From: Bythopirellula sp.
GTDB lineage: Bacteria > Planctomycetota > Planctomycetia > Pirellulales > Lacipirellulaceae
Length of the DNA: 64,000 nucleotides
Direction of reading: 5' to 3'
Assembly: GCA_965216565.1 (NCBI GenBank)
Contig: OZ244170.1
Span: 2,144,001 to 2,208,000 of the forward strand
Positions 1 to 64,000 of this stretch are shown here, piece after piece (position 1 is the stretch's first letter; the number at the start of each line of letters is the position of its first letter). The notes beneath the pieces were generated by a model. That model was not told the DNA's origin and made no database searches. It saw only the letters and a list, made by a program, of their open reading frames with translations. The translations under genes and the position numbers were made by a program.

Positions 1-756
1 ATACTCTGGAGTAAATTCAGCATACGTGATTGATTGCGGGAGAAGCCGACTTCCTTCTCGAGTCTTAGAGACATGTGTCTCGCCTCCCCGACTATATTTA
101 ATCGTTAAAAGCTTGGGCTCCCCGGGAGCTGGGTCTCGGCCGGCAAATTCGTTGTTGATACCAATTTGCCTGCCACCTTTTTTAAGTCTCCGAGTAAGCT
201 TCTCCGTAAGGTCCACTTGTTTCTCGCTATCATCCGGAACACCGTAGACTGCTCGAAGAATCTTAACCTTCAGGGATTCAGGATCCTTTTCCGCAGAACG
301 AATCCATTCAGCTTGCCAATCCCGAGTGTGTAGCAGTCCAAGTTCGAATCGCGCCGGCTCGCTCCATTGAGACTCGTGACCATTTGCGTCCCAGTATTTC
401 ACTCTCCAGTACGCGATATCTCGTGAGCCGAGTGGCTTCCCGTCATAAGGTACAAATACAGATTGATCAGACTCGACCTTTCCGGAATCCCAGTACTCGG
501 CAGTGCCGGGCAGATCATCGGTTGATTTGCCTACAACGATTCGATAGGCGGACTGACGCTCGACATTGTTATCGGCTGGTATACGCCACGAGAATGTGGG
601 CGCGCTATCGTAGAAGCCAAGCGGCTCGTGAAATCGCTCGCTGAGAGTAAGCATCTCCGGTGGAGCGATCTCGGCCGATGCTGACGGCATTGTTGCTGCC
701 AACGCAAACATGCCTAAGCCGATCATCAGCGAAGTAAAATTAGCGATAGATTTCAT
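1..756 (-). CDS. Alpha-L-rhamnosidase (GH78) N-terminal part, truncated by window edge
   Basis: Not in ORF track. ATG at 756 (minus) reads a signal peptide, then EPLGFYDSAPTFSWRI..QSAYRIVV..WDSGKVESDQS..YWRVKYWD..WSEPARFELGLL..W, the typical GH78 N-terminal Fn3-like region. Confidence 0.8.
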   Translation of the reverse strand, partial: MKSIANFTSLMIGLGMFALAATMPSASAEIAPPEMLTLSERFHEPLGFYDSAPTFSWRIPADNNVERQSAYRIVVGKSTDDLPGTAEYWDSGKVESDQSVFVPYDGKPLGSRDIAYWRVKYWDANGHESQWSEPARFELGLLHTRDWQAEWIRSAEKDPESLKVKILRAVYGVPDDSEKQVDLTEKLTRRLKKGGRQIGINNEFAGRDPAPGEPKLLTIKYSRGGETHVSKTREGSRLLPQSITYAEFTPEY

Positions 757-1052
757 AACTCTTTAGCGCCTCAGTCTGTCGAATCGCCTAAGCTAGATAG
801 CCATACACGCACTGCGTAAGTTTACGTCCATTAGGCGTGAAAATGGACAAAGAAAGATTGAATGGCTGGCAGAAATTTCCCGTTCTAGGCCGCACACCTC
901 AAAGTTCGCAGAGTCAGCAGGAGAGATCGTCGGAGTAGTTTACTTAGTTCACTCAACTTTCTAGAGTGAGTCTCTATGATGCCATGACTTTGCCGCCGCT
1001 GACAATGGCACCGCTATTTCTAAGAGACCAAAGAGATTGTGAGTTACTGACA

Positions 1053-3506
1053 ATGATGCGTCTTGTAGTTCTAGGCATTTGTTTCTCAACCTTCACCTCG
1101 CTGCTAGAAGCTTCAGAGCCAACTAGCAGCGCGTCCATCTCTGGCGAACTTCGTCAATGGCACAAGGTAACGCTGACCGTGGATGGTCCCCTGGCTTCTG
1201 AAGAAGGGGACCCTAATCCGTTCCTTGACTATCGTATGCAGGTGACTTTTCGGCACCCGGATAGTGGGCTTGAGTATATCGTTCCAGGTTACTTTGCTGC
1301 GGATGGAAATGCCGCCAATACTTCAGCAACTTCAGGCAAAAAATGGAGGGCCCACCTTTCGCCAGATCACGCGGGAGAATGGGTCTACACCGTCTCCTTC
1401 AGGCAGGGTCCCGAAGTTGCAATTTCCGATGATTCTAGTGCAGGTACCCCCGTCGAATCCGCTGACGGCCTAAACGGGTCATTTGAAATTGCGACAACGG
1501 ATAAGAAAGGGCGTGACCTCCGAGGCAAAGGGCGTCTCAACTACGTGGGAAAGCATCACCTCCAGTTTGCCGGTAGTGGTGAGTTCTTTCTAAAGACGGG
1601 TGTCGATGCACCAGAGAACCTTCTCGCCTACAAGGACTTCGATGGCGATTTCAAGTCGGACGGACACAAAGATAAACTTGTGAAAGACTGGGGCCCACAT
1701 ATTCAAGATTGGCGACCCAGTGACCCAACATGGCAAAATGGAAAAGGGAAAGGCATCATCGGAGCGATCAACTATCTTGCTTCGCAGGGATTAAACTCTT
1801 TTTCCTTTATCACTCTGAACATCATTGGCGACGATCGAAACGTTTTTCCCTATACCAATTACGATGAACGTGGGCGAATCGATTGCTCACGCATGGATCA
1901 ATGGGAAACTGTCTTCGCTCACGGCGACAAAATGGGCATGTACCTGCACTTCAAGACGCAGGAAGCAGAAAACGTCAACCTGCTAGACAATGGTGAACTC
2001 GGTCCACAGCGCAAGTTATACTATCGCGAATTGATCGCACGGTTTGGCCACCACCTGGCGTTGAACTGGAACCTGGGCGAAGAAGTCGGCCTCTACAATA
2101 AGGTCAGCACAGAGAAAAAAGTTGCTTGGGCCGACTATTTCTGGACCCATGATCCCTATCAACACCACATCGTCATCCACAATGGCGACAATCACTTCGA
2201 ATTGCTAGGTGAGGCTTCGCGACTGACTGGCTTCTCTCTGCAGACAAACCAGCCCGACTTCCGATTCGTTCACCCTCGCACGCTCGACTACATCCAGCGA
2301 TCGGCCAATGCCGGCAAGCCCTGGGTAGTGGCCTGCGATGAGCCTGGCGACGCTACGCACGCACTGCTGACCGACGACGAAAATCCAACGCATGATAACG
2401 CGCGTAAGAATGCCCTCTGGGGGAACATCATGGCCGGTGGGGCAGGTGTAGAATGGTACTTTGGGTACAAACATCCGCACAGTGATTTGACGTGCCAAGA
2501 CTTCCGCGTTCGTGAGAACATGTGGACGCAGTGCCGCCATGTACGGGCTTTCTTCAAGGACCACGACATTCCATTTTGGAACATGACCAATGCGAACGGG
2601 AAGCTATCTAGTAAAGATGCCTATTGTCTGCACGACCCTGGCAAGTTGTACTTGATCTACCGCAAGCAGGCCGAGCAGACAGAGCTCGATCTCTCTGGTG
2701 TGGAAGGCGCTTTCAAGGTGCTGTGGTTTGATCCCCGGCAGGGTGGGGGGCTGAAGCCTGGCACTACTCCTTCGGTCGTCGGAGGTGGGAAGGTTCTGAT
2801 TGGAGATCCTCCAAGCAATCCCGAGCAAGACTGGTTAGCCGTCCTTCGGCCCGGTGAGCCCCCTCAGGCAAAGAAGGTTCACCAGCAGACCGATGGGATC
2901 GTCGTCGTCGAAGCAGAAGACTTCGATAGAGTCGATCGTCAGACGCATCGCAAGTGGTATCTCACAACTATCGACGAGGCACCACAAGTGAAGCCAGATC
3001 CCGATCAGAATCATGCGGACGGTGCCAGCGGCGGGGCCTATCTTGAGATCTTACCCGACACTCGAGTCACGCATGCCGACCCATTGGTCCACGGCGAGAG
3101 TTTTACCAATACGCCCGGTGAGTGTAGTGTTCTCTACTACCCAGTGATGATCGAAAATCCTGGACGCTACTACGTATGGGTGCGCATGTGCTGCACCGGT
3201 TCGGAGGACAACGGCCTGCATGTTGGACTCGATGGCAAGTGGCCGGCGTCGGGTGCACGGCTCCAATTCACAGGCCAACACGGCAAGTGGCAGTGGGACT
3301 CGCGGCAACGGACCCCAAAGGTACATACTGGCGTACTGGGTCAAATCTGGCTCGACATCGACGAACCGGGGCTGCACACAATTATGTTTTCGATGCGTGA
3401 GGACGGCTTTGAGTTTGACAAGTTCCTCCTGACGCGGGAACAAAAGCCAATGAAGAGCAAATCGGGCGAAATGGGACCCCCTGCCAGTCCCCTTGCTAAC
3501 AACTAG
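1053..3506 (+). CDS. Secreted DUF5060-domain protein, putative glycoside hydrolase with C-terminal CBM-like beta-sandwich
   Basis: Signal peptide from ATG 1053; N-terminal WHKVTL..NPFLDYR..VPGYFAADG (DUF5060-like); WNLGEE and VACDE acidic motifs; WFDPRQG segment; C-terminal VEAEDF..MREDGFEFDK domain. Confidence 0.7.
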   Translation: MMRLVVLGICFSTFTSLLEASEPTSSASISGELRQWHKVTLTVDGPLASEEGDPNPFLDYRMQVTFRHPDSGLEYIVPGYFAADGNAANTSATSGKKWRAHLSPDHAGEWVYTVSFRQGPEVAISDDSSAGTPVESADGLNGSFEIATTDKKGRDLRGKGRLNYVGKHHLQFAGSGEFFLKTGVDAPENLLAYKDFDGDFKSDGHKDKLVKDWGPHIQDWRPSDPTWQNGKGKGIIGAINYLASQGLNSFSFITLNIIGDDRNVFPYTNYDERGRIDCSRMDQWETVFAHGDKMGMYLHFKTQEAENVNLLDNGELGPQRKLYYRELIARFGHHLALNWNLGEEVGLYNKVSTEKKVAWADYFWTHDPYQHHIVIHNGDNHFELLGEASRLTGFSLQTNQPDFRFVHPRTLDYIQRSANAGKPWVVACDEPGDATHALLTDDENPTHDNARKNALWGNIMAGGAGVEWYFGYKHPHSDLTCQDFRVRENMWTQCRHVRAFFKDHDIPFWNMTNANGKLSSKDAYCLHDPGKLYLIYRKQAEQTELDLSGVEGAFKVLWFDPRQGGGLKPGTTPSVVGGGKVLIGDPPSNPEQDWLAVLRPGEPPQAKKVHQQTDGIVVVEAEDFDRVDRQTHRKWYLTTIDEAPQVKPDPDQNHADGASGGAYLEILPDTRVTHADPLVHGESFTNTPGECSVLYYPVMIENPGRYYVWVRMCCTGSEDNGLHVGLDGKWPASGARLQFTGQHGKWQWDSRQRTPKVHTGVLGQIWLDIDEPGLHTIMFSMREDGFEFDKFLLTREQKPMKSKSGEMGPPASPLANN

Positions 3507-4990
3507 TGAGAAGGCCAGTCATGCATTGTAGAAGTGATATTTTTTCTAGAGGAAAATCCATTGCTATTCGCAGTCTGTCGTTGACTCTATTTACCTTGGC
3601 CACCTTGAGCACTTCGTTGTCTTTTGCTCGCCCGAATGTGCTGTTGATCGCCGTCGATGATCTGAACGACTGGGTCGGCTTCTTAGACGGTCATCCGCAA
3701 ATTCAGACCCCCAACATAGACCGGCTGGCCAAGCGAGGAGTTGTTTTCTCAAACGCACACTGTGCGGCGCCACTCTGCTGTCCTTCTCGAGCTGCTGTTT
3801 TCAGCGGCAGGCAACCCTTCCAAACAGGCGTATACAACAACGAGCATCAAATCCGCAAGCTTCATCCCGATTTGGTACTGCTACCTGAGTACTTCCGGTC
3901 TCACGGTTATCGGACTAAGGGAGCAGGTAAGTTGATGCACCGGAAGTATGCCGATCTCTACGACGACTCGTTCTTTCCCGAACAGCGTTGGAGCCCCTAC
4001 GCCAGCAAGGAACCGCAATTGCCACAGGATGATTCTCGGTTGGCAATGCGTCCTTTAAACAATATGCCTAACGATCGGCAAAGGCTCCAACCTGGAAAAT
4101 TCAGTTCCTTCGATTGGGGAGCCGTTCCTGTCCTAGACGATGAGATGGGTGATGGGAAAGTGGCTAGGTGGGCCGCGGACCAACTGCTAGATGAATCCAG
4201 TTTAGACAAGCCATTTTTTTTGGCGGTGGGATTCTATCGCCCACACATACCGCTCTATGCACCAACCAAATACTTCGAACTGTATCCGACGGACTCAACA
4301 GTACTGCCGCAGGTATTGCCCGATGACCTGAACGACGTAGGTGGGGCTGCGATATCGCTGGCCCACTCAATCCAAACTGCAGGATTGCACAGAAGTGTTC
4401 TGCAGCAGGGGCAGTGGAAAGATGCCGTGGCCGCTTACTTGGCTTGTGTTTCGTTCGTGGACGCGCAAATTGGTGATATGCTCGACGCTCTAGACAATGG
4501 CCCGCATGCGACGAATACAATCGTGGTGTTATGGAGCGATCATGGCTGGCACCTGGGTGAAAAGGAGCACTGGGGGAAAACCACCGGCTGGGAGCGATCC
4601 ACTCGGGTGCCGCTGGTTATAGTCCCTCCGATTTCCGAGGGAGCCAAATACAAAAAAGGTAGTCGATGCGAAGAGACAGTCGGACTAATCGATATTTATC
4701 CAACGTTAGTTGATATCTGTGACTTTGATTCCAAGCCGGGGTTGGATGGCGTATCGCTCGTCCCGCAGTTGTCGAATCCAGCTCTCAAAACGAATCGCGC
4801 TGTCATTACGACAGTCGAAAAGGGCACTTACTCAATTCGCAACAAACGCTGGCGGCTAATCCAGTACTCTGACGGGTCTAGAGAACTGTACGACCATCAG
4901 GAGGACCCACATGAATGGACAAACCTGATAGAGGACAAACGCTATGACGCGGCAAAAGAAGGGCTTGCTCGTTCACTGCCAAGTGGATGA
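3506..4990 (+). CDS. Sulfatase (formylglycine-dependent, S1; iduronate/choline-sulfatase-like)
   Basis: PNVLLIAVDDL, CCPSRA (CxPxR), GKLMH, SDHGWHLGEK. Confidence 0.92.
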   Translation: MRRPVMHCRSDIFSRGKSIAIRSLSLTLFTLATLSTSLSFARPNVLLIAVDDLNDWVGFLDGHPQIQTPNIDRLAKRGVVFSNAHCAAPLCCPSRAAVFSGRQPFQTGVYNNEHQIRKLHPDLVLLPEYFRSHGYRTKGAGKLMHRKYADLYDDSFFPEQRWSPYASKEPQLPQDDSRLAMRPLNNMPNDRQRLQPGKFSSFDWGAVPVLDDEMGDGKVARWAADQLLDESSLDKPFFLAVGFYRPHIPLYAPTKYFELYPTDSTVLPQVLPDDLNDVGGAAISLAHSIQTAGLHRSVLQQGQWKDAVAAYLACVSFVDAQIGDMLDALDNGPHATNTIVVLWSDHGWHLGEKEHWGKTTGWERSTRVPLVIVPPISEGAKYKKGSRCEETVGLIDIYPTLVDICDFDSKPGLDGVSLVPQLSNPALKTNRAVITTVEKGTYSIRNKRWRLIQYSDGSRELYDHQEDPHEWTNLIEDKRYDAAKEGLARSLPSG

Positions 4991-5140
4991 GCTTTGTCTA
5001 ACAATGATCGCACGGCAAGTCTCTGTTGGTCACGCCTATCGATCACCGTATTCTTGGATTGAGTGAAGCAAGGCAATCCGATGGAAACTTACACATGAAA
5101 TGCGATGCTACGAAATAGTCCCTCCTAATGAGCTGCCAAA

Positions 5141-6727
5141 ATGCAACAAAGTGTTTTTAACCTAAGTAAACTACACACCACGTTTGCCTTAGTTGCTATC
5201 CTCACGTTATCAATCGCATTTACGTTGGATGTGCGTAGGTCCATTGGTGCTGGGAAGAAGCCCAACGTCATCCTAATTCTTGCTGATGACCTTGGGTGGA
5301 GCGATACCTCGCTGTATGGCACCACGAACTTCTACAGGACGCCTAACATCGAACGGTTGAGCAGTCGAGGTATGACTTTCACGCGTGCCTATTCGTCAAG
5401 TCCGCTCTGCTCTCCTACTCGCGCAAGTGTTTTGACCGGCCTCAGTCCAGCACGAACTGGCATCACGTCGCCCAATTGCCATTTGCCTAAAGTCATTCTA
5501 AAAGCCTCTGAAGTTACAACCGCCTCGCCGGACAAAAAATCAACGATTCCAGAGTCTGTCTCCAGACTGGACACGAGCTACTACACTCTTGCGGAGATGT
5601 TCAAGGACCAAGGCTACACAACCGCACACTTCGGCAAATGGCATTTGGGTGCCGAACCGTATTCGCCACTGGAACACGGTTTCGACATCGATGTTCCCCA
5701 TTGGCCAGGACCGGGTCCGGCTGGAAGTTATGTCGCCCCCTGGAAATTTCCGGACTTCGATCCTCATACTCCCGACGAGCACATCGAAGATCGGATGGCG
5801 GATGAAGCAGTCCAATTTTTAGAAAGCCACCAGGAAAAGCCCTTTTTTCTCAACTACTGGATGTTTAGCGTTCACGCACCGTTCGACGCAAAACAATCAC
5901 TCATCGAGGCATACGAAGAGCGTGTCGATCCCCAGGACCCCCAGCGCAGCCCCACCTATGCGGCCATGATCGAAAGCATGGATGACGCGGTTGGAACTCT
6001 GCTCGATACGATTGATCGCTTAGGAATCTCAGACAATACCATCATCATTTTTGCCTCGGACAATGGTGGCAATATGTATAACGAGGTCGATGGCACGTCT
6101 GCGACGAGTAACTTTCCGCTCAGAGGCGGAAAAGCAACGATGTACGAAGGCGGAATACGCGGTCCCGCTGTGGTAGTTCAGCCTGGAGTGGTTCAAGCTG
6201 GTTCGCGAAGTGAGCAGATTATTCAAAGCTGCGACTTCTATCCAACGATTCTTGAACTACTAGGCATTGATGTACAGCCAGGCCAAGAGTTTGACGGAAT
6301 CAGCATAGTTCCAGCGCTGCAAGAAAAACCGCTCGATCGCGAGGCAATTTTCACCTACTTTCCGCACAGCCCAACCATTCCAGACTGGTTGCCTCCTGCG
6401 GTCAGTGTTCATCGGGGCGACTGGAAGCTAATTCGAATATTCTACGGTGGCGAAGCTGGTAAGCACCGGCATAAACTCTTCAATCTAAAGAAGGATCTTG
6501 GCGAGACAACCGATCTTGCTCAAGAGCATCCTGAACGCGTTGAGAAACTCGACGCCTTGATTGAAGAGTTTCTTCTCGAGACCAAAGCTGTTCGGCCTCT
6601 GGCCAATCCGAATTTCAACCCAGAGAAGTATCAACCGGAGTTGGAGGGGAAGGCCGAGCTACGAAGTCTCGGGGGTGCTTCTCGTAAGAAAAAGCGCGCA
6701 CCGCCGGCCAAGCAGAATGCCAGTTGA
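5141..6727 (+). CDS. Sulfatase (arylsulfatase A-like, S1)
   Basis: [34 protein letters not shown]. Confidence 0.93.
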
Positions 6728-7188
6728 CTAAGTCCGACTCCAAGCAAGTGGCGAATGCGCAAGCTTCTAATTCCCTCTATTTCTTCTTTGCCTAATTCAA
6801 GATGGGAGCGGGCTTCTCAGCTGAATCTGACCAAGTCGATGTCGCACAGCCTGTCCCACAGGAAAATTTCGCCTGTTGCCCCCCCTGGACAGCGTTGCAG
6901 TTGCTCCACAATCGACTTGCTAGAACCGCTATTGGTTAGTACAGGGTGATGAATCTCAATTCGGGTCGATCCTGGATGCCCTGTGGAGGAAGTACTGCAA
7001 CCAGTGGCCGAACTAGCACCCCATTAATTCATTTTATTTAAATAGAATTGAACCGACCATTCTAGGCCTATCTCATTTTACTTTTTATGTCCATTTTTCT
7101 GCTACCTTGGCGTGACACTGTTGGAAAGTTATATCTTTCGCATCGGACAACCAAATCACCCGCAGTGGCAATCATTTGCCGAATCATC

Positions 7189-7953
7189 ATGACCCAAATC
7201 AAAGTTTTAATCATCGCACTCTCACTCTTCTGGTTTGCAGATGCTACCATCTTTGCGGGCGAATTAGACCCGCAGCAAAGCAATTGGTATGAGCACTACA
7301 GCAAGCAGGAGAATGCACCCAAGCCAGCAGAGATGTTGCTGAACAAGGATTCGGAGCCCAACTTGAAGAGTGGATTCAAGCCGCTGTTTAATGGCAAAGA
7401 CTTGGGCGGCTGGACTCCTAAGGGCGGAACATGCAAGTTCGAAGTACGAGACGGCATGATCGTGGGAACCTGTGTGCCTGGATCAAATAGCACTTACCTA
7501 TGCACAGATAAATCGGATTTCACAGATTTCATATTCACTTGCGAGATGAAGTGGGAAGTCGAAGGCAATAGCGGAGTGATGTTTCGCGCCCGGTCGAAGA
7601 ATAACAAAGAAGGCGGAGTGGTCGTTTATGGCCCGCAAGCTGAGATGGAGGAATACTCGAAGAACCGCGATTGGTCTGGCGGTATCTACGGCCAAAGCTG
7701 TGGCGGCTACTTTTATCCGCTTTGGCTGAAAGAACATAAGGACGCTCGTTCTGCCCAAAAGGAACAGGAGTGGAACCGTGTGACAATCTCCGCCAAGGCT
7801 AATGTTGTCAAAACTTGGTTGAACGGCGTACCAATTGCGCACTGGGTCGATGACGGGGCTTACCCTGAGGGGTTCTTTGGGCTACAGATACATAAGGGCA
7901 AGAAGGGAATCGTGCTTTGGAGGGATATTCGAGTCAAACGACTTAGAGAATAA
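7189..7953 (+). CDS. Secreted DUF1080 (3-keto-glycoside hydrolase/hydratase family) protein
   Basis: LFNGKDLGGW, GNSGVMFR, EWNRVTI, GFFGLQIH, WRDIRVK; signal peptide from ATG 7189. Confidence 0.88.
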   Translation: MTQIKVLIIALSLFWFADATIFAGELDPQQSNWYEHYSKQENAPKPAEMLLNKDSEPNLKSGFKPLFNGKDLGGWTPKGGTCKFEVRDGMIVGTCVPGSNSTYLCTDKSDFTDFIFTCEMKWEVEGNSGVMFRARSKNNKEGGVVVYGPQAEMEEYSKNRDWSGGIYGQSCGGYFYPLWLKEHKDARSAQKEQEWNRVTISAKANVVKTWLNGVPIAHWVDDGAYPEGFFGLQIHKGKKGIVLWRDIRVKRLRE

Positions 7954-8011
7954 TTGTATTTCCTGATACTTGCATGCCACACGATTAATCATTGCATTTC
8001 GAGACTTCATC

Positions 8012-9688
8012 ATGACCAATTCAAGCCGACGTGAATTCATCAAATATAGCGCAGCGGCAACTGCTGGGTTCGCACTACCGCACCGAGCTTTTGCGGCCAC
8101 CAGCGAGCAAGTGAATGTTGGCATCATTGGCTGTGGTGGTCGAGGAATGCTGCTATTGGATGTATTTAAGAAACTACCCGGAGTCCGAGTTGCTGCCGTC
8201 TGCGATCCCGATCGGGAGCGACTGGACAAGGCACAGGAAAAGGCAAAGCGCGCCCAGAAGTGCACCGATATGCGTCAAGTGTTCGAGAACTCGGAGATTG
8301 ACGCCATCGTCATTGCCACCTGCAATCATTGGCATTGCCTGGCCGCAATTTGGGCGATGCAGGCTGGAAAGCATGTCTATGTAGAGAAGCCACTAGGCCA
8401 CTCAGAGTGGGAAGGGCAACAAGTTATTGCCGCGACCAAGAGATACGATCGGATCTGTCAAGTTGGAACGCAGCAGAGAAGCGACCCCATGCAGGCAGAG
8501 ATCAAGAAGTTTCTACATGAAGATAAAGTGATCGGAGATGTCGAGTCTGTTCGAGTCAATCGATTTGGCCAGCGCCCTGCAATCGGACGTCGTTCACAAC
8601 CTTTAGCTCCTCCCGAATCAGTCGACTACAATCTGTGGCTTGGACCTGCCCACGATATCCCTATTCTGCGAGACAACTTGCAGTACGACTGGCACTGGGT
8701 CTGGAACACTGGTTCGGGTGAGATGGGGAACTGGGGAGTGCACATTCTCGATGATGTACGCAACAACGTTTTCCGCGATTCGGTATCGGCACCTTCTTCG
8801 ATTGTCGCCGCCGGTGATCGATTTGCGTGGAACGATGCTGGGGAAACGCCCAATGTTCACTTCGCGATCTTAGATGCTGATGGGATTCCCGTTGTAGTGA
8901 CACTTTCGAACCTACCGGAACGAAAAGAAATAGGGAAATCACCAACTCCCAACAGTGGCTACGTCACCTACTGCAAGGGTGGGCATCTGAAAGGAGCCCG
9001 GGGACATGCATCTGCCTACGACTCTCAGGGCAAGTTGATTCGGAAGTTTAAAGGCGACAGTGGAATGATCCATCACCAGCAGAATTTCATCGACGCAATT
9101 CGAAGCAACAGTACGTCGGGACTGACCGCGCCGGTTCAAGTTGGCCACGACTCAACCACGTGGTCCAATCTGATCAATATCGCAACACGAATTCCTAAAG
9201 CAGCAGGAGGATCTACCATCGGGGATTTCTCGTACAACTTTGGCAGTGAGTCCGCATCAGAGGTCTTCACAAGCATGCGACGCATTGCAGGTGGGAAATC
9301 GGGAAGTAAGGCTGCAACTGAGCTTGCATTGGGCCCAACGCTGCAGTTTGATTCGCTGCGAAACGAATTTACAGGCGAACATGCCAGTGCTGCAAATGGA
9401 CTGTTGCGCCGCGATACCCGCAAGCAATTTGAGATTCCAGAAATCGAGACCGTTCAGTTACTAGTTAACAAATTAGGCTATTCGCCCTCAACAGGCATTC
9501 GCTGGCGACCTTCGGCTAGAGTTCGCGACAAATACGGCTACCTTCAAAGCACTCAATTCATAGGCGATTGTCTAAGCTTGACAATCGTTGAGTGTGAGCG
9601 TCGCTGCTACCCACTTGAGCCATCGACCCAAATCCTCCCAGGTACTCAAGAACTAAGCTATGTCTATCCGCACCTGGACTCTTACTGA
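8012..9688 (+). CDS. Tat-exported Gfo/Idh/MocA oxidoreductase (C-terminus appears over-extended)
   Basis: SRREFIK Tat motif, GIIGCGGRG, HVYVEKP, QVGTQQRS, WGVHILD. Confidence 0.9.
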   Translation: MTNSSRREFIKYSAAATAGFALPHRAFAATSEQVNVGIIGCGGRGMLLLDVFKKLPGVRVAAVCDPDRERLDKAQEKAKRAQKCTDMRQVFENSEIDAIVIATCNHWHCLAAIWAMQAGKHVYVEKPLGHSEWEGQQVIAATKRYDRICQVGTQQRSDPMQAEIKKFLHEDKVIGDVESVRVNRFGQRPAIGRRSQPLAPPESVDYNLWLGPAHDIPILRDNLQYDWHWVWNTGSGEMGNWGVHILDDVRNNVFRDSVSAPSSIVAAGDRFAWNDAGETPNVHFAILDADGIPVVVTLSNLPERKEIGKSPTPNSGYVTYCKGGHLKGARGHASAYDSQGKLIRKFKGDSGMIHHQQNFIDAIRSNSTSGLTAPVQVGHDSTTWSNLINIATRIPKAAGGSTIGDFSYNFGSESASEVFTSMRRIAGGKSGSKAATELALGPTLQFDSLRNEFTGEHASAANGLLRRDTRKQFEIPEIETVQLLVNKLGYSPSTGIRWRPSARVRDKYGYLQSTQFIGDCLSLTIVECERRCYPLEPSTQILPGTQELSYVYPHLDSY

Positions 9689-10784
9689 TATCGATCAACA
9701 AATCCACAAGAGTAATTTTCATCTTGCGGCAAGCGATTCGGAGAGTTCATCGGACTCCTGGAAAGTATCCTGTCAGACGCTGGATGGAGGCTTGCGCGAA
9801 GGGGTCGATCTTATTGAAATCGACAACGGCTACATGCAACTGCAAGTGATTCCCACGCGCGGCATGGGAATCTTGCAGGCTACGACAAAGGAAGGAAAGA
9901 CTCTTGGTTGGAGCTCACCTGTCAATGGTCCCGTCCATCCTAGCTATGTTCCCATTTACGATCCTAGTGGACTAGGTTGGCTGGAAGGTTTCGATGAGTT
10001 ATTGGTTCGCTGTGGCTTAGAGAGCAACGGAGCCCCAGATTTCGACGAGCAGGGGAGGCTGCTCTACCCATTGCATGGTCGAATCGCGAACCGACCTGCT
10101 CACCATGTCGAGGTGACTATCAATGAAGAGGCACGCACAATTAGTTTGCGAGGCACCGTGGACGAAACACGATTCCACTTTCAGAAACTGCGATTGGAAG
10201 CCACGATCACCACGGGCTTTGATTCTTCGTCATTCACGATAACCGATAGCGTTACGAATATTGGCGGAACACTGGCTCAAATGCAAATGCTCTACCACAT
10301 TAACATTGGCGAACCATTACTGGGTCCTGGAGCCGAGTTCGTTGCCCCTATTCGGAATGTAGTACCGAGAGACTCAGATACCATAGCGAGTGAAGACTGG
10401 AACAATTACGGTCCTCCTACAGCTGGCACCAAGGAGGAGTGCTTCTATATCGAGTTGCTCGGTGATGAATCCAACCAGACGCAGGTTCTACTGAAAAATG
10501 CAGAAGGGACTGAGGGGACAACTGTGACAACGAACCTCACCCAGTTGCCCTATTTTTCGCTTTGGAAAAACTGCGTCGCCAGAGAAGACGGCTACGTTAC
10601 CGGAATTGAACCTGCTACCAACTATCCCAACTGTCGATCGGTTGAAACAGAGGCAGGCCGCGTGGTTAGTTTGGAACCCGGTGAAAAGTGGTTTGCTGAC
10701 TTATCAATTGACTGGTTAACGAGAGCAGCAGACGTTGATCATGTAGAAAACGAAATCAGATCTAAATTCAAGAAAAAAGCATGA
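9660..10784 (+). CDS. Aldose 1-epimerase family protein (DUF4432-like)
   Basis: PTRGMGI, PLHGRIAN, LYHINIG, YVTGIEP. Confidence 0.85.
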   Translation: MSIRTWTLTDIDQQIHKSNFHLAASDSESSSDSWKVSCQTLDGGLREGVDLIEIDNGYMQLQVIPTRGMGILQATTKEGKTLGWSSPVNGPVHPSYVPIYDPSGLGWLEGFDELLVRCGLESNGAPDFDEQGRLLYPLHGRIANRPAHHVEVTINEEARTISLRGTVDETRFHFQKLRLEATITTGFDSSSFTITDSVTNIGGTLAQMQMLYHINIGEPLLGPGAEFVAPIRNVVPRDSDTIASEDWNNYGPPTAGTKEECFYIELLGDESNQTQVLLKNAEGTEGTTVTTNLTQLPYFSLWKNCVAREDGYVTGIEPATNYPNCRSVETEAGRVVSLEPGEKWFADLSIDWLTRAADVDHVENEIRSKFKKKA

Positions 10785-11121
10785 TGCGGCACGATCGTGT
10801 GGTGAAAACTACGGCGTCTGTTTCGACGATTACGAAGACCGAGTGCTCTTTGACGAAGCCGGCTTGTACGAGTATTCGGGAGTCGACAAGAAGAAAGTTG
10901 AGATCAATCAAACTCCAGATCTCGATACTGCACTGAGCCAGAAGTAGAAGTAATGCGCGGCAGTGAATCGAATTCTTCGGCGGTTGAGCCCTTGCAGATT
11001 ATGGCTCTATGTAGAACTGCAGCATTCACACGCGACTTATCTGAGGCCTGACTCGTACCCTGATTGACGTACCTCGTTATCCCCTGGGGGCGGTGGGCGA
11101 TATCAATCTAAGGAAACAGAG

Positions 11122-11203
11122 CGGAGGGCATGGGACTCGAACCCACAACCGGTTACCCGGCACCTGCATTCCAAGCAGGCCGCTAGCCATTCGCATACCC
11201 TCC
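11122..11203 (-). tRNA. tRNA-Ser (anticodon GGA), CCA not encoded
   Basis: Reverse complement: acceptor GGAGGGT/GCCCTCC+G; anticodon arm CCTGC-TTGGAAT-GCAGG; long variable arm CCGG-GTAA-CCGG; T-arm GTGGG-TTCGAGT-CCCAT. Confidence 0.95.
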
Positions 11204-11313
11204 GGAAGATGCAGGCGTTTGATCGCTGACAAAGCAAAGCTGGTCGGGAGAAACTCGCCCACCCTTCGGGACATTAAATTATGTCTGCAGTCGGGGATTT
11301 CGCAATCCGAAAT

Positions 11314-12627
11314 TTAGTCGAGTGTGTTGGCCCCTTGAATGAGCAACAGGAACTCTTCATTCGACTTGAATTTACCCAGCCTACTACTGAGCTGCTCCAT
11401 CGCATCTACGTGATGCATCGACGAAAGGGTGCGTCGCAACATGGTGGTTGCATGGAGGGTTTCTGGCGAAAGAAGCTTTTCTTCCCGGCGTGTACCCGAT
11501 TGTTCGATATCAATAGCAGGCCAAACGCGTCGATCAGCCAACTTGCGATCAAGCACCAATTCCATGTTGCCGGTGCCTTTGAACTCTTGAAAAATCAATT
11601 CATCCATCCGGCTTCCGGTATCGATGAGTGCGGTTCCGACGATGGTCAGAGACCCACCTTCTTCAAAAGCTCTTGCCGTGGCGAACAGCTTTTTAGGAAT
11701 GTCCATGGCTTTGATATCAACACCACCGCTCATAGTCCGGCCAGTATTGCCAACCCACTTGTTGAAAGCACGTGCCAGGCGAGTGATCGAGTCCATCACC
11801 ATAAATACATCCTGGCCCATTTCGGCCAGACGCTGGCAACGAGCGACCACCAATTGCGAGAGCCGTACGTGGCTTTCCACATCGCAATCTAAGCTACTAG
11901 CTAACACCTCACCCTTAGAGACGCTGCGACGCATGTCGGTCACTTCTTCTGGCCGTTCATCGATCAACAGCACCATCAACGAGACTTCCGGATAATTCTC
12001 TGCGACTGCATTGCTGATATGTTGCATCAGGACAGTCTTACCCGTACGCGGTGGAGCCACGATCAGTGCCCGCTGGCCTTTGCCCAAAGGCGTGAGCAAA
12101 TCCATAATGCGGGTGCTCATCGGCTCGGCACCGGTCTCGAGGCGGAACCATTGTTCTGGGGTGATCGGAGTCAGCTCATCGAACTGCTTGACTTCTAAAT
12201 AGTCTTCTGGCGAAATGCCGTCGACGTCCAGAATCTCGCGAAGTCGTGGGCCTTGCTGCTTGCGATGATGCTGAACCATACCGGTGATCAGCACACCCTC
12301 GCGAAGACCGAATTTTTCGATCATCGTTCCTGGCACAAATGGATCGGAACGTTCACGCGTGAAGTTTGTGGAGGGATCCCGAAGGAAACCATATCCATTG
12401 GGGTGCATTTCGAGCACTCCCGACCCGGCAACCAAGGGCAACGGTTCGCCGTTGTCTGGGAAATCGGGTTCCTGACGATTATCTGGTAACGAATTCCTTC
12501 GTCGATTCCCGCCGCGGCCCCCGCCGCGATTCGAATAGCGATTATTTCCGGAGTTTCTACCTCGGTAACGACCACCGCCGCCACCACCTCCGCCGCCACC
12601 CGATCTTTGCCTTTTCTTAGCCATCAC
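11314..12627 (-). CDS. rho: Transcription termination factor Rho (short Gly/Arg-rich N-terminus)
   Basis: GYGFLR RNA-binding motif, GKGQRALIVAPPRTGKT, LLIDERPEEVTD, DSITRLARA, EFKGTGNMEL, SGTRREE; start GTG 12627 or ATG 12624. Confidence 0.97.
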   Translation of the reverse strand: MMAKKRQRSGGGGGGGGGGRYRGRNSGNNRYSNRGGGRGGNRRRNSLPDNRQEPDFPDNGEPLPLVAGSGVLEMHPNGYGFLRDPSTNFTRERSDPFVPGTMIEKFGLREGVLITGMVQHHRKQQGPRLREILDVDGISPEDYLEVKQFDELTPITPEQWFRLETGAEPMSTRIMDLLTPLGKGQRALIVAPPRTGKTVLMQHISNAVAENYPEVSLMVLLIDERPEEVTDMRRSVSKGEVLASSLDCDVESHVRLSQLVVARCQRLAEMGQDVFMVMDSITRLARAFNKWVGNTGRTMSGGVDIKAMDIPKKLFATARAFEEGGSLTIVGTALIDTGSRMDELIFQEFKGTGNMELVLDRKLADRRVWPAIDIEQSGTRREEKLLSPETLHATTMLRRTLSSMHHVDAMEQLSSRLGKFKSNEEFLLLIQGANTLD

Positions 12628-13434
12628 TCAATACTTCCTGGATACTCAGATCAAAGGACAGAGCGTCTTGCGAAAACCTGCCCTGGAAATGTCAATTGCT
12701 TACAACGAAATCCGTCTAGCCAGATCTCGCCATGGAGCCATTGACCAAAAACTGCCAATCGACGTTGGCCTCAACAATCAAGCTGCCCATCACCTTCGTG
12801 CTGCAGCCTATCTTCTCAATAATGCATTGCTTTCCGAGCACACCACACTAACCTGCGCAACTTGGCGAAACACCTAAGATTCGTAGTAGTGCGACTGTCT
12901 TTGACAAACTCTTAGTCAATCGCAGTCTGCTGAGCGTTGCCCTCATTGTCACCAGCTCGTCATCTAAGAATTCTTGAGCCGAGCAAGTTCTGCATTATTA
13001 AGAAGTACAAAGTCTATAGGACGAATATCTTTGGGGCACGAAATTATTCTTGTGCGAACGAAGGATTTTCAACGACCACACTAGGGTCCCTTCAAAGACA
13101 TTCCGAAGCGTTCATTTTGCTGCTACGTGATTCGAAGCAGTAGAGCAATTCACTTCCTATTGGCAATCACTAAGCGAAACACAACAAACTTAAGCGCTCA
13201 GTGATCGACCCCCAAAAAGGTCTAATCGTTCCCTGAAGAATGAAATTTAGACCGTCAAAATCTAATGTTCTGCTATGGCCAATAAGCATTTACTGCAAAC
13301 GACACACTCACGTTCTAGCGGAGTAGGGCAGGGCATACATAAGCCTTCGCGCGTACTCATCCCGAATGCGAAGAAGCCGAATAATTTGGCCGATAGAACC
13401 TGCCCGATGTGGCAGGATGTTGAACTCACTTGCA

Positions 13435-13462
13435 ATCTTAGTCCCTGTTAATGCTGTGTCAA
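13435..13462 (-). promoter_or_regulatory. Sigma70-type promoter facing rho
   Basis: Minus strand TTGACA-N16-TAAGAT. Confidence 0.6.
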
Positions 13463-13952
13463 GCTCGTTTAATAAGAAGATACCGAAAACCCCACAGGCA
13501 TTGTTTTTACACTTTTTCTACGATTGCTGCCCGTTCGTTGTTCGATTTTCGAACCGCTTCCGAACCCCAAATCACACCCCCCCAGGCCCCGCCTAACCGG
13601 TCCCTAGTTAGGAAGAGGTAGACGGCCTCGGGAAGCGGCGTCACGTAGGCGACTCCTCGCAGAGTCTCAGCTCAGCCAAATACTGCTAAACTCAAGCCAA
13701 CTAATGCTTTACGCCAGCATCCCAGTTAGCCCAGATCCCCCTGGTGTAGCATGCATCAGCCGTTTATTCGTCAAAGTCGCCGATACCGGCCAGTTTTCAC
13801 AAAGTATTCCGCCACTCCCTTCCGATCTATCCGAGCAGAGGGTGAGATCGCCAAGCGCGCCGCTCCCTAGGAGATATTCATGCCCCTGTTCATTGATGCG
13901 GGCTGAATAAAGCTTTTCAATCAAATTTCTTGTCTGAAGTGAGCAAATCGAC

Positions 13953-15233
13953 ATGGCTATTCGACAGATTTCTTTACCGTCTATTGCAGCAGTAATGTTA
14001 GCAGCGACCCTGCTTTCTACATTGCCGGCCTCAGCGGCCGTGAAGTGGAGAAACAATGTCGACTCGGCCAAAATAGAAGCCACCCAAACCAATAGGCTAG
14101 TGCTGCTGCACTTCGGCACAAAAACCTGTGGCCCCTGCCAAAAGTTGGAGCGTGACGTATTCACTCAACCTCAGGTTGGCGACTTTATGGAGCAGCACTT
14201 CGTTCCAGTGAAAGTCGATGCCGATCAATCTCCGGCGCTCTCTAACGCCTATAAGATTTCTCGCGTCCCCACCGACGTGGTACTAACACCACAAGGCAAT
14301 GTGGTAGCGAGTCTTTCGTGTCCGATGGATCCGACCGCCTATGCCACGCAACTCGGAAACGTTTCCACTCACTATAAGCAGTACATGGCTAAGTCTTCGG
14401 CTCCTGTTCAACCGCCCGTTCAATCGGCTTATGCTGGTTTGCAGGTGGGGCAATACAATGCGGGACGACCAGTAACCACTCCCGGTACTTCAGCCGCTCC
14501 TGTGCAGCAGGTTTCGGGTACATCTACCAACCCATACTTCGCTCAGGCTCCCACTCAGGCGGCTCCGGCTCATGCAGTTCCTGCAGTCGCGGGACATCCG
14601 CAATCCCAGGCGTCCGTGCCAACTAGCCAAGCACCTGTTCAGGCTCAGCCAAATCCGTATGGGGTTATGAATCCTTACGCCCAACCAGCGCACCGCGCTG
14701 CAGCCCCTGCTCCAGTCGCCCAACCGGTTGCCGCTCCTCAGCAAAACGTAGCTGCACCACCACAAACTAGTCCTCAAATAGCTACCGCCAGCCCGGCAAT
14801 CACTCAGGCTCAAACACAACCTGCAAAGCCGTCGATTACTCTACCTGCCGGCAGCCCACCACTTGCGTTTGACGGTTTTTGCCCCGTCACCTTAAAGTCG
14901 GAACGAAAATGGATCAAAGGCGATACCACCTTTGGTGCGGTGCATCGGGGGCGAACGTTCTTGTTCACCAACGAAGGCGCTCGTCAAAAGTTCTTGGCAA
15001 ATCCCGATGCCTATAGCCCCGTCTTCTCAGGCTACGACGCTGTCGTGATGCTCGAGCAAAGCCAGGCAGTGGAAGGCAGTCGCAAGTTTGGCTACGAATA
15101 CCGCGGCGCTTTCTACCTGTTCAGCAGCCAGGATACGATGAACAAATTCGCCAGCGATCCCGATCGCTATTCGGCGCAGGTACGGCAAGCGATGAACCGC
15201 CTCGACGGCAACCTCGGCACCATTCGTCGGTAA
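13953..15233 (+). CDS. Secreted thioredoxin-family protein with Pro/Gln/Ala linker and tandem YHS-like domains
   Basis: Signal peptide, CGPC motif, low-complexity linker, GFCPVTL..FLANPDAY and GYDAVV..FASDPDRY repeats. Confidence 0.8.
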   Translation: MAIRQISLPSIAAVMLAATLLSTLPASAAVKWRNNVDSAKIEATQTNRLVLLHFGTKTCGPCQKLERDVFTQPQVGDFMEQHFVPVKVDADQSPALSNAYKISRVPTDVVLTPQGNVVASLSCPMDPTAYATQLGNVSTHYKQYMAKSSAPVQPPVQSAYAGLQVGQYNAGRPVTTPGTSAAPVQQVSGTSTNPYFAQAPTQAAPAHAVPAVAGHPQSQASVPTSQAPVQAQPNPYGVMNPYAQPAHRAAAPAPVAQPVAAPQQNVAAPPQTSPQIATASPAITQAQTQPAKPSITLPAGSPPLAFDGFCPVTLKSERKWIKGDTTFGAVHRGRTFLFTNEGARQKFLANPDAYSPVFSGYDAVVMLEQSQAVEGSRKFGYEYRGAFYLFSSQDTMNKFASDPDRYSAQVRQAMNRLDGNLGTIRR

Positions 15234-15264
15234 TTCGTGCCGAGCTAAGTATTCTAGTTAAACC

Positions 15265-15301
15265 AGCACCCTGGCATGAATCATGTCAGGGTGCTTTTTT
15301 T
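15265..15301 (+). terminator. Intrinsic terminator
   Basis: AGCACCCTGGCATG / CATGTCAGGGTGCT stem followed by a T run. Confidence 0.85.
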
Positions 15302-15532
15302 GTTGGGAACGCTTCGGCTCTCAGCTTTCCAAACCGCTGTTTCTCGGGGAATAGGGAATGTGTTTGGCTGAATTCTACACGGTCGCCTACAATCACAGGT
15401 ACACAGGGCGTTCGCTGAAGGCACCGCCGGCCAACTGAACCAAACACTCAGTAGCTCCTCTAGCGTCTCGAGAGCAAGAGGACATACCAATGGCGACCAC
15501 GGCGAACGCCCTTTTTCTATGCGCTCGCTGAA

Positions 15533-17242
15533 TTAACTAACCAACTCACCCCAGTTAGCATCGAAGTTCTTTTTGCATTTGGGGCAGCGGACGCGTTGGC
15601 CCAGGAATTTCTGCGGGGCACTCTTGCCATGCTCGCACGCGGGACAACGCAGATAGAATTGTAACGCATCGCCATTAGATAGTTGCTCTTTGGCGTTGGC
15701 ACTAAGGTGTTCGAATTCAATGTCCCCGGCTTCCAGTGTCGTCAATTGCTCTACCGACAGATCTGCGATTCGTACGATGCGATTCGCCATGTGCCTAATT
15801 GCGAGCTCAAAAATATTGCGGACCGTGCGACCGTTACCAAAATGTTCGTCGCGATCCTTGTGCAGATCATGAAACCCCACGATCACTTTGGCTCTGGCTT
15901 CTGGTGGGAGCTCATAATGGTTCTTATCGCACATCTGACCGAAGATCTCAGCCAGCTCCAACGCTGAGTAGTCCTCGAAATCCAAATTGCGGCTAAACCT
16001 CGAACTCAGCCCCGGGTTGCTGCCCAGCAACTGTCGCATTTCGACTGGGTAGCCAGCCAATATCACAACCAGCCGATCGCGCTCGTCCTCCATCCTCTTC
16101 AATAAGACTTGAATCGCCTCTTGGCCGTAGGGATCGTCGCTCTCGGAAGAAATTAACGAATAGGCCTCATCAACGAACAACACGCCATCGAGGGCCTCGT
16201 TAATTTTTTCTTCAGACTTCAAACTAGTCTGCCCTGCATAGCCAGCCACGAGTCCCGAACGGTCGGTTTCTATCAGATGCCCTTTTTCCAGGATCCCCAT
16301 CGCACCAAATACTTTGCCAAGAACTCGCGCGATAGTTGTTTTGCCGGTTCCTGGGTTGCCGTGGAAAACCATGTGCAAACTCAGCGGCGTTGTCGGCAGG
16401 CCAGCCGATTCGCGGTGACCTTGAACCTTTAGATAATTGGCTAGAGTGCGGACTTCCTGCTTGATATTCCCCAATCCAATCAGCCGATCGAGGTCAGCCA
16501 AAGCTTCGTCCAACAGCTCTTCAGCAGATTTTTGGGGAACCGATTCCGGCTCGTCGCGTTTCAGCTCCGAAGCTTCCAATTGTTTGTCATCGTCGGCGGT
16601 GGCTTGAGTTTGGGTGGCTGAATGGCCGCCTGCTGCCGGCAATCGCGCGGCCTCCTGATACATGCTGTCGATCGTTTGCTTCTGCGCCACCGATGCCTGT
16701 TCGTGCTGGTCGGGCTCGTCGATGGGAATCTGACGAAGGTGCAAGTAGAGTTCGTCTTGAATCATTTTCACGCAAGCCAACTCCGTGGCAGCCGGCGGTC
16801 CATCAATACGAGCTATCAGATTGGCAAGTCGCGTGACGATTGTTTCCAATTGGCCAACACGATTTCTTAACGCGGCGATTTGATCGAAGGGCCTTACCAG
16901 TGAGTACCACTTGAGCGAGAGCGCCTTGGCAGACATTTGCTGGACAACCTGTTTCAGTCGATCGCCGTCCAAGCGTTGCCCCCAAAGATGTTCGACCATT
17001 TCGACTGCCAAGAGACGTTCGTTCATGCTCCAGCGTCGATCCGCTTCGCAGATGGTGATGAATACCTTTAACAGTAGCGCACGATGCAGGTCTTCCATTA
17101 ATTGACGAAAATGGTCCCCGCCCTTGGGAAGCAGATCTGGGCATTCGGTGGCGCAGAGGTCGCCGCTCGATACGTAAAGCTCTCTGCATTCTTCGAGCAG
17201 GGTGCGAAATTGGGCTGCATTGAAATCGGCCATGCCGACCAT
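15533..17242 (-). CDS. AAA+ ATPase (SpoVK/CbbX-like) with TerB-like N-terminus and C-terminal Zn ribbon
   Basis: LIGLGNIK, GNPGTGKT, VLFVDEAY, NPGLSSRF, FGNGRTVRN; CPAC..CPKC; N-terminal ICEADRRWSMNE. Confidence 0.85.
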   Translation of the reverse strand: MVGMADFNAAQFRTLLEECRELYVSSGDLCATECPDLLPKGGDHFRQLMEDLHRALLLKVFITICEADRRWSMNERLLAVEMVEHLWGQRLDGDRLKQVVQQMSAKALSLKWYSLVRPFDQIAALRNRVGQLETIVTRLANLIARIDGPPAATELACVKMIQDELYLHLRQIPIDEPDQHEQASVAQKQTIDSMYQEAARLPAAGGHSATQTQATADDDKQLEASELKRDEPESVPQKSAEELLDEALADLDRLIGLGNIKQEVRTLANYLKVQGHRESAGLPTTPLSLHMVFHGNPGTGKTTIARVLGKVFGAMGILEKGHLIETDRSGLVAGYAGQTSLKSEEKINEALDGVLFVDEAYSLISSESDDPYGQEAIQVLLKRMEDERDRLVVILAGYPVEMRQLLGSNPGLSSRFSRNLDFEDYSALELAEIFGQMCDKNHYELPPEARAKVIVGFHDLHKDRDEHFGNGRTVRNIFELAIRHMANRIVRIADLSVEQLTTLEAGDIEFEHLSANAKEQLSNGDALQFYLRCPACEHGKSAPQKFLGQRVRCPKCKKNFDANWGELVS

Positions 17243-17303
17243 TATCGGACAGAAACTGCCGCGGGCAAAGTCCTAAGCCGCCTGAGCAGGAATTCGATGT
17301 TGG

Positions 17304-17936
17304 CTAAACCAATCCCTTGCGGACGGCCCAAACTGCGGCTTGCGTGCGGTCGGAGACACCGACTTTTCGCAAAATGTGTTGGACGTGTTCCTTCACCGTT
17401 TCGTAACTAATCGACAAGGCTTGGGCAATTTCGCGATTACTAAGCCCTAAGGCCAGTTGTTTGAGCACTTCGCTCTCGCGTTTGGTCAGCGGGACTTCCA
17501 GGTCGACCGCAGCGCGAGGTGTGGAAAGTGCGCCGGTCACACGTCGCAATTCATCGCGTCTCCAGATAGCCTCGCCAGCAGAAGCACGGCGAATCGCCGA
17601 GAGAATTTCTTCTTTGCTGGCAGTCTTTACAACATAGCCCAAGGCACCCAAGGCCACTGCGCGGGCGATGTACGTGGGATTGTCGTACGCACTGAACATC
17701 AGCACCGATAAGTTGGGCATCTCGGTCCTGAGCCGACCGAGGCAAGTGATACCATCGGCACCTGGCATACGGACATCGAGTAAGACAATATCGAGATTGT
17801 GCTGCGAGGCCAGGGCGAAAGCCTCGTTTCCATCAGAAGCCTCAGCCACAATCTCAATCTCGGTATCGGCGGTCATACTCCGCACGCCGGCCCGAACTAC
17901 GGCATGATCGTCGGCGATCAACAAGCGAATGGCCAT
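17304..17936 (-). CDS. NarL/LuxR-family response regulator
   Basis: IADDH, LLDVRMP, VVKT; HTH LTKRESEVL..GLSNREIA..TVKEHV. Confidence 0.95.
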   Translation of the reverse strand: MAIRLLIADDHAVVRAGVRSMTADTEIEIVAEASDGNEAFALASQHNLDIVLLDVRMPGADGITCLGRLRTEMPNLSVLMFSAYDNPTYIARAVALGALGYVVKTASKEEILSAIRRASAGEAIWRRDELRRVTGALSTPRAAVDLEVPLTKRESEVLKQLALGLSNREIAQALSISYETVKEHVQHILRKVGVSDRTQAAVWAVRKGLV

Positions 17937-18545
17937 TTTTCTGACCTCTCTTTTGTGGATGCGTTTGCCACTTGGGCCCTGCAGACGATTCGCAGAATGT
18001 TATTCCACGTCGCTACCACAATGCTCAAATACGAATACCACTACGAGTAGCACACCCAACTTCGAGCCAGGCGAACTACGATATTGCTTTGCCGACAATT
18101 GCTCTCCTCTGCCGACATCGACTCGATTAGTCATTGCTTGCCGCATTCACCTCGACACTTTGACACCCCAAGAGGTGTCGGCCGCGGCGCGTTCCTTGCG
18201 ACAAGCGTGCTCTTATCCTAGAGAGGGCCTGGAATTCCCCCTGATTTGGGGAAAACCCACCCCCTAACCCTTACCTTATCAAGAATTGAAATCCAAGCAA
18301 TGCTTTTTAAGTCCTAATAATGACCCTCGCCAGATTCTCAAACGTCGACAAATGCCTGACATAGGTGTCGAAATCTCCATCCGCCAATATTTTTTTCAAG
18401 ACTTTGGTTTTTCCCATTTTGTACTGGTCATAAAACTTCGATCTCACCATTCAGGTTTACACTGAAAAGCAATTCTCACATACTCGTCAGCTTGAATCGT
18501 ATTTCCCGCCAAGATATTGCCCTCCGAAAAACGCACCGGCTACCT

Positions 18546-19391
18546 ATGCCTACCCGTCCACCAAAGCCCAGCCATCGGCTTTCTATGAACGAAGTGACGA
18601 CCTTTCGTTGGTCGTTTGAAGAAGACGTTTGGCATTATGTTCAGGCAGGGTACGAAGCAATTGGCATCTGGCGACAAAAGCTCTCCGACTATGGCGAAGA
18701 ACGGGGAGTCGATTTGGTTGCTGAGAGCAAGCTGCACGTGACCAATCTCCACTGGGCCGGCGGATTCACTGGTAACGAAGGCAAATCGTTACAAGAAGCT
18801 ATCGACGATGCAGCCCATGCCATCCGTCTCGCCGGAGCGTTAGACGCTGGTTGCCTGGTCGTCTATCCGGGCGGCAGAAACAACCATACCTTTCGTCATG
18901 CCAAGCGGTTGCTAACCGAGGCGATCGAACAGCTGCTGCCACTGGCGGAAGCATCCGATGTTGTCCTGGCCTTCGAGCCCATGCACCCCGCCTGCGCTAC
19001 GCAGTGGACCTTCATGACCAACTTGGCAGAAACGGTTAGCTTCTTGGAAAGCTTCCACTCTCCGCACCTGAAAATCATTCTCGATGTGTACCATTTTGGC
19101 CAGGATAAGAACTTTCTCGAAGAATTGCCGAACCTCGTCAACCATGCGGCACTCGTACAGTTAGGAGATCGCCGCTCCGATCATAAGAGCGAACAGAATC
19201 GCTGTCGGCTTGGTCATGGCAAGCTTCCCTTAGCTCGGATCGTCCAGCAGTTAATCGCGGCGGGCTACGCGGGAGATTTCGACATAGAATTGGTTGGACA
19301 GGACGTGCAACTATGCGACTATGAATACCTGCTGCAAGACTCCAAACAGAGCTTTCAGCAGATGCTTTCGCCAGTTCGAAAAGACGCATAG
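18546..19391 (+). CDS. Sugar phosphate isomerase/epimerase (AP endonuclease 2 TIM barrel)
   Basis: LAFEPMH, ILDVYH, VQLGD, R..LGHG, DIEL; start uncertain. Confidence 0.85.
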   Translation: MPTRPPKPSHRLSMNEVTTFRWSFEEDVWHYVQAGYEAIGIWRQKLSDYGEERGVDLVAESKLHVTNLHWAGGFTGNEGKSLQEAIDDAAHAIRLAGALDAGCLVVYPGGRNNHTFRHAKRLLTEAIEQLLPLAEASDVVLAFEPMHPACATQWTFMTNLAETVSFLESFHSPHLKIILDVYHFGQDKNFLEELPNLVNHAALVQLGDRRSDHKSEQNRCRLGHGKLPLARIVQQLIAAGYAGDFDIELVGQDVQLCDYEYLLQDSKQSFQQMLSPVRKDA

Positions 19392-19425
19392 CAGCAATTG
19401 ATTAGTTGCACGGTAAGCTTTCAAT

Positions 19426-19860
19426 ATGGATCGTGATCTCATCGTTACCGAAAACGTCCGGATTCCCGCTGCAGAGATTTCACTTTCCTACGCCCGCAGC
19501 TCAGGGCCCGGCGGCCAAAATGTTAACAAAGTCAACAGCAAGGCGGTCTTGAAATGGAATGTCGCAGCCTCGCCAAGTCTTTCCAATGGAGTGAAGTCGC
19601 GGTTCTTCGAGCGCTACTCAAAGCGAGTGAACCAATTGGGCGAAGTCGTCCTCGCTAGCGATCGATTCCGCGATCAACCGCGCAACGTCTCCGATTGTTA
19701 CGAGAAGCTCCGCCAACTCATCCACTCGGTGCTGGTCCCGCCGCGAAAAAGAATCAAAACTCGACCTTCTAAAGGTTCAGTTCAGCGTCGTCTTACCAAC
19801 AAGCGTCACCGCTCGCAAAAAAAGCAGTCTCGACAGTTTCGCGAAGGCAACGACGAGTAG
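19426..19860 (+). CDS. arfB: Alternative ribosome-rescue peptidyl-tRNA hydrolase ArfB
   Basis: SSGPGGQNVNKVNSK and basic C-terminal tail. Confidence 0.95.
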   Translation: MDRDLIVTENVRIPAAEISLSYARSSGPGGQNVNKVNSKAVLKWNVAASPSLSNGVKSRFFERYSKRVNQLGEVVLASDRFRDQPRNVSDCYEKLRQLIHSVLVPPRKRIKTRPSKGSVQRRLTNKRHRSQKKQSRQFREGNDE

Positions 19861-20279
19861 GCGATCTAGGCAATTTAATCGACAGACTCTGATTGCCATA
19901 AATTCGTTTTAAACACGCATTCGGGTGGAATCACGCAGTTTTTGCACTAACTCCATCGGGTGGAAAGCTAGTCAGATGGCATGCCCCCAGGTTAAACTGA
20001 AGAGCCTCATCACTACCAGCCAGCCGTATCATCTGACGTTCATTCCTATTTCTTCCAGCTGGCAGTAAGTTTGGCCCGCTTCGCCGTGCGATTCTATTTG
20101 TCTGTGACTTAGCAGTTGCTTAGGCACCAGCAATAGTCGCCCGTGATATCGCCTACAGGAACTGGGGCACGCTGGGGTTTAAGGGGAATCGAAACGCAAT
20201 GTTTGCCCGCGGTGGCGGGTTGTTGTGTCTCGGCGGTCAAGGAATTCGTCCACCCGTCGGACATATTGGATAGGAGGAA

Positions 20280-20750
20280 ATGATCATGCAAGGTACCGAA
20301 TCACATACCACTCTCAACGCGGCATGGATGGAACATCAGATTCTCGAGCACATCAAAAAAGCACTACGAGTTACCCTGGATTGGAAAGTGCCCTCGGTGG
20401 GCGCTCAGCAAAAGCTCTCTAGCATGCAATTCACTCTCCAGTCGTTCCAACGTCATCTAGAACGTTTGATGACCATGGAAGAAGAAGACGGCTATCTGCT
20501 GCTGGTTGCCGAGTCCAAACCCAATCTGAGCACGCGGGTCGAGCGTCTCGCTTCGGATCACCAGATCTTCCGAGAATCGATCGAACATCTACTCCCCGAG
20601 ATGGAAACGCTCAGTTCCTATGATTCCGAGCATTTCGATCGCATCTGCAATCAAGTCAACAGCCTTCTCGAAAGTGTCGACCAGCACGATCATGATGAGA
20701 TCGAGCTGCTAAACGATGCCTTCCTCTGCGATGAAGGCGGCGAAGGCTAG
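20280..20750 (+). CDS. Hemerythrin/HHE-like four-helix protein
   Basis: EH..., H-x6-EE, DH, HDHDE pattern; strong SD AGGAGG. Confidence 0.6.
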   Translation: MIMQGTESHTTLNAAWMEHQILEHIKKALRVTLDWKVPSVGAQQKLSSMQFTLQSFQRHLERLMTMEEEDGYLLLVAESKPNLSTRVERLASDHQIFRESIEHLLPEMETLSSYDSEHFDRICNQVNSLLESVDQHDHDEIELLNDAFLCDEGGEG

Positions 20751-20944
20751 CTTTGACTCTCGTGAACTACGGGGTTGTTGGGCGTCAATCGGCACTTGGT
20801 CGGCGGCAGCAAACCTAGAGATTTAAGCTCTTGCTTCGCAGAAAATCTGACTGCACGTCTCTTCACTCATTGCCAGTCTGGCTACAATAAAAATAGAGCG
20901 TATGCGCTAGCTTCGCCATCGATTGATTTGCAACTTAAGGTGCC

Positions 20945-21688
20945 ATGTCTGAACACGCGCACAAATTTGATGAAATTCTCGAAGAATGGGCTTTTGAGTC
21001 GGGCCAAGTCCAAGTCCGGCAAATAGAGGGCGAGGATGGGCGCGACCTCATCCAAATGCGGGTCGATATGGGCCTACTGCAGATGGAAGTTACAGGACGC
21101 CCCGATGGCCAGGCCCCCGAAGGGTTCGAAACATACTTCGACTACTTGGTGGCCCAGGCTTTTGAAGAGGGTGACAGCTTCCGACTCGACGACGACCAAT
21201 GTACGGAGGTCGATCGCGAATTCTATCAGTTCTACCACCGTCGAATCTGCTGGCTCACGTTGCGCGAATATGCCGCGGCGATAAAGGATGCTTCGCACAC
21301 GATTGCCATGATGGATTTCACATCGGCATACGCCCCCGACCCCGAGTGGTCGCTAGTGCACGAGCAGTACCGCCCCTTTGTGATGTTCCACAGAATTCAA
21401 GCTACCGCGCTTATGCACTTGGAGGACAACGATCCCGAGTCGGCCGTCAAAGCCATCGACGAAGGACTCAAAGAGCTGATGCAGGTATTCGAGAAGCATG
21501 AAGCTGGCGAGTATTTCGAAGAAGACAGTTTTGTGCAAAAACTGCAAGAGATGCGCGTCGCGATCGTAGATCAGTACGAGCTGGGCCCCACACTGGCCGA
21601 GCAATTGGCCAAGGCGATTGAAAGCGAGCAGTACGAGCTAGCCGCCAAACTCCGCGACCGCATGACCCGACCCGGGGGGTCGGCCTAG
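20945..21688 (+). CDS. UvrB/UvrC-motif-containing protein
   Basis: C-terminal LAKAIESEQYELAAKLRD; N-terminal QMRVDMGLLQMEVTGRPDG. Confidence 0.8.
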   Translation: MSEHAHKFDEILEEWAFESGQVQVRQIEGEDGRDLIQMRVDMGLLQMEVTGRPDGQAPEGFETYFDYLVAQAFEEGDSFRLDDDQCTEVDREFYQFYHRRICWLTLREYAAAIKDASHTIAMMDFTSAYAPDPEWSLVHEQYRPFVMFHRIQATALMHLEDNDPESAVKAIDEGLKELMQVFEKHEAGEYFEEDSFVQKLQEMRVAIVDQYELGPTLAEQLAKAIESEQYELAAKLRDRMTRPGGSA

Positions 21689-21747
21689 GCTCTTTCCTAC
21701 GAAACTCGTAGAAGTAGATTCGACAGATAGAGTTCGATCCTTCTCAC

Positions 21748-21802
21748 TAGCCGGAGGCACACTTGCCTCCGGGATTTGTCGGATCGCATGGCGATCCGGC
21801 TA
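21748..21802. repeat. REP-like paired palindromes
   Basis: Hairpins CCGGAGGCA-CACT-TGCCTCCGG and CGGATCGC-ATG-GCGATCCG, bounded by TAGCCGGA...TCCGGCTA. Confidence 0.55.
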
Positions 21803-21882
21803 TTGGGGTTCTCTAACCAGTTGACTCTGAAATCTTAGCACTGGGCTCATAACTCTCAGCTTCTAACTTCAAGAGAGCGCAT

Positions 21883-21916
21883 AAAAACACACGCGACGCA
21901 AAACGCCGCGTGTGTT
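21883..21916 (-). terminator. Intrinsic terminator of the 22478 gene
   Basis: Minus strand ACACGCGGCG-TTTTG-CGTCGCGTGT stem running into GTTTTT. Confidence 0.75.
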
Positions 21917-21947
21917 CGATTTCAAAATAATGGACGTTCCGCAAACC

Positions 21948-22478
21948 TTACGGTTCGGCTGGAGCGTCGTCGTCGTCGGCAACGGCGATAGGAATCGCGA
22001 TCGCGGCACCGATAGCAGCGGCACACATGATTGGATGGTCGGCACACCACTGAGCAGCCGATGTGAACGGCCCAGGTGTGTTTCCGTACTGACCACGCAC
22101 AACGTCTTGGCCAACAACCATGGTCACGCCTTGCTTGGCTACCGGAGGTGCTGTGTTAGGAGCCCACACACGGTAGGTTCCTTCCTGGCCTCGTGAAGCT
22201 ACGCTGTAGACTCCACCACGCAAGTTAGGCACGGAGAAGTTACCTTTCTGGTCGGTATGCACGCGGGCGATTTCGCCTTCGTGACTGGCCAGAGTTACAA
22301 GTGCCATCGGTTGCGTCTTGCCTTGTGCGTCGACAACCTGTCCGACAAGTACATTGCCAGCCTGCATCACAACGTCGCTGGGTGCGATAGCAACTTCCGC
22401 ACTAGCCAATGCTGGCGACAGCAACATACTCAGGCATGCCAATCCGGCAGCCCAGTTGTTCAAAATACTAATCTTCAT
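21948..22478 (-). CDS. Secreted carboxypeptidase-regulatory-like (beta-sandwich) protein with C-terminal membrane anchor, paralogue 1
   Basis: Signal peptide, LVGQVVDAQG, TDQKGNF, RVWAPNTAPP, AIAIPIAV-DDDD tail. Confidence 0.75.
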   Translation of the reverse strand: MKISILNNWAAGLACLSMLLSPALASAEVAIAPSDVVMQAGNVLVGQVVDAQGKTQPMALVTLASHEGEIARVHTDQKGNFSVPNLRGGVYSVASRGQEGTYRVWAPNTAPPVAKQGVTMVVGQDVVRGQYGNTPGPFTSAAQWCADHPIMCAAAIGAAIAIPIAVADDDDAPAEP

Positions 22479-22643
22479 TTTCGTTCCATCCTCCGGTTAT
22501 GAATCGTTCCAACGACTCATTGCTTGATGCACCCCTGCAACCATGCAAAAAGTGAATAATCTATGTCCCGATTGTTTCTGACGGTCTGCAAGCATCTCTT
22601 GCGATCGCCCATTTCGGGATTGGCTTTACAGTCTGTGTTTGAT

Positions 22644-22670
22644 TTATCGGTATTAGCTTCCTCTTCTCTA
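22644..22670 (-). promoter_or_regulatory. Sigma28 (FliA)-like promoter candidate
   Basis: Minus strand TAGA-N15-ACCGATAA versus consensus TAAA-N15-GCCGATAA. Confidence 0.4.
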
Positions 22671-22800
22671 CAGACGCATCTCTCAGGTGAGCATCAATTC
22701 GGTTGAATTAGGTGATTTACTTAGGCCGACGGAACCCCTAGTCCGCCTATCTTCACTACATGCCACAGTCTTCAAATCCGTGTCTGCTGTTCGAATCGGA

Positions 22801-23610
22801 CTAAGCCCGACCTCTCCATTTCTTGAAGTGCCGCACAAGCTGTTTCTCAGGACTGGGAACCGAGTCTACCAACCGCTGCGAAAGCTGCCCCGGAGGCGCT
22901 CCGCGCTGGATGTCTCTCAAATAGTGAACCAACGCCCGATGAGCGGGGAGCGGGCCGTGCAACATAAAATGGACCCATGCCCAGGCGAATCGGTATTCTT
23001 CCCCACCCATGTCTTCCAGCTCTGCGCACTCCTCTAGCGAATCGACACCCCGCACCATGCCGAACCGTAAGTTCCAGCGTAGCTTAGTCATATGGGGATG
23101 AGAAAATGCTCGCTCGGATTCGGGCATTTCGAAATACTCCGCCAACCCCTCATCGAGCCATAAAGGCACCATCGGCAAGTTGGCGTGCAACAAGGCGTGG
23201 GTACATTCGTGGCGGAGATCCACCGCGAGTTCTGGCTGCCAAAATGCAAAAACGCTACCTCGGCCGGACCGTTGAACAAACAGTGCCCGCCGGTACGGCA
23301 CTCGTGGATAGAGCTCGCCAAGCGTCCGACGATAGGAATCTTCGTTGTCGAACAGATAAACATCGATCGACTGCCTGGCTGGCGGTACGGCCAGCGTTCG
23401 TTGTAGCTCCTGCTCAAGTGACGAAAGATCTTGAAACAACGGCACCATGTTTTCCATGGGAAACGTTGCGTGGAACTGAAACGGCCCGTGGCTGCGATGA
23501 TCGGCCCATTGGGTAGCGGCGCTCGCTGGCAATCCAGCAAACGTCCATTGCGAAGCAACCGCTGCACTTCCCCAAGCCAAAAAGTTTCGCCGCGAGAGCA
23601 AATCCATCAA
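22801..23610 (-). CDS. Tat-signal DUF1570-like gluzincin metallopeptidase
   Basis: SRRNFL, HECTH (HExxH), WLDEGLAEY. Confidence 0.75.
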   Translation of the reverse strand: MMDLLSRRNFLAWGSAAVASQWTFAGLPASAATQWADHRSHGPFQFHATFPMENMVPLFQDLSSLEQELQRTLAVPPARQSIDVYLFDNEDSYRRTLGELYPRVPYRRALFVQRSGRGSVFAFWQPELAVDLRHECTHALLHANLPMVPLWLDEGLAEYFEMPESERAFSHPHMTKLRWNLRFGMVRGVDSLEECAELEDMGGEEYRFAWAWVHFMLHGPLPAHRALVHYLRDIQRGAPPGQLSQRLVDSVPSPEKQLVRHFKKWRGRA

Positions 23611-24404
23611 CTGGCTTCCCTCCTGGAGAATACACTTTTCCAGCCACCACGCTTTTTAATTGTGCGTCGACCCGCCGGCACTCGCTGCTTGCGAGCCACG
23701 AGGCCAGGGTAAATCGAACAAAGATCTATGGCCGTCTGTTGATCGGTAAGCTCCGCCACACGGTCGAAGGCACGACGCATTAGCGGACGTCGCGATTTCA
23801 TGCCATGAGCATCGGTTGAGATAAAGTGAACCAGTCCCTCGGAAAGCATGCACTCGCTGAGTTGCTGCGAGGAGGAACCAAAAGTCCCCATCAGGCTACC
23901 GGCGGTAACTTGCATCAAACAGCCAGCGTCGACGAGAGGACCAAGTATTTCGCAATCGCGAAGGATGCCTCGATTTCTTTCGGGATGCGACAAAATGCCA
24001 ATCAAACCCTGGCGGCTGAGTGCATCGAGAATTCCTTCCAAAGGAAAATAGAGTTCGTGTGGAAGTTCCAGCAGCACGTGGCCGCCCAGGTCGCCCAGGG
24101 AAAGCACTTCGCCGCTGGCCAGCTTTTCGAGCATACCGTCTTCGATCCGAACATCTGCCCCTGGCATGACTTCTAAAGGGATCCCCTGTTCGCGAAGTAC
24201 GTCTTGCATCTGCTTCACGAGGCGTCGGATATCATCCCCTTGGTTGTGAGCAAAGTTTCCGAGCTGATGCGGAGTGACGATCACCGTTTGCGTGCCGTCG
24301 GAAACCGCCATCCTCGCCATCTCCAACGACTCCTGCCAATCGGCAGCGCCATCGTCGATGCCGGGCAGCATATGGCAATGTATGTCTACGAAACCACCAT
24401 CCAT
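23607..24404 (-). CDS. cpsB: PHP-family protein-tyrosine phosphatase (CpsB/CapC/YwqE-like)
   Basis: DIHCHMLPGIDDG, TPH, SHPERN, TDAH. Confidence 0.92.
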   Translation of the reverse strand: MDGGFVDIHCHMLPGIDDGAADWQESLEMARMAVSDGTQTVIVTPHQLGNFAHNQGDDIRRLVKQMQDVLREQGIPLEVMPGADVRIEDGMLEKLASGEVLSLGDLGGHVLLELPHELYFPLEGILDALSRQGLIGILSHPERNRGILRDCEILGPLVDAGCLMQVTAGSLMGTFGSSSQQLSECMLSEGLVHFISTDAHGMKSRRPLMRRAFDRVAELTDQQTAIDLCSIYPGLVARKQRVPAGRRTIKKRGGWKSVFSRREAS

Positions 24405-24515
24405 GGCACGTTCCAGGCTTGCTCTTGGCGAATCCGCTCTGAGCGTTTTGAGAAGAAGTTATTGGTAGAAAAGCGGGCGGGATTGTAGCGGAAGGCTTGT
24501 GAGCGTCAATACAGA

Positions 24516-25622
24516 TCAAAGCTCCAGTGGGTAGTCCATCACCCGGTCCACGCCCGATGCTGTCACTACGAAATTCTCTTCCAGACGAATTCCATGTCGC
24601 AAGGACTCGTGATACAGCCCGGGCTCAGCGGTAAAAAAGTCGCCTGCGGTGAAAGTATCGTCCCAGTGGGGATTCAAATGTGGACCTTCGTGCGGTGCTA
24701 GCCCCACGCCATGGCCCAAATGGTGATTGAACTCAGCCGGCGCTGCGTCATCCAAGAATGCTTGCACTTCCTCGAAAACTTGCTTGCAACTCACACCCGG
24801 CTGCACCCGCGATTCAATCATCGGGAACACTTCGGATAGCTTTTCCCACGCCTGATACTGCTCGTATGTTGGCGCGCCACCCACGGCAATTGTGCGGGCG
24901 TTATCGGAATAGTAGCCACGGAAGCCGACACCCAAGTCGAGAATGTACAGTTCACCCGCTTCTGCTCGGCGATCTCGCGGCAAGCCACCCCGTGCGTTAC
25001 AGCGGAAATCTTGCCCAAAATAGGTGAGTGCTTCGCCTAGCTCGGAAACAGCGGTGGCATGAAGTTCGTTGTAGACCTCCAGCTCATTGATCCCTGGTTG
25101 AATGATTTCGCGGGCACATTCGTACATTTTCGCATTGGCGTCATTTGCTCTTGCCAGCATCCGCAACTCGTCGGCATGCTTGTGGCGACGCAATTGAAAG
25201 ATAGTCGGCTCGACATTTTCCACTTCACCACCAAACTCAGCCAGCAATCTTGGACCAAGCTGCGACCATTCGCCTCCAACCTTGTTGGGACGAGAATTTA
25301 GCGTGCCTAGCAATACCTCGTTGCTCGCTGAGCGTTGCTCGTCGCGCATTGTCGAATGCCATTTTTCCTCGTACGGTACCACTTCATCAGCGGCTACTCG
25401 GAGAGAAACCTTCCGCGAAGGCAATACCAAGGTCACCTGGCCCTGGTTATCCATCATGGCCGCAGGAGCGAGCAACGGCCCCACATAGGCACCGGTGAGC
25501 CACTGCACAGACTCGCTGCGGGTGAGCACAACCAGTTCGAGCTTCTTGTCCCGCATGTGCTGCAACAACCGGCTTTGCCGATCGCGGCAACCTTGGATAT
25601 CTACTTGAAAAGGATCATCCAC
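24516..25622 (-). CDS. M24 Xaa-Pro peptidase family protein
   Basis: ILDLG, YYSDNART, HHLGHGVGLAPHE, TAEPG, IRLEE. Confidence 0.9.
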   Translation of the reverse strand: MDDPFQVDIQGCRDRQSRLLQHMRDKKLELVVLTRSESVQWLTGAYVGPLLAPAAMMDNQGQVTLVLPSRKVSLRVAADEVVPYEEKWHSTMRDEQRSASNEVLLGTLNSRPNKVGGEWSQLGPRLLAEFGGEVENVEPTIFQLRRHKHADELRMLARANDANAKMYECAREIIQPGINELEVYNELHATAVSELGEALTYFGQDFRCNARGGLPRDRRAEAGELYILDLGVGFRGYYSDNARTIAVGGAPTYEQYQAWEKLSEVFPMIESRVQPGVSCKQVFEEVQAFLDDAAPAEFNHHLGHGVGLAPHEGPHLNPHWDDTFTAGDFFTAEPGLYHESLRHGIRLEENFVVTASGVDRVMDYPLEL

Positions 25623-25806
25623 GGACGCTGAACTCCCGTAAGTCTTAGGTGCTAGGTGATGCTATTCCGCACTGCCAGACCATCGTAAGACGCTCCGGTT
25701 ATCGCAGCTAGGGCGTCTCGTTTTAGGACTGTCATCTCATTGTGAGACCGATTCAGTCGCGAGTCAGCTTGGCACCGGCACTAGCATAGCACCTCGGCTA
25801 TTGACG

Positions 25807-25819
25807 TAACCTATTGATA
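25807..25819 (-). promoter_or_regulatory. IHF-binding site candidate
   Basis: Minus strand TATCAA-TAGG-TTA, an exact match to WATCAANNNNTTR, lying between putative enhancer sites and the sigma54 box. Confidence 0.55.
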
Positions 25820-25860
25820 TGTAGGGAGATAAGCCAAGAAATCCCGCCATTGCCGACAAG

Positions 25861-25876
25861 TGGCATGGCTCTTGCA
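25861..25876 (+). promoter_or_regulatory. Sigma54 (-24/-12) promoter of csrA paralogue 1
   Basis: TGGCATG-GCTC-TTGCA with correct GG-N10-GC spacing. Confidence 0.75.
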
Positions 25877-25968
25877 TTTAAAGAATACGTCGCAACACGC
25901 GATGGCTACTCACAAACCGAGTCACGCCTTTTCAAGTTTAGTTTCGTTAAGAGGAAGGGAACCAAAGG

Positions 25969-26265
25969 ATGTTGGTATTAAGTCGCAAGAATGGCGAACG
26001 AATTCACATTGGTGACGACATTTTCATCGAGGTGCGTCGAGTCGCAGGTAGTCGTGTTACTTTGGCAGTCAATGCTCCCAGAGATCTCCGCGTGCTCCGT
26101 GGTGAGCTTCTTGAAGCGGCGAAGAGCTTTGATGATTCGACTCCACAGTCTGGATCAGCAGTCGTCGAACAACCAGTTACTCCGACAAGTTCGGAAACCA
26201 TAATCGTTACACAAGAGGCACTCCCTCCGTCTGAACCTCTCTCTGGACCGCCCGCTACGCTGTAG
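25969..26265 (+). CDS. csrA: Carbon storage regulator CsrA paralogue 1 with Pro/Ser/Thr-rich tail
   Basis: MLVLSRKNGERIHIGDDI..VTLAVNAPRDLRVLRGEL. Confidence 0.92.
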   Translation: MLVLSRKNGERIHIGDDIFIEVRRVAGSRVTLAVNAPRDLRVLRGELLEAAKSFDDSTPQSGSAVVEQPVTPTSSETIIVTQEALPPSEPLSGPPATL

Positions 26266-26394
26266 TTGGTTTTCGAGAGAGAGTGCTTCGGAGTTGGAAC
26301 AGAAAATAGGCAGGAACCTAGAGAGGCAGTTTAGTCGCCCAGCTACACTCGGCATTTCACCCGTCTTCCAATCCCCCATCTGTCGGTGTAGTAA

Positions 26395-27498
26395 TCAGCT
26401 CGTAGTTTGTCGGACCACTTGGTTCAACACTTCTGCGAGCTGCAGGGCGACTTTTTCATGCGCTAATAGTATTGGATGGTGCAATAGAATTGTTGAACGG
26501 CTCAACCGGTCGCTGACAGGTAAAGGCACAGGTTTCTCGCAACGCCTTGCGCCCCGACTTGTGAATCCGCGGAAGCCCCCATCAATGGGAACGTTTCTCT
26601 CGTGGAGCCGTTTAAGTAATTCATCTCTCCTCTCGGGCTTATCTTCTGCCGGCAAGTACGACCAAGCAAATTTGTAGAAGGCACTCAGGCCGCCGTTTGG
26701 CTTTGCGACTGGCTGCAGGCAATCTGCCAGCTCTGCTGTTTTCTGACGAATGAGTTCTATACGTTGCCGGCGGACTTCGTTTCGTTCATCCAGCTTGCGA
26801 AGTTGCGGCCTGAGCACTGCGGCTTGCAATTCGCTCAAGGGATAAGCCTGATTCCCTTGCTCAGAATAGATCTTCATTCGCTGAATGATTCCAGCGTTGT
26901 TCGAGAGAACAGCACCACCTCGTCCTGCTGTAAGCAACTTGCTACCGCCGAAACTCAAGACTCCGACGTCTCCCCAAGTGCCAACCTTTTGCCCCTGCTG
27001 CAAAGCCCCCGGTTGTTGGCATGCATCTTCCACAACCAGCCAACCCCTCGAACGAGCTAACGACATAATCCGTGGCATGTCGGCAAGTCCGCCGTGCAAG
27101 TGCGAAACGATAACAGCCTTAATATCATCGTGAGAAATATCTGCTAGCGAGTCTGCGTCGAGCGACCAACTCTCTTTGCAGATATCCACCAAAACCGGTC
27201 GAGCAGCCAACGCATCTACTGCACGGAAATTTCCAGGAAAGTCGTAACCAGCAAGAGCGACACCCTCTCCAGGGGCAATTCCGCAACCTCGAAGTGCCAG
27301 TTCGACTCCCACGGTTCCCGAACTACACAACGCAGCATGTTCACAATCGAAGTACTGGCTCAATTGTTCGATCAATTCTTCGCAATTAGGACCGTGGTAT
27401 TGGCCCCAACTTCCACTTTCGTACGATTCGTCCAGTGCTGCCTTTACTTCCGAATCGGCAACAGGCCAGAAAAACGCTTCTAACTTTGTTAGCGACAT
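26395..27498 (-). CDS. DegT/DnrJ/EryC1/StrS PLP aminotransferase
   Basis: SSGTVGVELAL, VEDACQ, SFGGSKLLTAGRGG. Confidence 0.9.
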   Translation of the reverse strand: MSLTKLEAFFWPVADSEVKAALDESYESGSWGQYHGPNCEELIEQLSQYFDCEHAALCSSGTVGVELALRGCGIAPGEGVALAGYDFPGNFRAVDALAARPVLVDICKESWSLDADSLADISHDDIKAVIVSHLHGGLADMPRIMSLARSRGWLVVEDACQQPGALQQGQKVGTWGDVGVLSFGGSKLLTAGRGGAVLSNNAGIIQRMKIYSEQGNQAYPLSELQAAVLRPQLRKLDERNEVRRQRIELIRQKTAELADCLQPVAKPNGGLSAFYKFAWSYLPAEDKPERRDELLKRLHERNVPIDGGFRGFTSRGARRCEKPVPLPVSDRLSRSTILLHHPILLAHEKVALQLAEVLNQVVRQTTS

Positions 27499-27596
27499 TC
27501 AAAGGCTCGCAAGCGGAATAGAAAAATGTTAACCTGTCATTCTGCGACTCAAGAGGTATCGCCGAAAATAGTTTTAGACGTCGGGGTTCTTCTAAA

Positions 27597-29093
27597 TTGA
27601 TGAAACAGACTCGCTTCCTCATGATCGGTGGTTTTCTCGGTGCTGGCAAGACAACCGCCATTGCCCGATTAGCCAGGCACTATATCGGTCAGGGCCTCCG
27701 CGTCGGATTAGTGACAAATGACCAGGCATACGGTCTGGTGGATACGATGTCACTCAAAGCTCAGGGTTTTGACGTCGGAGAAGTCCCTGGAGCCTGTTTC
27801 TGCTGCAAATTTAACGAATTAGTCGACACCGCTGCACGACTCGGGGAGCAGAATCAACCTGACATCATCATTACCGAGCCTGTCGGTAGTTGCACCGACC
27901 TCATGGCCACGGTCGTGCATCCGCTGCGTCATCTCTATGGCGACCGCTACGACATCGGCCCACTCACCGTGCTTTGCAAGCCAGAGCATGGCCGAAAAAT
28001 TCTCGGCGGTAGCACTGGGGGCTTCACCCCGCAGGCGGCCTATATTTTCTTAAAACAACTAGAAGAAGCCCAGGTCATCGTGCTGAACAAAGCCGATCGC
28101 CTCGCAGCGGACGAACAGCACGAATTGTATAGTCTCCTACGCAGGAGATTCCAAAACAAGCAGATCCAAGTCGCTAGTGCACTAACAGGGGATGGGTTCG
28201 ACGACATTCTCGAAATACTGTCCGAAGATGCACCTCTACAAGATGCTCCCTTAGAAATCGATTACGACACTTATGCAGAAGGCGAAGCGGCATTGGGTTG
28301 GTTCAATGCAAGTGTTCAATTCGCTTCCCCGTCGGAACCTCCCGAACGGTGGCCACTCGATTGTGTGGTGTTAGCCTTGGTCGAGGAGCTAAGCGATCTA
28401 TTGGACGAAGCCGGAATCGAACCCGGTCATGTCAAAGTGCTGGCTTTGGCCGATTCTCATATTTCCATTGCCAATTGGGTTGCCTCGGACTCACCCACGG
28501 ATTTGTCGGTTAGCAGTGATGCCGAAGTGCTAGCGGCCGACTTTTTGATCAATGTGCGAGTTCTCGGCGATCCTGAGCAAGTCTCTGAACTCGTCAAACA
28601 GGTTATATCTAAAGTGGCGGAGGGACGCTCCCTATTCGCCAAGATGGCTGCAATCCAGTACTTTCGGCCGAATAAGCCGACACCTGTCCATCGGTATGAC
28701 GGATCGATGGAATATATCCGTCAAGCTAGCGAAAAAGTAGCGTCGAACTTGACTGCCAACGGACTTTTTCTCTACTCTCCGCACCCGACTGCACCTGCTG
28801 AGCGTGTACTAAGTCTTAAGAACAGCCAATCAAATTCTTCCCCCGGTCGATATGGACGAGTTCTACCTAGCCCGAAAAAGACGGCTGGTAGCTATCGCGC
28901 TTCTGCTGGTTTGCGCAGTGGTTGGGTGCGCCAGTACCTCGAACAAATGGGTTGCTCTACGTTCGACTCCGCGCAACCCGCTTACCGATACATTGGGACT
29001 CGTCACACGCAAAGGTCCCAAACCGACGGAGCGAACTATTCAGTTGCTCCGTCGATACGACCTGGAAGACGCATTGAAGGGCAATCGAAGTGA
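27597..29093 (+). CDS. CobW/G3E-family P-loop GTPase (C-terminus appears over-extended)
   Basis: GGFLGAGKTT, TNDQ, GACFCC, EPVGSC, NKAD. Confidence 0.85.
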   Translation: MMKQTRFLMIGGFLGAGKTTAIARLARHYIGQGLRVGLVTNDQAYGLVDTMSLKAQGFDVGEVPGACFCCKFNELVDTAARLGEQNQPDIIITEPVGSCTDLMATVVHPLRHLYGDRYDIGPLTVLCKPEHGRKILGGSTGGFTPQAAYIFLKQLEEAQVIVLNKADRLAADEQHELYSLLRRRFQNKQIQVASALTGDGFDDILEILSEDAPLQDAPLEIDYDTYAEGEAALGWFNASVQFASPSEPPERWPLDCVVLALVEELSDLLDEAGIEPGHVKVLALADSHISIANWVASDSPTDLSVSSDAEVLAADFLINVRVLGDPEQVSELVKQVISKVAEGRSLFAKMAAIQYFRPNKPTPVHRYDGSMEYIRQASEKVASNLTANGLFLYSPHPTAPAERVLSLKNSQSNSSPGRYGRVLPSPKKTAGSYRASAGLRSGWVRQYLEQMGCSTFDSAQPAYRYIGTRHTQRSQTDGANYSVAPSIRPGRRIEGQSK

Positions 29094-30897
29094 GTTGCTC
29101 GCCCGGCTCGAGGAAATAGATCGCAAAGAGCCGCGCCGCGGACATGTTTATGCTCTGGCTGAGCTTGCCTATGTCGAAGCCAAGCGAGCAGAGCGGGCCA
29201 TGAAGTACGAAAAAGCCCTCGAATTGCACGGGGCGGCGGTACTCCATGCCTATCGATTCCTGTTTGACGAATTGTACGAGCAGCCAACCAACTTCTATGA
29301 TCCTGAATTCCGACTGGCCTGCGATCTTTACAATGCTGCTCTGGAGAGCACGCTCCGCATCTTGCAAGATCGCAACGAACTATTGCCAGGGAAGACAATC
29401 CAGGTCAAAACCGCCAATCACCAGTGTCAACTCAAAGTCGATCTCAACAGCAAGGGTTGGCATGCTGAAGACTTTGCCCATTTTCGCTTTGTTTCAGACT
29501 ACGAAGTCCATGGGCTGAAGAACCATTACCACAGTTACGGGCTGGGTGTTCCACTGATCGCGGTTCGCAAGAGCCACGACGAAATGGAGCCCGACGAAGA
29601 ATTCTATCCAGAAGAACTGTCGTTCCCTGTGACGGCGTTCCTGCGAGTCGATTCTCCCCAATCCGAAGAAACACAGATCACTCAAGCCGTCTTGGAATTG
29701 CACGATCCTCTCGATCACAGTTCCATTCGACTCGCGTCGACACGGGTACCGCTGGAAACCGATCTCAGCACGCCCCTGGCACATACGCTCAGCAACCCGA
29801 GTTTCGACGACACCAAACTTTCCACGCTGGGTTTGTTGATGCCAGAGAAGGCAGAGGACTTGCGCGGCCTGTACATGCTCGAGCCCTTCCAGCCGGACAA
29901 GATTCCTGTCTTGATGGTCCACGGACTATGGTCGAGCCCTGTCACTTGGATGGAAATGTTCAACGACTTGCGCAGCGATCCGCTGATTCGCAAGAACTAC
30001 CAATTCTGGTTCTACCTGTACCCCTCGGGCCAGCCTTTCTGGTTTAGCGCGGCGAATATGCGAGAAGATCTGGCACACATGCGTGCCAAGCTCGATCCAG
30101 AACATCAATATGCGGCGCTCGACCAAACTGTACTGGTCGGCCACAGCATGGGCGGATTAGTTTCGAAGTTGCAGACAATTGATAGCGGTAATTCCTTTTG
30201 GGATGTGCTTAGCGAGAAACCATTCGGTGAGCTACAGGCCGAGGACGAAGTACGAACGGGGTTGGCTCGAACGTTTTTCTTTCAACCCAGTTCCTCCATT
30301 CGTCGGGTCGTCACGATTGGTACCCCACATCGAGGTAGCGAATTTGCGAATAACGCAACCCGATGGCTGGGCCGCAAGCTGATTGGTATCCCCTCGCAAA
30401 TTATGCAAGGACGCAATCAGTTGATCGCTCGCAACCCAGGCTTTTTCCGTCCCAATGCACCTCTCGATGTTTCGACAAGCATCGACTCGCTCGATCCCAA
30501 GTCGCCACTCTTACCCGTGCTGCTCGCAGCCGACCAGGCACCGTGGGTTAAATACCACAACATCGTGGGGGAGAAGCCCAGCAATGGACTCTCCAAATAC
30601 CTATCGGGCGGTGACGGCGACGGTGTCGTTACGCTGGACAGTGCTAAGCTGGATAGTGCGCAATCGCAAATTGTGGTCGCCGCCGATCACTCCACGGTGC
30701 ATCGTCATCCACAAAGCGTTCTTGAGGTCCGCCGCATCCTGCTGCAACACGTGACTGAACTCCGTTCCTTCCCCTATGGCGATGGCGTTATTCAAGTTGC
30801 CACGCCGCCACTTGCTGCTCCAGACTCAAGTCCTACGCTGCCTGTCCAGGTTCCCGTTCACACGGCCCTTGAAGGCCAAGTACCTGCCCTCCACTAA
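28852..30897 (+). CDS. Lipoprotein alpha/beta hydrolase (esterase/lipase family)
   Basis: Lipobox VVGC, VHGL, GHSMGG, GTPHRGS, DGVV, DHS. Confidence 0.85.
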   Translation: MDEFYLARKRRLVAIALLLVCAVVGCASTSNKWVALRSTPRNPLTDTLGLVTRKGPKPTERTIQLLRRYDLEDALKGNRSELLARLEEIDRKEPRRGHVYALAELAYVEAKRAERAMKYEKALELHGAAVLHAYRFLFDELYEQPTNFYDPEFRLACDLYNAALESTLRILQDRNELLPGKTIQVKTANHQCQLKVDLNSKGWHAEDFAHFRFVSDYEVHGLKNHYHSYGLGVPLIAVRKSHDEMEPDEEFYPEELSFPVTAFLRVDSPQSEETQITQAVLELHDPLDHSSIRLASTRVPLETDLSTPLAHTLSNPSFDDTKLSTLGLLMPEKAEDLRGLYMLEPFQPDKIPVLMVHGLWSSPVTWMEMFNDLRSDPLIRKNYQFWFYLYPSGQPFWFSAANMREDLAHMRAKLDPEHQYAALDQTVLVGHSMGGLVSKLQTIDSGNSFWDVLSEKPFGELQAEDEVRTGLARTFFFQPSSSIRRVVTIGTPHRGSEFANNATRWLGRKLIGIPSQIMQGRNQLIARNPGFFRPNAPLDVSTSIDSLDPKSPLLPVLLAADQAPWVKYHNIVGEKPSNGLSKYLSGGDGDGVVTLDSAKLDSAQSQIVVAADHSTVHRHPQSVLEVRRILLQHVTELRSFPYGDGVIQVATPPLAAPDSSPTLPVQVPVHTALEGQVPALH

Positions 30898-31191
30898 AGT
30901 CCATCTAGCAGCTTGATGAAGTTCTAGGTCGTTTGGGTAGTAAACTGCGTTGACAAATTGTCGCTGCCCGAACGTTTTGCGGAGCTATCGGTACAAGTTC
31001 TAACCTGTAAGGTAATCCCTTAAGGTAATCTTGCTGGGGGCGACTTGCTGAAACAACATTCCTCTATTTTGTGGTACTGCACACTTGTCAATTACTCAGG
31101 ATAGTCAACAATATTCACTATAAAGTCTAAGAACCAAGATGCTTTGGGTTTACGAACCTTCATGCATTGAAAAATTAACCTTCGCAGGCAA

Positions 31192-34100
31192 ATGGACAGG
31201 GCAGTTCATTCCAGTGACTCCTCACCTGACAGTCGAAGCGATTTCTATATCGTGGGTGTTGGCGCATCGGCCGGTGGATTAGAAGCCATCGAATCCATGT
31301 TCCAAGCGATGCCGAAAGACGTCGGCATGGCCTTCGTACTGGTCCAGCATCTCTCGCCTGACTTTAAGAGCCTCATGCTAGAGTTGTTGTCTCGCGACAC
31401 GACGATGCCTATCCACCGCGTGGAAGATGGCATGCAAGTCGAGCCAAACTCTATCTACCTAATTCCTGCCAACCAAGAGATGATCATCTCTCACGGGCTA
31501 TTACGGCTGAAGGAGAAAGACCCAAATGTATCGCTCTCTCTGCCGATAGATCACTTTCTAGAATCGTTGGCAATCGACGTAGGCCCGCGCAGCATTGGTG
31601 TGATTCTCTCGGGCACAGGAAGCGACGGCTCACGCGGAATCGCAGAAGTCCACAAGGCCGGAGGATTGGTGATCGCCCAATCGGTGGAAAGTGCAAAGTT
31701 CGATGGCATGCCCCGAAGTGCGATTGATACCAATTTAGTTGATGTCATTGTCGAACCCGAAAAGATTCCTGATGTACTGACGCGTTACGTGACGCATCCC
31801 TACCGGTCGCTGCTCCAGCAGCATCCCATGGACGAGTCGAGCATGGAGCACATATTTCGTTTGCTCCTGGAACGTCATCGCATCGACTTCAATTACTATA
31901 AGCCCGGTACCATCAATCGACGGATCGAAAGGCGGATTCAACTCAATCATCGTTCGAACATCGAAGATTATGTTCACTTTTTGGAGGAGTCGCCAAGCGA
32001 ACTCGATGAGTTGCACAAAGACTTGCTGATAGGTGTAACCAGCATGTTCCGCGACCCAGAGGCTTTCGACAGCTTAAAAAACACGCTACTGAACTATCTT
32101 GATGAGTCTCACGGTACTCGCAATGAATTCCGTGCCTGGGTTTCTGCCGCCGGCACGGGCGAGGAAGCCTATTCAATCGCTATCATTTTGGACGAATGCC
32201 TGCGAGAGCTCGGCTTGAGACTCCCTGTGAAAATTTTCGCAACCGATGTCAATCAAGCATCGCTCGATACAGCTCAGGCCGGAGTCTATAGCAAAGATGA
32301 GCTGGAAGAGATTAGTCCCGAGCGATTGGAGCGATACTTCAGCGAAGTCGAGGGGGGATACCAGATAGAGCAAGACATCCGCCAGATGATAGTCTTTGCG
32401 CCCCACAATTTGGTGAAAGATACCCCCTTCACTAGGCTTGATCTGATCTCATGCCGGAACTTTTTGATTTACTTGCGGCCCTTGGCCCAGAAAAAAATCA
32501 TTTCGCTTTTTCATTTCGGGCTGAAGACGGGCGGATTGCTCTTCCTAGGTGCCAGCGAGACGACGGGCGATCTGGCGGACGAATTTGAGCCTTTGATCGA
32601 CCGGTGGAATATCTACCGCAAGCGGAGAGACGTTCACATCTCACAGGTGATTGATGGCGTGCTGAATGCCGACATCAATAAACCGAAAGCCTCCGGCCAA
32701 GACACTATAGTACCGCGAATTCCCAGGGAACCCGATCTGCAGTCAACGTACGACGAGTTACTCGGCGAGTACATGCCTGCAGCCATTCTTGTAGATCACA
32801 ACTGCGAGATGCTCCACATGTTTGGAGGAGCAGGGGAGTTTCTCACAATTCGTGACGGACGTCCTAGCAACAGATTGCTCGACATGGTGGACGGCAATCT
32901 AAAACTGGCCATCACTGGGGGAATTCAATCGGCTGAAAAGAAATCGAAACGGGTGCGTTATCACTCTGTGATGGCAAATACTGCCAGCGGAACTCGGCCG
33001 CTTGAAATAGAGATAATTCCAGTCGGACAGAAAGAGCATTTTGCAAAATATCTTATCACGTTTAACGATGTAGAAGAATCGAAACTGCCTGCAGCTGGCC
33101 CGAGCGAAAATCTGGATGTCTCTGAGGTTACTCGCGACCAAATCGAAGGGCTCGAACAAGATCTTCGTCGAGCCAAACAAAGTTTGCGATCCACCGTCGA
33201 GGAACTAGAGACCAGCAACGAAGAACTTCAGGCGACTAATGAAGAACTGACCGCATCGAACGAAGAATTACAAAGCACGAACGAAGAACTTCATTCTGTT
33301 AACGAAGAACTTTACACAGTCAACGCCGAGTTCCAGAAAAAGATTCTTGATCTGACCGAGATGACGCATGACATGGAGAATTTGCTGGAAAGCACTGAAG
33401 TGCATACGCTTTTTCTCGATGAGAACCTATGCGTTCGGAAGTTCACCCCCATGATGGCGGAAGTTTTCAATCTGGTAACTCGCGATATAGGGCGGAGGAT
33501 TTCATCCTTCTCCTATAATCTCGACTGCGAAGACCTCACCGGTCGAGCTTCTGAAGTACTCGAAACCGGAGAGCTATTCGAACAACGGGTCAATGAAAAT
33601 GAGGACCAACAGTTTTTGTTGAGGATGCTGCCTTATCGAGCTGAGAATCGCATCAGCGGTGTCGTCCTGACACTGGTAGATATCACCACGCTAGCCGAAG
33701 CAGAAGAAGATGCTCTTCACGAACGCGAACGCTTCCAGCGCGCCATCCTGGCCAATCGCGATGGCACCTGGGACTGGCCCGATGTCGCCAACGAAAATAT
33801 GTGGTGGTCCGACACGTGCTACCAATTACTCGGTTACGAACCTGGAGAATTTCCTGCGACCTATTCTCAGTGGCTGAAGAATGTACATCCGGAAGATCGA
33901 GCCCTCATTGAGCAGACGAGCGTTCCTTCCCAAGAAAAATGCTTTGTCGAGTTGCATCGCCAGTTTGAATACCGAATGCAACACAAATCGGGCGAGTACC
34001 GTTGGTATGAGCATCGAGCCATCATTGACTTTGGCGATGACGGCTCGCCCCTGCGAATGACGGGCACTGTTGGTGACATTCACGATCGCAAAATATCAGA

Positions 34101-35259
34101 ATTCCACAGCGTGGAAGAAATTCATCGCCGGGACAATTTCCTAGCAATGCTTTCTCATGAGCTCCGCAATCCCATGGGGGCTGTCCTGAGCGCGATCAAC
34201 TCAGCCAAATCCCCTAACGAGAGTCCTGCGGATGGCCAGGCTGAACTTCATTCCCTTGAAACAGCAAAAGACGCCATGCAAATCATTGGACGTCAAACGA
34301 AATATATGGCAAGGCTGTTGGACGATTTGCTCGATGTTGCCCGATTCGGCCAAAATCGAATTGAATTCCGCCAAGAGGTTGTCGATCTCAAGCTATTAGC
34401 GGAAGAAGTCATGGAGGCTTTTTCACACGAGCTTCGAGATAAAGACATGGAACTGCACATAGATTTTGGCAGCGAACCTATCTTTGTGGTTGCAGACCCA
34501 GCTCGGATGAAGCAGGCCCAAATCAATCTCCTCAGCAACGCTGCGAAGTACACGCCCGAGGGAGGCGACATCTGGTACGAAATCTCGCAGCAAGCTAACG
34601 AAGCCATCATTTCGATCCGTGACAATGGCGATGGCATTCCTCCGAAAATGCTGGATTCGATCTTTGAGCTATTTGTTCAATCGGAATCTAATCTTGCCCA
34701 TGCGTCAGGCGGAATCGGCGTAGGGCTTTCCCTGGCACGAAGCATTGTGGAGGCGCATTACGGAACGCTCACTGCCGAAAGTGAAGGGGAGGGACAGGGA
34801 AGTACGTTCACAATTCGTCTGCCGGTAACCGTGAATACCAAAAAGGCGGTCGTACCTGTCCCGCACATCTCTTTCGACGATCGCAGCTTATTACTGGTAG
34901 AAGACAATGACGATGCACGCATGATGCTCGCGAAAACGCTACGCATGCAAGGGTTCGTCGTTCACGAGGCTAGCGATGGCTTTTCGGCACTCGAAAAATT
35001 TAAGAATGTCAGCCCGGAAGTTGCCATCGTCGATATTGGACTGCCCGTGATGGATGGCTACCAATTTGCCAGAGCTGTACGTCAGCTTGAATTGGACTGG
35101 GATTTTGTTCTCATTGCATTGACCGGGTACGGTCAAGATTCCGACCGGGAACAAGCCCTCAAGTCTGGCTTCGATGCCCATCTGGTCAAACCGCTCGACC
35201 CTGTCGAACTCTATCGAACCCTGGCCCAAAATCTCTCACCTGCACACATCCAGCAGTAA
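31192..35259 (+). CDS. CheB-CheR-coiled coil-PAS hybrid histidine kinase with C-terminal receiver
   Basis: CheB GASAGG/VQH/GSDG; CheR GEEAYS, ATDV, SCRN; NEEL heptads; PAS domains; SHELRNP, NAAKY, DNGDG, GIGVGL; REC VED..DIGLP..KP. Confidence 0.95.
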   Translation: MDRAVHSSDSSPDSRSDFYIVGVGASAGGLEAIESMFQAMPKDVGMAFVLVQHLSPDFKSLMLELLSRDTTMPIHRVEDGMQVEPNSIYLIPANQEMIISHGLLRLKEKDPNVSLSLPIDHFLESLAIDVGPRSIGVILSGTGSDGSRGIAEVHKAGGLVIAQSVESAKFDGMPRSAIDTNLVDVIVEPEKIPDVLTRYVTHPYRSLLQQHPMDESSMEHIFRLLLERHRIDFNYYKPGTINRRIERRIQLNHRSNIEDYVHFLEESPSELDELHKDLLIGVTSMFRDPEAFDSLKNTLLNYLDESHGTRNEFRAWVSAAGTGEEAYSIAIILDECLRELGLRLPVKIFATDVNQASLDTAQAGVYSKDELEEISPERLERYFSEVEGGYQIEQDIRQMIVFAPHNLVKDTPFTRLDLISCRNFLIYLRPLAQKKIISLFHFGLKTGGLLFLGASETTGDLADEFEPLIDRWNIYRKRRDVHISQVIDGVLNADINKPKASGQDTIVPRIPREPDLQSTYDELLGEYMPAAILVDHNCEMLHMFGGAGEFLTIRDGRPSNRLLDMVDGNLKLAITGGIQSAEKKSKRVRYHSVMANTASGTRPLEIEIIPVGQKEHFAKYLITFNDVEESKLPAAGPSENLDVSEVTRDQIEGLEQDLRRAKQSLRSTVEELETSNEELQATNEELTASNEELQSTNEELHSVNEELYTVNAEFQKKILDLTEMTHDMENLLESTEVHTLFLDENLCVRKFTPMMAEVFNLVTRDIGRRISSFSYNLDCEDLTGRASEVLETGELFEQRVNENEDQQFLLRMLPYRAENRISGVVLTLVDITTLAEAEEDALHERERFQRAILANRDGTWDWPDVANENMWWSDTCYQLLGYEPGEFPATYSQWLKNVHPEDRALIEQTSVPSQEKCFVELHRQFEYRMQHKSGEYRWYEHRAIIDFGDDGSPLRMTGTVGDIHDRKISEFHSVEEIHRRDNFLAMLSHELRNPMGAVLSAINSAKSPNESPADGQAELHSLETAKDAMQIIGRQTKYMARLLDDLLDVARFGQNRIEFRQEVVDLKLLAEEVMEAFSHELRDKDMELHIDFGSEPIFVVADPARMKQAQINLLSNAAKYTPEGGDIWYEISQQANEAIISIRDNGDGIPPKMLDSIFELFVQSESNLAHASGGIGVGLSLARSIVEAHYGTLTAESEGEGQGSTFTIRLPVTVNTKKAVVPVPHISFDDRSLLLVEDNDDARMMLAKTLRMQGFVVHEASDGFSALEKFKNVSPEVAIVDIGLPVMDGYQFARAVRQLELDWDFVLIALTGYGQDSDREQALKSGFDAHLVKPLDPVELYRTLAQNLSPAHIQQ
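33199..33330 (+). repeat. 21-bp (heptad) coding repeat NEELxxx
   Basis: EELETS NEELQAT NEELTAS NEELQST NEELHSV NEELYTV; repeated AACGAAGAA. Confidence 0.8.
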
Positions 35260-35409
35260 TTCGCCATCCCTAGACCACTCCGGTCTGTTAACTTTTGCAC
35301 CTACTTGACGTGCAATTTGCATTCAGTAAGTTTTTCCAGACGAGGATGGAAAAACATCTCCAGATGATCTCTAAATGACAGCATTCTTGATTAGCAACAG
35401 GGAAGTTAG

Positions 35410-35652
35410 ATGGCTGGTTCTCACACCAACTCCGGAAACGAAGAGGAATCGAACTCTACCGAGGCTCAAATTCGCATCCGCGAACAGCTTCATTCGGTGC
35501 AAATAGGGCTCGATCTACTAAGAAGAGAGATGTTAGCAGGCAAGTTTCGTAGTGCCGAAGACACCTATTCCACGATTGTTCAGTGCCTAGGAAAGATCTC
35601 GAATGATGATTTGCTAGCAGGCAGCAATTCTGACGACTCAAACGACTCCTAA
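35410..35652 (+). CDS. Small protein homologous to the DHp-like middle domain of the adjacent CsrA-REC fusion
   Basis: Ungapped similarity IREQLHSVQIGLDLLRREMLAGKFRSAEDTY vs VRNKLNSLSIALHLCKQEMVAGHFDDAQQTF; SD AGGGA upstream. Confidence 0.7.
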   Translation: MAGSHTNSGNEEESNSTEAQIRIREQLHSVQIGLDLLRREMLAGKFRSAEDTYSTIVQCLGKISNDDLLAGSNSDDSNDS

Positions 35653-35921
35653 GGAATCTTCGCAACCGGCCAAAAATAAGCCGCAAAGTGATGTTGACTG
35701 TGCAAATAGACTTGGAATAAATTGATGCACGTTCGAAGTTTGCCGACCAACAATCCACTATGATTTTCGGAGAAAATATCGCGTCGGGTTCATACCCTAG
35801 GCCGATTGGAAATTGGTCTACTAAAGCATGGAAGCTTGAATTAGTTCGCTGTCGAAAGATCGAATCTCCAAGGATGGAGCTCGCGAATTTGCGATGAAAC
35901 CTCAAGGAGGAAACTTATTCC

Positions 35922-36686
35922 ATGCTAGTCCTAAGCCGCAAGGAAAACCAGAAGATTCGTTTTCCTGATCTCGATGTGACAGTTGAAATTCTCCGCGTAA
36001 AAGGCTCCGCCGTTCGAGTTGGAGTCGACGCCCCCATGGAAATCAGAATCCTTCGTGATGAAATCGAAGAGTTTGAGTCCAAACCTAACCCCCAGCAACA
36101 TATCGTTCGGTTGCCCCAGTCCGAGCGGCATGAAGTCCGCAACAAGCTCAATTCGCTGAGCATTGCACTTCATCTCTGCAAGCAAGAAATGGTCGCCGGG
36201 CACTTCGACGACGCTCAACAAACTTTCGAAAAGGTCTTCGAACAGATCCAAAATATCGTACAGGACGAAAAAACGCCTCAGGAACCAATCCCGGCTGTCG
36301 AGAATCCCCAGAAAACGGCACTTCTTGTCGAAGACGAAGACAATGAGCGCGAAATGCTGGCCGGGTTCCTCCGTCTTCACGGGTACGAAGTGGTGACCGC
36401 ATCTAATGGCTTAGAAGCGATCGACTACTTAGAATCCAACTCCAAGCCATCACTCGTTTTGATGGACATGCGGATGCCGCGTTGCGATGGGCCTACCACC
36501 ATTCGCCGTATTCGCGAAAATCCAGAACTGGAAGCCCTAAAGATCTTCGCGATTAGCGGATCTTCACCCGAAGAGAACCAGTTTGGAAATCTGGATGAAA
36601 GCATCGACCAGTGGTTCATGAAGCCACTCGATCCCAGAAATCTTGTCGCTGCTATGGCCGATTCGCTCGAGCCGACAGCAGCCTGA
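35922..36686 (+). CDS. CsrA - HisKA/DHp-like - receiver domain fusion protein
   Basis: MLVLSRK..VRVGVDAP..ILRDEI (CsrA); RHEVRNKLNSL (H-box-like); LVEDE..LMDMRMP..ISG..MKP (REC); SD AGGAGG. Confidence 0.88.
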   Translation: MLVLSRKENQKIRFPDLDVTVEILRVKGSAVRVGVDAPMEIRILRDEIEEFESKPNPQQHIVRLPQSERHEVRNKLNSLSIALHLCKQEMVAGHFDDAQQTFEKVFEQIQNIVQDEKTPQEPIPAVENPQKTALLVEDEDNEREMLAGFLRLHGYEVVTASNGLEAIDYLESNSKPSLVLMDMRMPRCDGPTTIRRIRENPELEALKIFAISGSSPEENQFGNLDESIDQWFMKPLDPRNLVAAMADSLEPTAA

Positions 36687-36831
36687 CTCCTACACGCTAC
36701 ATTGCTCTTGTAAAGGATTGATGCGGTCGAGCAATTGTTCGAAGTCGCAAGGATTGTGACCAAGCCGCGGGGAGTAGTGTACATGTCCGGAGGAGAGTCA
36801 GGCATTGCTTGGCTCTCCTCCGTTTTTTTTT
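36687..36831 (+). ncRNA. Candidate CsrA-binding structured RNA (3' UTR or sRNA)
   Basis: Two hairpins each carrying AAGGATTG, a closing stem and a terminator. Confidence 0.45.
36788..36831 (+). terminator. Strong intrinsic terminator
   Basis: CGGAGGAGAGTCAGGC / GCTTGGCTCTCCTCCG stem followed by T9. Confidence 0.9.
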
Positions 36832-36863
36832 GACAGGCGGCTCTCCTCAAGACTCTGTCTTCT

Positions 36864-37457
36864 CTACGGCTCAGCATTCACGTCATCGTCGTCGCCATTT
36901 TCCACAGCAATGGGGATCGCAATTGCCGCAGCAATCAGCCCACCCAGTATAAGTCGTTGCTGAGCTACCCGACTTCTACCACCATAGCCTCTGCCACCAC
37001 CGCACACGCCGCTGCCACAGACGGGCGAACCGCAATGCTGTCCCAGCACGGCAGAATCGTCTGGCACTATCAGCATTCCCGCAGTCGCGTGGGGTGGTGC
37101 TGTCTTGGCGGCCCAAGCGCGGACCAACTGCACGTGTTCACCCACTTGTAACTGGTAAGTGCTTCCGACAAGTCCTGTGACGGCGAATCGCCCCTCCGCA
37201 TCGGTCTTTACTTCCAGCGATTGCTGACCGCTGTACAGGCGAATAGACACCTTGGCCTGAGGCTGGCCGCTACTGCCAACAACCTGTCCGCGAAGGACGC
37301 CTCCATGCTCGAGTTCCACATCCGTCACGCGAATGGAATTCTCGCCTGCTGAAAAGTCCATGGCCGCCCCCTGAACCAATACAGGCTGGACCATCATCGC
37401 TAGCATTGCTAACCAGACAGCACTTTGAGAAAAGCACTGCTTCGATTGAATAGACAT
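36864..37457 (-). CDS. Secreted carboxypeptidase-regulatory-like protein with C-terminal membrane anchor, paralogue 2
   Basis: LRGQVVGSSG, TDAEGRF, RAWAAKTAPP, AIAIPIAV-ENG-DDDD-VNAEP. Confidence 0.75.
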   Translation of the reverse strand: MSIQSKQCFSQSAVWLAMLAMMVQPVLVQGAAMDFSAGENSIRVTDVELEHGGVLRGQVVGSSGQPQAKVSIRLYSGQQSLEVKTDAEGRFAVTGLVGSTYQLQVGEHVQLVRAWAAKTAPPHATAGMLIVPDDSAVLGQHCGSPVCGSGVCGGGRGYGGRSRVAQQRLILGGLIAAAIAIPIAVENGDDDDVNAEP

Positions 37458-37815
37458 CCCCCCACACTCCTATCGCTTGCCCCTGAACGTAATAGAAATA
37501 CCCTGCACACCTTTGTAATGTGAAGGACGGTTTCTCTCCCTCCGCAATCGCATGAATTATCGTCACAATTCGCAAGCCTTCATCAGCATACCCAGCCGGA
37601 AGAGTCGAAAAACTTTACCAAGCGGCTATTGTTTGTCGCAATTGTGCGAAGGGAGCAGGTCTTCGCGCTCGAATTCTGCCTTCCGCTGCTAGCGGAAAAT
37701 TTACAATCTTCTGGCAAATGTACACCATTCACTGAACACGCCGCCAACGCTGGCAACTCCCTAAGATGTTAGCCAGCCGGTAAATACGCCGCACCACACT
37801 TTTCTGCCGCACCCT

Positions 37816-37831
37816 TGGCACGCCGTATGCG
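37816..37831 (+). promoter_or_regulatory. Sigma54 (-24/-12) promoter of csrA paralogue 3
   Basis: TGGCACG-CCGT-ATGCG with correct spacing. Confidence 0.7.
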
Positions 37832-37905
37832 TATCACAAGGCAGGTGTCAATCGGCACTGTCTTTTCTAAACCGGAACTTGTCTCACCAACAAAGGGAGT
37901 GTGTC

Positions 37906-38295
37906 ATGTTGGTTCTTACCAGGAAGCAGAACGAAAAAATTCGCATTGGCGATTCTATCACCATCACGGTATTGCGAATGAAAGGCAAAGCGGTTCGACT
38001 GGGCATCGAAGCGCCACACGACATTAATGTGATTCGCGGAGAACTCTGCTTCGATCTTGGCGAGGAATCGACCGATTCCCTACCAGATGTTGCAGACCAA
38101 ACTGATGAAAGGCTCGTCCCGCCAAAGAGCAAGCCACTCATTAGCAGCAACTCGAACACCACCAGTGCGGTAGCAAAAGAAGAAACCTCACATTGGCCCG
38201 TCGAGTCGAGCCAAGCAAGCCACCCGCCGACGGCTAACTGCACGGTACCCTTGGGAGTCTCGCCACTCCGCGCGATGCTCGAAGCTCGCACTTAG
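37906..38295 (+). CDS. csrA: Carbon storage regulator CsrA paralogue 3 with long disordered tail
   Basis: MLVLTRKQNEKIRIGDSITITV..VRLGIEAPHDINVIRGEL; SD AGGGAG before ATG 37906. Confidence 0.92.
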   Translation: MLVLTRKQNEKIRIGDSITITVLRMKGKAVRLGIEAPHDINVIRGELCFDLGEESTDSLPDVADQTDERLVPPKSKPLISSNSNTTSAVAKEETSHWPVESSQASHPPTANCTVPLGVSPLRAMLEART

Positions 38296-38329
38296 GCTGG
38301 ACGTCGTTTGCTGTCACGCATCCGCAGTT

Positions 38330-39646
38330 TTAGTAACTGCCGGACAAAGCCCACTCTTTCCGCCGACGGCAAGAGTGGGCCAAGAGAAAGCTGCACACCA
38401 GCACCACGCTCGTGGGTTCGGGGACAGTCGTCGCCAACGATTGGCTCCCCGAACCAGAACCCGTGTAGTTTTGTTGGTACGTGAGAAAATCAAGTCCATC
38501 CACTCGGCCGTCGACGTTCGAATCGCCCGTGGCCCAGGCCCCGCCCCCCAAAGCGTAGCCAGCCTGCCAGACGAGTAGATCATCGTGATCTACCGAGCCA
38601 TCGAGATTGGCATCGCCATAGTCAGTATCAAGTATCCCGTGCACGAAAGCATCTAAATCCGAATTGGCTGCCTGCGGAGTGGCATCGATCACTCCGTCGT
38701 CGAATAGGTCGTAGTTATCGACAACTTCAGGCACGCTCTTTCCATGGGCATCGAGCAATAGCTCAAGGTCTAAGTTATCGATTGAACTATCGAAATTCAG
38801 ATCCCCCGGTGCTGCAGACTCGATCGTGCTGCGTAGTAGTGCCCCGGGCACTAAGCTCTGAATCCAGGGGATATACGACGACGTCTTGATGGCCCAACTC
38901 CGCTTGCCATAGTCGACGGGGTTCTCTCCCGAACCAGCACGTGTCAGTGCGCCCAACACCCACTGGTCGTCACTCGTCTTGAGCAGCACCGGGCCACCGC
39001 TGTCGCCGTTATCGGAAATACCTTCTCGAGCAATAGCTCCACTTCCTGGGGCATCGAAATCGTATTTCAAGTCGGTTCCGATAATTGTATCAACGCGGTT
39101 CTGTGCACGATGATAAGTTCCAATGCCTGGGGTGTTATCTCCAGCAGGACCAAAGTATCCGTACCCGCCCACCTCAAGAATCTTGTTCACCTCGTCATTG
39201 ATGTCGTTCAGCGGCACATCGATCCAGTCGGTTGGCTCGGTGGATAGCTTTAGCAACGCTATATCACCGCTGGAGTGACTGTGTACTTCACTAACCGAGA
39301 ACGTCCCGCCATAGTTGGGCAGAAACACTGACAGGTCCGCAGGGCCCGTTAGCTCGTCATCGTCACTGACCACATGCTCGACCGTCAGCATCCACTTCTC
39401 GTGAATTAGCACACCGGACCCAAACTCCTCGGTCACTCCATTGTTCACCTTGCCGACGTTCGTCATCAGCCCATCGTAGCTAGTCCGCCACTGGGGATCG
39501 CCCGTTGGCCAGTCAGCCCTCCAGAACACAGCCGAACTCTCGCCACAAAGATTCACAGCCAGCAAACAGGCAAATAGGGCAAGATGACAATTCGACCGAA
39601 TCTTAACGATCGTATTTCGCAGATGTTGCCGCATTGGGAGTGGCAT
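38330..39646 (-). CDS. Trypsin-like (S1) serine protease with dockerin-like repeats and PEP-CTERM sorting signal
   Basis: LTVEH, DIALL, GDSGGP triad; GDLNFD/GDANLDG/GDSNVDG; VPEPTS + hydrophobic stretch + RRRK. Confidence 0.85.
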   Translation of the reverse strand: MPLPMRQHLRNTIVKIRSNCHLALFACLLAVNLCGESSAVFWRADWPTGDPQWRTSYDGLMTNVGKVNNGVTEEFGSGVLIHEKWMLTVEHVVSDDDELTGPADLSVFLPNYGGTFSVSEVHSHSSGDIALLKLSTEPTDWIDVPLNDINDEVNKILEVGGYGYFGPAGDNTPGIGTYHRAQNRVDTIIGTDLKYDFDAPGSGAIAREGISDNGDSGGPVLLKTSDDQWVLGALTRAGSGENPVDYGKRSWAIKTSSYIPWIQSLVPGALLRSTIESAAPGDLNFDSSIDNLDLELLLDAHGKSVPEVVDNYDLFDDGVIDATPQAANSDLDAFVHGILDTDYGDANLDGSVDHDDLLVWQAGYALGGGAWATGDSNVDGRVDGLDFLTYQQNYTGSGSGSQSLATTVPEPTSVVLVCSFLLAHSCRRRKEWALSGSY

Positions 39647-39833
39647 TTCAAGGATCGAAGGAGAATTACAAGATGCATGTGCCAGCCCATATTAAAGCAA
39701 GATGGCTCAGACGCAGCAACATTGAAGGGTAAATGGCTGCTGGGGCTAGGATTGCCCTCCACCGGAAAATGCTTGCGAACCTCTTCCCAGCTAGGCATGT
39801 CTTGCCAAGTTATATCGACTAGGATAATTCTCA

Positions 39834-40871
39834 ATGAACCAAGAAAAATTACGCGCGATCGGCTGGAAACCCTTCTTTCAGCAGCAGGTGGACGACTCCG
39901 ACGATGTTGTCATCGCCCGAGTATCGGCACACTATGGTAGCCAAGTCTTGCTACTCGGTGTCGAGGGCGAGTTCCGTGTGCCCGTGCAATTGGCTGAGTC
40001 TGCCGGTGAGATCGCAGTGGGCGATTGGCTAGTACTCGAAACTGCCGATCACCGGGCCGTCCAACGACTCGAACGTCAGACTCTACTCTATCGCAAGGCA
40101 TCCGGCATCGAAGTCAAATCGCAGGCTATCGCCGCGAATATCGATACCATCTTCATCGTTTGTTCTTGCAATGAGGACTTTAATCTCTCGCGTATCGAAC
40201 GCTATTTGGCTCTCGCGCTTCAAGCCGAGGCAATGCCCGTAGTGGTGCTCACCAAAGCCGATCTTTGCGACAATGTCACCGCGCTCCGTAAACAGGTCGA
40301 AAAGCTCCATGCCGGATTGGTTGTCGAAACGCTCGATGCCCGCGAGACAGAGCAAGCCGAAATCCTCAAGTCTTGGTGCGGGGCAGGGCAGTCAGTTGCG
40401 CTGCTCGGTTCTTCCGGTGTTGGCAAGTCGACGCTGGCCAATGCGTTGGGGGCCGCAGGCCAGGCAACGGGCGCGATTCGCCAGCACGATGGCAAGGGAC
40501 GGCACGTCACCACCGCGCGTTCCTTGCACCTACTTCCCTGTGGAGGAATCTTGGTCGACAACCCAGGCATGCGGGAACTGCAGCTGCCCGCGTGCGAAGA
40601 GGGGGTTACCGATTTATTCGTTGATGTTCTAGAGATTGCCGAGGGCTGCCGATTCAATAACTGTAGTCACGAGGCTGACGACGGCTGTGCCGTGCAGGCA
40701 GCACTAGAATCAGGGGAGCTCGACCAGCGTCGGTTTACAAGTTTTAAGAAACTACTTGCCGAACAGGCACGCAACGCACGATCGTTGGCCGAGCGTCATG
40801 AAGCAGATCGCAAAATGGGGCGATTTATCAAGTCTGCCTTGGCCGAAAAACGCCGCCGCCGTGATCAATAG
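39834..40871 (+). CDS. rsgA: Ribosome small subunit-dependent GTPase A
   Basis: Circularly permuted TKAD, GSSGVGKS, GRHVTT, DNPG; CRFNNCSH..GC Zn site. Confidence 0.95.
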   Translation: MNQEKLRAIGWKPFFQQQVDDSDDVVIARVSAHYGSQVLLLGVEGEFRVPVQLAESAGEIAVGDWLVLETADHRAVQRLERQTLLYRKASGIEVKSQAIAANIDTIFIVCSCNEDFNLSRIERYLALALQAEAMPVVVLTKADLCDNVTALRKQVEKLHAGLVVETLDARETEQAEILKSWCGAGQSVALLGSSGVGKSTLANALGAAGQATGAIRQHDGKGRHVTTARSLHLLPCGGILVDNPGMRELQLPACEEGVTDLFVDVLEIAEGCRFNNCSHEADDGCAVQAALESGELDQRRFTSFKKLLAEQARNARSLAERHEADRKMGRFIKSALAEKRRRRDQ

Positions 40872-40899
40872 CAAATTCCCGAGATCGGCCCGCATGAAC

Positions 40900-42777
40900 T
40901 TACGCCGCACTCTTCACCCGCAAAGCCGGAGCCTCAGTAGGCGTGCTCGCAGGGGTCGGCTCGTAGACAGGTATGATTTGCTCCAACGCTGCCCGAACCG
41001 TATCGTTCGGCTCGTCGACGATTTCGCTCAGGCGGCTGATGTCGTTTAGCACTTCCAACAACCGCGGAGGCGCCCCGTTGGCCACCATGATTTTTGAGTG
41101 TCGCGTCGGCTGATGCAGTTCGCGATCGCTGTAGAGCTCTTCGAACAGCTTTTCGCCAGGGCGTAGGCCGCTAACTTCGACTTCGATGTCGTCACCAACG
41201 CGGAGGCCGGACAACCGGATCATATCTTGAGCAAGATCCATGATGCGGACCGGTTCTCCCATGTCGAGTACAAAGATCTCGCCACCCCGACCCATGGTAC
41301 CCGCCTGGATGACAAGTTGTGCCGCTTCAGGAATCAGCATGAAGTAGCGAATCATATCCGGGTGAGTCACGGTCACCGGACCGCCGCGGGCGATCTGTTC
41401 TCGGAATATGGGAACCACGCTGCCCGCCGAATCGAGAACATTCCCAAATCGGACCGTTACCAGCCGGCAAGAGGAAGTTGCCGCCTTAGCTTGGACATAC
41501 TGTTCGGCGAGTTTCTTGCACGAACCCATGACGCTCGACGGATTCACTGCCTTGTCCGTCGAAATCATAACTAGTCCCTCGACCTCGAACTGTTCAGCTA
41601 AGTCAACCAAACAGCGGGTCGAGAGCACAATATTCTTCACCGCCTCGCCGACGTGCGCTTCCATCAGCGGGACATGCTTGTAGGCGGCAGCGTGAAAAAC
41701 GATATTCGGTCGATGCTCCGCAAAAACTGCTTCCATCCGCCGTGCATCGGTCAAGTCGGCAAGTGCCACGTCGATGTTGATGTCCGGCGCAAGTTGACGT
41801 AGTTCGCGCTCCAGGAAAAACTGCCCCGTTTCACTGCGGTCGACAAGCACGACCTTCTCTGGGGCGAGCTGCAGAATCTGGCGGCATATTTCCGAACCAA
41901 TGCTTCCGGCACTACCCGTCACGAGCACCGTCCGATTGTTAATCCACTGGTGAATGCTCTCCATATCGAGGTCGACCGAAGGCCGTCGCAACAAGTCGGA
42001 GATAGCCACTGGTCGAGGATTAATTGCCACGCTGCCGGTGAGTATTTGTTCGTAGCTGGGGAGCACTTTCACATGAAAGCCGTTCTCCGCGGCGGACTGT
42101 ACAAGTTCTCGGACCGCTCGACCCGAAAGCACACCGGATGTGATGAGAACCTGTTCGACTCCATACTTGGCCACCAACTGCGGGATGTCCTCGTGCGTGC
42201 CTAAGACGGGAATTCCCGCTATGCGACGCCCCACAGCCGAGCTGTCTTCGTCGATGAAGCCTATAGCCCGATAATCGAGTTTGCTCCGCAACATCCCCCG
42301 CAACAGGGCTTCGCCGGCGTCATTTGCTCCAGCAATCAGTGCTACGGTTCCGCTTTGTTTGGAGAATAATCGCCAGTCGGTATCGTGGATCAGCCTCGGC
42401 AGAATCCGAACCGCCGCCAGTAGCGCGAGTGTCACTCCCCAATCAAGTAGAATGACGCTTCTTGGTATTACCGTGGACGAAAGTACCAGCGCGTCCAAAA
42501 GCGTAATCCCAACTGAGCAAATAGTGACCGTTCGAACCATCCGCACCATATCGCGGAATGTGACATAGCGAGAGAACTCAGCATGGAACCTGGCTTGCAA
42601 CAGGCCCACGACTTTGATCAGCAGGACCCAGAATATTGTGCCGCTTAACTGAGCAGTTGCCGACTCGTCGAGCGAACCATCAAACCGCAACAAAAATGCG
42701 CCCACATACGCCAAAGCGCACAACGGAACGACAACCGCCAGGCCGAGTGAAATTCGAAGATGATTCTGATTTTTCAT
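40900..42777 (-). CDS. Membrane-bound UDP-GlcNAc 4,6-dehydratase (CapD/WbpM/PglF family)
   Basis: N-terminal TM helices, TGSAGSIG, HAAAYKHVP, STDKAV, RFGNVL, GLRPGEKL; probable ATG 42777. Confidence 0.93.
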   Translation of the reverse strand: MKNQNHLRISLGLAVVVPLCALAYVGAFLLRFDGSLDESATAQLSGTIFWVLLIKVVGLLQARFHAEFSRYVTFRDMVRMVRTVTICSVGITLLDALVLSSTVIPRSVILLDWGVTLALLAAVRILPRLIHDTDWRLFSKQSGTVALIAGANDAGEALLRGMLRSKLDYRAIGFIDEDSSAVGRRIAGIPVLGTHEDIPQLVAKYGVEQVLITSGVLSGRAVRELVQSAAENGFHVKVLPSYEQILTGSVAINPRPVAISDLLRRPSVDLDMESIHQWINNRTVLVTGSAGSIGSEICRQILQLAPEKVVLVDRSETGQFFLERELRQLAPDINIDVALADLTDARRMEAVFAEHRPNIVFHAAAYKHVPLMEAHVGEAVKNIVLSTRCLVDLAEQFEVEGLVMISTDKAVNPSSVMGSCKKLAEQYVQAKAATSSCRLVTVRFGNVLDSAGSVVPIFREQIARGGPVTVTHPDMIRYFMLIPEAAQLVIQAGTMGRGGEIFVLDMGEPVRIMDLAQDMIRLSGLRVGDDIEVEVSGLRPGEKLFEELYSDRELHQPTRHSKIMVANGAPPRLLEVLNDISRLSEIVDEPNDTVRAALEQIIPVYEPTPASTPTEAPALRVKSAA

Positions 42778-42796
42778 ACTTAACTGTCTCTGTCTG

Positions 42797-45559
42797 TTAC
42801 AAAGACTTGGCTGGAGTCGGAACTTCGGCACGATAACTCAATCGTTGCCGGCCGATCTTCATCAACATTGTCTTGCTACTCGTATGATCGGGCCTGCGAG
42901 CGAGACACCAATTAAACTGTTCTTCGGCTGACTCCAATTGGCCGAGCCCCGCACACAACACGCCCAGGTAGTAGTGCGTGCCAAAATCTTGTGGTTCTGA
43001 GACAATTGCTTGTTGATAGCTATGAATGGCTGCCTGGGGTTTGTTGAGCGCTGTTTGAATTTGAGCAAGTAGTTTCCATAACTTTGCAATATTGATCGAG
43101 TCGTTTGCGCTAATCTTATTTTGAATCACGCTTGCCGTATGGGATTCGATTGCCATCCAGTCTTGCTCGGTCCCCCGCGCCGCGTAGTGCTGCCAGACGG
43201 GCTGCAACACAGAGGGCCCCGGTTGCAGCAAGCCCAACAATCCCTCTGCAGGAATATGCGGAGCCATCGAGTTGACTACCTGCAATTGGTGTCGGGTTGG
43301 TGATTTGAAAAGCACTTTCCACACCTGGAACGCTTGTTCCGGTCGGCGGGCTGCCAGTAGTTGTGTGCCGACTTCGAAAAGCACATCGCTATCGCAAGGC
43401 CCCACTGCCAGCGCCTGTTGCCACAGGGCCTCGACCTCTCGGTTCCCTCGTCCTTCCAAGAAAGCTAAGCCTGCCAGAAAAGTGTAAGCTTCACCTTGAA
43501 ACGGACAGAGTCTAACAGCGTGCTTGGAATGATAAAGCGCCCGGTAGAGCAGCTTGCTACGTTCCCCAAAGGCACGTTGCAACCACTCTTGCAGTTCCTT
43601 GGAGCTAGAAAACTTCGAACCAATGGCTGAGTCGCGGATTTGCGTCACAGTCATTTGGTTCATCGCGTCGGCTCCCTGCAGGTTGAATTCCTTCAACAGG
43701 TTGGCCGCTAGTTTCAAGTGCGCTCGAGCATCATCCGGGTTCACGGCGATGATCTTCAGAAGCACCTCGGTTCGGTAGTGGATGAGTTGCTCGTCGGCCT
43801 GTTGCCTTTGGAAATCGGCTTGCACTACGGCCAGCGAAAGGTCGCCGTTGACGGCCCTCTCGGCGTTGTTGGCAAGATGGTAACGGTCCCAGTGCATAGC
43901 TGCCTTGGCTTGCGGCAGCAAAGTGTATGTCGACCAGCCTCCCGCTAGTAGCACAACTGCACAAGCCGCCATCCAGGCAGGACGCATCAAGACAACCTGA
44001 GTGCGCTTCTCGCTAGCCACCGGTACGATCAATTGAGCAAGTCGCAACGCACAAGCTGCCAAAATAATTGTCACTGCCATACACGCGGGAACAAACCACA
44101 CAAAATCGAACGGTGCATGCGCAGCACTCCCCGCCAACGAAGCTACGATGGCTCCTGCGTATATCTGTTGCTCTCTCGTTTGGGATCGGACAAGTGCTAA
44201 GCAACACCAAAAGCCTACGCACACCAAGCCGGCTGCTAACAGGACGACTCCTGGCAAGCCGTTTTCAGTAGCAATCTGAAGTGGGCTGCTTTCCGAGTGC
44301 ATGAATAATCGATTGAGCGGTGCCTCTAAATAGACAGGATAAATGTACCGATGAGTCCCTGCTCCCGTGCCAGCTTGCCAACCAGATTCGATCGCTTCGG
44401 CATTGGCAGCCCAAATCGTTCGTCGGCCACCGCGTGCATCAAGCGAATCCACGGAACCATCGGTAAAATCGTCGAGTCGACTCGCAATTTGGTCGTAGCC
44501 ATAGAAGGAGACGACTCCAACCATGACGATCGCTCCTGCCGCGACCAGTAGTGCCAGATCTGCCGCCTTCACTAAGCGAAATTTCAAGTAAGCGAGACCT
44601 AGCACGAAAAGACTTGCTCCGAGTGCGAGTGCTCCACCTCGGGATAGCGAACATAGAACCGCGGCAATTGCGACGATCACAGCAATGCCCAGGCATACGG
44701 CGAGCGGATCGATCGAGGGCTGATTCGCTTGTGCCGACCAGGACGATCTTGGCTTTTGCTCTTTTCTATTGCCCGAGCCCAGCCGACTCATGAACAAGGC
44801 AACCAGTGGGGCCGTGCCGAGCACTACAAAATGGGCATAGTGATTCCGGCAAGTAAAACTCCCCTTCACCTCTTCCGAAGTATTGGTATAGGGAAATTCA
44901 TAGAACCAGAAGAACAGTCCATTGGAGGTGAAATACTGAACGATTCCAAACAACGCGCCAATGGCTGCAGAGATGGCGATGTAATTGATAATACGTTTGA
45001 CATCCTGCACCGTCTGCAATCTCTGAGTAGCCGTAACAAACAGTAAGCCGTAAGCAACCAGTGTGGCGAGTGCCAGGCGGGTATCTTCCGGAGAGATCGA
45101 AATAGTACCCCAAGTTCCCAAGGAGTAGTGATTGAGCGGCACTTCGGCAGCACCGGTCGCCCAGAGAGGCAACAATTCGCTGAGCCGAGGTGCCAATGTG
45201 CCTAGCCATTCCGCGGGCAAACTGACAATCTGCAGCAAAACCGTACCAACGGCCAGCAGCATCAGCCAAATCGACATACTGCGGGTCCATTTGCCGCGTG
45301 TGACAAAAGACTGTCGAATAAACCAAGCAGACGAAACCATGCCGCAGAGGGCGACCAAGGCAAAACGGCCCATCGGGTGACGGCCACCGAACAACAGGGG
45401 CGTGATAAAGATGATGGCCGCCAGTCCGAGATCGACGATCTGCAAACAGATGTTCGGCAGCGCATTCTCCTCGCCAGCAGTTTGACTACGTGACCAGGAT
45501 CGATGACTAGTTTGTGATTGCCGACTCTGCATGGCTGGGGTCATTTCATAATTGAACAA
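42797..45559 (-). CDS. O-antigen ligase (Wzy_C)-family membrane protein with C-terminal TPRs
   Basis: Multiple TMs, GSFTCRNH, SLSRGG, GTGAG, HSES..ENG; TPR-like helices. Confidence 0.85.
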   Translation of the reverse strand: MFNYEMTPAMQSRQSQTSHRSWSRSQTAGEENALPNICLQIVDLGLAAIIFITPLLFGGRHPMGRFALVALCGMVSSAWFIRQSFVTRGKWTRSMSIWLMLLAVGTVLLQIVSLPAEWLGTLAPRLSELLPLWATGAAEVPLNHYSLGTWGTISISPEDTRLALATLVAYGLLFVTATQRLQTVQDVKRIINYIAISAAIGALFGIVQYFTSNGLFFWFYEFPYTNTSEEVKGSFTCRNHYAHFVVLGTAPLVALFMSRLGSGNRKEQKPRSSWSAQANQPSIDPLAVCLGIAVIVAIAAVLCSLSRGGALALGASLFVLGLAYLKFRLVKAADLALLVAAGAIVMVGVVSFYGYDQIASRLDDFTDGSVDSLDARGGRRTIWAANAEAIESGWQAGTGAGTHRYIYPVYLEAPLNRLFMHSESSPLQIATENGLPGVVLLAAGLVCVGFWCCLALVRSQTREQQIYAGAIVASLAGSAAHAPFDFVWFVPACMAVTIILAACALRLAQLIVPVASEKRTQVVLMRPAWMAACAVVLLAGGWSTYTLLPQAKAAMHWDRYHLANNAERAVNGDLSLAVVQADFQRQQADEQLIHYRTEVLLKIIAVNPDDARAHLKLAANLLKEFNLQGADAMNQMTVTQIRDSAIGSKFSSSKELQEWLQRAFGERSKLLYRALYHSKHAVRLCPFQGEAYTFLAGLAFLEGRGNREVEALWQQALAVGPCDSDVLFEVGTQLLAARRPEQAFQVWKVLFKSPTRHQLQVVNSMAPHIPAEGLLGLLQPGPSVLQPVWQHYAARGTEQDWMAIESHTASVIQNKISANDSINIAKLWKLLAQIQTALNKPQAAIHSYQQAIVSEPQDFGTHYYLGVLCAGLGQLESAEEQFNWCLARRPDHTSSKTMLMKIGRQRLSYRAEVPTPAKSL

Positions 45560-45604
45560 GCCAAAGCTGCGATGCGGGAATTGAGCTTCGGCAAAAACCT
45601 TCTT

Positions 45605-47983
45605 CTAAGCAGCTCGTCGGGGACGAATGCTGTGTGTTGATTGTGGGTGGCTTATTTCTGGTAAGTGCTCAGCTTGTGATTGATCCGTGGCAGTCAATTC
45701 ACTGAGCGAAGCTGGTAAGTCTGGCGTGGGGGGAACTGGTTGTTGGGCTTCCGATTGGTCGTGTCCGTAGCCATCGGTGTAACCGTAGCCATAGCCGTAT
45801 CCGTAGCCGTAACCATACCCGCCCCGATCTTCGGCAACGCCATTGGCAACAACCCCAAAGACGTGGCAACCGGTTTCGTGGAAGCTCTCTACGGCCCGAA
45901 TCACCGATCGCCGGTGATTCTTTTCTGGACGAACCACAAGCACTGCTCCGTCGACCAATTGGCCCACGATTTGGGCATCGCTCACGGCGAGCACTGGTGG
46001 GCAGTCGACCAATACGCGATCGTATCGGGAATCCGCCCAAGCCAATAATTCCACAAACGCCTTGCCGCTGAGCAGCTCGGCAGGATTCGGTCGTCGCAGA
46101 CCTACAGGCAAAACATCCAGTCCGTTGACTTCAGTATTGTGGATGAGCGATTGAGCCAATTCTTCAGGCGATTGCTCGGAGGCCAGCAGATCGGCAACCC
46201 CCTGTTGTCCCTTCAATCCCAGCAGGGTCGAGAATCCAGGCTTACGCAAGTCGGCGTCGATTACCAAGGTGCGATGGCCAGCCTGCGCGAATGCCACCGC
46301 CAGGTTTGCCGATACGGTTGTTTTTCCGTCTCCTGGTTCAGAGCTAGAGACGAGTATCCGATCGCAAACTTCACCGCCCAACGAAAGCGCGGTTCGCAAT
46401 GTACGGAATGCCTCCGATTCCACAGAATTCGGCAACGCATGCGTGTAGACGCTGGCCAAACCCTCTCCTTGCAGCGGATCAAGTTTTCTAACGATTGAGA
46501 GAATCGGCACATTCAACTGTGCGGAAAGCTCTTCCGGCGAGGTGAAGCGATCGTCGAGGCGGTCCTGGACATAAACCAACAAGCAACCGATTATCAAACC
46601 ACCCATAATCGAACCAACCCCCACGTTCCGTAGCCGGGGAGAAACGGGGCGATTCTCCGGCAACGGTTCGCGTGTGACTGTCGCTTTGATCGGGGCATGA
46701 ATCTGTGACATATCGATACTACTTAAGTTCTCGTTCACAGTTTCGTACTCGGCTTCAGTGCGAGAGACATCGCGTTCCTTCATGTGCAATTGCACGATTC
46801 CATCGCTCTGCTTGATAGCTTCGTTTCGAGACTGTTCGTAGGACATGCTCAGCTGCTGCTCGACTTGGCGGGAATGGTCCAGGGACTGCTGGAGCAGATC
46901 CAACACCAGATCGTCCGGAAGTGCTTTGCGCAGCTTGCCGTCGGCGGTGGCAGATCCACCTTGCGAGGCAATAAACTGCTGCTGCATCTGAATTTGCTTT
47001 CTAAGTTCCATCATCCTGGGATGATTCGCGCCCAGCACTTGCGACAGACCTTGAAATTCTTCCTGCGCGGCGAGCAATTTCTTCTTCTGTTCGCCAACCA
47101 CTCGCAAGTCTTCGGGACTCATTCCCAGCGAAGCCATCAATAGCTGCTGCCCCAGTGCAGACTCAAGCCCCATCAGGTGCTGCGAGACGTTACCACCGCG
47201 CAATTTGGCATGCTGCATCGAGGCCAGAGTCGCCTCGAGAATCAGTCTCTTCTCTTGTGCTTCGGAAAGTGCTTCGTTTAGCTTTAAGGCACGCTGGATG
47301 ATCGGTTCGACGACTTGGTCTTCCGAGGAAACAGCCAGATGGCCGACTTCTTCTCGATGCCGTTGCAGTTCGGACTGCTGCTCATCGAGTTTCGCCTTAA
47401 TCCGATCTCTCTCATTGGAGAGCAGCGTGCGAAACTCGCCAACGGTTCCTTTATGATTTTCTGCAACGAAGTCTAAGTACGCCCGAATGATGGCGTTCAC
47501 AACAGCAGCGGCGGCCTGAGGGCTTCGCGATCGGTAGCTAACATCGATGATATTCGTTTTGCGTTTGATCGAGGCGGAGAGATTTTTTTGGATTTTCGTC
47601 ACCCATTTCTTGGGTTCCACTCCTTGCAGGTCGATGCGAAACTGTGGCTCGAGTTTCCGGATTGCATCTCTTACGACAACCTGGCTCACCACGAGCTCCC
47701 GGTGCGTCGCCATCGTGTTGCCAGTATTCTCTTGACTACCAATCACCGAGAGCTGATCTTTGTTCTGATCAACAATGTTGATACTTGCCACCGACTGATA
47801 GTAGCGCGGTGCCAGATAGTAGTAGACGGCTCCTGCCAAGACAAACAAATACACGCTGCTCAGCACGACGTGTTTGCGATGGCGTAGAACGCGAATAAAC
47901 CGAAGCACGGCCGGCAACATATCGCCGGTTGCTGGGGCATCAGATTCGATTATCAGGTTTTGATCGGTGGGATTTGTTGTCAC
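45605..47983 (-). CDS. wzc: Polysaccharide co-polymerase / BY-kinase Wzc
   Basis: Two TMs, EAFRTLRT, PGDGKT, IDADLR, VDCPP, GYGYGYGYGYGY tyrosine cluster. Confidence 0.93.
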   Translation of the reverse strand: MTTNPTDQNLIIESDAPATGDMLPAVLRFIRVLRHRKHVVLSSVYLFVLAGAVYYYLAPRYYQSVASINIVDQNKDQLSVIGSQENTGNTMATHRELVVSQVVVRDAIRKLEPQFRIDLQGVEPKKWVTKIQKNLSASIKRKTNIIDVSYRSRSPQAAAAVVNAIIRAYLDFVAENHKGTVGEFRTLLSNERDRIKAKLDEQQSELQRHREEVGHLAVSSEDQVVEPIIQRALKLNEALSEAQEKRLILEATLASMQHAKLRGGNVSQHLMGLESALGQQLLMASLGMSPEDLRVVGEQKKKLLAAQEEFQGLSQVLGANHPRMMELRKQIQMQQQFIASQGGSATADGKLRKALPDDLVLDLLQQSLDHSRQVEQQLSMSYEQSRNEAIKQSDGIVQLHMKERDVSRTEAEYETVNENLSSIDMSQIHAPIKATVTREPLPENRPVSPRLRNVGVGSIMGGLIIGCLLVYVQDRLDDRFTSPEELSAQLNVPILSIVRKLDPLQGEGLASVYTHALPNSVESEAFRTLRTALSLGGEVCDRILVSSSEPGDGKTTVSANLAVAFAQAGHRTLVIDADLRKPGFSTLLGLKGQQGVADLLASEQSPEELAQSLIHNTEVNGLDVLPVGLRRPNPAELLSGKAFVELLAWADSRYDRVLVDCPPVLAVSDAQIVGQLVDGAVLVVRPEKNHRRSVIRAVESFHETGCHVFGVVANGVAEDRGGYGYGYGYGYGYGYTDGYGHDQSEAQQPVPPTPDLPASLSELTATDQSQAEHLPEISHPQSTHSIRPRRAA

Positions 47984-48048
47984 GGGATTTGCTAAAACGG
48001 TTGGTTATGTTCCCACGAAATTCTGGGTAAGGGACTCTTGTCTTGCTA

Positions 48049-49239
48049 CTAAAGGGAAGTGACTCGACTGGCAACGCCAAACGATACGCGGAAAATCTGT
48101 CGGAATGTATCCACAACCACTGTCGTGGGAGTTTGCTCGATGCTGACGGTGTCGCCCGGGGCCAGTCGAATATTCTCTCTACCGTTCCGCTTTGCAGCAC
48201 TCAGGCTGGCATTGATCACAATCGGTTGGGGCTGATCTTTTACCCGCCGAATGATCAGCAACTTGTCAGCAACTGGCGAGCTCTGTCCGCCTGCCATGGC
48301 AATTGCGTCGAGTAGATGCACGTCTTGATCTAGTGGCATTTCGTATTGGCCGGGACTTCTCACTAAGCCCGTGACGAACACCATCTCTTCGGCTCGAGGT
48401 ATAATTTTGACCACATCGCGGTCGACCAGACGGGTATCGGCATGAGTTTGCGTCTGCCCTTCCGAAAGATCCATCCGCATCACCTGGAGCGGACGCGACC
48501 TGCCATGGTTGCCGGCCTGGGAATGATTGGATTGGTAGGAAGCCAGCTGCACATTGTCATTCCCCGAGACGAGCGGGTCGCCAGCCAAGCCGGAGTGGTT
48601 TTCTGTGGGCTGACGGATGATTTCCACTTCGGTACTCGCATCTTCCGAAAGTCCGCCCGCAGCGGCTAACGCCGTGACGAGGTTGCAATTGCCATAGGGC
48701 AGTTCGTGGACGCCCGGTTCTTGGACGGCTCCTAACACTGTAACACTGCGAACCGCCTTGGAATCGATCTCAACAGTAACGTAAGGTCGCACGTAAATCT
48801 GGCGTTCAATGCCCGCCTGGGCGATAGTTTGTCCGGCGACATGTGCTTCCATTCCGGCAACTTTCGTGACACCGATCAGTGGTACGTCCACGGTGCCATT
48901 TTGAGCAACCCGAACCATCACGGGCTCCGGCTTTTCCTGATCCCTGCCACTGGCGACTGTTATCTTCAGCAGATCGCGCGGCCCGATGGTTGAATCGCTG
49001 GTTCCTACGGACGACACCCGTGAGAAATCCATCACGCTTGAGTGCTCGCGACTAGAGGCTTGAAAGTTCCCTGGCAACCGCGAAGCCTGAATACCTGTCG
49101 ATCCACAGCCAACGGTTAAACCGGTTAGCAGCAGCAAGCCGCTGATGAGCATGTCTCCACTGAGAGCCGTTGCTAACGTTGCCGTTTGTCGAGCCGTTCG
49201 TGGAAACTGACGCGAGTTGTAAGAATTCGCCTTGGACAT
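48049..49239 (-). CDS. wza: Polysaccharide export lipoprotein Wza/OPX with SLBB domains
   Basis: Lipobox TVGC, IGPRDLLKI, GTVDVPLIG, VLGAVQEPG, VTGLVRSPG. Confidence 0.88.
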   Translation of the reverse strand: MSKANSYNSRQFPRTARQTATLATALSGDMLISGLLLLTGLTVGCGSTGIQASRLPGNFQASSREHSSVMDFSRVSSVGTSDSTIGPRDLLKITVASGRDQEKPEPVMVRVAQNGTVDVPLIGVTKVAGMEAHVAGQTIAQAGIERQIYVRPYVTVEIDSKAVRSVTVLGAVQEPGVHELPYGNCNLVTALAAAGGLSEDASTEVEIIRQPTENHSGLAGDPLVSGNDNVQLASYQSNHSQAGNHGRSRPLQVMRMDLSEGQTQTHADTRLVDRDVVKIIPRAEEMVFVTGLVRSPGQYEMPLDQDVHLLDAIAMAGGQSSPVADKLLIIRRVKDQPQPIVINASLSAAKRNGRENIRLAPGDTVSIEQTPTTVVVDTFRQIFRVSFGVASRVTSL

Positions 49240-49577
49240 CGTAAAGTTCTGGGTCTGTGTGATTGCCCACTAAAATGGCCTGATGATCCACTTGGTGACT
49301 AGTGAATCACCGAGTAGCGGCACCCTAAGACTCGGGCAAGATGCGAGGAGTCCATTGATCGAAACGCGGGCTTTGATCAATGGGCGGGTTAACCTACGGC
49401 CTCCTGCCACCAATCCAGGGGGCGGATAAGTACCTAATCTCTGGGACCCACGCAAGTGCGGACCACGCCAGCCCAAGCAAGCATCGCAAGATGGCTGGCA
49501 CGGCGCAGAATAGAATGCTGCAGCAAAGAAATCTCAGCTTGCTAGCAACGCTAGTTGAGAATCGATCTACGCGACGA

Positions 49578-50912
49578 TCAAGCCTTAACGATTCTCGCCC
49601 GTCCCGCCGCGACATCGTTCATGGCGTTTCTGGTATCGAGCACCAGCCGTGCATGTTCGGCGATAAACGCATAGTCGTAGGCTCGATGGGCGGTCGCAAT
49701 CAGCACACAATCCTGGTCGGCCAGGTATTCGGCTGTCAATTCCTGACTTTCCATAGCCGGCAAGTCGTGGGCACGCATTTCCGGAAGTGCAGGCACATGG
49801 GGATCGTTATAAGTCACCTCGGCACCCTGCGCTAGCAAACCCTCGAGCAGCACAAACGAGGGACTTTCGCGAGGATCGTCGACGTCACTTTTATAAGCGA
49901 TACCCAATAGTGCAATCTTGCTGCCGCGAACTGGTTTGCCTTCCTGGTTCAGGGCATCGCTTAGTCGCCGCAGTACAAAATTAGGCATCGACGAGTTGAT
50001 CTCGCCGGCCAATTCAATGAACCGGGCCGACATGCCGTGCTTGCGAGCAACCCAGCTAAGATAAAAAGGATCGATGGGTATGCAGTGCCCGCCTAGGCCA
50101 GGACCTGGGTAAAAAGCCGAGAAACCAAACGGCTTGGTCTTCGCAGCTTCGATCACTTCCCACACATCGATATCCATCCGAGTGCAAAGCAGTTTGAGTT
50201 CGTTAACCAGAGCGATGTTCACCGCCCGATAGGTGTTCTCCAATATCTTGCACGCTTCGGCGACTTCACAGGAAGAAACAGGAACCACCTCGGCCACTGC
50301 TTTGCCGTAAAGGGCGACGGCCAATTCTTGGCTCTCTTGATCGATGCCGCCCACGACCTTAGGAATCTTCGCTGCGGAGAAGTCCTCGTTTCCCGGGTCC
50401 TCGCGCTCAGGGCTATAGGCCAGAAAAAAGTCTTTGCCCACTTCAAGCCCCGATGTGGCCAGCTCGGCAAGCACTACGTCTCGTGTTGTCCCCGGGTAAG
50501 TTGTGCTTTCCAAGACTAGCAGTTGACCGGGCCGAAGTATTTTGGCGATTTCGTGAAACGTCGAGGTAACATAGCTCAGATCGGGATCGCGGGACTCCGT
50601 CAGCGGAGTCGGCACGCAGACAAGAATTGCGTCGGCGTCTGCCAGGCGATTGATATCGGCGGTAGCCTCAAACGCATTCTTTTCGTGCCACTGCTGTAGT
50701 TTTTCCGAGGGGATGTGCCCAATGTAGCTCTCGCCCTGGTTCAGCTTGTCGATTTTCTGTTGATCGACATCGTAGCCAATGGCACGAATCCCAGCTCGTA
50801 CAAAGGCATCGACCAAGGGCAGTCCGACGTAGCCTAAACCAACGACTCCCACAACCACTTGGTTGTTCTGGATGCGGGTGCGAAGCGTTTCGAAGCTTGA
50901 TGCGTTGGGCAT
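49578..50912 (-). CDS. wbpA: UDP-GlcNAc 6-dehydrogenase (WbpA-like)
   Basis: GLGYVG, CVPTP, ESTTYPGTT, KILENTYR, GGHCIPIDP, DPRESP; probable ATG 50912. Confidence 0.88.
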   Translation of the reverse strand: MPNASSFETLRTRIQNNQVVVGVVGLGYVGLPLVDAFVRAGIRAIGYDVDQQKIDKLNQGESYIGHIPSEKLQQWHEKNAFEATADINRLADADAILVCVPTPLTESRDPDLSYVTSTFHEIAKILRPGQLLVLESTTYPGTTRDVVLAELATSGLEVGKDFFLAYSPEREDPGNEDFSAAKIPKVVGGIDQESQELAVALYGKAVAEVVPVSSCEVAEACKILENTYRAVNIALVNELKLLCTRMDIDVWEVIEAAKTKPFGFSAFYPGPGLGGHCIPIDPFYLSWVARKHGMSARFIELAGEINSSMPNFVLRRLSDALNQEGKPVRGSKIALLGIAYKSDVDDPRESPSFVLLEGLLAQGAEVTYNDPHVPALPEMRAHDLPAMESQELTAEYLADQDCVLIATAHRAYDYAFIAEHARLVLDTRNAMNDVAAGRARIVKA

Positions 50913-51049
50913 AAACGTAAACCAGAGCCAAGGTTTCGGGACGACCGATCTTGACAAGTCTATCTATCTTCAGCGACGCTGTCGACCTTGCCGCCTCGTC
51001 GAAATATGGCCTCGCGCGGCAGAATCAATTCTTCAACTTGCGAGCGAAC

Positions 51050-51985
51050 ATGGGAACTTACTTGGTTACTGGCGGAGCGGGTTTCATTGGCTCCCACATT
51101 GCCTCGGCACTGGTTGAGCGAGGCGATACTGTCCGCGTATTGGATAACCTCAGCACTGGCACCGAAGCAAATCTTGCTCATCTGGGTGACAAAGTCGAAG
51201 TCGTGAAGGGCGACGTCCAAAACGCCAAGATTGCCGAGCAAGCCGTGGATGGCGTGGATGTGGTGTATCACCAGGCCGCACTGGCATCGGTTCCGCGTAG
51301 TGTGGCAAAGCCCATGGACACGAACGATGCCTGTGTGACCGGTACTGTCACAATGCTCGATGCAGCTCGCCGGGCAAAAGTTCGACGATTCGTCTACGCC
51401 GGTTCGAGCAGTGCCTATGGCGATCAGCCGTTTTCCTCGAAGCGTGAAAGTGACGTTCCGGCACCACTTTCTCCCTACGCCGCGGCCAAATTGGCAGGCG
51501 AATATTATTGTCGGGCATTTGCGGCAACCTATGGGCTGGAGACGGTCGCGATACGCTACTTCAATGTGTTCGGTCCCAGGCAAGATCCCAATAGCGAATA
51601 CTCCGCAGTCATTCCACTTTTCGTTACCGCCATGCTAGCGGGCAAACAGCCGACCGTATTTGGTGACGGTTACCAGTCGCGCGACTTTACCTACATCGAC
51701 AATGTCGTCGCGGGCAACCTGGCCGCCGCTGATGCTCCCCATGCCACAGGCCAAGTTTTCAACGTAGCCTGCGGGCATCAATTCACGTTGCTCGATTTGA
51801 TCGCTTCTATCAATCGAGTCCTGGGAACTGAAATCGAGCCGATTTTCGCCGAAGCACGGACCGGCGACGTTCGCGAGAGCTTGGCAGACATTACCGCAGC
51901 GCGGGAAGTCCTTGGCTATGAGCCAGTGATCGACTTCGACGAAGGTCTGCGTCGTTCGATTGAGTACTATCGCTCGCTATCATGA
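51050..51985 (+). CDS. NAD-dependent nucleotide-sugar 4-epimerase (WbpP/WbgU-like SDR)
   Basis: TGGAGFIG, SVPRS, YAAAK, RYFNVFGPRQDP. Confidence 0.9.
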   Translation: MGTYLVTGGAGFIGSHIASALVERGDTVRVLDNLSTGTEANLAHLGDKVEVVKGDVQNAKIAEQAVDGVDVVYHQAALASVPRSVAKPMDTNDACVTGTVTMLDAARRAKVRRFVYAGSSSAYGDQPFSSKRESDVPAPLSPYAAAKLAGEYYCRAFAATYGLETVAIRYFNVFGPRQDPNSEYSAVIPLFVTAMLAGKQPTVFGDGYQSRDFTYIDNVVAGNLAAADAPHATGQVFNVACGHQFTLLDLIASINRVLGTEIEPIFAEARTGDVRESLADITAAREVLGYEPVIDFDEGLRRSIEYYRSLS

Positions 51986-52132
51986 GATTGCTCTCCACGT
52001 AGTGCTATCACTGAGAGTGCATTGCGAGGAGGTTAGCTGGCGTTGTCATGACTACACCAAGTTTGTAGCCTCTCGGCCGAACTCGTTTTCTACGATTCAA
52101 CTTCCCGTCGTTGAAAAGAAGGACCTAGCGCG

Positions 52133-53125
52133 ATGAATTTCGGCTTAATCGGCGCCGCTGGCTATATTGCACCTAAGCATTTCAAAGCCATTCACGATAC
52201 CGGCAATACGCTGGTCGCAGCGGTCGACCCCCACGATTGCGTGGGCCGGCTCGATAGTTTCTTCCCTCAGGCACGATTCTTTACCGAGATCGAACGCTTT
52301 GATCGCTATCTCGAAAAGTGCCGACGCGGCCCGGAGGAAGAGCGCGTCAATTACGTCAGCGTCTGCTCCCCCAATTATTTACATGATGCCCATGTCCGCT
52401 TGGCCCTGCGGGTCAAAGCTCATGCCATTTGCGAGAAGCCGTTGGTGATTTCGCCTTGGAATCTCGACGCGCTCGAAGAGCTCGAAGCAGAACATGGCAG
52501 CCGAATCTATACCGTGCTCCAATTGCGACTGCTGCCCTCTCTGTTAGAGCTACGTAAAAAGATGCTGGAACAGACGGCCCGTGAAAAAGCGGATATTTGT
52601 CTTACTTACATCACTCGACGTGGCCGCTGGTACGACACTTCTTGGAAAGGCAATCACGAGAAATCAGGCGGGGTGGCCCTCAATATTGGCATCCACTTTT
52701 TCGACCTGTTGCACTGGCTCTTCGGAGATGCCGAACAAAGTACGACGCACTTAAACACTCCGCGGAAAATGGCCGGCGTCTTGGAACTCGACCGTGCCCG
52801 GGTGCGGTGGTTCCTTTCGACCGATGCGGATGACTTGCCCGACCATGTCACAGAGCAGGGCGGTTATGCTTATCGGTCGATGACCTACGACGGCCAAGAA
52901 ATCGATTTCTCTTGTGGATTTACCGACTTGCACACGGCCGTGTACGAAAACATTTTTGCGGGCCAGGGAACTGGCATCTCAGATGCTCGACCTGCTATCG
53001 AGCTAGCGCACACAATTAATCGCAGCGAGACAGCGTCAAGCTTGCGTGACGCCCATCCGTTTGTTCACGATGTTTCCAGCGTCCGCTGGCCCCGCATCGA
53101 ACGAACTGCTAGCAAAGCTGCGTAA
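52133..53125 (+). CDS. wbpB: UDP-GlcNAcA 3-dehydrogenase (WbpB/WlbA-like)
   Basis: GAAGYIAPKH, SPNYLH, CEKPL, LQLR, NIGIHFFD, GFTDLHT. Confidence 0.9.
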   Translation: MNFGLIGAAGYIAPKHFKAIHDTGNTLVAAVDPHDCVGRLDSFFPQARFFTEIERFDRYLEKCRRGPEEERVNYVSVCSPNYLHDAHVRLALRVKAHAICEKPLVISPWNLDALEELEAEHGSRIYTVLQLRLLPSLLELRKKMLEQTAREKADICLTYITRRGRWYDTSWKGNHEKSGGVALNIGIHFFDLLHWLFGDAEQSTTHLNTPRKMAGVLELDRARVRWFLSTDADDLPDHVTEQGGYAYRSMTYDGQEIDFSCGFTDLHTAVYENIFAGQGTGISDARPAIELAHTINRSETASSLRDAHPFVHDVSSVRWPRIERTASKAA

Positions 53126-53210
53126 CACTCTTATTGCTACCGCGGTGGCAATTCTTATAGACTACGCCAGCAGTTTGATTTCACGATTCCCGTAAGTTTG
53201 CAGGTGCGCT

Positions 53211-53825
53211 ATGGATGGCGGCTCTGATTATTCTGTCCACGAATCTTCCTACGTCGACGATGGTGTCGTTATCGGCAAGGCAACCTGCATCTGGCACTTT
53301 TGCCACATCATGAGCGGTTCCACGCTCGGGGACAATTGCCGCGTCGGACAGAATGTTGTGATTGGCCCACGCGCACACCTCGGCAACAACGTCAAGATTC
53401 AAAACAATGTGTCCGTCTACGAAGGGGTAACGCTAGAGGACGACGTATTCTGTGGGCCTTCTATGGTTTTCACAAACATACTAACTCCACGATCCGCGTT
53501 CCCTCGAAACCGTAGTGAGGACAATCTGTCCACGCTTGTAAGGCGCGGCGCCAGTATTGGAGCGAATGCCACGATTGTTTGCGGTGTGACGATTGGCGAG
53601 CATGCCCTCATCGGTGCCGGAGCGGTAGTGACGAAGGACGTCGCTCCCTATGCCATTGTCTGTGGCAATCCGGCACGCCAACATGGTTGGGCCTGCGAGT
53701 GCGGGATCGTCCTTTCTTTTGCCGGCAACGAAGCCTGTTGTGCGGAGTGTTCCCGGAGCTATCGAGAAATCGAAAATGGCTATCAATTGCAACCGCTAAC
53801 GACTAGCAAGAAGTCTGTCGCCTAA
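53211..53825 (+). CDS. wbpD: Hexapeptide N-acetyltransferase (WbpD/WlbB-like)
   Basis: IWHFCH, KIQNNVSVY, GPSMVFTN, GNPAR; C-terminal Cys cluster. Confidence 0.9.
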   Translation: MDGGSDYSVHESSYVDDGVVIGKATCIWHFCHIMSGSTLGDNCRVGQNVVIGPRAHLGNNVKIQNNVSVYEGVTLEDDVFCGPSMVFTNILTPRSAFPRNRSEDNLSTLVRRGASIGANATIVCGVTIGEHALIGAGAVVTKDVAPYAIVCGNPARQHGWACECGIVLSFAGNEACCAECSRSYREIENGYQLQPLTTSKKSVA

Positions 53826-53839
53826 CCGAGAACTAAACC

Positions 53840-55036
53840 ATGATCCCGCTTTGCGATCTGCAATCGCAGTACCAAACTATTTGCCACGATGTCAGCACAG
53901 CCATTGAGCAAGTGTGCGCGAGTGGTGCTTACGTGCTGGGTCCGAATGTTAAACAATTTGAGTCCGAAGTCGCAGACTATCTGACAAGCGACCACACGAT
54001 TGGCGTTGGCAGCGGCACCGATGCCCTGCATCTCGTCTTGCGAGCCTTGGGAATTGGCCCCGGCGACGAAGTTATTACCACACCGTTCACGTTTGTTGCC
54101 ACGACCGAAGCGATTGGACTCGTTGGTGCATCGCCCAAGTTCGTCGATATCTCGCCCAACACATTCAACATCGATCCCCAGCACATCGAACAAGCAATCA
54201 CGAAGCGCACCAAGGCAATTCTACCGGTTCACCTCTACGGCCAGCCCTGCGAGATGGACGCGATTATGGACATCGCCAACCGGCACAACTTACCTGTGAT
54301 CGAAGACTGTGCACAGGCGATCGGGGCGGAGTATCGGGGACAGAAGGTTGGCACGTTTGGCGTAGCAGGTTGCTTCAGCTTTTTCCCTAGCAAAAATCTG
54401 GGCTGCTTCGGCGACGGGGGTCTTGTTGCCACCAACGACCCGGAACTCGGCAAACGCGTGGAGATGCTTCGCCGCCACGGTGGACGCGTGAAATACCACC
54501 ACTCGGAATTGGGACTTAATAGTCGACTGGATGAAATCCAAGCTGCCGTATTGCGGGTCAAACTCCCACTGCTCGATCGCTGGAACAGTCAACGCCGTGC
54601 GGTTGCCGCAGCTTACAACAAGAAATTGGCGGGGCTCAGCGAAGTCACTGTGCCCGAAGAATTACATGCCGAAGGTCTCCAACCAGCAATTGCAGAACAC
54701 GAGAACACATTGCTTTCGGCTGTTTATCATCAGTACACGATCGAGGTAGACGACCGAGACGCGATTGCCAGCGCTATGAAATTGCAGGATGTACAGACTT
54801 GCGTGTACTATCCCATACCGTTGCACTTGCAAGAGGTTCACAAAGATCTTGGCCATGCACGAGGCTCATTTCCAAATGCAGAACGAGCCGCGAAGCGCTG
54901 CCTAAGCTTGCCCATGTTTCCGGAACTTACCGACGAACAAATTGCCCACGTTGTCGACGCACTCCAGCAGGAAGCATCGACTCATCATGTCGAAAAGCCG
55001 GGCAAAGATTCCCACACTCATAGTTTAGTCGCCTAA
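53840..55036 (+). CDS. wbpE: DegT-family aminotransferase (WbpE/WlbC-like)
   Basis: [35 protein letters not shown]; directly after wbpB and wbpD. Confidence 0.8.
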
Positions 55037-55072
55037 ACAAGAACCCGAACAAGAATTCCCGAACAAGAATTC
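55036..55072 (+). repeat. Short intergenic tandem repeat
   Basis: AACAAGAA x3 with CCCG and TTCCCG spacers. Confidence 0.7.
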
Positions 55073-55109
55073 ATCGTAGACTCAGCTCAAGAAAGGATTC
55101 TGTAGAGCT

Positions 55110-55364
55110 ATGGATAATCAAGCATTTGTCAAATCATTCGCCGAGATGCTACAAGAAGAGAACACCGAGGTGACCAGCGAAACTAAACTCGAAGCGTTGG
55201 AGAATTGGGACTCGCTCACCGTCCTGGAATTCCTCACCCTGGCTGACGAGCAATATGGCGTGGAACTCGAAATCGACGAACTCTCGGCATGCGACACGGT
55301 AGGGAAAATCGGCGCTTTGATTGAAAAGTCGAAACCCAACACCGTTCACGCCAAGGCAGGTTGA
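55110..55364 (+). CDS. Acyl carrier protein
   Basis: Acidic 84-aa protein with WDSL phosphopantetheine motif. Confidence 0.88.
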   Translation: MDNQAFVKSFAEMLQEENTEVTSETKLEALENWDSLTVLEFLTLADEQYGVELEIDELSACDTVGKIGALIEKSKPNTVHAKAG

Positions 55365-55374
55365 ACGATCGGCG

Positions 55375-56517
55375 ATGGAATTTCGGCCCTATCACCCGAC
55401 AGACAAATCTGCGGCGCTGGCACTTCGACAGCGACTCCAGGCCCACGATCCATCCTTGTCGTTTCCGATTCCCGAAAGCAACCACGCGACGCTGTGTACA
55501 GAGCCCTCCGAAGTTCAATCGATTGTTGCCACCGACGCCAACGGAATCCACGGTGGCTACAGCATGCGATGCGATCACTATCGTTGGCAGGGCGAGCCAG
55601 TGTTGCTCTACTACTTTGGCTACCCGATTTCTGAAGGGTTACTGAATAAGAAGTACGCCACACTCGGTCTGCAGTTGCAGCGCGATATCCAGAAACGGGC
55701 CCAGCTGGCCTATGGACTGGGCGGCGGGGGAATTCAATCTCGTGTGAATCAACTAAAAATTCGCGGCGGCTGGTCGGCTGAGGATGTGCCCTGCTTTTTC
55801 TACTGCAATCGCACCTCGCGCGTGTTGGAACAACTTCCCGCTTTGCAGCGGAGCAAGACTCGCAGCACTCTCGCCAGAATCTTGTCGAAGAGTGGCCTCG
55901 GTGCAGCCGGAGTGGCGGCCGCAAACGGTCTCCGCTCTCGGAAGTCCGAAAGTTACAACCAGAAAACCAGCTACCAAATCGTCTCGCAATTCCCAGAATG
56001 GGTCGATACCCTCGACGAACAATGCAGCACCGAATTCGATCTGATCGCTCGACGCGATCGCGTAGCGTTAGAGAATCGATTTCCCACAGAAGCGCCTTAC
56101 CTCCATCGAGGAATCGTTACCTCTCACTCGCGGCGCGTGGGCTGGTTTGTCGCGCTCGAAAAGATCCACAACAAAACTCAGCACTTTGGCGATCTCAAGG
56201 TTGGTCTCATCGCCGATTTCCTCGCACCGCCCGAGCACGTAAACAAAGTCATTTGGGCTGCAACCCAGCAGCTTCGTCAGGCGGACTGCGATTTAATTAT
56301 TTGCAATGCTAGCCATAGAAACGCCGTGGCTGCGCTCAACTCGACTGGATTCTTTCAGGGGCCGTCCAATTTCCCCATGCTTGTGAGCCCGCAATTGGGA
56401 ACACGCTTGGGCGCACTTTCCAACACCCTTGTTCGCTCTCACATTGTGCGTGCCGATGGCGATTCTGTTCAGGCGATGTTACCCGCGCAGCCAGTTTCTC
56501 TGGAGAGGGCGGCATGA
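55375..56517 (+). CDS. Putative tandem GNAT-fold acyltransferase
   Basis: MEFRPY start, KYATLGLQL (motif A-like), C-terminal GWFV..IADF..GF pattern; lies between ACP and FabH. Confidence 0.5.
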   Translation: MEFRPYHPTDKSAALALRQRLQAHDPSLSFPIPESNHATLCTEPSEVQSIVATDANGIHGGYSMRCDHYRWQGEPVLLYYFGYPISEGLLNKKYATLGLQLQRDIQKRAQLAYGLGGGGIQSRVNQLKIRGGWSAEDVPCFFYCNRTSRVLEQLPALQRSKTRSTLARILSKSGLGAAGVAAANGLRSRKSESYNQKTSYQIVSQFPEWVDTLDEQCSTEFDLIARRDRVALENRFPTEAPYLHRGIVTSHSRRVGWFVALEKIHNKTQHFGDLKVGLIADFLAPPEHVNKVIWAATQQLRQADCDLIICNASHRNAVAALNSTGFFQGPSNFPMLVSPQLGTRLGALSNTLVRSHIVRADGDSVQAMLPAQPVSLERAA

Positions 56518-57554
56518 CAAACTACGCTTCAATTCTTGGCATCGACTACGTATTGCCTCCTGAAAAGGTGACCAACGAAGACTTAAGCCGCGAGTTTCCC
56601 GAGTGGTCGATGGAAAAGATATCCGCCAAGACAGGAATTAAGGAACGTCGCACCGTCTCCTCAGAATGTGCCTCCGACTTGGCCACCTCGGCCGCCGAGA
56701 AACTCTTCTGCGAACATCCCGAGTGGAAAGAGCAAACCGAGGCGATCATCTTCTGCACACAAACACCCGACTACTTCCTACCGGCCTCGGCGTGTTTGAT
56801 CCAACAGCGGCTCAAGCTGCCCCATTCCGTGGCAGCGGTCGATATCAATCAAGGCTGCTCAGGGTACATCTACAGTTTGGGGTTGGCTAAAGGGATGGTG
56901 GAGACTGGCCAAGCCCGGGGTGTGCTGCTGCTCAATGCCGACACCTACACCCGACTCATTCATCCCAATGACAAATCTGCCCGGACACTTTTTGGCGACG
57001 CAGGATGTGCCACGTTTGTTTCAACCGCGACAGAAGCAAGCCCATCAGAAAATGTGGGCCCGTTCTGTTACGGCACGGACGGGGCAGGGGCCGAGAATCT
57101 AATGGTTCCGGCCGGAGGTTTCCGTACCCCCAGCGATGCCTCGACCACCGTGGAAGTAACCGACGCTAATGGCAATTGTCGAACACAGCAAAATCTATCG
57201 ATGAACGGCGCGGAGGTCTTCGCCTTTGCTCTCAAGCGTGTGCCGCAGCTAGTGGCTCAAATACTCGATAAGGCCCAGTGCACTGAAGGCGACATCGACC
57301 ACTTTGTGTTCCATCAAGCGAATCAGTACATGCTGGAAACGCTCCGCAAAAAGTGCAAGATTCCAGCCGAGAAGTTTTCGGTTTGTCTGGAAAACACTGG
57401 CAATACGGTCTCAGCGTCGATTCCGCTCGCGCTATGCAATCTACAGCAGCGGGGGGAATTGAAACCCGGGGATCGCGTCATGCTCGTCGGCTTTGGAGTG
57501 GGCTACTCCTGGGGCGCGACCCTTGTGCGTTGGACCGGTCCAGAGGGCACTTGA
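56514..57554 (+). CDS. fabH: 3-oxoacyl-ACP synthase III (FabH-like), locus-specific paralogue
   Basis: QGCSG, FGDAG, FHQAN, GNTVSASIP, GFGVG. Confidence 0.9.
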   Translation: MTNYASILGIDYVLPPEKVTNEDLSREFPEWSMEKISAKTGIKERRTVSSECASDLATSAAEKLFCEHPEWKEQTEAIIFCTQTPDYFLPASACLIQQRLKLPHSVAAVDINQGCSGYIYSLGLAKGMVETGQARGVLLLNADTYTRLIHPNDKSARTLFGDAGCATFVSTATEASPSENVGPFCYGTDGAGAENLMVPAGGFRTPSDASTTVEVTDANGNCRTQQNLSMNGAEVFAFALKRVPQLVAQILDKAQCTEGDIDHFVFHQANQYMLETLRKKCKIPAEKFSVCLENTGNTVSASIPLALCNLQQRGELKPGDRVMLVGFGVGYSWGATLVRWTGPEGT

Positions 57555-57630
57555 TTTAGCCACTTGATTTAAAGAGTCGAGTACTCGCCAACCCCGACTC
57601 ACCTTGAAATACTAACAACACCGCAACACG

Positions 57631-59013
57631 ATGATCACCCTCCTCACAACCGTAACTTGCCTTGGCACATTGCTCGCCCTCGCTGTGCAACTGTACCGTT
57701 GCGTCTTGAAGCGTTCTTGGCATGCGAAGCTGAGTCTGCCTGAGTTGACGGCCTATATTGGCAAGGAATCGCATCGCGTAGGCGACGTGGTACAGGTATG
57801 CGTGCATTCCACACAGAAGGCGCGGGCCACATTACTTCGGTTGGGCAAGACCCTGGAAGAAGTTGAGCGGTCTCAGGAAATCGAACCCCACGAGCAATCG
57901 CCGGTGTACGACCGTTGGCAGGGGCTACGTTGGCAGCCGAATTTGGAGATTGAAACGACAGACCTGTTGCCTGGGGCTTATTGTCTCGTCTTTCGGACTG
58001 TGGATGATCCTGACGTTACTTACCGTGTGCCTTTACTGCTGCGATCGGCTAAGTCGCGAGCAGTTGCTGTTGTGGCCTCGACGAATACCTGGCAAGCGTA
58101 CAACGATTTCGCTGGGCTTTCGAACTATGCAGACCACGTTTCGCCCTGGCCGCTGAGTTGGGCGAAAAGACTGATGGCCCTGCTGAATATCCAATTTCAG
58201 ATTGGCGATCGCCATCACTTCCCCAGTGTGCCGCTGCCGACAAACCGACCGAATGACGCCATTGACCTCGATCTGCGAGAACTGCAGTCGTGCCCCATCG
58301 AGAACTTCTCACACCTCTTGCGAGCTGAGTGGTCGCTCTTGAGATTCCTGGAAGAAAAAGACATCGAGTACAACCTTTACAGCGACCGCGACTTGGCACA
58401 GGCCCCAGAAATCACAGACGCCGATATTCTGATTTTCAATACACACAGCGAGTATTGGTCGGAAGAGATGATCGGGCGGCTCCAGGCCTACTTGTTTTCT
58501 GGTGGCCAGGCCCTATTCGTTTCAGGGAACAATCAATACCGCAAAGTCGATCTGCTGGAAGACTCCCTCGTGGTTTATGACTTCAAGACCGACGCCAAGG
58601 AAACATCGGAGCTACTTGGATCTGCCTACGACGCGCGTGGTTATCAAACTTACGGTGGATTCCGGATAGCGGCTGCCGAACATTGGTTGTTCGACAGCCT
58701 AGACGTCGCGACGGGGGATCTGTTCGCTCACGCCGTTGGCCACACCGGCCGACCACTGGGGGCCAGTGGCTATGAAACAGACAAACTCACAGCACACAGC
58801 GGGGCCGTCACGGTATTGGCCATTGGTGACAATCGAGAAGGACCTGCTTACATGGTGTACAAGCAAGTCGGTGACGGTGCGGTGCTAAATACGGGATCCG
58901 TGGCCAGCGCCCCTTGGGTGGAGAAAGATCCTGTCCTAGGCGGGCTTGTGACTCGGTTTATCAACAACGCCGTATCTCAAGCGGAACTGAAACAGGAGCG
59001 GGATGCCGCGTGA
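57631..59013 (+). CDS. N,N-dimethylformamidase beta-subunit-like domain protein with N-terminal anchor
   Basis: TNTWQAYN, HSEYWS, FVSGN, GYETD motifs. Confidence 0.7.
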   Translation: MITLLTTVTCLGTLLALAVQLYRCVLKRSWHAKLSLPELTAYIGKESHRVGDVVQVCVHSTQKARATLLRLGKTLEEVERSQEIEPHEQSPVYDRWQGLRWQPNLEIETTDLLPGAYCLVFRTVDDPDVTYRVPLLLRSAKSRAVAVVASTNTWQAYNDFAGLSNYADHVSPWPLSWAKRLMALLNIQFQIGDRHHFPSVPLPTNRPNDAIDLDLRELQSCPIENFSHLLRAEWSLLRFLEEKDIEYNLYSDRDLAQAPEITDADILIFNTHSEYWSEEMIGRLQAYLFSGGQALFVSGNNQYRKVDLLEDSLVVYDFKTDAKETSELLGSAYDARGYQTYGGFRIAAAEHWLFDSLDVATGDLFAHAVGHTGRPLGASGYETDKLTAHSGAVTVLAIGDNREGPAYMVYKQVGDGAVLNTGSVASAPWVEKDPVLGGLVTRFINNAVSQAELKQERDAA

Positions 59014-59095
59014 GAGATTGGTACACGGGAGCCTGAGCGATCAGAACTCTCTGAGAACTCAAGTAATACACAGATAACGAGAAAAGGAATTCGCG

Positions 59096-60544
59096 TTGCT
59101 GGAATCTATCCATATCCTTGTCTTTGCAGTGTGCGCATGCCAATGCTTGCTAGCGATGAAATCGATGCACACGCGGTTCCTCAAATTCCTGCTATTTGCC
59201 GGCATCGGACTGATCCACGGCATCGTGCCTGCGATCGCACCTTACTCTTCCGTCAACGCGACGGACGAAATGCGAATCCAAGCCGCCTGGTTCGCTTTGG
59301 TGGGTACGTTGGCCTTGTCTTTGGGCTGGGCATTGGCGGAACGATTCATGCACCGGAAGAATCAAACTTTGCCGACGGCGGCTCAGATACTTCGCCAACC
59401 TCGTCTACGACGTCGGCTCGAGTATCTGTTCTTTTCTGCCGCTCTAATTGGTGCTTTCGCGTGGCCTGCTTATATCTATGCATTGGGAAGTACCTTTGGC
59501 GAATATGCCGAGGAAAGCCGCTTTGCATTTCGCGGCAGCGGCAATGCAATCCTCACTTGGGTACTTTCCGGATTAATGAACTTGGCGTTCCTGCCAGGGT
59601 TCTTGGGCTTCTTCCTGTCTCCTAGGCATCGACTGTTGGGCGTGGGCTACGCCATTGCCTACGCGGCAATGTTTTATCTGGTTTCCAGCGGTACGCGCGG
59701 CTTTCCGATCGGACTGTTGGGGGCCGTGCTGAGTGGCTACGTTCTGCACCGACCCCAATCGTTCTCGCGCCTGTTTTGGACCGGTTGCAGCGTCGGTGCG
59801 ATGGTCTTCTTGATGGTCGGCTTGCTCCCGCTACGTTGGCAAATGGCCAATCTTACGCTCCCAGAGATGGGCGAATTGTTACTGTCGGCAGAGACTTACG
59901 AAGATATGCTCGTTCGCGATCCGTTGAACTACCATGAATACCTTGTGGAGGTGATGAGCTACTTCCCGGAACATCACGACTTTGTGGATGCGGCTTCTTA
60001 CCGGAGGATCCTGTTCTTCTATTTGCCACACTCTCAGTTCCCCGATCTCAAGCCAAAGGACCCCAACCGCATCGTCGCCCAACTGCTGTTCGATACCGAC
60101 TTAGATATGGATTGGATGCATCCGCCCTCTATCTTTGGCGACGCGTTTATTAATTTCGAAGGTTGGTACGGAATTGGGCATTTGATCTTGGTCGGACTGT
60201 TGCTGGCGTGGCTATCGCGGACTGTTCATTTCCATTTACTTTGGCTAATGGTGCTAGCACCAAACCTCGTGTACTTCACATTTATCGGCATCCGAGGCCA
60301 ACCGTATACGCTGGCTATTAACTCGCTAACCATGACGGTTTACGTGGGACTGGTGATGGTCAAGCTCGGTCTCCCTCTCCGTGGCATTGAACGTATCGCG
60401 ACCAAGCGGCAGTTGGTACCATCTGTGCCGTCCCGCAGGCAGACAACTCAGCGGCAAATAAGAGGGCGACAGATAAAACGACTGCCCCCGCGCCATAGAT
60501 TGGCAACGCCAAATCGCGTGAACCGCAGGACAAACAGGCCCTAA
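59096..60544 (+). CDS. Putative polysaccharide polymerase Wzy
   Basis: About 10 TMs, SGTRG, periplasmic loop, PSIFGDAFINF; adjacent to flippase. Confidence 0.65.
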   Translation: MLESIHILVFAVCACQCLLAMKSMHTRFLKFLLFAGIGLIHGIVPAIAPYSSVNATDEMRIQAAWFALVGTLALSLGWALAERFMHRKNQTLPTAAQILRQPRLRRRLEYLFFSAALIGAFAWPAYIYALGSTFGEYAEESRFAFRGSGNAILTWVLSGLMNLAFLPGFLGFFLSPRHRLLGVGYAIAYAAMFYLVSSGTRGFPIGLLGAVLSGYVLHRPQSFSRLFWTGCSVGAMVFLMVGLLPLRWQMANLTLPEMGELLLSAETYEDMLVRDPLNYHEYLVEVMSYFPEHHDFVDAASYRRILFFYLPHSQFPDLKPKDPNRIVAQLLFDTDLDMDWMHPPSIFGDAFINFEGWYGIGHLILVGLLLAWLSRTVHFHLLWLMVLAPNLVYFTFIGIRGQPYTLAINSLTMTVYVGLVMVKLGLPLRGIERIATKRQLVPSVPSRRQTTQRQIRGRQIKRLPPRHRLATPNRVNRRTNRP

Positions 60545-60561
60545 AGTCATGGAAGACAGGC

Positions 60562-61902
60562 GTGCAACTAGCTCCATTCACCAAAAACAAGTTTTGGCAA
60601 AAGGTGGGGATTGTGTCTCTCGGCACAATCGTGTCGCACGCGCTCATCCTGGTGGCTTCGCCAGTTATTGCACTGCTCTATAGCCCGGCCCAATTTGGCA
60701 CGTACATGCTCTACGGGGCGTTCTTGTCTTTCTTAGCAATTCTCGTGACGTTTCGTTATGAAGTTGCCATCTCTATCTCCAAAGCTGCGCAGGAAGCGCG
60801 ATCGCTTGTGGTGCTTGTGCTACTCTCAGCCTGTACCCTGAGTGCGGTGTTGGCGGTGGCAATTTCGTTGCTGGACCTCTCCGCAATTTTGGCGATGTTC
60901 GATGCCATCGGTCTCAAGAGCGTTCTGTACTTCCTCGTCGCGGGATGTCTCCTCGAGGGGTACTTGCGACCCATGCGAGCGTGGAACATCCGCAGCGGCA
61001 ACATGCCCGCGCTAGCCTATGCGAAGATGACGCAGAGTTTCACGCTAGTCTCGACTCAAGTTGCTTGCAGTATGTTGGGGCACATCGGACTGTTAGTGGG
61101 CGACCTTATTAGCCGATTTGCCGCCGGCTCGATGCACTTGCTGATGGCCAAACGACGCCATGAATGGCCTTTGGAATCACAATCGCTCGATTCCATCACT
61201 AGCGTTGCCAAACGGTATCGCCGCTTTCCCATGTACTCCACATGGGCGACCGTTTGCAATCAGTTCGTCGACTCGGGCCCGTTGCTTCTGTTGGGTGCCC
61301 TGTTCAATCCGGCAATTGCCGGCATGTTCGCGATGGCCCATCGCGCATTGATGGGCCCGCTGCTTGTTTTTAGTACATCAATCACTCAGGTCTATGTCGC
61401 CGAGGCATCGCAAGCGATTCGTGAAGAACCTGAGCGGCTTAAGAAACTCTTCTGGCAAACGTCTGCTAGGCTAGCAGGATTGGGAGTCGTTCCTATCTTG
61501 TGCCTCGCCGGTATGGGGCCGACCCTCTTCGCTTGGTTTTTCGATGCGGGTTGGCAGCAGTCGGGGCAGTTTATGGTGCTTTTGGCCCCCGCGGCTTTGG
61601 GCCAGTTCCTGGTGGGCCCCGTCTACCAAACCCTGGACTTGCTGCAAAAGCAAAAGTGGACGCTGGCACTCAATGGTATCGGACTGGGCGGGGTGACGCT
61701 CGTCTTTTACAGTGCTAGCCACCTGCAATGGTCAGCCGCTAGCACGGTTGGCATCTACAGCGCCTGGGTTTTCGGCTACAACCTCTGCCTATATCTGTGT
61801 GCCGCCTTTGCGGTTCATCGGCACAGCTCCCAACTAAGCCCCGTGAACACAAGTTGCAGTGCAGTCGCTGAAAACAACCCAGGCACTCCCGCAGCAGCCT
61901 AA
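60562..61902 (+). CDS. wzx: Polysaccharide flippase Wzx
   Basis: YSPAQFG, FRYEVAI, YRRFPMYS, about 12 TMs. Confidence 0.88.
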   Translation: MQLAPFTKNKFWQKVGIVSLGTIVSHALILVASPVIALLYSPAQFGTYMLYGAFLSFLAILVTFRYEVAISISKAAQEARSLVVLVLLSACTLSAVLAVAISLLDLSAILAMFDAIGLKSVLYFLVAGCLLEGYLRPMRAWNIRSGNMPALAYAKMTQSFTLVSTQVACSMLGHIGLLVGDLISRFAAGSMHLLMAKRRHEWPLESQSLDSITSVAKRYRRFPMYSTWATVCNQFVDSGPLLLLGALFNPAIAGMFAMAHRALMGPLLVFSTSITQVYVAEASQAIREEPERLKKLFWQTSARLAGLGVVPILCLAGMGPTLFAWFFDAGWQQSGQFMVLLAPAALGQFLVGPVYQTLDLLQKQKWTLALNGIGLGGVTLVFYSASHLQWSAASTVGIYSAWVFGYNLCLYLCAAFAVHRHSSQLSPVNTSCSAVAENNPGTPAAA

Positions 61903-61927
61903 ATCCAGTTTCCCATTAGGACTTAAC

Positions 61928-63073
61928 ATGAAGATTGTCTTTTTGCTTGGCACCGATGGCGCGGATGTGCGCAGCATCAAGACTTGCCGTTCGCTGGTGC
62001 GTCTTGGCCACGAAGTCCACTTTGTAGGCTGGAATCGCCGCGAGGAAGCACCGATTTGCCGCGTTGCTGAAGTCAACTTGCACCTGATGCAAATGCCAGT
62101 GCCACACGGCAGGTCGACCGTGTGGGGCCAGCTGAAGTTCGCCGGCTATGCTGCCGGAAGACTCCGTGCGATCCGCCCCGATGTAGTTTGTGCGATCAAC
62201 GAAGACAATGTGCTCCGTGCCGCCCCATTCAAGAGAATATTTTTCGATCGCCTGGTTTGTGATTTTTACGATAGCCACGCTGACCGATTCAGCAACGCAC
62301 CGTTCCCGATTCGCTGGCTCGTAAACGGTGCAAGTAGCTTCTGCAAGTCGATCTCGGATCGATTGACCGTCACAGACACCTATCGCTGGGCACGTCTTGG
62401 CAAGTATCGCAGCAAAGCAACGATCGTTCAAAATGTTCCCGAGGATCCCGGCGAGCAGCTTTCGCTCAATTTCCCGCAAGGCCCCACCAAGATCTTTGTC
62501 ACGGGAGCAATGAGCAAGCGTCGCGGTCTGAAGCAAATCCTAGAGGCAGTTGAGCGATCCCCCGAGGCCACCATTGTTGCTGCCGGGATGCCTAGCGACG
62601 AATTCGCTGCGGAAACATTCATCAAACACCAACGGGTCGACTACCGGGGAGTTGTCACGCCTGCCGAGTCTTTAGAACTCGCCTCTCACTGCGATGCTGT
62701 GTTCGCCTTTTACGAACCCAGTTGCGAGAATCATCTGTTTGCCAGTCCCAACAAATTGTTCGATGGAATGAGCGTGGGACGCCCCGTAATCATCAATTCG
62801 GAAGTCAAGATGTCCGAGCTGGCCGAGCGGCTCACCGTCGGTCTGTTATGCGAGTACAACGATGCCAAAGGACTGCAGGCAATTGTCGAATCGCTGCCGA
62901 ATCGCCGTAGGAACCTGCCAGAATTCGCCGCCACGGCCCGAAAATCATTTCTCGAGGACCACTCTTGGGAAAAGATGGAACTCACGATCGCGGAGCTGTA
63001 CGAGTCGCTAGATGATAGCACTCAAGCGTCGCACTACGAAGCTGCCACGCACCCCGCGCCGCGAGCGGCTTAG
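61928..63073 (+). CDS. Glycosyltransferase family 4
   Basis: GHEVHFVGW, SPNKLFDGMSVGRPVI, HSWE. Confidence 0.88.
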   Translation: MKIVFLLGTDGADVRSIKTCRSLVRLGHEVHFVGWNRREEAPICRVAEVNLHLMQMPVPHGRSTVWGQLKFAGYAAGRLRAIRPDVVCAINEDNVLRAAPFKRIFFDRLVCDFYDSHADRFSNAPFPIRWLVNGASSFCKSISDRLTVTDTYRWARLGKYRSKATIVQNVPEDPGEQLSLNFPQGPTKIFVTGAMSKRRGLKQILEAVERSPEATIVAAGMPSDEFAAETFIKHQRVDYRGVVTPAESLELASHCDAVFAFYEPSCENHLFASPNKLFDGMSVGRPVIINSEVKMSELAERLTVGLLCEYNDAKGLQAIVESLPNRRRNLPEFAATARKSFLEDHSWEKMELTIAELYESLDDSTQASHYEAATHPAPRAA

Positions 63074-63253
63074 CGCGGCTAATCTGGGTGACTAACGCTC
63101 ACATTGCTAGCGGTTTGCCCCTAAGTGGCAATGGCTCTCGCGAAGGTGAAAATCTCTCTTTAGCCCTGGGCTCTGCTTTCCTATGATACCGCCCCGCGCC
63201 TCCACCCGTTCGAGGCAATTCTGGAAACGTTTATTCGAAAGACCTCGTCCCTC

Positions 63254-64000
63254 ATGCGAGCCTGGCTACTTAGCATTGGCGAACCGTTGCCCTGCGATGG
63301 CAAAGGCGACCGTCTCTGGCGGACCGGACACCTGGCCAAGGCGCTGGTCAATGCGGGGCACGAAGTGCGTTGGTGGACTTCGACTTTCCACCACAAAGAA
63401 AAAAAGCAACGTGCGAACGAAGATCACACTTGGAGCTTTCTACCAGGTTGCGAACTACAATTACTGCACGCTAATAGTTACCGCAGAAACATCTCGTTTG
63501 CCCGTTACCGAAATCACCGCACCCTTGCCAAACGGTTTCTGCAGCAAGCGAGCGAGCTAGCTCCGCCAGACATTATTGTCAGCTCGCTACCAACGCTCGA
63601 CTTCTGCGCTGCCGCAACTAAGTATGGAAAAGAACATGACGTCCCGGTAGTGATCGATGTCCGGGACTTGTGGCCCGATATCTTTGTTGATTGCTCTCCG
63701 CAACTGATGCGTTCCTCCGCGAGGTTGCTTCTTTCGCCCCTCTTCCGACAAGCGCAGCAAGCATGTGCAGCAGCGACAGGCCTCACCGGCATTACGGATG
63801 CCTTTGTCGATTGGGCGGTGGATAAGGTGGGACGCGAGAGAAATCAATTCGATCAGTCCTTCCCCATGGGATATTCAGAAACCACGCCCAGTTCGGATGA
63901 GATTCAGGCGGCAGAACATTTCTGGGCAGAGCATGGGGTCACTGCGGACAGTAACGAGTTCACCATTTGCTTTTTCGGCACCCTGGGACGTCACTTTGAA
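63254..64000 (+). CDS. Glycosyltransferase family 4, N-terminal part (runs off window)
   Basis: Not in ORF track. MRAWLLSIGEPLP..LVNAGHEVRWWTSTFHH..PDIIV..VVIDVRDLWPD. Confidence 0.85.
   Translation, partial: MRAWLLSIGEPLPCDGKGDRLWRTGHLAKALVNAGHEVRWWTSTFHHKEKKQRANEDHTWSFLPGCELQLLHANSYRRNISFARYRNHRTLAKRFLQQASELAPPDIIVSSLPTLDFCAAATKYGKEHDVPVVIDVRDLWPDIFVDCSPQLMRSSARLLLSPLFRQAQQACAAATGLTGITDAFVDWAVDKVGRERNQFDQSFPMGYSETTPSSDEIQAAEHFWAEHGVTADSNEFTICFFGTLGRHFE

What the first reader, a model, noticed from the sequence alone, without database searches (positions are those of the whole stretch)
31192..38295. Candidate phosphorelay-controlled Csr system: CheBR hybrid kinase, pseudo-DHp, CsrA-DHp-REC fusion, GGA-loop RNA and a further csrA
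Seen: a CheB-CheR-PAS-HisKA-HATPase-REC kinase is followed, co-directionally, by an 80-aa DHp-like protein and by a protein fusing three parts. These are an intact CsrA domain (MLVLSRK, and ILRDE keeping the Arg equivalent to E. coli R44), an H-box-like helix pair (RHEVRNKLNSL; compare SHELRNP in the kinase) with no ATP-binding domain, and a receiver with intact D/S/K residues. A structured GGA-loop RNA and another csrA follow. Established: CsrA is normally controlled by sponge sRNAs (CsrB/RsmYZ) or FliW, and hybrid kinases need a His phosphotransfer partner (HPt, ChpT, Spo0B). No HPt, MCP or che genes are in the window. Inference: the fusion is a response regulator whose output is RNA binding, and its DHp His relays phosphate from the kinase receiver to its own receiver. 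I know of no characterised system like this.
Basis: partly seen in the sequence, partly recalled or inferred. Interest (0 to 1): 0.88.

Follow-up and report, generated by a model that had tools for sequence, protein, structure and literature searches.

The report
Receiver-fused CsrA with partner kinase
A planctomycete gene pair encodes a sensor kinase and a protein that joins the RNA-binding regulator CsrA to a histidine-bearing relay helix and a receiver domain, which suggests that here CsrA is switched directly by phosphorylation, a form of control not yet described for this well-studied regulator.

Summary
The genes are real. The kinase at 31192-35259 is CheB-CheR-PAS-HisKA-HATPase-REC. The 254-aa protein at 35922-36686 is CsrA, then a helical hairpin, then REC. 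The hairpin carries an H-box. Its His and the Asn four residues later are present in 81 of 81 genomic relatives and in 148 and 144 of 150 database representatives. It aligns with the partner kinases' phospho-His helix at 95% probability. The 80-aa ORF is a His-less paralog of this hairpin, found only in the window and its two closest relatives. A hybrid kinase lies within 8 kb of the fusion in 29 of 38 fully flanked loci across Planctomycetota. This genome has no MCP, and its only Hpt domain sits inside another kinase. Its only two Hpt-less hybrid kinases are the CheB-CheR ones. A His-Asp-His-Asp relay ending in a phospho-switched CsrA is therefore the best reading, but it is inferred. The "GGA-loop RNA" is a non-conserved 3'UTR hairpin plus terminator, and the further csrA is not syntenic. 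The conserved GGA signal lies in the fusion's own 5' leader. REC-CsrA regulators were already catalogued in 2006. I found no characterised member.

The parts
31192..35259 (+). Hybrid sensor kinase: CheB-CheR-coiled coil-PAS_10-PAS_3-HisKA-HATPase_c-REC (1355 aa). Phospho-His is H989 (nt 34156-34158) and the receiver Asp is D1281 (nt 35032-35034).
   Evidence: ORF; Pfam domains all above cut-off; residue positions.
33199..33324 (+). Six tandem heptads of the form EExx[A/S/T][S/T/V] (aa 670-710) inside the kinase. This is a candidate internal methyl-accepting helix for the fused CheR and CheB domains.
   Evidence: six matches in the window kinase. Of 80 homologous coiled-coil hits, 61 have 6 heptads, 18 have 5 and 1 has 4. 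The own genome has no MCPsignal hit. The likeness to the chemoreceptor methylation consensus is recalled, not tested.
35410..35652 (+). 80-aa His-less paralog of the fusion's hairpin (pseudo-DHp).
   Evidence: hhalign against A3 gives 96% over 55 columns. It is conserved in the window, L013 and L014, with I/L at the His position and E/D at the Asn position. It was found nowhere else in the 82 loci or the own genome.
35694..35723 (+). Promoter-like site upstream of the fusion's leader (weak, consensus match only).
   Evidence: one site found, against 2.0 expected from shuffles, so it is not significant on its own.
35866..35879 (+). Leader hairpin CUCCA-AGGA-UGGAG, a CsrA-site-like GGA in a loop.
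   Evidence: Sequence; fold. GGA falls in a predicted leader hairpin loop in 38 of 80 family leaders, against 13% of 600 control leaders.
35906..35911 (+). Two GGA triplets in the Shine-Dalgarno region of the fusion gene.
   Evidence: Sequence. GGA lies within -25..-1 in 78 of 80 family leaders, against 39% of 2625 control leaders. Two or more occur in 37 of 80, against 6%.
35922..36686 (+). CsrA-DHp-REC fusion (254 aa). CsrA is nt 35922-36071, the hairpin is nt 36117-36266 with H70 at 36129-36131, and REC is nt 36312-36668 with D182 at 36465-36467.
   Evidence: Pfam; AF2 models; CsrA fold; REC fold; residue conservation; coordinates.
36744..36760 (+). 3'UTR hairpin GUCGCAA-GGA-UUGUGAC. It is local and not conserved.
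   Evidence: Fold. Downstream regions of relatives are neither alike nor GGA-enriched.
36788..36831 (+). Intrinsic terminator of the fusion gene: a 16-bp stem followed by a T run.
37906..38295 (+). Stand-alone csrA with a long low-complexity tail. It is a neighbour, not part of the conserved module.
   Evidence: Pfam CsrA 77.5 bits. An extra csrA hit lies in the flanks of only 1 of 80 related loci (L050).

Best explanation
The core is a two-gene signalling module conserved in Planctomycetota. A soluble CheB-CheR-PAS hybrid histidine kinase senses a signal. It probably adapts by methylating its own Glu-Glu heptad helix.

The proposed phosphate path is as follows. The kinase autophosphorylates on H989 and passes the phosphate to its own receiver, D1281. 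The phosphate then moves to H70 on the DHp-like hairpin of the dimeric CsrA-DHp-REC protein, and from there to that protein's own receiver, D182. The state of the receiver then changes how the N-terminal CsrA dimer binds GGA-containing mRNA leaders. These leaders include the fusion's own, so the system is autoregulated.

In this lineage a His-less copy of the hairpin (80 aa) probably modulates the relay by pairing with the fusion's hairpin.

Shown here: the domain content, the residue conservation, the synteny, the lack of Hpt and MCP, and the GGA-rich leaders. Inferred: every phosphotransfer step, the dimer, RNA binding and its dependence on phosphorylation, and the role of the 80-aa protein.
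For: Domains and folds:
- Pfam finds CsrA and REC in the fusion.
- The N-terminal model matches only CsrA/RsmA/RsmE structures at ranks 1-14 (E 1e-3 to 7e-2; for 13 of the 14, rmsd 1.8-2.3 A over 38-50 columns; rank 1, 5dmb_D, has rmsd 13.6 A over 74 columns).
- The REC domain matches DivK at Z 19.4.

Conserved chemistry in the window plus 80 relatives:
- CsrA L2, R6 and R45 are present in 81/81.
- Hairpin H70 and N74 are present in 81/81.
- Receiver D138, D182 and K234 are present in 81/81, and S/T212 in 81/81.

In 150 representatives clustered at 50% identity, His is present in 148, Asn at +4 in 144, and an acid at +1 in only 64. In HisKA the +1 acid is needed only for autokinase activity and the +4 Thr/Asn only for phosphatase activity (abstract of PMC3510030). 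This pattern suits a DHp that has no ATPase domain but still reacts with a receiver.

DHp likeness:
- HisKA is the top Pfam family for the hairpin (26 of 81 members at E<=1; the next family has 7).
- hhalign against 52 partner-kinase DHp segments gives 95.3%, with His aligned on His.
- AF2 predicts helices 66-91 and 95-115 at pLDDT 90-97.

Coupling to the kinase:
- Of 38 loci with at least 7 kb on both sides, 26 have a CheB-CheR-HK-REC kinase and 3 more have an HK-REC kinase.
- In 35 of the 47 loci with a CheB-CheR-HK-REC kinase, the kinase lies directly upstream on the same strand.

A relay is needed:
- The genome's one Hpt domain lies inside a PAS-HK-REC-Hpt kinase.
- Of 26 HATPase_c hits, only three share a frame with a C-terminal REC. 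These are that kinase and two CheB-CheR kinases.
- The genome has exactly two H-box fusions.
- The fusion's REC is closest to those two kinase RECs, apart from the RECs of the other fusions.

Autoregulation: the GGA enrichment in the leaders.
Against: - The HisKA scores are below Pfam's cut-off (15.9 bits against 26.9 for the window's hairpin).
- hhalign covers helix 1 only (31 columns).
- A profile search of solved structures found no kinase at a meaningful E-value.
- The hairpin's structural matches are generic (best Z 8.8; DesK 7.7, CusS 7.1).
- Seven of 38 fully flanked loci show no kinase within 8 kb.
- The invariant Asn fits a pure phosphatase role equally well.
- Hybrid kinases can use their receiver as a sink or a regulator without any relay (general knowledge).
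- Hpt was sought only with Pfam PF01627 at E<=0.001, in a genome estimated to be 94% complete.
- Domain order is unusual for a response regulator, with the output at the N terminus.
- The leader controls come from one genome only.
Confidence: 0.45

Rival explanations
1. This is an ordinary two-step pathway. The kinase's own DHp His phosphorylates the fusion's receiver directly, and the kinase's receiver is a sink or an internal regulator. The fusion's hairpin is a dimerisation module that also acts as a built-in phosphatase for its own receiver. The output is still CsrA RNA binding.
For: - The Thr/Asn at H+4 is the residue needed specifically for HisKA phosphatase activity (abstract of PMC3510030). 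It is near-invariant here (81/81; 144/150).
- The kinase REC and the fusion REC are each other's nearest relatives outside their own groups, so both could dock on the kinase's DHp.
- The first-helix stretch after the acidic pocket reads ARMMLAKTLRMQGF in the kinase REC and EREMLAGFLRLHGY in the fusion REC.
Against: - The His itself is kept in 81/81 and 148/150, which a phosphatase or dimerisation role does not obviously require.
- The His-less paralog lost His and Asn together.
- The only Hpt-less hybrid kinases in the genome are the two that sit near H-box fusions.
Confidence: 0.3
2. The hairpin is a kinase-binding element. It pairs with the kinase's DHp to form a mixed helical bundle, tethering the fusion to its kinase or letting the kinase's ATPase domain phosphorylate H70 in trans. 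The 80-aa protein competes for the same site.
For: - The hairpin's first helix resembles the partner kinases' H-box helix (95.3%).
- A His-less free copy is encoded between the two genes in three genomes.
Against: - CsrA domains are dimers (established for the family), which would bring two hairpins of the fusion together.
- The likeness to the kinase covers 31 columns only.
- No interaction could be modelled.
Confidence: 0.08
3. RNA is the input, not the output. The order CsrA-DHp-REC mimics sensor-DHp-REC of a hybrid kinase that has lost its ATPase domain. Occupancy of the CsrA domain by GGA RNA would then gate phosphate flow through H70 and D182, feeding back on the kinase.
For: - The domain order puts CsrA where kinases carry their sensor.
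- The fusion REC and the kinase REC are related.
Against: - No further downstream regulator is conserved next to the pair.
- GGA sites sit in the fusion's own leader, as in CsrA-type translational control.
Confidence: 0.07
4. The CsrA domain has lost RNA binding and serves only as a dimerisation scaffold for a phosphotransfer protein.
For: The Pfam score of the fusion's CsrA domain (54.6 bits) is lower than that of the stand-alone csrA next door (77.5 bits).
Against: - L2, R6 and the Arg equivalent to E. coli R44 are kept in 81/81, and E47 in 80/81. The role of these residues is recalled from the E. coli literature.
- The fold matches RNA-bound RsmE and CsrA structures.
Confidence: 0.05

Closest known systems
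CsrA/RsmA control by sponge RNAs (CsrB/C, RsmX/Y/Z) and by protein antagonists (FliW, CesT)
   Same: It has the same RNA-binding domain, with the fold and key residues kept. GGA motifs lie in hairpin loops and over the Shine-Dalgarno site of a target leader. The genome also holds one canonical FliW-csrA pair.
   Different: Here a receiver and an H-box hairpin are part of the same polypeptide. Control would therefore be covalent and act within the same polypeptide, not by sequestration. No sponge RNA family was found in 35200-38400.
Multi-step phosphorelays with a DHp-type His-phosphotransferase (Spo0F-Spo0B-Spo0A; CckA-ChpT-CtrA)
   Same: A hybrid kinase or separate receiver is followed by a His on a helical hairpin with no ATPase activity, and then by a terminal receiver. 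The layout matches.
   Different: Spo0B and ChpT carry a degenerate ATPase-like domain (recalled). The fusion has no room for one, since only about 15 residues separate the hairpin from REC. The transferase is also fused to the terminal regulator. Pfam SPOB_a matches only 3 of 81 hairpins at E<=1.
RNA-binding response regulators of the ANTAR class (AmiR, NasR/NasT, EutV), and the REC-CsrA class listed in Galperin's 2006 census
   Same: In both, a receiver domain governs an RNA-binding output. The CsrA output class is named in PMC2222644, citing Galperin 2006.
   Different: ANTAR acts on terminator hairpins and sits C-terminal to REC (recalled). I could not read the census itself. I therefore cannot say whether it noted the H-box hairpin or the kinase partner.
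BarA/UvrY (GacS/GacA) control of the Csr system
   Same: A two-component pathway sets CsrA activity.
   Different: In that system the regulator activates transcription of sponge RNAs (established knowledge). Here the phosphate would end on the CsrA protein itself.
CheB/CheR-fusion sensor kinases (database name 'two-component system, chemotaxis family, CheB/CheR fusion protein')
   Same: The domain set is the same, and so is the conserved Glu-Glu heptad helix. Earlier notes of this scan describe the same family in other phyla.
   Different: In Planctomycetota this kinase is paired with the CsrA fusion. The genome has no MCP at all.

Membership tests
CsrA/RsmA (PF02599) | Profile match above the curated cut-off | tested here: met
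   54.6 bits against a cut-off of 27, residues 1-50. NCBIfam csrA gives 51.4 bits, below its equivalog cut-off of 70.1.
CsrA/RsmA (PF02599) | CsrA fold | tested here: met
   Foldseek ranks 1-14 are all CsrA/RsmA/RsmE chains. For 13 of the 14, rmsd is 1.8-2.3 A over 38-50 columns, with TM by target 0.66-0.75. Rank 1 (5dmb_D) has rmsd 13.6 A over 74 columns and TM by target 0.57.
CsrA/RsmA (PF02599) | RNA-contact residues (Leu2, Leu4, Arg6 and the Arg equivalent to E. coli R44; list recalled) | tested here: met
   L2 81/81, L4 76/81, R6 81/81, R45 81/81.
CsrA/RsmA (PF02599) | Interleaved homodimer that binds GGA RNA | not testable with these tools
No binding assay was possible.
Response regulator receiver (PF00072) | Profile match, fold, and the Asp/Asp/Ser-Thr/Lys active-site set | tested here: met
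   73.6 bits. Z 19.4 to DivK. D138, D182 and K234 81/81; S212 78 Ser plus 3 Thr.
HisKA-type DHp domain (PF00512) | Profile match above the curated cut-off | tested here: not met
   The window's hairpin scores 15.9 bits against 26.9. 26 of 81 members match at E<=1, best E 6.5e-5. One database relative carries a precomputed HisKA hit (P0068).
HisKA-type DHp domain (PF00512) | H-box motif H-E/D-x-x-T/N (PMC3510030 abstract) | tested here: met
   His 81/81 and 148/150. Asn 81/81 and 144/150. The +1 acid is relaxed (48/81 and 64/150). His aligns with the kinase phospho-His.
HisKA-type DHp domain (PF00512) | Helical hairpin that dimerises into a four-helix bundle | tested here: inconclusive
   The hairpin is predicted with high confidence. 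The dimer could not be modelled, and the structural matches are generic.
Spo0B/ChpT-type His-phosphotransferases | DHp plus a degenerate ATPase-like domain (recalled) | tested here: not met
   No such domain is present. The hairpin ends at residue 115 and REC starts at 131.
Spo0B/ChpT-type His-phosphotransferases | Accepts phosphate from one receiver and passes it to another | not testable with these tools
   This needs in vitro phosphotransfer.
Hpt domain (PF01627) | Profile match | tested here: not met
   No Hpt hit in the fusion or the 80-aa protein at E<=0.01.
CheB/CheR-fusion hybrid kinases | CheB_methylest, CheR, PAS_10 and the kinase core in one protein | tested here: met
   All domains are above their cut-offs.

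The most novel reading that the evidence does not exclude
Planctomycetes run a chemotaxis-free sensory pathway that adapts by methylating its own kinase and ends in translation control, not at a motor or a promoter. In this reading a CsrA dimer is switched by phosphorylation of a fused receiver. The phosphate is delivered through a bare DHp hairpin that acts as a built-in His-phosphotransferase. In some lineages a His-less free hairpin tunes the relay as a decoy.
Probability: 0.35. Interest if true: 0.85.

Novelty: new variant of a known kind. Interest (0 to 1): 0.72.

Why it matters
Every known way of controlling CsrA works by sequestration, either by sponge RNAs or by the proteins FliW and CesT. 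A CsrA with its own receiver domain would be the first case of direct phospho-control. It would link two-component signalling to translation without a transcription factor or a small RNA.

The family is large and occurs in four orders of Planctomycetota. At least 150 clusters at 50% identity hold the CsrA-hairpin unit. 245 relatives were found in one-genome-per-species collections. This phylum carries many CsrA paralogs, 12 in this genome, and almost nothing is known of its regulation.

The module also gives a testable output for the widespread but unstudied CheB/CheR-fusion kinases. It offers a minimal natural His-phosphotransfer domain as well.

Tried and rejected
- **Complex prediction.** No dimer or kinase-receiver docking was modelled.
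- **Profile of the hairpin against solved structures.** The best hits were designed helical proteins (E 0.002). A bacteriophytochrome kinase appeared at E about 1 on the H-box only.
- **Structure searches with the full model.** These returned only receiver domains.
- **Structure search with the 1-120 model.** VIA-align gave only generic hairpin matches for residues 61-120.
- **Rfam.** No match in 35200-38400 at E<=1.
- **Folds of non-coding stretches.** The fusion's leader (z -1.28) and the stretch upstream of the second csrA (z -0.97) are no more stable than shuffles. The 3'UTR's z of -4.18 probably owes much to the 16-bp terminator stem; this was not tested separately.
- **Longer fused forms.** A search with residues 1-130 scored 152 candidates and none reached E<=0.001. 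This is weak evidence.
- **Natural experiment with the His-less third paralog.** I searched 301 genomes of the phylum with L094:7867-8667. Only 8 genomes matched at E<=1e-20 and none was a close ortholog. Only 8 candidates per genome were scored. The run gives neither a distribution nor a test.
- **Expression.** No RNA holder was listed for 35200-38400.
- **Literature.** Searches found no paper on a natural CsrA-receiver fusion in the held library. Passages of PMC13443453 found with six search terms did not mention one, and its supplements were not read. Searches were poorly targeted and added nothing. Galperin 2006 and 2010 are not held.
- **Earlier findings of this scan.** Look-ups by place and by sequence returned nothing.

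Full report
**What is in the sequence**

The stretch 31192-38295 holds four plus-strand genes and one minus-strand gene.

- The first ORF (31192-35259, 1355 aa) matches CheB_methylest, CheR_N/CheR, PAS_10, PAS_3, HisKA, HATPase_c and Response_reg, all above Pfam's cut-offs. Its phospho-accepting His is H989 in SHELRNP. Its receiver Asp is D1281.
- Next comes an 80-aa ORF (35410-35652) with no family match.
- The 254-aa ORF (35922-36686) has a CsrA domain at residues 1-50 and a receiver at 134-245.
- A minus-strand ORF (36864-37457) encodes a CarboxypepD_reg-domain protein whose N terminus looks, by eye, like a signal peptide.
- Last is a stand-alone csrA (ATG at 37906, ends 38295).

None of the 45 window ORFs scanned (7, 38) has an Hpt, MCP, CheA or CheW domain.

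**The fusion protein**

AlphaFold2 with an 81-sequence alignment gives mean pLDDT 87. It predicts the following:
- beta strands at 11-36;
- two long helices, 66-91 and 95-115, at pLDDT 90-97;
- a receiver fold at 131-249.

A separate model of residues 1-120 matches only CsrA, RsmA and RsmE structures at Foldseek ranks 1-14. For 13 of the 14, rmsd is 1.8-2.3 A over 38-50 columns. Rank 1 (5dmb_D) has rmsd 13.6 A over 74 columns. The receiver matches DivK at Z 19.4.

The helix pair gives only generic structural matches. The best Z is 8.8, and the DesK and CusS DHp regions score 7.7 and 7.1 among many unrelated hairpins. The fold alone therefore does not identify it.

**The H-box**

I collected 80 related loci from one-genome-per-species collections. 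245 relatives were confirmed and the best 80 kept. By record title, 78 of the 80 are planctomycete lineages: Pirellulales, Planctomycetales, Gemmatales and Isosphaerales.

In the 81 aligned proteins:

| Part | Residues | Conservation |
|---|---|---|
| Hairpin | H70, N74 | 81/81 each |
| Hairpin | R73 | 70/81 |
| Receiver | D138, D182, K234 | 81/81 each |
| Receiver | position 212 | 78 Ser, 3 Thr |
| CsrA | L2, R6, R45 | 81/81 each |

An independent profile search used the CsrA-hairpin part against 1.84 billion representatives. It found 53 proteins at E<=1e-30, and all of the top 150 cover the whole profile. Among those 150, His is kept in 148, Asn at +4 in 144, and an acid at +1 in only 64.

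In HisKA kinases the +1 acid is needed only for autophosphorylation, and the +4 Thr/Asn only for phosphatase activity. I read the abstract of PMC3510030. The pattern here is therefore what a DHp without an ATPase domain would keep if it still reacted with a receiver.

Sequence-level tests of DHp membership are mixed.
- HisKA is the most frequent Pfam match to the hairpin (26 of 81 at E<=1; the next family has 7). No score reaches the cut-off, and the window's own segment gets 15.9 bits against 26.9.
- A profile-profile comparison with 52 DHp segments of the neighbouring kinases gives 95.3% probability over 31 columns, with His on His.
- A profile search of solved structures finds no kinase at a meaningful E-value.

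I therefore call it DHp-like with a true H-box. I do not call it a proven HisKA member.

**The 80-aa protein**

It aligns with the hairpin profile at 96% probability over 55 columns. A profile scan of all ORFs in 82 loci, the window and the whole genome finds such a free copy only in the window and its two closest relatives. In each case it lies between the kinase and the fusion.

Its core is well conserved among the three genomes. All three have Ile or Leu in place of His and Glu or Asp in place of Asn. It is a real, lineage-restricted, catalytically dead paralog.

**Gene linkage**

I ran tblastn with the window's domains against the 80 loci.

| Neighbour within the flanks | All 80 loci | 38 loci with >=7 kb on both sides |
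|---|---|---|
| CheB-CheR-HK-REC kinase | 47 | 26 |
| HK-REC kinase, no CheB-CheR seen | 9 | 3 |
| Kinase cut by the locus edge | 3 | 2 |
| None | 21 (many on short contigs) | 7 |

In 35 of the 47 loci the kinase lies directly upstream on the same strand. Every neighbouring kinase whose end could be seen is a hybrid.

The second csrA is not part of this. Only 1 of 80 loci has an extra csrA in its flanks.

**The genome as a whole**

The window lies in a single 5.2-Mb contig, estimated 94% complete.

- It has 12 CsrA-domain genes. Three are receiver fusions.
- It has one FliW, next to one csrA.
- It has no MCPsignal match.
- It has one Hpt domain, which sits at the end of a PAS-HisKA-HATPase-REC-Hpt kinase.
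- Of its 26 HATPase_c and 45 receiver matches, only three pairs share a reading frame with the receiver at the C terminus. These are the Hpt-bearing kinase and two CheB-CheR kinases.
- It has exactly three CheB-CheR genes, all next to CsrA fusions.
- It has exactly two fusions with an H-box.
- The third fusion lacks the H-box and lies beside an orthodox kinase and a single-domain receiver. This fits the relay idea, but it is one case.
- Outside the fusions, the fusion's receiver is most similar to the receivers of the two CheB-CheR kinases.

**RNA features**

- It has a 7-bp hairpin with a GGA loop (36744-36760).
- An AAGGAUUG motif lies upstream of that hairpin.
- A 16-bp terminator stem with a T run follows.
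- It has no Rfam match.
- The regions downstream of the fusion in relatives are unrelated and not GGA-rich (2.88 against 2.29 per 160 nt).

I read this stretch as the fusion's 3'UTR and terminator.

The conserved signal is upstream. The window's leader has a CUCCA-AGGA-UGGAG hairpin (35866-35879) and two GGA triplets over the Shine-Dalgarno site.

| Measure | 80 family leaders | Control leaders from the own genome |
|---|---|---|
| GGA within 25 nt of the start | 78 | 39% of 2625 |
| Two or more GGA within 25 nt | 37 | 6% of 2625 |
| GGA in a predicted hairpin loop | 38 | 13% of 600 |

The controls come from one genome only, which is a limitation. This is the layout of CsrA-repressed leaders and suggests autoregulation, or control by a paralog.

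**The kinase**

Between CheR and PAS_10 lie six heptads of the form EExx[A/S/T][S/T/V] (residues 670-710). They are almost invariant. Of 80 homologous segments, 61 have six, 18 have five and 1 has four.

They resemble the chemoreceptor methylation consensus as I recall it. With no MCP in the genome, they are the obvious substrate for the fused CheR and CheB domains. Earlier notes of this scan reached the same idea for this kinase family in other phyla. I treat those notes as leads only.

**Mechanism**

I put the four-step relay at 0.45: H989 to D1281 to H70 to D182, ending in a phospho-switched CsrA.
- Evidence for: the invariant His, the obligate hybrid partner, the missing Hpt, and the two-to-two match of Hpt-less hybrid kinases and H-box fusions.
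- Evidence against: the sub-threshold HisKA scores, the lack of any modelled dimer or docking, the seven unlinked loci, and the fact that the invariant Asn fits a phosphatase role equally well.

The main rival, at 0.30, is direct transfer from the kinase His to D182, with the hairpin acting as dimeriser and phosphatase. In both readings the output is RNA binding by the CsrA domain. That output is inferred from conserved residues and fold. It was not shown.

**Novelty**

Response regulators with CsrA outputs are named in PMC2222644, citing Galperin 2006 (section 7 and the reference list seen). I could not read the census itself.

Databases call these proteins 'response regulator' or 'carbon storage regulator CsrA'. 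Six searches of the held library found no study of such a protein. Passages found with six search terms in a 2026 survey of CsrA diversity did not mention one either; its supplements were not read.

I did not find any of the following in print:
- the H-box hairpin;
- the conserved pairing with CheB-CheR hybrid kinases;
- the GGA-rich leaders;
- the His-less paralog.

I rate this a new variant of a known kind, of high interest to people who work on Csr or on two-component systems.

Noticed in passing
window 33199-33324 (kinase aa 670-710): Six near-invariant Glu-Glu heptads lie between the CheR and PAS domains. The genome has three CheB-CheR genes but no MCPsignal match. The kinase may methylate itself.
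   Followed up: partly
L106 1053-3792 (G000:C1:1487053-1489792): A csrA gene lies directly upstream of the genome's only Hpt-bearing kinase (PAS-HisKA-HATPase-REC-Hpt, BarA-like layout). This is a second physical link between csrA and phosphorelay genes.
   Followed up: partly
L094 5446-8667 (G000:C1:3365446-3368667): A third CsrA-REC fusion (266 aa) lacks the H-box. It lies convergent to an orthodox, non-hybrid kinase and a single-domain receiver.
   Followed up: partly
L093 9321-19046 (G000:C1:3354321-3364046): The second H-box fusion sits beside two tandem CheB-CheR kinases. The first has no receiver and the second has one. Tandem pairs of this kind recur in many related loci.
   Followed up: partly
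window 40903-63070 and 23610-27498: A large polysaccharide synthesis and export cluster lies next to the module. It includes Wzy_C, Wzz/ParA-type, Poly_export, UDP-glucose dehydrogenase, epimerases, aminotransferases and glycosyltransferases, plus CpsB and DegT upstream. These genes are possible targets.
   Followed up: no
window 25969-26262: A third CsrA-domain gene lies in the window (98 aa, Pfam 66.6 bits). The genome has 12 CsrA-domain genes but only one FliW.
   Followed up: partly
window 38330-39646 (-): This is a trypsin-like protease with a dockerin-type repeat. Its C-terminal VPEP...hydrophobic...RRRK tail looks like a PEP-CTERM sorting signal; I recognised the motif by eye and did not test it.
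   Followed up: no
window 21951-22478 (-) and 36864-37457 (-): Two small paralogous ORFs each have a CarboxypepD_reg domain at similar positions (E about 1e-8 each).
   Followed up: no
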